Shown piece after piece: positions 1-32,000 of a stretch of 32,000 bases of DNA. The stretch covers positions 82,749 through 114,748 of the forward strand of contig NW_008806296.1 in assembly GCF_000400465.1 (NCBI RefSeq), in the 5' to 3' direction. Within the stretch, counting starts at the first letter, position 1, and every line of letters begins with the position of its first letter. Source of the stretch: Wallemia ichthyophaga EXF-994 (lineage: Eukaryota > Fungi > Basidiomycota). Both the position numbers and the translations under genes were made by a program. The notes under the pieces are model-generated. The model saw only the letters and a program-made list of their open reading frames with translations, did not search any database and was not told where the DNA came from.

Positions 1-2
1 AT

Positions 3-884
3 GTGCCTAGCACATCTGTATCGCCGCTGCCGCTCCCGAGTCCGCCACTGCAGATGCAGACGCTATGGGAGGGGCGTCCGCAGGTAGCACTACATGCACA
101 GCCTACCCCCGACTCTCTCTCGCGCCGACTCGTCAGCCAATGCATGGCACTAGGGTGTCAAGTAGCTTCGCGGTGGCTAGGGGAGCGTGACGTTCCCGGT
201 GTGAACCGCGGCGCACCCGTCCCCGAATCAGCCCTACCTGGTGCGATGGAAGAGCTACTATCACAACGCGACCAAGTAACGGGTGAGGTGTCCACCGCTG
301 CCGTGTCTACCGCCGAGGCTAGTTTCACAGGCGGAACACTCTCTTCACGTCCCATTCCCCACTCCCTTAATGGATGCATGGATGGTTACGCTCGTGTTAC
401 ATCCCCCCTGAGACGATATAGCGATTTGGTAATGCACTACCAGATTCGCAGCGCTCTGCTAGCTCATCACTCCCCGACCGAGCGCGTGCCATGGATGTAT
501 AAAACGCACGATGAAATGGAGGTATTCCTCAATAAATGTCGCCAGTTTGAGGGACCGCACAGCCGCATAAGTAATCGCGTAAACGATTATTGGGTGGTAA
601 GGGAACTCAGACGCAGACATGCATGCTCGGAAGGCGGATGGGAGGCGCACGCACCCCTCACTTGCACTATCACTGGTGCGTGGAAGAATGACGGCGCAGG
701 AACACGTAGTTGGGCGCCGTGCGAGGTCGGCGATCTCGGAAATATGGGCGCGAGGCTCGTCAAGGATCACATCACTCCTCATCACCTCTTCAAAGCTGAC
801 ATAGGTAGGGTTGTTAGAGGATCACCGCTCGATTTCCAACTCTATGAAAGCGCGAGATTGATCGTCAAGTTGGAGGAAATGTAG
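3..884 (+). CDS. RNB-domain (RNase II/R family) exoribonuclease, C-terminal part; probably mitochondrial DSS1/CYT-4-like; 5'-truncated by the window edge
   Basis: GYARVTSPLRRYSDLVMHYQI matches the RNB C-terminal motif (TSPxRRYxD). The ORF is open from the window start. The DSS1-type assignment is inference. Confidence 0.8.
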   Translation: MPSTSVSPLPLPSPPLQMQTLWEGRPQVALHAQPTPDSLSRRLVSQCMALGCQVASRWLGERDVPGVNRGAPVPESALPGAMEELLSQRDQVTGEVSTAAVSTAEASFTGGTLSSRPIPHSLNGCMDGYARVTSPLRRYSDLVMHYQIRSALLAHHSPTERVPWMYKTHDEMEVFLNKCRQFEGPHSRISNRVNDYWVVRELRRRHACSEGGWEAHAPLTCTITGAWKNDGAGTRSWAPCEVGDLGNMGARLVKDHITPHHLFKADIGRVVRGSPLDFQLYESARLIVKLEEM

Positions 885-980
885 GTGGCTCGTTGAGTGT
901 GAGGTGTGTTGCTGACTGGAGCATATCAAAGGTAATTTATTTATTTAGACTGTTTCTACTCTATACACATACATATTATA

Positions 981-2564
981 TTACACATCACTGCTTTGGT
1001 TTTGACTTTTAGTTTTGCTCTTCTTTTTGTTATTCTTGTTTTTGTTCTTGCGTTTCTTTGCTGGGGCAGCTGCTGCTACTCTGGCTCCTTCTGCAGTATC
1101 CACTCTCTCGAAACAAGCCACAAAGAATCCATTGGTGCGGTCGGTTCCAGGAGAACAGCGAATGACGCTCTGCGCCAAACCGACATCACCACCAAACGGC
1201 TCAGAGTGACCGCGCGTAGGCCATTCCGGCAGACACGAGTCTCTGCTCGCAAGTCTAAAATCGGGATGCTGGATGAGCGAATTCATAACCACGCACTCAT
1301 TCTCCTCCTCGTGCACTGAGCAGGTAGAGTATACGATGCGGCGTACATTTGGAACTAAAGTGGCGTGATATGTTGGTTGGTTGATACGCAATACGCACAC
1401 TACCCACATTTCATCGCATGTCCTATGATAGTCTCCTGGAAAGCCGCCAAGGCACTGAGACGGTCATCGTGCGCCTCTCTGTCGTCGTTATCTGGTGTGT
1501 GTGTGAACATCAAGGCTATAAACCTTCCACGCCGCCAACGCACCTTGTTCAGTGAGGTAATCGAGTCTGTTGACAATCCCAGAGCCCGTACAGCTCGGGT
1601 CGAGGAGGATGTGTGTGACGTCGGCGTGTGCAAATGGATCGCAATGGGTGAAATCACCCAGGACGTTTTGGGTGTTAGCGCAACCAGCCACACTGACCAT
1701 CTTTTCGAGCGTCGCAAATCGTTTTGGCATGTGCTCGTAAGCGAGTAGCTTGCCTTTGTTGTGCATGAGCGACGACAGCAGCGTAGTCTTGTTGCCGGGT
1801 GCCGCCGTCGCATCGATGACCGTGCCCATGTTGTGACTCTGACTGTCCAATTCACTCGCCAGCCTCTTGCCATATGTTTTGAGCTCATTCAGCAGCACTA
1901 CCGGTGGCATGCAGCTCGCTAGATCTTGCAGTATTACCTCCCCGCTGTTGTACATGTCGCTCGACGTTATGCGTTGCGATAGCCTTACATGCACTGCTAT
2001 CAGGCTCGGTATATGTTCCACTACCCTGTATGCGTCACTCGCTAGTGGCTGCTCATTGCTCGTCTTATCCTCGCGCAAACCCAGCAGCTGAGCCAGCTTG
2101 GTGACGCCATCGATAAATGCTATTTTGTTTGTGTTGATGCGCAGGTATCTCGGAATAAGTTCTCCTTCAGATTCAGCCTTCCTACCCAAATCACTATTCG
2201 TCGTCACACCAGCCTTGACTCTCAACTTGGTGAGTTCCCCCCTTAATCTCGTTTTGTGGCGCAGAATTGCATCTTTGATCGGCCCTGAGCCAGCTTCAAT
2301 CGCCTGCCGCTTTGAGAATAGCAGGTCGTGTAGAAGAACCATGACAAGATAAATAGGATCGCCTTGTGGCTTGGCAATCTTAATCGCCTTCTTCTCTTTA
2401 TCTAGCAACCCAGTCACTCCAACCAGCTGCTTTATCACATCCTGGTACTTGAGCGTCTCCAGTACAAGAGCGAGCAGTCGCTTGGAATGGGCGTACGATT
2501 TAACCGACGTCTGCTTGTTAAGCACCCTCTCAACTGCCTCCGACGCCTGACGATAGAATTCCAT
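981..2564 (-). CDS. RCM1: 25S rRNA (cytosine-C5) methyltransferase, NSUN5/Rcm1 family
   Basis: Exons 2564-1544, 1491-1408, 1354-981 (introns 52 and 53 nt) give 1479 nt in frame. Motifs: IDATAAPGNKTT, ILLDPSCTGSG, IVYSTCSVHEEENE, GFFVACF. The C-terminal tail is K-rich. Confidence 0.92.
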
Positions 2565-2704
2565 CCGTTGGTTGCTACGATTGCTATCACTCAAGACACA
2601 CATATAAAACGTAGAAAAACTTCAAAAGTCCAATACATCCCTAAAACTATACATTTATCCTCCCTCATCTGACTAATCCATCTTTCTTGCTTTTTTTTTA
2701 CTCT

Positions 2705-5271
2705 TTATACTTCTGGCGCTGGTGAATATGTCGACGGTGAGTTTGTGCTCGGTGGACCCGGTGAGCCAACTCCCACTGCTCGTATGTGTGTCATCTGTGG
2801 CGCTGGGTAAGGTACCAGTGGTGTCATCTGAGGTGAAGGTGATGGGTATGCTGCAAAAACTGTTCCTCCTCCTTGGCTTGGTTGTGATTGCTGTGATTGC
2901 TGTGGTGTTGGTGTTGTTGATTGATGTTGTGGGTGTCCAGGTGGTGGCCCTCCCATTGGCGGCCTGTTTTGCATATTAGGTGAAAATTGTGGCATATATG
3001 CTTGTCTGGGTGCTTGCAATCCTGCCGCCATCGCAGCTTGGAACATTTGCGCAGGTGGTGGTCCTTGACCTGGTTGCATTTGTGGTCCAAATCCGATCGC
3101 TTGTCCTGAGGGTGGTCCAGCTATGAATTGTGGTACCATTCCATATGGTCCTGGGCCTGGCCCTGGTGGTGCCCCAGGTGCTCCTGGTGCTCCCATTGGT
3201 CCTCCTCCATTTGGCATTGGTGACTGTCCGCCAAATGGAATTCTATAGTAGTACGGCTGCCCTTGACTCATTGCCGCTTGTGCTTGTGCTTGTGCTGCGG
3301 CTTGTGCTTGTGCAATCACCATATTCTGAGCTGCAACAGCTTCATCAGGTGAACCATAATCATTGTTTCCATAGTACTGATTACTTGGAAACCTCGATTT
3401 ATATGACTTTCCACTGAATTGCCAGTGTGGTCCAATCTGTTGTGCTTCCATTACTGTTTGATTCTTGAATGGATTGAAATCTTCCTTTACGTGCAGCCCA
3501 GACAAGCCACGTTTAATTGGCTTTGTACCAAAAAATGGATTTTTAATAGGCGTCGGAGCGCTAGTACTAGTAACTTGAGAAGTTGATTGTGATGGTGGTT
3601 TTGGTGATAGGTTGTTAGATGATCCACCTGGTGTAAAAGACATGGCATTTGGATTAGGTTTGAATGAGAAGGCTTTTGGATTCAAAGATTTTGATCCACC
3701 TGCAGTTGATGTGCTAGCTTGTGATAAGGCAGGTGAAACAACTGAACGGCGATCGACAGGAGGTGAACCTGGAGATTGATTGGTAGCCGGTTGTGAGACA
3801 TGACGATTGCGCTCAGCTCTGACAGCCTTTACGCGCTCAGGGTTGAAAGGCGGAATCTTGGGTATGTTCATGTACTGCTTCAAAGAAGGTGACTTGGATT
3901 GTTTGAAGTCGTCCGGCTTTGCATTTGACTTGGTTGAGGTGTCAGAGATTGATTTATCAGATTCCTTCTCCTTCTCCTTTCTCTCATTCTTTGCAACGAT
4001 ACCTGCGATATCTTCTGGCATATCAGTCTTGAGCTTGAAAGACTGACCAAACTTGATCAAATCAGCAACTGTAGATGACTTTTCTTGGTTTACGAGTGCT
4101 TGCTTCTTTTGTTGTAAGCGCTCTTTTTCATTTGAGACAAAAGCTCTAAAGTCACCAATAAGAGAAGGGTCCGAAGGTTTTGTGGGCACTTTCTCATGAG
4201 GTAATTGCATTTGAACTTGGGATTTTGGAGCGGTGGGTGGCTGAGGCTGTTGTTGTTGCTCTGGTTGACTGGGTTGTTGTTCTTTTTGCTGCAATGGCTG
4301 CTCTGGCTGTTGCACTGGTTGTTGCACTGGTTGTTGCAATGGCTGCTCTTCTGGTTGCTGCAATGACTGCTGTTGTTGCACCTTCTGTGAAGCTCTACGT
4401 GCTTGTGGAGGAACATATGCATTTGGACCTCTTGTGACGCCAGAATACTTTTCTTCCTCGGTTAAAGCCACAGACTGACCTCTTTCTTCATTAACGTGAG
4501 CGTTTGAAGATTGCTGGTTAAGAATTTCTTTTGCCAGTTTATCAGCCTTCTTCTCGCGTTCTTTGTAGTCATTTCCCGACCTATCGAGCTTTGTAGTGTA
4601 CATTTCCTCATTGTAGTTTGTTTGTAATCCAAACATCTGTTCGTTTGCCTTGAATTGATCCCAGGCGCCACCTTGATGATTATCTTGTGTCTCCACAGAC
4701 TCATTACTTGGATAATCATCCGCCCAGCTCAACGACGCAGAAGCGTCTTGTGAGGATGAAATGATAGCAGGATCATCCGGTAAGACGTCTGGCGTCCAAG
4801 GCTTTAGCTCGCGTTCGTTGGTGTGCTTAGCTTTAGAGATATCTGTATCGACTTTGAAGGCTTTTGGAGTTGTGAGATTGAGTGAATTGTAGCACCACTA
4901 ATACCACTCACAATCAGCCTTTATTTGCTCCAAGTCGACCAAGTCTTTGAGCTGTACTTTTGTGTGTTTGGTGTCCTGCTTAAGTGTAATCTCATGATTG
5001 GCTGAAATGAGTGTCCCTCTGAGTTTCTCGTTTTGACGCGTGGAGATGACGACTTGCTTGCCCTAAAAGCGTGTTAGATTGGAATATACGTCATCATATA
5101 CTCACTATCGCTCCTTGTAACTTATCTGCGCTCTTATTATGGGTTCTCCAGCTCTGTCTCCTGGACCTTGTAAGCAGGTGGCTGGTACACAGCCCAATAA
5201 TAAACCCACCTTGCACCATTGTTAAATGAATTGTTGTTGTTTCTCTTTCCCCCTCTGCTCGCTTGATTCAT
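2705..5271 (-). CDS. PBP1: Ataxin-2/Pbp1 poly(A)-binding-protein interactor (Lsm + LsmAD + low-complexity Q/P/G C-terminus)
   Basis: Exons 5271-5210, 5166-5106, 5062-4912, 4860-2705 (introns 43, 43, 51 nt) give 2430 nt in frame. Motifs: FKVDTDIS; LsmAD WDQFKANEQMFGLQTNYNEEMYTTKLDRS; PAM2-like LNPKAFSFKP. Confidence 0.88.
4250..4380 (-). repeat. Coding tandem repeat encoding QQPVQQPVQQPEQPLQQ within PBP1
   Basis: Imperfect 12-nt units (ttgttgcactgg) are visible at about 4308-4338, inside a Gln/Pro-rich stretch. Confidence 0.75.
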
Positions 5272-5352
5272 TTCAATCTCAGCGTATGAGTATTAAGTGG
5301 TTGCAGTCCAAGATATTTGTGAAAAAATAAATATATCTCTATTTTTTATATT

Positions 5353-8300
5353 CTAATGTCCACTTCTTCCAATAGCCCGTGCTTCGTCTACTCTCGGTAA
5401 CTTGTACTCCCCTTCCCCAGTTGGTGCTCCCAGGAACTCCGCTTTGACCAACCACGCGACGTATAATCCCAACAAAGGCATATCAACCGTCGTCTTGACC
5501 TTCTCATCCGCCTTGGACTTCTTGATCAACTCTTGTGCATTCTTGTCATCCAGCGATGCACTCTTGGTCGACGTAGGCAGGTCATCCAAAACAAAGTGCA
5601 GCAATGGGAACAATGCGTTATCTCCAACTTCCATTACGTGCTTCTCCAGCTCTGACCTCCACACAAGATAGTCACTCGTCTGAACTTGATATCCGTATTT
5701 CTCCAGACATCCTAATAAGTCTGAGTAACGCACAGGTGGTCGAGCTGTTACGTGGACAACTCCATTACTATTTCCGTCTTCAACCCTACTCAGCATAGAC
5801 AGTGTTGTAAGTCTGGCGACGTGATCAACGGGTACCATGTTAACAAAGTTGTGGATATTTGGCACTTGTCCGAGTTGTACGCATCCCTTGACTAACCTCC
5901 ACAGAAAGTCATCCGTGTTTGTCACTTTTGCCTCATTAGATTGTTTTCATTAGTAGATCACCTCACCTACCTGCTGACTCTGAATCTCCAACAACGTACC
6001 CCGGTCTAACTATCGTACAGGCCAAGCCTCGCTTCGTGGCCTCCATCAAAAGCTTCTCGGCGACCCACTTGCTCTGTCCGTAACCAGTGCCAAGTCCCTC
6101 GCGAGCGCCTTCAAGATCATCTGACTCGAGCACACCTGAAGATTGACCGGACAGTGTCAATTCATCAGAAAGCTTGATGTAATGTTCAGTATCGAGTGCG
6201 GAAGTTGAAGACACAAATGACAACGCCTTAGCCTTCTGGTTGGCTGCCAGTTCAATAGCAGTCATTGTAGAGAGAACGTTAGCCGAACGAAGCTTGCCGT
6301 ACGAGTAAACCCAGTGCACAAATGCACCATTGTGAATTATGGCGTCAGAGTCACTCGAAAGCCTATTCCACTCCTTTTCGTCTAATCCAAAATGCTTAGA
6401 TTCAAGATCACCAACTACTGCCTCAACTCTGCCCTGCTTGACCCACGTCTCATCCCATGAATGACGCGCTGATCCACCCTGTCTGAGTCTGTTGATACCG
6501 TCCTCGTTCGATTTAGCACGAACAACACAGATTACTTTATCCACTCTGTCTCCACGCAACTTGAGCAGATCACGCAGAACAAAAGCACCAAGGAAACCAG
6601 TGGCACCAGTCAAAACCACAGTAAGCTTCTTGTTGTTCAAGTCTGATGGTAGTGCTGGGTACTTGTCAGCCAATCGAGGTATGAGAGAATCGAAATCGTT
6701 TCCGTAATGAACCTCATCCGACGCTGCTTTGTCATCCTTCTTCACACCGACAACGTCAGCATGCAGTCCGAGATCGGCTGCCTTCATTCCTTCAATTGAG
6801 TAGGCCAATCCTTCAATAGTTGGCTGCTCGAACACCAATCCGAGCGGTGCTTCAACGACGAGAGCTTTTCTTATCTCGAAAATCAATCGAGTCGCCAAAA
6901 TGGAGTGACCACCTAAATCGAAAAAGTTGTCATCTAAAGCGATAGATGATGGTGCTGAAGGAAGAAGATTCTTCCAGACATCGTGGATAGTTTGTTGAAT
7001 TGGAGTAAGCTTACGGTCGTCACCCACGTTTGTACGCGGCGTAAGAATAGCCGTATCTGGGAATGGCAGAGCTGGCTTGTCGATCTTACCATTTGGATTG
7101 AGTGGCATGCGCGTGAGTGGGATGAAAACTGAAAAATCTAGTCAGCATCATTCAAATAAAATACTAAGACTCACTAGATGGGATCGAATACGTTGGTAGC
7201 TTGGTTTTGAGATGCTCGCGCATGTTCTTGATAAGCTTACGGTAACGCTTCAGTCCTCTAGCAATCTCCCTTGAACGATCATCCTGAACGTCGTGACCTT
7301 CATCTTCGTCGTTACTCATGTATCCTTCAAGCTCGCTTGTTTCATTTGGAACAAAGTACGACACAAGAACCTTTTCCTCGTCCTTGTCACGTCTGACGAG
7401 AGTAACATTGTTTCTTACCAATGGATGAGCTGAAAGGTGAGTATCGATCTCACCCAACTCAATTCTAAATCCACGGATCTTGATTTGGTCATCTGCTCTA
7501 CCAGTACACTCTACCAACCCATCTGGGCCATATCTACCTAAATCGCCAGTTCTGTACATTCTGTCACGAATACCTTTCCAATATTTACTGTAGTCTGGTT
7601 TCGTTTCGGCTATGGTATCTCTCCTTTCAACGCCAAAGCCAAACCAATTCTCGGTGAATTTCTCCTTAGTAGCATTTGGATCTAAATAACCCTCTGACAG
7701 ACCACCTGAACGGACGTAAATCTCGCCGACTTCACCAACACCACATAGGACGTTCTTGTCCTGGCGATTAACAACAAGTAACTGCACGTCAATCATTCCC
7801 TGACCAGCTGGCATTATATCTTTTTGTCTACCGAGGAAAGAAGAATTAGCGTTAACTGAAGGGATAGAGTAGTATGATACTGCTCTTTGGGTCTCAGTTG
7901 TACCGTACATGTTATTTATTTGAACGTTATGAGCTAAAGCTTGCAAACGAGTACAGTCACGTTTAGTGAGGACATCACCAACAAAGAAGGCATTCTTGAG
8001 AGACGGTATGTGTCTAACGGCCTGAGCTGACAGTAACTGACCCATCGCTGGTGTCAAGTGTGTGACTGTGACTTGGGAATCCGCCATCCACTCAGCAAGC
8101 TGACCTGGTGTGCCAATATCTTCAGACGTTGGAACGTGCAACTCAGCACCGAGGAAAAGAGGTGTGAAGATATCTCTTTGGATAGGGTCGTGTGCGATAC
8201 CACTAAGCATAGTGAACTTTTCATCCTTTGTCAAATTGAAACGCTCAGACATCCAAGGGAAAAAGTGGGTGAGTGAGTAGTGACGACCCATCACACCCTT

Positions 8301-9586
8301 TGGAATACCAGTTGAGCCAGAAGTGAAAGAAAGAGTGCCGATTGAATCAGGACCCAGTATAACACCTGGATGTTGAACAGATTTTGGTGATGGGTTTGCG
8401 AGTATGTCTTGTTGGCCATCGAGAGAGCCGCCTCTTAATCCATCTTTGGTGAGGCGCAAAGCAGGAACTTGGACGCACAAGTCTAGCTCCTGATTGATGT
8501 AGTCTTTGACTTCTGCCGACAGAACTCCGGCTCTGTCGAGCACCACCAAACCACGAGGACGCGCGACTTGCAAGTAGATATTTTGACGAGAAGGAGGGTA
8601 GGCGGGGTCTGTTGAGTATCGAGGTTAGTTAATGTAAATGAAATGAAATATTATCGCCTACCAATAACAGAGAAGGTAGCTCCAGCTTTGAGAACACCCA
8701 TGACAGCAACGACCAAGTCAACACCTCTGTAGGCGTAAACCATAACGACCTCCTCTCTTTGTATACCACCATTCAAAAGATGGTGAGCGAGTATATTAGA
8801 TGCGCCGTCGATTTCCTTATACGACCACGTTTGTTTGTTGCCTTGGTCAGTGCTCTCAACGATGCAAGTGCGAGTTGGATCGATATGAGCATTTTTTGAG
8901 AATATGTCGGTGATGGCACCCTTATAGCCACACCAGTCGAGGTCAGCGCGAGGATCAGGTAAAATACCAGCCTGAGACTCGGTGAAGAGAGGAAAAGAGC
9001 CAATGTTTGAAATGTTGGCAGTGTTATTCCTGAGGAGGTTGAATTGCATGATAAGGCTCTTTATTCTCTGGTTTGAGAAGAGGAGTGCGTTGTAGACAAC
9101 GGCGATAGATTTCTCAACCTGATCGTAGTAAACAGCCAAATCGGAAGCTAATGCCGATTGAGTGCGCTCGTTGGGGGTGGTTGAGAGAGAGACTCTAAAG
9201 ATGGTGCTATCGTTTGAATGGCTTGCCTTGAGAATCTCAGACCTAAGCTGATCAAAGGGAACAGCGTATTTCTTTGCATCGTCTAGTGTTTGCTCAACGT
9301 GGGCAACAAGAGAACCGAAAGACGCCGCTGGATCGATTTCGAACCTCGAGAACGATGGCTCGTCGTCACTGTTGAATCCGAGAATGATGGATGTATCCCC
9401 AGTGTATCTGTACAGCAGCATCAAGTAAATTGAGATTAGCTGCGATTGTTGTGCAGATTGATCGACGCGGAACTTCTCAACGGCTTCGATGAACTTTGGC
9501 TGTGAAGGCATTGGATAATCTGTAGGCAGAGCCAGTGCTGGGATGCCCCCAATATGCGTGCGCCATCTATCGAGTCTTTCAGACAT
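5353..9586 (-). CDS. LYS2: L-aminoadipate-semialdehyde dehydrogenase (alpha-aminoadipate reductase), NRPS-like A-T-R enzyme
   Basis: Exons 9586-8662, 8608-7175, 7128-5971, 5924-5353 (introns 53, 46, 46 nt) give 4089 nt. A-domain: FTSGSTGIPKG, YGTTE, YRTGDLGR. Carrier domain: FFDLGGHSIL. Reductase: LTGATGFLG, GYGQSKWVAE. Confidence 0.96.
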
Positions 9587-9888
9587 AGTAGTGAGGATGC
9601 AAGAGATAAAACAGGTAAAAGCGTGGATTTCGATGAAAATTCAAGTTGGTTAAATCCCAAGTGATCTCTATGGCCCCATCTATCGCATATGCCATATCTC
9701 TGCCATTTTCGGCGGTGATGAGAGATGAGTAGATCCGAATACAAGGGGACTATTTAGCTGCTGCTACGCATACGAATCCCCCTACTACCATAGCCACACG
9801 ATTTAAATTCAGTCACCGGGATTTGCACGCGATTTAATCTCTTGGACTCGTACCGTCAGCGGACTAAACGAGATACTGCGAATTAAAT

Positions 9889-12213
9889 ATGAGGGAAAGC
9901 AATTTCTCTAATCCAGCACAGAACAGAGCATCGTGTGTTGTTTCCACGTCTTTCTACGACCGCAAAGGTGAGCACACGCTCTAATTACACGCAGCCCACA
10001 CGGCTCACACAGTCCACACGATCAGCACTCGATGCACGCGATCCAGTAGCACTCATCAACTCACTCACTAACCTCCAATACCTCACCTCCGTTTCCCAGA
10101 AAGTCAGAGATATCGTGGCGTATGACGGTGGAATTGAGCGACTTGTGAGGATCATGAAGTGGGCAATGTCTATTTTGCTTGTCCCAGGCGCTTCTGCAAC
10201 TCCAACGCCTTTTCTACTCGCTCCCGATCGTGGTTCACAGCCTCTGCAAGGCGTGTATGACAGGCAGATTCTTTATATCTGGACTTTATCATTTCAGTGT
10301 TGCGTAAACATTGGCGTCAGGGGTTCTGAAGAGCTCCGCACAAAGGTCGTTCAAGCTGGTGTGCTTGATGTCGCAGGCGCTATCCTCGGGACTTGGAAAG
10401 CTTCAATGGATAGGTACAGATTGAAAAAGATTAAGGAGTATCACCTGCACACGATAAGCTTGAGAGGTGGGTCTTTGTCGACTACCTTGGTTTTCTAGAA
10501 TCGATTACTAATACCTGTCCATAGCCTGGCTTAATGATCAGAATAATCGCAAGGCAAGCAAATTGTCCGAATCTGCTGAGCCCTCTGCAACACCGGAATC
10601 TACCCTTCTTGGTGACGAGGAGCCGATCACGGGTCTCGGACAAGTGCATGTATCACAAGTGTCACCCATGCCACCCGCCGTTCCGAACAGCACTCCAATT
10701 TTCACAGATCAGGTTAATGAGCACGACCAGCCTGAGCCATCGACATCAACTCAGACTGAAGCATCAGAATCAAGGTCGTCGAGTGTCGTCCAATCGGAGG
10801 ATGACGTTGAGGAACAACCTGAGACAAACAATTACGTAAGATCGAGATCGGGGACAGTTGTTCCATCTAGTCAACAGACCATCATAAATTCCCAACCGAC
10901 GCCTGCAAATACTCCACAAGTAGTTGCAGGAATAGAAAATCAGCAACAGGAAACACCTCAACCAGGGCAAACGATGCAACCAGCAGCAGTAGCACAACCC
11001 ACCCAGCCGACACAACCTACGCAATCTACACTACCAACACAATCTACCAACTCATCACCCGTTACTCGCAGACCAATTGAGCATATAGAATATTTCAGGC
11101 CTGAAGAGAATACTATATACCGTGAAGAGGACGTTCTACTTGCTTTACAATTACTAGCATATATCTCAAAATACCCACACATAAGAGAAGGATTTCAAGC
11201 ACCTTCACGCGCATGGCAAGTTGGTAGACCATCATTTGATCCTGAAGAGAGTCCAATTGACAGACTTAGCTATAGAGATCATTATAAGAGGAACTTATTC
11301 TATATCGTCGAGTCATTCACCTATGAAGGACACATTGATGATCCTACATCGATATACCTCCCTTCAGAGATCAGGTATTGGGCAGGAGTAACGATGCGGA
11401 ATGCGTGTCGGAAGCATGAGTCATTTAATGGTATTAGGCAATGTGCCAATGTTGCATGTGGCAAGTGGGAGACATCTCCCAAGGAGTTTGCCAAGTGCAG
11501 GATCTGCAGAAAGGCCAAGTACTGCAGTAAGGAGTGTCAAAGCAGAGCGTGGCGCGTAGGACATAGATTCTGGTGAGTGAAAGAGTGATGATTAGGAATA
11601 ACTAGGTTAATATTTGAAATTTAACTGCAGGTGTCAAACACGATCGGATATGACGAACGAGAGCGACAACTATATAGCGCCATACCTGGCACGCGATAAT
11701 CAGCAGACGCCGCGCATGCGACCAGAGGCACAACCAACGCAGCAGATGCCTCAACCAGCATCACCACTCACCACATTCAACCAGATAAATCGTGATATTG
11801 ACAACTGGACGAATATGGGTGTAGAGACGGATACGACGGGAAACATGACGAATATGGCCAACATGACTAACATATTCGAGGATGATTTCAGGGGCTTCAC
11901 TGGGATGGATGGGGGTGGAAATGCACAGCAGAATCAATTTCAACTAGCGCCTTTGCGATTTGATGAGAATAATCCAGCCGCGGCGTTTAACACGGTGACG
12001 ACGGCGACGGCTGCAGCTGCAGCTGCAGCTACGGAAGATACACCGTCGCCGCCTACACAGTCAGTGTCGCCCGCATTGACAGCTTCGATTAGTGACGGTG
12101 CTGAAGAACGCGAGAGACGGAACCAAACGCAGGACTATCTTCCTCGCACTCGCTCCGCACTTTCAGAGGTACTCACAGTATCTACTGAAGAGCAGGAGAT
12201 GCAAGTGGATTGA
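9889..12213 (+). CDS. MUB1: MYND zinc-finger protein, Mub1/SamB family
   Basis: Exons 9889-9967, 10026-10466, 10525-11572, 11631-12213 (three 58-nt introns) give 2151 nt. The N-terminus is MRESNFSNPAQNRAS. The MYND finger CANVACGKWE...CRICRKAKYCSKECQSRAWRVGHRFWC is completed across the last intron. Confidence 0.85.
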
Positions 12214-12388
12214 GGGTCAGCCTCCTTTAATAATTTGCATAATAACATTGATAAAGATATAGTAATTATTTCACACATTGATTTAAGATAAAAGACAATT
12301 GAACAAGTAAGATAAGAAACATAAATGAGCATTTCTGCATTTCTGCATTTTTACAAATTAAATAGGCTGGCTTTGCGACATCTGGGTG

Positions 12389-12910
12389 ATGATTTCAAGG
12401 TGGGCAGTACAGCGAAGCGCAAGCCAGTGGAGCAAGCGAGGGAGGGAAAGTAGTGTGCCAGAGGGTTCTCGAGAGTGGGTGAAGAAGCTTCCAGCATTGA
12501 GCAAGAGTATCCCAGAAGATGCAATCGCCATCACGCACACACGTAGCTCGGGCAGTGGGGGGCAGCATGTGAACAAGACGGCGAGCAAAGCAGTAGGGCG
12601 AATGGGAGTGGTACAGGAGTGGTTACCTGCTTATGTGCACACAGCGCTACGAATTGACCCCCACTACGTCCGTTCGAGCGACGCAATCGTTGCAGCAGAC
12701 TCGAGCAGCCGGTCAGCACAACAGAATGCAGCGTGTGTGAGAAGGCGTATTGCGCAAATTATCGCTCATGCTAGCTCCCGCAACATTCCCGGAGATACTG
12801 CCCCAGCCAAGTCGCAGCGTGTAGAGCAGCTCAAGCGCAAGGAAAGCGCGAGCATGGAGAGGCGCAAGAAAATGCACAAGGAAAAGAAACAGCTGAGACG
12901 AGGCGACTAA
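12389..12910 (+). CDS. PTH4: Peptidyl-tRNA hydrolase ICT1/Pth4-like (codon-independent RF-1 domain), probably mitochondrial
   Basis: RSSGSGGQHVNK carries the GGQ motif, followed by SRSAQQN and a basic C-terminal tail. ATG is at 12389. Single exon. Confidence 0.8.
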   Translation: MISRWAVQRSASQWSKRGRESSVPEGSREWVKKLPALSKSIPEDAIAITHTRSSGSGGQHVNKTASKAVGRMGVVQEWLPAYVHTALRIDPHYVRSSDAIVAADSSSRSAQQNAACVRRRIAQIIAHASSRNIPGDTAPAKSQRVEQLKRKESASMERRKKMHKEKKQLRRGD

Positions 12911-12979
12911 TGTACTGAACCGATAAAGTGATATAGATGAACATGTAAGTAAATTAGTACACGACTATTGCGATATTCT

Positions 12980-13912
12980 TTACAACGCCCGGTCATTCTC
13001 AACAGCTTCCCGCACCAGCTCGACAAAGTCAGCAGGTTTCTCCGTGTGCACAAAGTGGCCAGCGTTGAGTGTATGTAGCTGCATATTGGGGAAGAAGCGC
13101 TTGGCGAGTGGGATATTCTTGTGGTTGAGATAACTGCTATGCTCGCCCTTGATAAAAGTTGTAGGTTTATCAAACACTGCATTGCTCTGCTCGCCGAAAG
13201 GGAAGTCACCGATAGCGTCTATAGAATCGCGGAGGATATCGACAGGGATTCTGAATTTGTAGAAGCCAGTATCCTTATTCATCTCCGCGTTAGTGAGAAG
13301 GAATTGTCTTATAGCCATATTGCTTTCGACCTTTTTGAGCATCTCGTCAGCCTCCTTCTTGGAACGCACGTTAGCGTGTTCGATGTCTACCATAGTCTGC
13401 GTATAAGCGAGGAACTCTTCCGATATGGATGCTCTCTGCGGCGACATATCAGCGACGATGAGACGACGGAGGAGATGCGGCTGTGCTAGCGCTAACGCCA
13501 TCACGACTTTACCGCCCATCGAATGTCCGAGGAGGGTGACGTTGTGGAGGTTGTGCGATTCGATGAATTGAGATACATCCGCTGCCATGTGAGCGTAGTC
13601 GTGAGGCGTTGCGTGTGGAGAAGTGCCGTGGTTGCGCAAATCGAGCGTGTAGATGGAGCTGTGCGTTTTGGTTGCCATGTTACGCGCCAACGTCCGCCAG
13701 TTCTGCTTGGATCCCATCAGTCCGTGGCAGACTACAATCGGCTCAGAGTCTAAACTCCCCTCTATTTTCTCATATGCGAGGTTGACCGTGGAGAGTTGTC
13801 TAAGGTGAGAGTGTGTTTTGAGTGGCACAGTTGAAGTGGCTGCTATGAATCCTCTACATGCTCCTCCTCTAAATGCTGCCCTATTTAACGCTGATATAGT
13901 TGACAGTATCAT
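12980..13912 (-). CDS. Alpha/beta-hydrolase, ABHD11/YbfF-like, with a probable mitochondrial presequence
   Basis: Motifs: HGLMGSKQNW, DLRNHGTS, nucleophile LGHSMGG, AGHFVH. The first ATG is at 13912 and is followed by an R/S/T-rich N-terminus. Confidence 0.88.
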   Translation of the reverse strand: MILSTISALNRAAFRGGACRGFIAATSTVPLKTHSHLRQLSTVNLAYEKIEGSLDSEPIVVCHGLMGSKQNWRTLARNMATKTHSSIYTLDLRNHGTSPHATPHDYAHMAADVSQFIESHNLHNVTLLGHSMGGKVVMALALAQPHLLRRLIVADMSPQRASISEEFLAYTQTMVDIEHANVRSKKEADEMLKKVESNMAIRQFLLTNAEMNKDTGFYKFRIPVDILRDSIDAIGDFPFGEQSNAVFDKPTTFIKGEHSSYLNHKNIPLAKRFFPNMQLHTLNAGHFVHTEKPADFVELVREAVENDRAL

Positions 13913-14029
13913 GACGCCGTACAAAAAAGACTGAGTGTGATGATGCAATGCGAAGATATTTAGAAAAACACGAAAAATACCAAGATAATGCAAAGAGATG
14001 CTAAGAATAAGCGTAAAACTCAGTGAATA

Positions 14030-14773
14030 TTAGCAAACCAAGTAACTAAGAGCTTTTGAGGTATTTGAGTTAATATTGAACCAGCTGGACGCTAAGCATG
14101 AACCAGCAGTAGTGGGCTGACTGAATGCAATCTGGTTAGGAGATAGAGTGTAGCCGTAGACTTGATTCTGGGCTATTGAGTTTAGCAGTAAGAGACCTAA
14201 ACGTTGTCTTCTGTGTTTGTTGATTACGTGTATGCGGTGAATAGCAAATTTGACTTTTACAGGTGAGTGAATGTTGATGATAAGATTCGAGTGTGATGCT
14301 TGGGAGTGTAAGCTGTATGCAACATTCCAAGGAGAAGTAATTGCAGAAGCAATAATGTGATTATCGCGTAGAATCATGTAAGATGAAGATTTTACGAGAA
14401 TTGTAGTAGTTAGCGGAGGGGAGTTCAAAGACGCGTTTAACTGATCGTGAACCTGACTTAACGCGTAATATAGTTTCGAATTCAGCTTTATATTATTATA
14501 ATCAATCTTGAGTAGAGTGATATCACCCGATTGATGAATAATTTTGATTGATTTGTTTGGCTTAAGCTTCCAAGTCATACCGTGTACTAAGTTATTATGA
14601 AATAGGTCGTGTAACTTTGATTCCTTCAAATTACCACGCGTGTACTTGAATTGACATGTATTACAAGATATAATACTCATGTTTGATTGACCAAAGTTGA
14701 GATAAGATTGTTTATACCTGTGTACTTCTATGGTCTAATCAAATAACAAACCAATAAACTCCACTTACATCAT
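14030..14773 (-). CDS. ECO1: Cohesin acetyltransferase Eco1/ESCO, minimal form (about 230 aa)
   Basis: Exons 14773-14769 and 14717-14030 (51-nt GTAAGT..CAG intron) give 693 nt. This model restores the PIP-like KQSYLNFGQ ahead of the zinc finger CNTC..HDLFH. The C-terminus has AIHRIHV..RRQRLG and QIAFSQPTTAG. The 5-nt first exon is less certain. Confidence 0.8.
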
Positions 14774-14787
14774 CAAACTTCACAACG

Positions 14788-15083
14788 ATGACCGAGATGT
14801 CAGAGCAAGCCAAACTCGACCAATTTATATCACAAAAACCACAGCAAAAATACAAATTCGATGGAAAGCTGGAGAGTGATAACGTGTTAGTCTGTAGAAG
14901 TGATAACGATTGTATAGAATTGGAGATTAAACGGAATAATATGATTAATATGATGAATGTAAGTGGGTTGATTGATAGGCATAATAACATTTAACCAGCC
15001 AATAGAAATTAAACATGTTCTGTGTTCTACCTCAAGCCCCCACTGAAACTGAAATTGAATGTACCAAACTCCCTTCAGATTAA
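14788..15083 (+). CDS. Hypothetical 82-aa protein
   Basis: Exons 14788-14958 and 15006-15083 flank a 47-nt GTAAGT..TTAAC..TAG intron and join in frame to a TAA. No family recognised. Confidence 0.4.
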
Positions 15084-15115
15084 CGTTCAAACGATCAAGA
15101 TATTAAGTATAAATT

Positions 15116-15939
15116 ATGAGTGGGTGGTATTTGTACGACTAGAACTCAAGGTCTCTAAATGAATAAATAAATAGATGAATTAGTTAAGGAGGAAGTTGAA
15201 GTTGGTCGACTGTAATTGATTTTAACCATTAGACTAACTTTTGACCAAGGTACTTGAATCAATCTATGCAGATGAACTAACTGTTTTATCTGATAATAAA
15301 CTATCAATTAAATTAGACTCAGAGGAAGTTGAAGGTGAAGATACTATTTCAACTAATTTGTCAGTCAATTATACTCCAAAATATCCAGATGAATTGCCAG
15401 AGTTTGAAATTGATGTTTTGGAAGGTGATTTGGGTGATGAAGATGTTCAAAATTTGCACAATGACTTAGTTGATTTGGGTAATGAGAGCTTAGGGATGCC
15501 ATTAGTATTTACGTTATCTTCAACGCTTAAAGATAGTTTATCAGATCTACTTCTCAATAGATTAAAATCAAAGCAACAAGTTGAATCTGATAAGAAGCAA
15601 GCAGAGATTGAAGCCGAGTTGGAGAGAACAAGAGGTACTCAATTAACAATACAAAACTTTAATGAGTGGAGGATTAACTTTATAAAGGAAAGGAACGCCA
15701 AGCTAGAGGAGGCTGAGGAAGCCCAGCTTCAAAAGCTTAATAACAAAGATAGAGAGGAATTGAAGAGATGGAATACAAGGAAATCTGGTAAACAACTATT
15801 TGAGAAGGATACAACGCTAGCAAATAGCGATTCAAATCTCATAAACGTGAATGACAAAGTGGTTGATAAGAGGGAGTATCAAGGTGTTGAAGGAGATGAC
15901 GATGGTGAGCAACTCGTCCAGTTCAGTGATGGGGAATAG
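15116..15939 (+). CDS. GIR2: RWD-domain protein, Gir2/RWDD1-like (DRG GTPase partner)
   Basis: Exons 15116-15119, 15175-15200, 15250-15939 (introns 55 and 49 nt) give 720 nt. Motifs: EEVEVLESIY, YTPKYPDELP, LGMPLVFTL, GTQLTIQNFNEW, SGKQLFE. Confidence 0.82.
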
Positions 15940-16049
15940 GCTAAATTATAAATATATATATCATTCATGGATCCATCGCCAATTATCTCCATTTATCTCG
16001 CTTTAAATCCTTGTACTTCCTTGTTTCCTAACCACCATCAAACAAACCC

Positions 16050-19000
16050 ATGACAGATCAGACAATACTAACGTCTGAAATAATAAAATCAAGAGATGAG
16101 CATGGAAGATTACTTATAAATCAATATTTATTATTATCAGAGTTGGGTAAAGGCCAGCACGGCCGTGTGAGGGAAGCGATTGATACGGAGACCAATGAGA
16201 GATTTGTGAGCGGATAGTCACCCACTAAAATTCCATCTAATACATCATCCCAGGCTGTTAAAATGGTTGATAGAGCTCCAAAGAAACGATTACTCGGCTC
16301 GAAATCACGTCCATCAACCGCTGAAAACCATCTCCGTAAGCCGACGGATAACAAAATATGCAAAGAGATTGCAATTCTCAAAAAATTGCACCACGAGAAT
16401 GTCGTGCAATTGAAGGAAATTATCGATGACGGTGGTTCAAAGACTATTTATATGATATTGGAGTTGATGAAAGGTGGTGAGATTCAGTGGAAGAATGAGC
16501 ATTCTCTGCCTACAATGACAGTTAATCAGGCAAGATCCACGCTCACTGATGTAATTCTCGGTTTAGAATATTTACACTACCAAGGTATAATCCACCGTGA
16601 TATTAAGCCTGCTAACTTATTATGGAATGATTCTAAGAAAGTTAAAATAAGTGATTTTGGTGTTAGTCACTTCAGTTACGCGTTATCTGCGCAGAGTCCT
16701 GATCAATCCCCTCTTTTTACTCTCAGTAGCACCACCAACAACTCCTCCACTCAACTAGACTCTTCTACTCCAAATAGCCCCACTTCCTCTGAGGAACCCC
16801 TCTTCACTGATCAAGATCTTGCTAAAACTGCTGGTAGCCCCGCTTTCTTCGCCCCTGAATTATGCTTTCAACGCTCTTCTCAATTCGATTCTAAACGTCC
16901 AAGAATTACCAACGCTATTGATGTTTGGGCTTTAGGAGTTACCCTATATTGTCTCCTCTTTGGTAAAGTTCCTTTCACTGCTGAAAACGAATTTGCTCTG
17001 TTCAACGTCATACCTGCCCAACCTGTCGAATACCCTCCTTATGCGGGCGCTGATCAACTGTCTTTGAAAGATTCTGAGGAAGGCAAACAATTGCGCGATC
17101 TACTTAACAAACTTTTTGAAAAGGATCCCACAAAGCGCATAAAACTGGCTCAAGTGAAGGTGAGTTGTGATTTTCTCATTAAATCCACTTTCTAACTTTC
17201 AATATAGTCACACCCATGGATTTTGAGAGGTATACATGAACCTTCTGAATGGCTCAAACACACCGATGTCAACGCATCCCCCGCTGTTCAAGTTACAAAT
17301 GAAGAGGTTGAGTCTGCACTTAATTTCAGAACGCGATTGAAGAGGGGTTGGAGGCATATAGCAAATGCTTTCAACGCTGCTACTGGTGCAACTGGTGTAC
17401 CTCGACGTGGTTCTGTCAACTCAAACAACTACAATCCATATCAGTACCACTCACAGTCAGATTTGGATGAGCACAATGACGACAATAACCCCTACGCACC
17501 GACATCAGCCGTTAAGCAATTTTACAATGCTGATTTATCTCCAGCAACAAACCAACAAACTCTTAAACAACGCAGGTTATCTTCTTTGGACAGTAGTAGT
17601 AATAGCAACAACGCAGCACCCAATCTTCAACCACCGACCCACCTCTCACGCGCGGCATCCTTGTCTTCGCAGTCGAGTAGAGCTCACAAGTCAGATCCCT
17701 CATCACGCAGACAATCGATGAACCATCTCCAGTTGAATGCCGCACAATCTCCGCGCTCGTCTTTATCTAATGAGATTGGTACATCATCGCCCAACGTAAC
17801 GCAACCACCCCAATTCACCCAGGTCACGGCCCCGACACCAATACCGATGATGCGCGGTAACTCGGACACGGTCACACTCAGCAACAGCAGCAGCACGGGA
17901 GATTTTGACGAGCAGCCCACGGTCAGTCGCAGCTCAGCGGCGTCTCCTGCAGCGTCGACGGGCAAGCGCGGCACCCTGCGAGGATTCCTCAAAGGATTGA
18001 CGCTCGGCAACCGTAAGACATCCGTATCCTCAAATACCTCAGCCCCTACTCGCTTTGCCTCATTCAGTGACCACCACACGGAGCGGGAAAAGAGGGAAAA
18101 GGAGATTAGGCAAAAGCAGCAGGGAGAGAGGGAGATGCACAAAGCTAGTATTTCGTCACTCTCACCCACCTCTCAACAACAAACTCCGGCGATCTTGCAC
18201 GCTGCCCCGCCTTCGCCTCACTCGCCGGTGGCAGAGAGTTTGTACGACGACGATGTCGATATCGATGTGCAGCTGTCTGGACACTCAGACAGCAGCGATG
18301 AGGAGGAAGATAGTGATCAACTGCTGGCTCTCGCGCACTCCCACTCCCATTCATCTCACCTGCGTTCATCTATTGCAATGGGTGATGAAGAAGAGAGCGA
18401 CGACGGCGCAGAGAGCAGCGACGCGAGCGAACTGAACCAGCCGACACAGTACTGGAGCAATAGGGGCGACGGATGGCGGCATGTCGGTATAGATGGTGTG
18501 TATGATCTCAACGAGACAGGTGATAGAGACAGGGAAGATAAGGAGGCAGTGATGGGGCTGAATAGCGCTGTTAGTGGCGATGATGCTACTAGTACAAGCA
18601 CCAGCACACCCACACCTAATGTGCACTCGGAGCACACGTACTCTGAGCACTCAAATCACTCGGGGCACTCTGAGCACTCTAAGCAAGACTCCACCCCGCT
18701 CGCTCATAATAATAGCACTGCCAATGAGTCCATGACCGATACCGCCTCACTGGTTACCTTTAAAATGAAAAGGCCGCGCGAAGAGCAGACGCGAGCACAG
18801 GAAGAGCAGCAATTACAAGAAGGGCATTTACACGTAAATACATTGCAACCTTACCCTTCTCACCCTTCTCACCCCTCTTACTATGCACACCATGCTCACC
18901 ACGAATATGACAGTAATAGCAGCAGTAGCAGCCAATCGAGCGAGTCAGAAGAAGGCGACACACTCGAAATCACACCACGCCGATCACGCAACTCGTCATT

Positions 19001-19148
19001 CGCTATCACTTCCCGCTCTCCATCCATGTCGCTCAGTCCTACAAAACTGGGCCAGGCGGCCATATTGACTGCCCCACCCGCTCCAACTGCTGCACCTGCT
19101 CCACCACCACCAACACATGGCGACGCAAGTGAGAGAGTAGATGAATAG
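16050..19148 (+). CDS. Ser/Thr protein kinase, CAMKK family (Sak1/Ssp1-like) with a long low-complexity C-terminal tail
   Basis: Exons 16050-16205, 16254-17159, 17208-19148 (two 48-nt introns) give 3003 nt. Motifs: LGKGQHGRV, AVK, HRDIKPANLL, DFG, TAGSPAFFAPE, DVWALGVTLY. Confidence 0.9.
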
Positions 19149-19438
19149 TGATTTATTATAGATATTAAATTCACCATAGATTACATCCTCACAAGGCACA
19201 CATTATATACCATCAATTATTCACTCAGACAAAGCATTCATATACACACCAAATCACACCTTCATTATTTGCATATGGAACTACAACAATCAGCTTCTCA
19301 AACCCCATTACACCTTACTTTTTTGTAGCTTTTGCGATTATACATAGCACATATGAGAAAAAAAAAACATCATTTCATGCATAAATGAAACACATTGAAT
19401 GAAGTAAAACGACTTTTAAACGACTTTAAAGAGCCAAT

Positions 19439-20554
19439 TTATGGAGCAAGCAAAGTCTCCAAGAATTCCTTACTAGCTTGACCTGAAGGAGCGCTCTTCT
19501 TAACGTTAGACTTTCTGTTCTTCTCAGACTTGAGAATTTCTTGACGACGCAATGATTGAGCGTATGGGTTAAGTCTGTAAAGAACGTTCTTGTTACGGAG
19601 AGGGTTCTTCTTTTGGGTGAATGGACGCTTAGCCTCCTTTGGTCCCTTTGGTCTAAGGACTGATTGGATTTCATCAGAGTTGATAACACGAGTAATGTCA
19701 GCATTAGCAATCTTAGCGTGTGGGAGGGTGTAGCCAAGCTTTTGAGAAGATGGCTTGTCGAAGGTACCGAAGATTTCATCCAACAATTTGAAAGCACCCT
19801 CAGTCCAGATGATGAATCTACCAATGTGACCACCAGGAGCCAATTGAAGAAGGTTAAGACGACGAACGTTGCAAAGTTCAACACCTGGAAGGTTACGGAA
19901 AGCCTTGCTAAGACCCTTGTCTTCATCGTAGACGACAAGAGGACCTCTACGTTGACGGTAGCGACGGTTACGGTATTTACCCTTACCGGCACGCTTACCA
20001 CGTGAGTTGGAAACCTTGACAACATCGTCGTAAGCATCAACAGACTTGAGCAAGTCAATAGCTTGCTTGGTCTTCTGGATAGACTCGACTGAAGATGGAA
20101 CAACCAATGGAACTTCTTCAAGCTGGTCAACTCTGTGTCCACGTGCCAAAACCAATGAAGGAAGTGAAGATCCGGCCAAAGCGGAAACAACAGCGAAACG
20201 GCGTTGGTTTTGGTTTACCTTGACGTGCCACTTTCTCCAAACACGAGTTGGAGCGAACATGCGACCGCTACGACACATGTTACCGAAGGCGGCTTGACCA
20301 GAACGGTGAGTACCACCACCACCAACACGTGGAATACGGGCAACAGCACGACCAGTACCCCAAGACTCAGCAGAGGTTTGGTGACCAGCTTGTGGGCTGA
20401 CTGCGTATGGTTGACGCTTGTTCTTAGCAATTGACTTGTGAACAGCGGCGACAACATCCAAACGGATTGGTGCAGTCAAAACAGCTGGAAGTGGTACTGA
20501 TGATGAAGAGGCTTCACCACCGTGGACATTGACGGTTGGACGAGCAGCTGACAT
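19439..20554 (-). CDS. RPL4: 60S ribosomal protein L4 (uL4)
   Basis: Single-exon 371-aa ORF with [30 protein letters not shown] and [19 protein letters not shown]. Confidence 0.98.
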
Positions 20555-20773
20555 TTCTTGAAGTTGAGCTCTTGTAAGTCGTTGAAGAAGGTGATTCGCT
20601 GATAATTTTTTTATGAGGCGTCACAGGCGAAAACTAAAATTTGTGATTTTGAGCCAATTTAAAGGCCAGATGTGTAAGTATTATGCGCTGTATTTGAATC
20701 TTCTATTCTACAATACCACTTTCTATTTCCATTTGGTATATCCTTTCGATCAGCCAAAATACTGAGAAGAAGG

Positions 20774-21796
20774 CTACTTTGTGTAGATTGATACTCCGCG
20801 GTCTCAACGCATGTCAGCTTAACCCCTACAAATACAAACTCATACTCACCCCGAATTCCCGTGCAATGTCGCACCTTTTTAAATCCTATCTGCTTGATCA
20901 AAATTTTCTCGAACTGAGAAGGGTCTATTTCAAGTCTATCAAAAGTTTCCTTGAGTTGCTAATGGCTTGTGAGATATGACTCTTTTCATTTCATTATCAA
21001 CCCACACGCATGTCGCTCACTGCGTTCTGATACGACTTGAAAAGTTGAGCTTCTAGCACGAGTACTCCTCCATCGCTCAACATTTTATGCGCGTTATTGA
21101 AAAATTCCAAGAGCTGCTCATCACCCCCGTTCAAGTGTATCCACTTTGTGAGCGATAGTGCGAGAATGACGTTATATGACCCATCCTCAACCTCCATTCG
21201 CGTAACATCTGCATGTTTGAACTCAACATTACGCGGGAAACCTTTCATTGATTCTGGAAAAGGCACAAAGCCAAAGATGCTTGGCCTGTTTGTATTTGGT
21301 TTAGGTAGTGTGATGCACACGTGACTTCACCTACATTGATACTGGGAAGTAGTTAGGCTGGACGGTCGCTGGCTCATCTACGCGCTTCCGCTTTCCCTTT
21401 TCCTCCTCCACAGGCTTAGTCGTCGACCAAATCAGTTTGAGTTGTTTTACTGCTTTGTTGATCAAAGACGCGTCGATATCGATTCCGTGTATGACTTCAG
21501 GGGAATATCTTTGGGCTTATCGTGTGGTGTTAGCTTGTTGGCTATGTTCGCAGCGTCACCACGCCAAACACACCAATTTCAATCGCAATCTTTCCTTCGT
21601 TGCAACCAATATCAAGTATCCTCTTTCCTCGCAGCGAATGGCAGAAATCTTCGCCCAGAGCATCCAATCTGCTATCAATACCGTTCACGTTGCTCTGTCT
21701 CTTCGAGTAGTAATCTAATTTATATTTTGTAAGCAGGTGAATATGCTACAATGAATGGCTGGCACTTTTATAATTGCCGTGGATTGGCGCGCTCAT
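20774..21796 (-). CDS. BIN3: Bin3/MePCE-type RNA methylphosphate capping methyltransferase
   Basis: Exons 21796-21766, 21714-21574, 21515-21335, 21285-21021, 20958-20850, 20802-20774 (introns 51, 58, 49, 62, 47 nt) give 756 nt. Motifs: HGNYKNYY, ILDIGCNEG, GIDID, LALSLTKWIHLNGGD. The first donor (GTGCCA) is non-consensus. Confidence 0.85.
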
Positions 21797-21815
21797 CTCT
21801 TAAACTTGGACGTTG

Positions 21816-23675
21816 ATGTCGTCGAGCAAGAGAGCACTTGATGGGACGCAGGGGACGGAGGAAGGTTCCTCTAAGCGCTTACGCAGGTGAGTTCGTGTCC
21901 TCTGTGGAGCCATCTGTAACATATGCGGCAGCAACGACAGCAGCGAATCAAGTATTCCGGCAAGCTTATCACAACCACAATCAGTACAGGACAAACTAGC
22001 GGAAGCTAAGGCAAGAGTGGCAAAGCTCACAGCGAGTTGGTCACAGCCAAACCAATCAAAAGCTCCTTCCGCTCCGTCTGCTCCGCCTCAAACACCAGAT
22101 CTCAGCACTTCCATCGCAAAGAGCAGAGCAGAAATTGCACGCAAGACGCATGAAATGAAGCAGCGCACTCAATCGCGCATAAATCCTCATCTTGAAGCCA
22201 ATCGCACCGATACCAAAGCACCCGGAAGTGGTTTAGGCACTACAAGCCATCCTCTATTGGCCAACGCCTCCTCACCAGCGTCCCCAGCGTCGACTAAACC
22301 TGCTGCGCCCAAATTCACGTCTGTAAAGGTGCGTCATCGACGTGATATGAGCGGTGCTAACATTGCACAGGCAAATAAAGGCGCAGCTCCAGCCGCTTCA
22401 GCTAACCCTTACCTTCAAGCAGGAGATGCTAACGAAGTTCCTGCTAAACGCAAACGTCAAATGGTCTTCTCTAGGCCTGGAAAGTATATAGCTCAAGCTG
22501 ATGCGGTACGCAATGAAGTCAGTCCAGTCGAAATCACATGGTCTCTTCTCACAATCATCTACAGGCCAAACTAGAAGAATTAAAGCGTAAAATTGATGAG
22601 AATGCCAGGAAAGCTGGTATCACTGGTGAATCTGAAGCTGCATCTGAGCGTGCTTTGAAGGTGAGCATGCTTTCATATGCTTATTTTTTCTAACGATGCA
22701 CTTCAGAGACCACCTCCGCCTGCTGTTGAGTGGTGGGATCAACCATTGTTAAACAACCCTGAATCATATCCTGATGATGTCCACAATGACTCAAAAATTC
22801 ACTCAGATGACAGTCTCATCACTCTTTACGTTCAGCATCCTATTCCTATACCTGCTCCTCACGACAGATCCAAGTTCGCCGCTCTCGATATGAAGTTGAC
22901 AAAGAAGGAAATGAAGAAGATGCGCAAACAGAGACGACAAGGGGAGTTGAGTGATAAGAGAGATAGAATTAAGATGGGACTGCTTCCTCCAGACCCTCCG
23001 AAGGGTGAGTTACTGATTTTTTGCTGAAGCACTGCTAATTTTACCACTATAGTCAAACTATCAAATCTCATGCGCGTCTTGGCAAGTGACGCCATCCAGG
23101 ATCCTACAAAGGTAGAGGCTAAAGTGCGCAAAGATATGCACAAGCGCAAGGCTGAGCATGAGCGTGCAAATGAGGAGAATAAGTTGACGAGAGAGGAGAG
23201 GCACGAGAAAGACGACAGTAAGAGAGCGGAAAATGAGAAAACGAGGGGTACACGTGCAGCAGTCTTTAAGGTGAGATATATGAATAACCCATCGCATCAA
23301 TTTAAGGTACGCAAAAATGCTCAGCAACATGGCCTGTCGGGATGCTGGTTGCAAAATGACAAGTTTCACTTTATATACATTGAAGGAGGAGAGAAGAGCG
23401 TAAGAGCGTACAAAAGATTGATGACAGTGCGCATCGACTGGACGGAAGAGCCCAGAGGCGGTACCGATAACCAGGACGACCAAGGGGAGATTCAACAGCA
23501 GCAATCGCTGGCTGATAACTACTGTCGCCTTATTTGGGAGGGACCAGCGCGCGATAGACTGTTCAACCGCTTTTTGACTAAGGAAATGCAGAGTGACAGG
23601 GAGGCAAAGGAGTTTCTGGGCGAGTCGCTTGCAAACTACTGGGATACAGCCAAAGTGCACACTTTGGAAGAGTGA
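21816..23675 (+). CDS. PRP3: U4/U6 snRNP protein Prp3
   Basis: Exons 21816-21886, 21932-22328, 22371-22517, 22565-22660, 22707-23004, 23053-23675 (introns 45, 42, 47, 46, 48 nt) give 1632 nt. Motifs: VEWWD, YVQHPIPI, LTKKEMKKMRKQRR, MGLLPPDPPKVKLSNLMRVL, DPTKVE, YKRLMTVRIDW. Confidence 0.93.
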
Positions 23676-23924
23676 TTACAATGATTGGACCAGGCATCTA
23701 CCAAGCAATGCATTGCCTTATTTATTAAGCTTCGGAGTGTCGCGTGAGGTGTGCTCGTCTGACCTCATCCGTAGGAGCTAGATTGCATCAGATAGGATAT
23801 TTTCATGTGGCAACACGCTTTAAAGTGAAGCAGTTGGAGTACTAATTAGTACATAGCAGCCAAAGCTCAAATACTGATGGCATTTAGATTATGAGGTCAC
23901 TTATGCAGGGGAAGCTGACAGCCT

Positions 23925-23930
23925 TATAAG
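23925..23930 (+). promoter_or_regulatory. Candidate TATA element of the metallothionein-like gene
   Basis: TATAAG lies about 55 nt upstream of the first (5'-UTR) intron donor at 23986. Confidence 0.4.
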
Positions 23931-24037
23931 AGATCCAATCATATTTTACAATTCTCTCTACCAAACATTCATCAAACAAATTAAAGTGAGAATTGTAGTA
24001 TTCATCGATGCAGCAGACTAACGACAAACCCTCAGCA

Positions 24038-24229
24038 ATGCAATACACTCAAGTTCTCGTAAACAACGGTTGCTCATGTAGCTGTGAGGATTAATTTTGA
24101 AATGGAGATAAGCACTAACACTTGTTACAGGTGGTGATCAATGCCAATGTAAGGAGCTGAAATAGCAGCGCAAGCTTACCGCCTAACTCACAAACTCCAG
24201 GTGGCCAATCTTGCACTTGTAGCAAGTAA
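24038..24229 (+). CDS. Metallothionein-like peptide, 30 aa, 7 Cys (MQYTQVLVNNGCSCSCGDQCQCGQSCTCSK)
   Basis: Coding exons 24038-24083, 24131-24148, 24201-24229 give 93 nt. Introns 24084-24130 and 24149-24200, plus a 5'-UTR intron at 23986-24035, each have a GTRAG donor, a CTAAC branch point and a CAG acceptor. Confidence 0.85.
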
Positions 24230-24409
24230 AGTTCAAGTAGCACACAGCACTTAGCACGGTCTTGATGACGACGCATCCTAGACCGACATGAAGACTGTCT
24301 GTAATATAATGTATGCTTTTATATTCTTACCTTTTTGCGTGTATGTGATGTATTTATGTCTTCTTGGTGTCTTCTGTGCACTGTCTCTTTCCGTCTTGAC
24401 TACCACCAA

Positions 24410-24751
24410 ATGCCTAGCCACTACAATACCCACGCAAGAAGAAGGCGGAACGCGTTGTGGCGCAAGAACATTATCACCGCCATTCTCTCTCTCATACTAG
24501 GATTTGTCTTGTTCAAAGTGCTCCAAGCTCGTATGAGCGATACGAGACCGCGAGTCACGCATGCGGACAGGTAAGCATGTTTCCTGCACCCACAACACCA
24601 CACTCATACACTCCACTACAGATACTCAAAAGAATACAAATACAGACCAGCGGCTAGCCCAATCGTCACCGAAGTCCTCGATGACGGTACTATCAGACTC
24701 CGTGGCGCAAACCACCACGACACGCATGCCGTGTGGAGAGATGAATTGTAA
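24410..24751 (+). CDS. 96-aa single-pass membrane microprotein of unknown function
   Basis: Exons 24410-24570 and 24622-24751 (51-nt GTAAGC..CAG intron) give 291 nt. A basic RRRR patch is followed by the hydrophobic segment IITAILSLILGFVLF and the tail YSKEYKYRPAASPIVTEVLDDGTIRLRGA. Confidence 0.72.
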
Positions 24752-25100
24752 CCATTCATATATCATTTCATATCCTTTCGTCGCGTTTGTTGGGTAGTGC
24801 TTTGGGCAGGCTTCATGCTGTCATATTGAGTGGTTTTGTGTTTCATTTTTCAATATGACATATCTTAAGACACTCAAAAACTCAATAAAGCTCATCTGAA
24901 TTTAATTCGAAAGATATGAGCGTAGTCATTGTCTTGTCGGAAAAGCAGAGGCAATCATAAAGAACATTAGTGTGGAAACATAACTGAATAAACTCGATTG
25001 TTTTATTCTTATACGAATTTCATTCGCTTCCTCTCCAGCTACAAAAATTAGCCTGCATCAGGTTAACTTCTACCAGAGTTAATTCCTTATATCGCTCTGG

Positions 25101-25115
25101 AAAAAAGGACAAAAA
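25101..25115 (-). terminator. RNA polymerase III terminator (T5, then T6) of the permuted tRNA
   Basis: On the minus strand, TTTTT (25115-25111) and TTTTTT (25106-25101) begin 13 nt downstream of the end of the tRNA 5' half. Confidence 0.7.
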
Positions 25116-25127
25116 CAAATGACACTT

Positions 25128-25205
25128 TACTAGTGATGCGCTACTACCACTGAGCTATATCTGCTGGTTTGCAGATACCAGGGATCGAACCTGGGACCTC
25201 ATCAT
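25128..25205 (-). tRNA. tRNA-Thr(AGU), circularly permuted: 3' half (nt 38-73, 25205-25170), 5-nt linker, then 5' half (nt 1-37, 25164-25128)
   Basis: Reassembled 73-mer: acceptor GCAGATA/TATCTGC plus A73; A-box TAGCTCAGTGG; anticodon stem CATCA/TGATG with loop CT-AGT-AA; variable loop AGGTC; T-arm CCAGG-TTCGATC-CCTGG. Confidence 0.9.
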
Positions 25206-25464
25206 AACAAGTAATCATTCGAATTGAAGAACCGTTATACTACGACTTCTCTGAAAATCACTTATTAATGCCAAAACAATATCTGCCAATAATAATAATT
25301 TAAAATTACCTCAAACCCACTTTGATCCGTCCAATTCATATAAAAGTAGAATAGCAAGAGCTGCTGTTATATGGGAAAAATCTAAATCTTTAGAAATCAG
25401 AATTAAATATTCTTAAGAAATTTGCTGATGGAGGTTCGATCTCCTGTTATCGAGTGCCGCCAGG

Positions 25465-26193
25465 ATGGTGAGTATAGTGGAGCGGGTTCAGGACGACAGC
25501 TAACACCAGCTAGCGTATTGATCATTGTTACTTCTGTTCTGGAAACGTATACCCAGGTCATGGTGAGTTTTGACGACGGAAAGAAGAAGGCTCTAACCAT
25601 AGCGACAGGAACTGCATTCGTGCGCAACGACAGCAAATACTTTAGATTCTGTTCATCAAAGTAAGTTCATTTTTCTACCTCACCAGCCCACCACTAACGA
25701 GCGAGCAGATGCCATAAGAACTTCAAGATGAAGCGTAACCCACGTAAGCTCAGATGGACCAAGGCGTTCCGTAAGGCTGCTGGCAAAGAGATGACGATTG
25801 TGGGTGTCGATCTATGGCTACGACTCACCGTCTAATCACTCACCGCAGGACTCTACACTCGAATTTGAGAAGCGTAGACACGTTCCAGTCAGATACAACA
25901 GAACATTGGTCGCAACCACGCTTAAGGCAATGAAGAGAGTTGGAGAGATTCGCAAGCGTCGTGAAGTTGCATTTTGGAAAAACAGAATGGCAGCCAACTC
26001 GCAAAGGCGCAAGCTGGCAGACAAGAAGGAAGTATCTAAATCTATTAATCTTCTCCCTGGTATCAAAGCAAGCACCAAAGCAGCCGCATCTGCTCAAACA
26101 GCAAAGCAAAAAGTCAAAGTACCAAAGAACAAGTCTTCAAATCTTGCTTCTGCAGGTGGTTCCGGACAAAAGATGACTATGGATATGGACTAA
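25465..26193 (+). CDS. RLP24: Ribosome biogenesis protein Rlp24 (eL24 family)
   Basis: Exons 25465-25467, 25514-25562, 25609-25660, 25709-25799, 25849-26193 (introns 46, 46, 48, 49 nt) give 540 nt. Sequence: [69 protein letters not shown]. Confidence 0.93.
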
Positions 26194-26310
26194 GCTTTGA
26201 GCGGAAGTTTACTCCACTCTTCCTTTAAGAATCTACTTCAGCCGGTACACAAAAGCTAATCTTTAATTTAACTATGCATCTTGTACAAATATCTTGAATT
26301 AGACAACTTT

Positions 26311-29209
26311 CTAGTCGTAATTCGTATACTCATTCTTGGACGCTATTCTCGCAAGTTGGTTACGTTCGCTTTTAAACAGCGCCATAAGATTCTTTACTTG
26401 AGTGATAATCTCATTTGCCTCTCTAACGCTCTCAGCTTCGAATTCATACCGCTTGACGTGATTTCCACCACGCCAGAAATCCAACTTAAAGTGATGCTCG
26501 CCCTTCTTGACTTGCTTGCATGCTTTAATGTTAGCTGCGTGATACGAGCGTGTCTTTGTACTTGAATCGATCAGCGCGGCCTTCTGTTCATGAGGCATGA
26601 GATGTATCCAGTCACCATCGATAGCGAGTGTACGCTCATGTTTACCGACCAATCCCAATATACGCCTATTAACAGTATACTTCCGATAAGCTGATGTGTA
26701 ATCGAGAGATGGACTTGTGCCCTGGCGCGACCCGATATTACTTTTATGATCCTTGCTCAGGCGCTTGAATATCGACGCGTTGGGGTTTGTACTCCTCGCC
26801 ATTTCCATACGTCTGTCCAGACGCAAATCAGCATCAATGTGTGAGCGCTTGATCAGCATCAGTGAGGAGACACCCTCTAGTGAAGCAACTGTTCTATCTA
26901 ACGGTATAACTAGTGCTGCAGACTTGACCAGCAATGCCCAGCTATTTGGATTCTTGAGATTCTTCTTGGTACACACCTACACAAGTTAAGAAAGCGTAAG
27001 CATCGACACACAGTGACTCACCATTTCTAGAACGTCCTGCAGGTACATATCGCTCGGAACACTAACAGTGGTCGTGTAGCTTACATCAGCTGTTGGATGT
27101 ACCTCTATTCGCAGGTATACGCTAGGGGCGAGCGAGCTACTAACACCAGCAGTTGCACTTCTAGACAATGTAGGAGTAGCAACCTGGTTGCTGTGTTCGA
27201 TCGCACCCTCGAGTGATGTTGACGAGGTAGTGTTGACATTGCCCGGTGCCAGCATTGGGTTGCCGTTTGAGGTCTTAGTGTTATTGCTGTTGTTGTTAGT
27301 ACTGTTGTTATTTATGCTGTTGCTATTTGCGGTGCTTGTGAATGGATCAACCGTTATGCGTGATTGGCGACGTTGGACTTTCGATACCGCAAGCTGATTC
27401 GAGCGTACTTTGATAGTGTGTCAGATAAATCACAAATTCATTAAAGGGCCCACCTTGTGGCACTGTAGCTTCGCAAATAGCAAGTTCATCGAAAGAGAAT
27501 TTGGACACCGGCCTAAATCTATCGAGGGCTGAGAGCGATCAGAAAGTGAATTTCACACAAAGACAATCACAAACCAGGGAAGTCCTCATCGACCTCGCCA
27601 TCTTCCTCAACAATTCTCAGATTCCATCCTTCAGGGGACCACCTGACATTATCGGTAGAGCTACCCAACATGCCCTTGATATCCTTCTCCCTCTGCTCGA
27701 CAAACAGGTACAAACCAAAACCAATGACCTCTTCACATGTGGCATCCTTGCGTATTTGCATACGTAGGGGCTCTTTAGGTCTTGATGAGTGAGGAAAGTA
27801 CAAGCTGAGATTGACAGATGAACCAATCTCGCTCGCGTCCATCGCAGCATATAGCCTCCTGAATGGGTTTTCCGAGGTCGATTTACCAATCTGCGATGCT
27901 TTTTGAGCCTCAGACTTGGTCTGTATGAGCTTGGTGAGCGCTGAGGTGCCTTGCTGAGGTGGTAGATGCGGACGTTTTTTGAGAAGATTGTCCTTGTTCA
28001 GATCTTTCTCCTTCTCTTTGTCCATCTTTTGAACTATCTTTGGATCTACCTTTCTGTCGTCAATATCGCGAGCGGCGCTAGTGGACACTGAAGCTGATCT
28101 GAACCTGTTTACGACAGCGCTCTGTGGACTTTGGCTGGGGTCATTTGTAGCAGCTGGTGCAAGCTGGGTTTCCTGGTTGATCTCTTCAACTGCACTTAAG
28201 CTATTACCTCTAGTCATTGTAATCGGTCTCTTTGAGTCAAGTAGTCTGGTGGTATTGTTGTAAACAGCAAGAGCGAGAGGACTGTGAGGAGGTGCTGCGA
28301 CTGGTAATGGTGGACTTGTTGTGTAGACCTTGCCAGTATGTTCATCGGGTATCTTGGGAGTTATACGTGGCATTTGTTGCTGTCTAAAATCATCCTCGTC
28401 GTCTGCATCAGCAGTCGAAGTGCTCGCGCCTCTTGGCCTAGTCTCTAAAGCAGAGTGGGTATTTCTAACGTTTACTGGCGGTATATTGTCATTAATAGAT
28501 AAAGTTTGATTGATTGAATTGGGTAGTTGAGAGTTAATTTGAGAATTGACCTGAAATGAAGCAGAAGAAGGTGAAGTAGCATTCCTCATCAATTGAGAAT
28601 CGTAGTCAACGACGTAATCGTCGTCATCCTCATCAGATTGTATTGTGTGTATGTTATCTGTATCAGAGTCATTTTCCTCTCTATGGACAACGACAGAAGG
28701 GGGTTCATCATGACTAGAATCTACGTCACTCTTTTGAGGGTTAAGAGTCTGTTGAAGTTGATCACGTTGATCATTAACTGGTATACGTCGCCTTCTATTG
28801 ACGTTGTTCACATCCTGTGACTTTCTAGCGTTCGTACGCATACTCAAAGCCAATGAGCGACCAGGACCAACGATAGTCTGCGTATATTTCAAGCTAGAAC
28901 CTCTGGTTTGTGGTAAATCATCCGCTTTAAGAAGATCAGCAGAAGATTTCGAAGATTGATTTGGTGTAGAAGAATAATTAAAAGTTGGGGAGTTTGGAGT
29001 ATTTTCAATCTCAGGCCATTTTTCAATATCTGTCAGTCCAGCTGCGTTTACGTAAGGATTTCTCGTCGATTTTGCTAATTTAAGTGGCGTAGATGAAACG
29101 TGACGTAAAAATGATAACCGTAGTAGTTGCATATGATAGCTGTTATTGTTAATTGAACCAGTCTCTAAATTTTCACCAAAACTCACTCTGTATCTGTAAC
29201 CAAGCTCAT
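26311..29209 (-). CDS. AVO1: TORC2 subunit Avo1/Sin1 (CRIM, RBD-like and PH domains)
   Basis: Exons 29209-29187, 29139-27575, 27528-27454, 27407-27022, 26976-26311 (introns 47, 46, 46, 45 nt) give 2715 nt. N-terminus MSLVTDTDYHMQLLRLSFLR; CRIM NPF..LYFPHS..WNLRIVEEDGEVDEDFPALDR; PH HERTLAIDGDWIHLMP..KRYEFEA. Confidence 0.9.
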
Positions 29210-29313
29210 GATGGTAATTATTAAGACAAAAAAATCACAAAAATCACTCAATATTAAAATATCTTGGAATTTTACAGGCAATTGAATCCCTCTATTGCTC
29301 ATATCTATAAAAT

Positions 29314-30479
29314 TTATTGGTGGAAGATTGCTGAGCGTAAATCGCCCTCAAACAACTCTCTAATTTGATCCATATTATATCCGTTGGCTAATGCGAGTTC
29401 CAAGTATACCTTTGCTTGTGCTGCTTTCACGTATCCTGACTTGATGTATGATGCTGAAGATGCGTCTTCCATTGGTACAGATGCTCCGTAAATTGGCTTA
29501 GCAGAAACGACGACTGGTATTCCTTGATCAACCACCTCGTTGATTGCGTCTACTGCGAATGATGGGATTGATCCTTCACCCACTCCTTGAATTACTATTC
29601 CCTCTGAGCCTAATGATGCTGCAGCGGTGATGAGACCTGAATCAAAATCTTGTGAACCATAAATCATGTCAACCTTTGGAAGCGAGGTGGCGTTGTTCTT
29701 AAGTGTCTCATCAAGGTTGAAAGTCTTCTTGAACGTTGGCTGTGCTTGAGTGTAGTAGAAGTATGGCTCGTAGTTGAGGAATCCACCAATTTCTGCGTTC
29801 TTCTCATCGAAAGCGTCCATGTTGTTGCTTTGTAACTTTCTCAGCGAATATCAACTATTCTAAATATTAAGACTCACGCGTTCATCTTGCTAGTGTAGAA
29901 TGCTGATTGAATTCTGTCGTTCAAAACAACCATCGCGCCTCTGCCCTTGGCCTTTTCAGAACCAGCTAAAGTGATGGCTTCTAATAAGTTACCTTGACCG
30001 TCTGAGCTAACAGCAGTACCTGGTCTCATTGAAGCTGTAACGATAACTGGCTTGTTGCAGTTAATCAGAGAATCGAGAAGGAATGCTGTCTCTTCGACGG
30101 TATCGGTACCCTCAGTGATCACAACACCAGCTTGATCTGAATCAGGTGCGCAAAGGAGATCGTTGGTAAGCTTAGCAATGTCAACCATATCGCTAGAAAC
30201 AAATGCCTCAGAGGCTTTGTTGCTGTATTGGATAGCGGACACATTCGCACGAGTGTCTAGATCAGGGATCCTATCCATAACGGTTTTGATTGGAATAACG
30301 CCAGCTTCGTAGCCAGTGGTGTCGAATTCAGATCCAACACCTGCAATAGTGCCACCAGTTCCAATCACGGTAACATTTGGTACGTCAGTTTTTTCTTGAC
30401 GAGCTTCGACTGGTGCTGTTGCAGGTGCTGCTGCTGCAAGAGCTGCGGCGGTAAGGGTTGAAAGAGCTTCGAAACGCAT
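29314..30479 (-). CDS. Secreted type II L-asparaginase
   Basis: Exons 30479-29878 and 29827-29314 (50-nt intron) give 1116 nt. An Ala-rich signal peptide precedes TGGTIAG, GTDTVEET, VTASMRP, LNDRI, GIVIQGVGEG. Confidence 0.92.
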
Positions 30480-30724
30480 GAAGATGGTTGTGGTTGTGGT
30501 TAAAGAAAGATCGCTTTCAAATTAGCTCAAAATCTAATCAAGAAGTGATCAAGATCAGTGCTCGCTTAGCAGCGGAACCGATATGTATGGAAGGACACCT
30601 GAGCATATGTACGGATACCAGCGGTAGCTAAAATATCCCGTGGATGCCGACCATTTTCACGCTCCTTCATTATACGCTTTGTTCGCCGCAAAATGAAACC
30701 TGCCTCACGCAAGCAATCTGTTGA

Positions 30725-30763
30725 GCCAAGCAAGAGCCAAGCAATTCATTAGATGTAGCCAAG
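30725..30763. promoter_or_regulatory. Cluster of three GCCAAG motifs (PacC/Rim101 consensus GCCARG) upstream of the asparaginase
   Basis: GCCAAG occurs at 30725-30730, 30736-30741 and 30758-30763. The first two lie within an 11-nt direct repeat (GAGCCAAGCAA x2). Confidence 0.4.
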
Positions 30764-32000
30764 GCAAAGACAAATATGTTTTAAATATACCAAGACGAAA
30801 CTACGATACAGCTCGCTTACATATTGCGAAAGACTAAAAGAGTTCCGATAAAAAGAATCCGATAAATCTCAGATATGAAGGAAATTGATCTAAATGGCGT
30901 AAAAATTGAAGTATTATATAATGATACGTGGATTCGTTCTCATTATCACATTTCGGAGTTGCTGGTGGTTGTAATTCATGTTGATCGACAGCGCAGTCTA
31001 GACTGTTTAGAGAAACATGACAATTTATTTTAAGTACATTCTTGAATGTCGAACTCGGCTTTAATATTCATTTTAATACATGAGACATTTCGGCTTCGGA
31101 GACTGACGTCCGCTAAGAGCACCGAATGAGAAAAGATGAGAATAAAAATAGCATTGTTGGATAGTTTCAGATTTCTGTGATGTACTCGTTAATTGTTTGA
31201 TTAAACTATTTTATTTGAATGACTGATTCTAAAGAGCCTCACTGTACCAATTGTCGAGGATCCATGTGATCAAAGATACGCTTCAGCTTTGCAAAAGAAA
31301 GTGGCGTGATGGGATTTCAGAAGCTAGAAGCATTCTGACTTATGAATTCAGGCGTGTAAGAGCATACTTTAAAGTTATTCTGTAGGCTACAAATTGTTAT
31401 TGATGTAAAATTGAGTTTGAGACATGATAATTTTATTATGCTTGCTATTTAGTTAAGTGCAGTCTGATTTTTGTATACAATTCATGCATTCGTTGTAAAA
31501 CTGCGTGACTTGGTGCATTCAACGATGTTCTCGTTTGGAGTTTTACTGTTTATCTAAACACAGGCAAAACATTAAAAAATACTACAGCCTGATTGGAAAC
31601 AAATTACTTCAAAACCACATTAGTTTTAATTTTATGAGAAGCGTGATAGCAAGATTTTTCTCATTTCATCATTGAGCTTAGGAAGAATTTGCTGCAGAAA
31701 TATTCTTCTTCCAGTAGTAGCAGAAATCATAATATGTAGTCAAAAGTGTTACAATGAGTTATAATCTCCGCCTATCGATACTTCTTGTGCACTGGAAGCT
31801 GACAATTTTAGTGACTCAAATGAATGCGGTTCTTGGCATGTGGCCGTAAATTGAGAGGTAACTACGTGGAGCTACCGGAGGCGCGCGGGTGGGTGCTGAG
31901 ATGGTTTTTAAAGAACTCGTAGAGAGGCATCTACTCTCAAGAGAGCAGTGTAGAAGATAGATCGAAATCGTAATATATAGATGATGATGATGATGAAATA

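Follow-up and report, generated by a model that had tools for sequence, protein, structure and literature searches.

A conserved, unannotated Wallemia gene with three short coding pieces is predicted to encode a 30-residue metallothionein similar to the Neurospora type

Short metallothioneins of fungi are already known, as are small-exon metallothionein genes of basidiomycetes that were mis-annotated or missed (PMC4755600). The published cysteine pattern of family 8 is X2-[CXC]-X5-[CXC]-X3-[CXC]-X2-C-X3 (PMC4755600). CnMT1 and CnMT2 from Cryptococcus neoformans and TmMT from Tremella mesenterica are composed of 7-Cys units from the Neurospora-type pattern, each unit carrying a Cu5 cluster; their genes are divided into many small exons, and it was automatic annotation that misread or overlooked them (PMC4755600). 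The locus described below adds a previously unannotated gene with a variant arrangement of the ligands and a micro-exon of 18 nt.

Among known fungi, Wallemia ichthyophaga is the most halophilic. This basidiomycete is an obligate halophile with a compact genome of 9.6 Mb, which was annotated with GeneMark-ES and in which the mean intron length is 61 nt (PMC3849046). The locus is on scaffold KE007246.1 of strain EXF-994 (assembly GCA_000400465.1, assigned to this strain in PMC4987115). All positions are given in the coordinates of the window, that is, the whole 32-kb stretch of DNA that was analyzed; addition of 82748 converts them to those of the record. The upstream neighbor is PRP3, which is recognized by the Pfam families PRP3 and Prp3_C and has its stop codon at 23675. 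RPL4 is located at 19439-20554 on the minus strand as a single exon; KE007246.1 was the one NCBI contig with its protein, and 21,116 bases of that record agree with the window at 100% identity. The NCBI annotation of the scaffold has no genes within 23676-24409, the gap that separates PRP3 from the following gene model.

In this gap, three introns and three coding pieces were read on the plus strand. Intron 1 (23986-24035, 50 nt, GTGAGA...GACTAAC...CAG) is in the 5' leader. The ATG start codon at 24038 opens the first coding piece (24038-24083, 46 nt), which encodes MQYTQVLVNNGCSCS and the first base of Cys16. Intron 2 (24084-24130, 47 nt, phase 1, GTGAGG...CACTAAC...CAG) is followed by the coding micro-exon (24131-24148, 18 nt), which provides the rest of Cys16, the residues GDQCQ, and the first base of Cys22. 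After intron 3 (24149-24200, 52 nt, phase 1, GTAAGG...CCTAAC...CAG), the third coding piece (24201-24229, 29 nt) completes Cys22 and encodes GQSCTCSK, with the TAA stop codon at 24227-24229. Donors of the form GTRAG, CTAAC branch motifs located 11-14 nt 5' of the acceptor, and CAG acceptors are common to the three introns. The same architecture is observed in a 53-nt intron of W. mellicola RPL4 (GTGAGT...TCTAAC...ACAG), excision of which gives exactly the annotated protein.

The spliced coding sequence is translated into MQYTQVLVNNGCSCSCGDQCQCGQSCTCSK, followed by the stop: a peptide of 30 residues and 3.18 kDa with seven cysteines. Cysteine accounts for 23% of all residues and for 41% across residues 12-28, and every cysteine is within a CxC motif. 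There is no histidine, and the sole aromatic residue, Tyr3, is outside the Cys domain. These features agree with the general sequence hallmarks of metallothioneins: a mass below about 10 kDa, a high content of cysteine in CxC or CxxC motifs, and few or no aromatic residues or histidines. The preliminary description of this DNA had given intron sizes of 50, 47, and 52 nt, and both the sizes and the junctions agree to the base with direct reading of the sequence. The peptide it had proposed, with the seven cysteines grouped as CxCxC, CxC, and CxC and with an SK terminus, was reproduced by the spliced coding sequence; its Cys region is free of aromatic residues, as had been stated, and the longest coding exon is indeed 46 nt.

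It should be mentioned that another in-frame ATG is found at 24008, inside intron 1. According to the splice-aware ORF search, retention of intron 1 would give a 40-residue product from this codon, MQQTNDKPSA-MQYTQ.... W. mellicola does not share this extension, since its upstream ATG is followed by AAA TAA and the frame stops after one codon.

Syntenic loci were found by using PRP3 and RPL4 as anchors, and three Wallemia lineages were compared: W. ichthyophaga, W. mellicola, and L002. W. mellicola was represented by ten annotated genomes (L003-L012), including CBS 633.66. L002, a Logan assembly of run SRR33769985, is a member of the W. sebi complex, as judged from its identity of 90-98% to W. 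mellicola. Downstream of PRP3, L002 and all ten W. mellicola genomes have the same gene with the same ATG context. Their coding pieces are also 46, 18, and 29 nt long, the positions and phases of the introns are identical, and the GT and AG ends are intact. The first coding piece was kept in both relatives with synonymous changes. The counterpart of intron 1 is in the same place and reads GT...TACTAAT...TAG, and the lengths of introns 2 and 3 were changed from 47 to 48 nt and from 52 to 45 nt, respectively. The peptide of W. mellicola is MQYTQVLVNNGCSCSCGDSCQCGQTCTCGK, and that of L002 ends in ...GQACTCGK. Between W. ichthyophaga and these relatives, 27 of the 30 residues are identical and all seven cysteines are kept. 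The N-terminal 11 residues, MQYTQVLVNNG, which are free of cysteine and include one tyrosine, are invariant in the three lineages.

The boundaries of the conserved region in the alignment coincide with those of the reading frame: the conserved stretch opens with the ATG and closes with the TAA, which is itself kept, and identity collapses directly 3' of the stop codon. The coding sequences of W. ichthyophaga and W. mellicola are identical at 78 of 93 nt when compared without gaps (84%; 85% with a gapped aligner). The corresponding values for the same species pair are 64% in intron 2, 54% in intron 3, 56% in the 300 nt upstream, and 51% in the 170 nt downstream, against a shuffled background of 51%. 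For this pair, dS was 0.81 and dN was 0.10, which gives a dN/dS ratio of 0.12; over the Wallemia comparisons as a whole, dN/dS ranged from 0.10 to 0.12 and dS from about 0.8 to 1.0. Among the ten W. mellicola genomes, no polymorphic site was observed in the 93 coding nucleotides, as compared with 5 sites in 393 neighboring non-coding nucleotides. This pattern indicates that the spliced reading frame is under purifying selection and, as far as alignment can tell, that it is a translated, spliced gene. The earlier proposal of a hidden gene is therefore supported by selection on the spliced frame (dN/dS about 0.12), with introns and flanks close to random identity. The gene is hidden from annotation as well: all 11 annotated genomes examined, one of W. 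ichthyophaga and ten of W. mellicola, are without a gene call at this place.

Upstream of the gene, a TATA-like box, TATAAG, was found at 23925-23930 on the plus strand by inspection of the sequence and the alignment; W. mellicola and L002 have TTTAAAT instead. It is about 55-60 nt 5' of the donor of intron 1 in both species and might serve as a promoter element. Just 5' of this box, three conserved blocks are present on the same strand within 23887-23922: GAT.ATGAGGT.A (23887-23899), ATGCAGGGGA (23903-23912), and TGACAGC (23916-23922). They form islands of identity shared by W. ichthyophaga and the W. sebi complex within upstream DNA of about 56% identity, and a promoter role is presumed for them. 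The block ATGCAGGGGA contains the STRE-like motif AGGGG, which each of the three species has at -124 to -131. This was the sole recognizable conserved motif. None of the Ace1-type, Mac1-type, and MRE elements searched for upstream was conserved, and copper-responsive regulation is thus without support from the sequence; Yap motifs were not conserved either. The putative non-coding first exon (5' UTR) is placed at 23955-23985 on the plus strand. Its start was guessed at about 30 nt past the TATA-like box, and the context of its donor, AAAG/GTG.G, is conserved. The putative 3' UTR (24230-24330, plus strand) includes an A/T-rich segment, TGTAATATAATGTATGCTTTTATATT, at 24300-24325. AATAAA is present in this spacer in the relatives, and the identity of the region is 51%.

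Several other features of the neighborhood were observed. A second small conserved gene is located at 24410-24749 on the plus strand. It has two exons separated by one intron (about 51 nt), and its product of about 96 residues (MPSHYNTHARRRRNALWRKNIITAILSLILGFVLFKVLQ...AVWRDEL) contains a single hydrophobic helix. Conserved counterparts are found in both W. mellicola and L002. The W. mellicola annotations omit this gene, no Pfam family matches it, and the W. ichthyophaga annotation seems to join it to RLP24 in a 268-residue model (24410-26193). Between this small gene and RLP24 in one W. mellicola genome (L005, 2393-2509, plus strand), there is a tRNA-like element with a weak match to YrlA, a Y RNA-like family (27.6 bits against a gathering score of 69, E = 0.003); ARAGORN was negative for it. 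A similar element is present in L002 at about 8010-8071. Farther upstream in the window, an ORF of 216 residues on the minus strand (14030-14680) has the domains of an ESCO/Eco1 acetyltransferase (Acetyltransf_13, 9.5e-19; zf-C2H2_3). This ORF is absent from the NCBI gene list of the scaffold, the syntenic gene of W. mellicola is annotated, and the surrounding DNA is unusually AT-rich (GC 0.35-0.36 at 14001-16000). At 11407-15939 (11407-15767 in L001), an RWD-domain protein and a protein kinase are annotated as two genes in W. ichthyophaga, encoding 286 and 1000 residues. They are merged into one of about 1130-1150 residues in most W. mellicola annotations, and one of the two annotation models is probably wrong. 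At 4260-4371 there is an imperfect tandem repeat of the unit TGCACTGGCTGT, for which periods of 12, 24, and 45 nt were obtained.

None of the three Wallemia peptides had an exact match in a collection of 15 billion proteins, and the 40-residue alternative product gave no candidates that shared three 5-residue words with it among 5.8 billion clusters. In a scan of metagenomes, a degenerate pattern for exon 1 gave no matches. The contiguous pattern CxCxCGDxCxCGxxCxC gave 68 loci, none of which was Wallemia-like; these were unrelated Cys-rich or simple-repeat ORFs, for the most part prokaryotic. Pfam gave no meaningful match to the peptide or its ortholog. This silence is uninformative because the genuine metallothionein of Neurospora crassa, used as a control, was not detected either. 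A literature search for Wallemia together with metallothionein, and for fragments of the peptide, gave no report of such a gene. Neither metallothionein nor copper is mentioned in the text of the W. ichthyophaga genome paper; its supplementary tables have only the KEGG label "metallothionein expression activator", attached to zinc-finger proteins, and about 200 "novel transcripts" are reported without being itemized (PMC3849046). Wallemia also has a phytochelatin synthase, an alternative route of metal chelation (PMC4410428). As a separate observation, the metagenome contig ODKD01001500.1 (L045) has an ORF of 38 residues at 3677-3793 on the plus strand, MTEKTNCSCNCGDTCSCGSSCTCAHCKTENSQTCSCNK, the core of which is identical to the Wallemia Cys domain at 13 of 17 positions. 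This contig has a low GC content (27-39%), its other frames look fragmented, and it may come from a bacterium with an alternative genetic code; on its sequence, the ORF could be a convergent, metallothionein-like peptide of bacterial origin.

The possibility that GT...AG pairs and TGY codons came together by chance in an intergenic spacer, with no gene present, was evaluated with a splice-aware ORF enumerator, which accepted an ATG start, up to two introns of 40-80 nt with the form GTRNG...CTRAY...AG, and products of 20-60 residues on both strands. In the real 32-kb window, this locus was the sole return from the two strands. Among windows simulated with an order-2 Markov model, 15 of 300 (5%) had some spliced ORF of 20-60 residues with at least seven cysteines; because of this frequency, a spliceable Cys-containing ORF by itself is weak evidence, and the chance explanation gains some ground from it. 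On the other hand, none of 500 simulated windows had at least seven cysteines at a density of 20% or more, at least three CxC motifs, or the spacing CxC-x5-CxC-x3-CxC, and the structure was kept in three Wallemia lineages with a dN/dS of 0.12. The chance explanation is effectively refuted by the comparison of the lineages. An incidental ORF over a conserved non-coding element, such as regulatory DNA or a non-coding RNA, would be in keeping with the very short coding pieces. However, the differences between W. ichthyophaga and W. mellicola are distributed over codon positions 1, 2, and 3 as 4, 2, and 9, which places 9 of the 15 substitutions at third positions. Two of the seven retained Cys codons show synonymous exchange of TGC and TGT, and one Ser codon was switched between codon families, from TCA to AGC. 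Moreover, the ATG, the stop codon, and all six splice dinucleotides are kept, while the introns drift in length and sequence. Rfam gave no match in the whole window or in the gap, with none for 23600-24500 even at E = 1, and ARAGORN gave none in the window, so that an RNA gene has no support. A conserved non-coding element is accordingly considered to be very improbable.

The conservation is evidence of selection on the peptide, and it does not by itself reveal the role of the peptide. The product might be a conserved micropeptide other than a metallothionein: a redox or thiol buffer, a small regulator resembling a zinc ribbon, or a conserved-peptide uORF on one transcript with the small membrane-protein gene at 24410. 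The invariant, Cys-free head MQYTQVLVNNG would be unusual for a simple metal sponge, and the only conserved motif upstream, AGGGG, is of the stress type and not of the copper type. A shared transcript is also conceivable, since the next ATG is only 171-180 nt past the stop codon in both species. Nevertheless, the spacer leading to the downstream gene is unconserved, as its identity is at the 51% level, and carries A/T-rich or AATAAA-type 3'-end motifs. In number, density, and spacing, the cysteines also match the pattern of the family-8 copper thioneins in register, and neither a signal peptide, nor a CaaX end, nor a histidine is present. A micropeptide of this kind thus seems unlikely. Two further candidates were rejected. 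A basidiomycete lipopeptide pheromone precursor does not fit, as there is no CaaX box: the peptides end in ...CTCSK or ...CTCGK, with cysteines at -3 and -5 instead of -4. A secreted Cys-rich peptide was ruled out from the sequence.

The locus is thus best regarded as a genuine, unannotated gene of Wallemia, the likeliest function of whose product is that of a small Cu(I)-thiolate metallothionein; a probability of about three in four is assigned to this reading. A short transcript would probably begin about 30 nt past the TATA-like box and would lose the 5'-leader intron and the two phase-1 coding introns. Its translation would give the 30-residue peptide, which is probably cytosolic because it has neither a signal peptide nor a CaaX end. 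The C-terminal 19 residues, CSCSCGDQCQCGQSCTCSK, which contain the seven cysteines, might wrap around one metal-thiolate cluster. With seven thiolates in 17 residues, a single cluster of about 5-6 Cu(I) per peptide seems the most plausible, by analogy with the 7-Cys copper thioneins of Neurospora and Agaricus and with the 7-Cys Cu5 boxes of CnMT and TmMT. The N. crassa protein reportedly binds six Cu(I) ions. Its role would be to buffer or detoxify copper, and perhaps also cadmium or zinc; weaker complexes with divalent metals also seem likely. A more specialized version of this function is put forward with considerable doubt. The peptide could be a thionein particular to this lineage, with its seventh ligand moved to form CxCxC, a promoter that responds to general stress through the STRE-like motif rather than to a copper sensor, and a head that serves in targeting or partner binding. 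If so, it would be a thiol peptide of salt or oxidative stress, with MQYTQVLVNNG as the targeting or partner-binding part.

With this locus, the annotations of W. ichthyophaga and W. mellicola gain a gene that they lacked, and, judging by the literature search, the class Wallemiomycetes gains its first metallothionein candidate. It is also a clear example of how genes with micro-exons, here 46, 18, and 29 coding nt, elude ORF-based and GeneMark-type annotation. A single 7-Cys unit with a relocated ligand would be a natural variant of the Neurospora type and could inform how far Cu(I)-thiolate clusters tolerate repositioning of a ligand. The present understanding of metal homeostasis is unchanged.

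Comparison with known metallothioneins was made at several levels. A phmmer search against all PDB sequences gave as the top match the beta domain of mammalian MT-2, with NGCSCSCGDQCQCGQSCTCS aligned to PNCSCAAGDSCTCAGSCKCK at a non-significant E of 0.63, and the N. crassa metallothionein (PDB 1t2y) did not appear at E ≤ 10. Significant statistics of homology are not obtained at the database level because the peptide is so short and its composition is biased toward cysteine. The beta domain of the vertebrate protein (human MT-2, PDB 2mhu) can be aligned with the Wallemia peptide without gaps, as CSC..GD.C.C..SC.C, with six cysteines in register. Unlike the Wallemia peptide, this domain has nine cysteines, binds divalent ions, three in number, and forms one protein with an alpha domain, and the likeness may be convergent.

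The basidiomycete proteins CnMT1, CnMT2, and TmMT are long tandem arrays of 122-257 residues, whereas the Wallemia peptide is a single 7-Cys unit. The spacing in the TmMT unit, CXCX3CSCPPGXCXCAXCP, differs from that in Wallemia, and the exons of TmMT are 63-105 bp, compared with the Wallemia coding pieces of 46, 18, and 29 nt.

Family 8 (fungi-I) includes the copper metallothionein of N. crassa and the metallothionein of Agaricus bisporus. Proteins of this family are very short, with 25-26 residues as compared with 30 in Wallemia, and have seven cysteines; they share with the Wallemia peptide the three CxC doublets, the ...SK C-terminus, and the lack of histidine. Agaricus is, like Wallemia, a basidiomycete. 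In a pairwise BLASTP comparison with the N. crassa sequence, which was checked against PDB 1t2y, the Wallemia Cys domain was aligned without gaps and with 9 of 19 residues identical (E = 2e-4 for the single comparison). Six cysteines are in register, the x5 and x3 spacers are of equal length, and the residues that follow the respective CxC motifs are Ser, Gly, and Ser. The likeness to a Neurospora-type copper thionein that the preliminary description had suggested therefore holds, as seen from the gapless identities and from the six cysteines in register with the family-8 pattern. The differences concern the seventh cysteine, the N-terminus, and the gene. In the Wallemia peptide, the second residue of the x5 spacer is an extra cysteine, so that CxCxC arises, and the x2-C near the C-terminus is lacking. 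Its conserved, Cys-free N-terminal extension is 11 residues long, compared with 2 residues in family 8. The Wallemia gene has two introns in the coding region and one in the leader, and its copper binding is a prediction. The three Wallemia lineages all depart from the strict family-8 pattern in the same way, with the terminal X2-C missing and the seventh cysteine inside the X5 spacer. Because the full cysteine pattern is not present, the Wallemia peptide is considered to be a variant of family 8, i.e. family-8-like, rather than a strict member.

Follow-up and report, generated by a model that had tools for sequence, protein, structure and literature searches.

Permuted tRNA genes are known from the alga Cyanidioschyzon merolae, four prasinophytes, the nucleomorph of Bigelowiella natans, and the archaeon Thermofilum pendens. 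Discussions of these genes have treated them as archaic relics or, alternatively, as oddities linked to unusual transcription and splicing machinery. In C. merolae, the two halves lie on one strand with the 3' half upstream, the junction corresponds to positions 37/38, CCA is not encoded at A73, a T stretch follows the 5' half, and the intervening sequence (7-74 nt) contains no terminator. The tRNA-Thr(AGT) gene of this alga is itself permuted, is listed as type II, and has an intervening sequence of 24 nt (Soma et al. 2007; PMC3978253). C. merolae also has many ectopic introns and is devoid of recognisable TFIIIC subunits binding the A and B boxes. In the prasinophytes (Ostreococcus, Micromonas) and in the B. 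natans nucleomorph, which belong to photosynthetic lineages and have several permuted isoacceptors in each genome, nearly all junctions are at 37/38, the linkers are 11-33 nt long, a relaxed hBH-type motif is suited to a ruler mechanism of the endonuclease, and the upstream promoter is AT-rich and ambiguous (Maruyama et al. 2010). In T. pendens, the intervening sequence can be very short (1 nt in tRNA-Tyr), the halves are joined at 59/60, the genes encode CCA, and an archaeal-type endonuclease is at work (Chan, Cozen, Lowe 2011).

No permuted tRNA gene from a fungus, Wallemia included, is reported in the full-text literature searched (a 2026 review included; not all journals are covered). Only algae, the nucleomorph, and Thermofilum appear there, in agreement with the first-pass annotation of the present DNA, which knew of no fungal example. 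The gene described here, from Wallemia ichthyophaga, a member of a salt-loving basidiomycete genus, appears to be the first permuted tRNA gene reported in a fungus. It lies on the minus strand of a 32-kb stretch of DNA (the window), the open reading frames of which are eukaryotic and fungal in character, as befits the fungal genome named in that annotation.

In the tRNA sense, positions 25128-25205 of the window consist of ATGATGAGGTCCCAGGTTCGATCCCTGGTATCTGCA (36 nt, tRNA positions 38-73), the linker AACCA, and GCAGATATAGCTCAGTGGTAGTAGCGCATCACTAGTA (37 nt, positions 1-37), as obtained by direct reading and by script parsing (Table 1). The half order, the 5-nt linker, and the break at 37/38 proposed in the first-pass annotation are therefore exact. 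The complete 73-nt cloverleaf with an AGU anticodon that it deduced is also recovered, since ARAGORN accepts the swapped halves as a 73-nt tRNA-Thr(agt). The stems of this tRNA comprise 7 bp (acceptor), 5 bp (anticodon), and 5 bp (T), its anticodon loop reads CTAGTAA, and its T-arm is GGTTCGATCC. In circular mode, the native 78-mer yields the same tRNA with its ends wrapped as [42,36]. Direct reading further identifies U8, G18G19, U33, A37, the T-loop TTCGA, and A73.

With the C. merolae genes, the Wallemia gene shares the upstream 3' half on a single strand, the 37/38 junction, the lack of CCA at A73, the T stretch after the 5' half, and the terminator-free intervening sequence. It differs from them in belonging to a fungus, an opisthokont, instead of an alga, in having an ordinary canonical tRNA-Thr(UGU) intron in its genomic background, and in its deep within-genus conservation accompanied by covariation. 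Moreover, its intervening sequence is 3-5 nt long; as read across the lineages described below, the Wallemia linkers are the shortest seen so far in eukaryotic permuted tRNA genes. Compared with the prasinophytes and the nucleomorph, the junction is the same, whereas a single permuted gene is found in about 110 kb of Wallemia sequence. The likeness to T. pendens lies in the very short intervening sequence. We consider it highly probable that the locus is a functional nuclear circularly permuted tRNA-Thr(AGU) gene of type II (37/38, in Soma's classification), the product of which would be matured through a circle by the Sen endonuclease and a ligase.

Table 1. Coordinates of the permuted tRNA-Thr(AGU) gene, its flanking features, and its counterparts in other lineages (window positions unless a contig is named).
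Feature	Position	Strand	Sequence, parts, or basis
3' half, tRNA positions 38-73	25170-25205	-	A38; anticodon-stem 3' strand TGATG; variable loop AGGTC; T-arm CCAGG-TTCGATC-CCTGG (B box); acceptor 3' strand TATCTGC; discriminator A73; direct reading, identity script, ARAGORN; kept in four other lineages
Linker (A73-to-G1 intervening sequence)	25165-25169	-	AACCA; direct reading, script
5' half, tRNA positions 1-37	25128-25164	-	Acceptor 5' strand GCAGATA; D-arm TAGCTCAGTGGTAGTAGC (A box); anticodon-stem 5' strand CATCA; loop CTAGTA, last nucleotide A37; direct reading, script, ARAGORN
Trailer and T runs	25101-25127	-	aagtgtcatttg, then TTTTT (25111-25115) and TTTTTT (25101-25106); Pol III terminator-like run
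Presumed leader	25206-25225	-	RNAfold with and without enforced cloverleaf
Upstream element, candidate external promoter element	25232-25238	-	ATAACGG, 33 nt upstream of A38
Upstream element, W. hederae	L026 195-201
Upstream element, W. mellicola	L027 9769-9775
Upstream element, metagenomic species	L004 6804-6811
YrlA match, leader to trailer	25113-25221	-
YrlA match, W. hederae	L026 83-190
YrlA match, W. mellicola	L027 9649-9765
YrlA match, metagenomic species	L004 6817-6930
Permuted gene, W. hederae	L026 103-179	-	3' half ATGACG...TGGGCGCA; linker TTCA; 5' half GCGCTTA...CGTCACTAGTA
Permuted gene, W. mellicola CBS 633.66	L027 9671-9746	-	3' half ATGTTG...TAGATGCA; linker CAC; 5' half GCATCTG...CAACACTAGTA
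Permuted gene, metagenomic Wallemia-like species (31.5% GC)	e.g. L004 6833-6909		3' half ATCATG...TTGGTGCA; linker CTGAA; 5' half GCACTTA...CATGACTAGTA
Permuted gene, Logan contig ending inside the gene	L002 11308-11353		3' half, only ATGCA visible; linker TACA; 5' half complete

That standard tRNA finders would miss the locus had been anticipated, and across the whole 32-kb window no tRNA is indeed found by linear ARAGORN or by Rfam at gathering thresholds. In E-value mode, the Rfam tRNA model RF00005 gives the window gene 14.6 bits, against a gathering score of 29. Contiguous RF00005 scores are 13-18 bits in three lineages, all below this threshold; for the metagenomic contig L004, RF00005 is absent from the E-value-mode list and the best tRNA-clan match is beta_tmRNA (10.7 bits). 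The genome paper of W. ichthyophaga used tRNAscan-SE 1.23, which we would not expect to recognise a permuted arrangement. With linear finders blank here, counts of Thr(AGU) genes in Wallemia are possibly too low, and similar permuted genes may be hidden in other fungal genomes. A circular sliding-window search with ARAGORN revealed no other permuted tRNA in the approximately 110 kb of Wallemia loci.

The open reading frames of the window (GC 45.3%) include pieces of alpha-aminoadipate reductase, RPL4, PRP3, RLP24, and SIN1/AVO1. The GC content agrees with the published value of 45.35% for the 9.6-Mb W. ichthyophaga genome, and the RPL4 protein maps to scaffold KE007246.1 of NCBI assembly GCA_000400465.1. 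The RLP24 exon is 95% identical to the W. hederae protein and 92% identical to that of W. mellicola. The permuted gene is intergenic. Some 305 nt separate it from the first RLP24 exon that can be recognised (25514-25564), upstream of which it lies in divergent orientation; PRP3 is on the other side, with the tRNA gene about 1.45 kb downstream of it. A recorded gene model (24410-26193, plus strand, 268 aa, Ribosomal_L24e) overlaps the tRNA locus. Wallemia RLP24 orthologues have 178-187 aa and their alignment begins only at 25514; the 268-aa model probably joins RLP24 to a short gene lying upstream, ORF 24335-24574, which encodes a membrane-like protein and is conserved in L002.

Orthologous loci were fetched via the neighbouring proteins. 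The same permuted gene is present at the orthologous site between PRP3 and RLP24 in four other lineages, and the break is always at 37/38 (Table 1). The half order read in W. ichthyophaga holds for its sister species, as the arrangement is permuted at the syntenic site in W. hederae, W. mellicola, and the metagenomic lineage. In W. mellicola, the gene is found in 11 assemblies, those of CBS 633.66 and 10 further ones; the latter contain three alleles, with polymorphism confined to the T loop and the D loop. The metagenomic Wallemia-like species is AT-rich, its SIN1-PH domain is about 78-80% identical to that of each named species, and its gene occurs in 8 independent ENA metagenome assemblies.

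Halves joined in the wrong order during assembly could mimic such a gene. Apart from two contigs (L002 and L006) that end in or next to it, the case for this is a priori only, and the same order in 13 NCBI assemblies from three species and in the 8 metagenome assemblies, made with different assemblers, excludes an artefact, the probability of which we regard as vanishingly small. The two short-read contigs stop within the gene (L002, 11308-11353) or at its edge (L006, with GGTTCGA at 6657 in a contig of 6668 nt). These ends could reflect a T-arm or other parts repeated elsewhere, as in other Thr genes, or low coverage. No contig carrying the missing side of the Logan L002 gene was retrieved.

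The linkers of the five lineages are 3-5 nt long, all different, and without T run; none of them (AACCA, TTCA, CAC, CTGAA, TACA) encodes CCA directly after A73. Leaders, trailers, and linkers are unalignable and conservation ends exactly at A37 and A38. Among the five lineages, there is no variation at positions 32-37, nor in G1-C72, C2-G71, the T-arm, and the anticodon loop halves CTAGTA and A. G1-C72 and C2-G71 are identity elements for threonyl-tRNA synthetase. Conservation that stops at 37/38 is to be expected if the product is a tRNA cut there, but not if the locus is a remnant in decay or encodes a longer structured RNA.

Covariation was tested on the five-lineage alignment (A1), with 500 shuffles and slid-partner controls. 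In the permuted cloverleaf, 98.9% of stem cells pair. Double-sided changes are seen at six pairs, three of the anticodon stem (28:42, 29:41, 30:40) and three of the acceptor stem (3:70, 4:69, 5:68), all of which belong to the two helices joining the upstream and downstream halves. The observed values were matched in none of the 500 shuffles, and sliding the partners reduces pairing to 25-47%. G-U pairs of the acceptor stem fit the minus (tRNA-sense) strand only. Mismatches occur at U6-U67 in the acceptor stem of one lineage and at 13:22 in three lineages. This pattern of substitutions shows that selection acts jointly on both halves, as parts of a single RNA in which they pair as a cloverleaf. 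In the light of the comparative data, the locus is more than a curiosity, being a conserved gene that is selected as RNA.

These results bear on the possibility that the locus is an unexpressed relic of two tandem intron-containing tRNA-Thr genes, the outer halves of which have decayed, with intact genes elsewhere supplying the tRNA. Tandem duplication is the accepted model for the origin of permuted tRNA genes (PMC3978253), and introns at 37/38 are common in other tRNA-Thr(AGU) genes. However, a relic would not be expected to remain intact in five lineages with about 20% protein divergence and unalignable flanks. The six compensatory double changes between the halves argue strongly against a dead remnant, as does polymorphism restricted to loop positions. 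Moreover, no outer-half remnant is visible in the 250-nt flanks: local alignment of the flanks of each species with its own halves (500 shuffles) gave nothing significant. The best match is an 8-mer, GCAGATAT, at 25279-25286 on the minus strand, 81 nt upstream of the 3' half and identical to the first 8 nt of the 5' half. Of 500 shuffles, 82 score at least as high, and the other species lack any equivalent of this 8-mer. A relic is thus very improbable. When introns are allowed, ARAGORN proposes a tRNA-Leu(CAG) at 25170-25286 that uses the same 8-mer; this candidate was rejected as spurious, with a poor D-arm and variable arm.

In Rfam searches, the top match in four lineages is YrlA (RF02553), with 25.1-36.6 bits and E-values of 2e-6 to 3e-3, for a gathering score of 69. 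YrlA is the only Rfam model in which T-arm, acceptor, and D-arm follow each other in this order. The locus might accordingly be viewed as a tRNA-like non-coding RNA of the Y-RNA type, comparable to bacterial YrlA, or as a DNA element such as a TFIIIC-binding site, and never as a tRNA. In favor of these proposals, the YrlA matches extend from leader to trailer in the four lineages and the intact B box could bind TFIIIC. Nevertheless, the scores fall far short of the gathering score, YrlA is a bacterial family, and the leader-trailer stem, which would correspond to the Ro-binding helix and is a long closing stem in YrlA, has no conserved counterpart in Wallemia. The anticodon-loop halves of Wallemia, CTAGTA and A, are by contrast exact and invariant, and conservation stops precisely at 37 and 38. 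For a DNA-only element, RNA-type covariation with strand-specific G-U pairs would be unexpected. We therefore give a non-tRNA role a very small chance. The YrlA match evidently reflects the shared permuted order of T-arm, acceptor, and D-arm, a likeness of topology and not a family membership; the YrlA model could also serve as a crude screen for permuted tRNAs.

Signals around the gene were also compared. A T5-T6 run occurs within about 25 nt after A37 in every copy and none is found inside the gene or linker, which fits a single Pol III unit. Upstream, the motif ATA[AG]C(C)GG is found at -33, -22, -29, and -29 from A38, in the same orientation, in four lineages with otherwise unalignable flanks. 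Its background is 0.003 per 40-nt window, a significance that is inflated since the motif was defined post hoc. As a recurrent sequence motif, it is clearly non-random. The AACGG core resembles a Myb-type site. In the permuted gene, the B box precedes the A box, an order that, to our knowledge, TFIIIC is not known to use. With the boxes in this order, an external promoter would be needed for productive initiation, and the upstream motif is, speculatively, a candidate external Pol III promoter element.

In W. ichthyophaga, RNAfold indicates that the leader (25209-25212 and 25214-25221) can pair with the trailer (25116-25127) over 12 bp. Pairing of the G at -3 (25208) with C32 is also possible and would leave three nucleotides (-2, -1, and A38) bulged at the 3' cleavage site. 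A G that could pair with C32, with a 3-4-nt bulge at the 3' cut as the result, is located at -3 in two lineages; in two others, its position is -4. Some pairing of the leader with the trailer or with the loop can form in each species. Leader-trailer pairing differs from species to species and is weaker outside W. ichthyophaga, as judged with RNAfold. No strict bulge-helix-bulge (BHB) motif is conserved across the folded precursors of four lineages. At a canonical 37/38 site, ruler-type recognition by the eukaryotic splicing endonuclease is possible. The lack of a conserved BHB poses no difficulty if the cut sites are measured from the mature domain, as they are in yeast.

A maturation pathway can be proposed from these features. 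RNA polymerase III would start in the leader, read through the 3' half, the linker, and the 5' half into the trailer, and terminate at the T5-T6 run; a single transcript is suggested by this run, by the lack of internal T runs, and by the conserved upstream element. The cloverleaf would then fold, with the linker closing the acceptor stem as a loop and the anticodon loop open. By analogy with C. merolae and green algae, Sen would cleave at the canonical intron positions, on the 3' side of A37 and on the 5' side of A38. The fungal ligase Trl1 followed by Tpt1 would, again by analogy, join A37 to A38 to give a circle of 76-78 nt. Finally, RNase P would cut 5' of G1, a 3' nuclease would trim the linker after A73, and CCA would be added.

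Alternatively, a functional tRNA could be produced without any circle if RNase P and a 3' nuclease opened the linker first and the paired pieces were then trimmed by Sen and ligated in trans, in parallel with archaeal split tRNAs. With linkers of only 3-5 nt, the acceptor loop would be very tight, being formed in W. mellicola by A73 and 3 nt. Two separate pieces could be kept paired by the acceptor stem of 7 bp and the anticodon stem of 5 bp, and the sequence imposes no order on the steps. On the other hand, circles retaining the linker have been detected in every eukaryote tested, C. merolae and green algae (PMC3978253), and the sequence, which favors neither order, gives no advantage to opening the linker first. 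Maturation in trans is therefore unlikely, and the circular route is preferred.

The permuted gene probably derives from the tandem duplication of a tRNA-Thr(AGU) gene with an intron, and its origin predates the split of the sampled Wallemia lineages in this scenario. Among the 120 JGI metagenome matches listed for the 5'-half pattern (114 stretches), 53 are tRNA-Thr(AGU) genes with an intron exactly at 37/38, many of them on fungus-like contigs, and 46 are uninterrupted. No Wallemia-type copy is among the matches listed, a scan that is silent on canonical copies in Wallemia genomes. In the intron-containing metagenomic genes, the D-arm and anticodon loop are nearly identical to those of Wallemia (TAGCTCAGTGGTAG(T)AGCGC..ACTAGTA / A..., the slash marking the cut), including a variant with an extra D-loop nucleotide. 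The cuts fall after A37 and before A38, and the intron ends often resemble the Wallemia leader or trailer (for example ...gaa/A). In contrast to the permuted gene, these genes have the canonical order, the removed piece is internal instead of being a leader and a trailer, and a circle is unnecessary. W. hederae itself has a canonical tRNA-Thr(UGU) gene (L026 6707-6813, plus strand) with a 35-nt anticodon-loop intron, placed after position 36 by ARAGORN, and a T6 run directly after the gene. Thus, the 37/38 introns found elsewhere and this W. hederae gene indicate that a likely ancestor and the endonuclease and ligase machinery were at hand. Outside Wallemia, the RLP24 neighbourhood of Rickenella mellea is unrelated and gives no reading of the ancestral state of the locus.

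A Thr(AGU) decoder is needed, because 58% of the Thr codons are ACT or ACC in nine long open reading frames of the window. Canonical tRNA-Thr(AGU) copies may exist elsewhere in Wallemia genomes. A bolder and rather doubtful proposal is that the permuted gene is the sole source of tRNA-Thr(AGU/IGU), would be essential, and would be driven by a new external Pol III promoter overriding the reversed boxes. If so, translation in Wallemia would depend on tRNA maturation through a circular RNA, a first for an opisthokont and for a culturable fungus. Circular maturation would then be carried out by an otherwise conventional Sen/Trl1 machinery, and the 3-5-nt acceptor "loop" would be the tightest eukaryotic RNase P substrate known.

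Fungi are expected to use a standard heterotetrameric splicing endonuclease, a Trl1-type ligase, and TFIIIC. Genus-wide conservation in a basidiomycete indicates that a permuted arrangement can arise and persist in a fungus. Wallemia thus offers a culturable system for studying Pol III initiation with the B box ahead of the A box, the handling by RNase P of a 3-5-nt acceptor loop, and a possible role of circular pre-tRNAs of their own.

Two further observations concern tRNA-Thr(AGU) genes in JGI metagenomes. A second permuted tRNA-Thr(AGU) gene was encountered on the contig L083 (389-512, plus strand; JGI Ga0181573_10016878), with the 3' half ATCACGAGGTCAGCGGTTCAATCCCGCTTAAGAGCA, a 52-nt spacer, the 5' half GCTCTTATAGCTCAGTGGTAGAGCGCGTGACTAGTA, and a T7 run. 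This contig is GC-rich and encodes a K+ channel-like protein with ankyrin repeats; our guess is that it comes from a Micromonas-like prasinophyte, and hence represents a known kind of permuted gene. In addition, six distinct tRNA-Thr(AGU) genes carry inserts in the T-arm (L039, L046, L054, L060, L077, and L113, the gene and intron of L046 being identical in L130). These inserts of 50-85 nt are located at about position 52/53 or 53/54; their position is conserved and their sequence has diverged. They start with GTAAGT, GTGAGT, GTATGT, or GTAAAT and end with AG, most of them have CTGAC near the 3' end, and T runs are found 25-35 nt past the gene. By their appearance, they look like spliceosomal-type introns.
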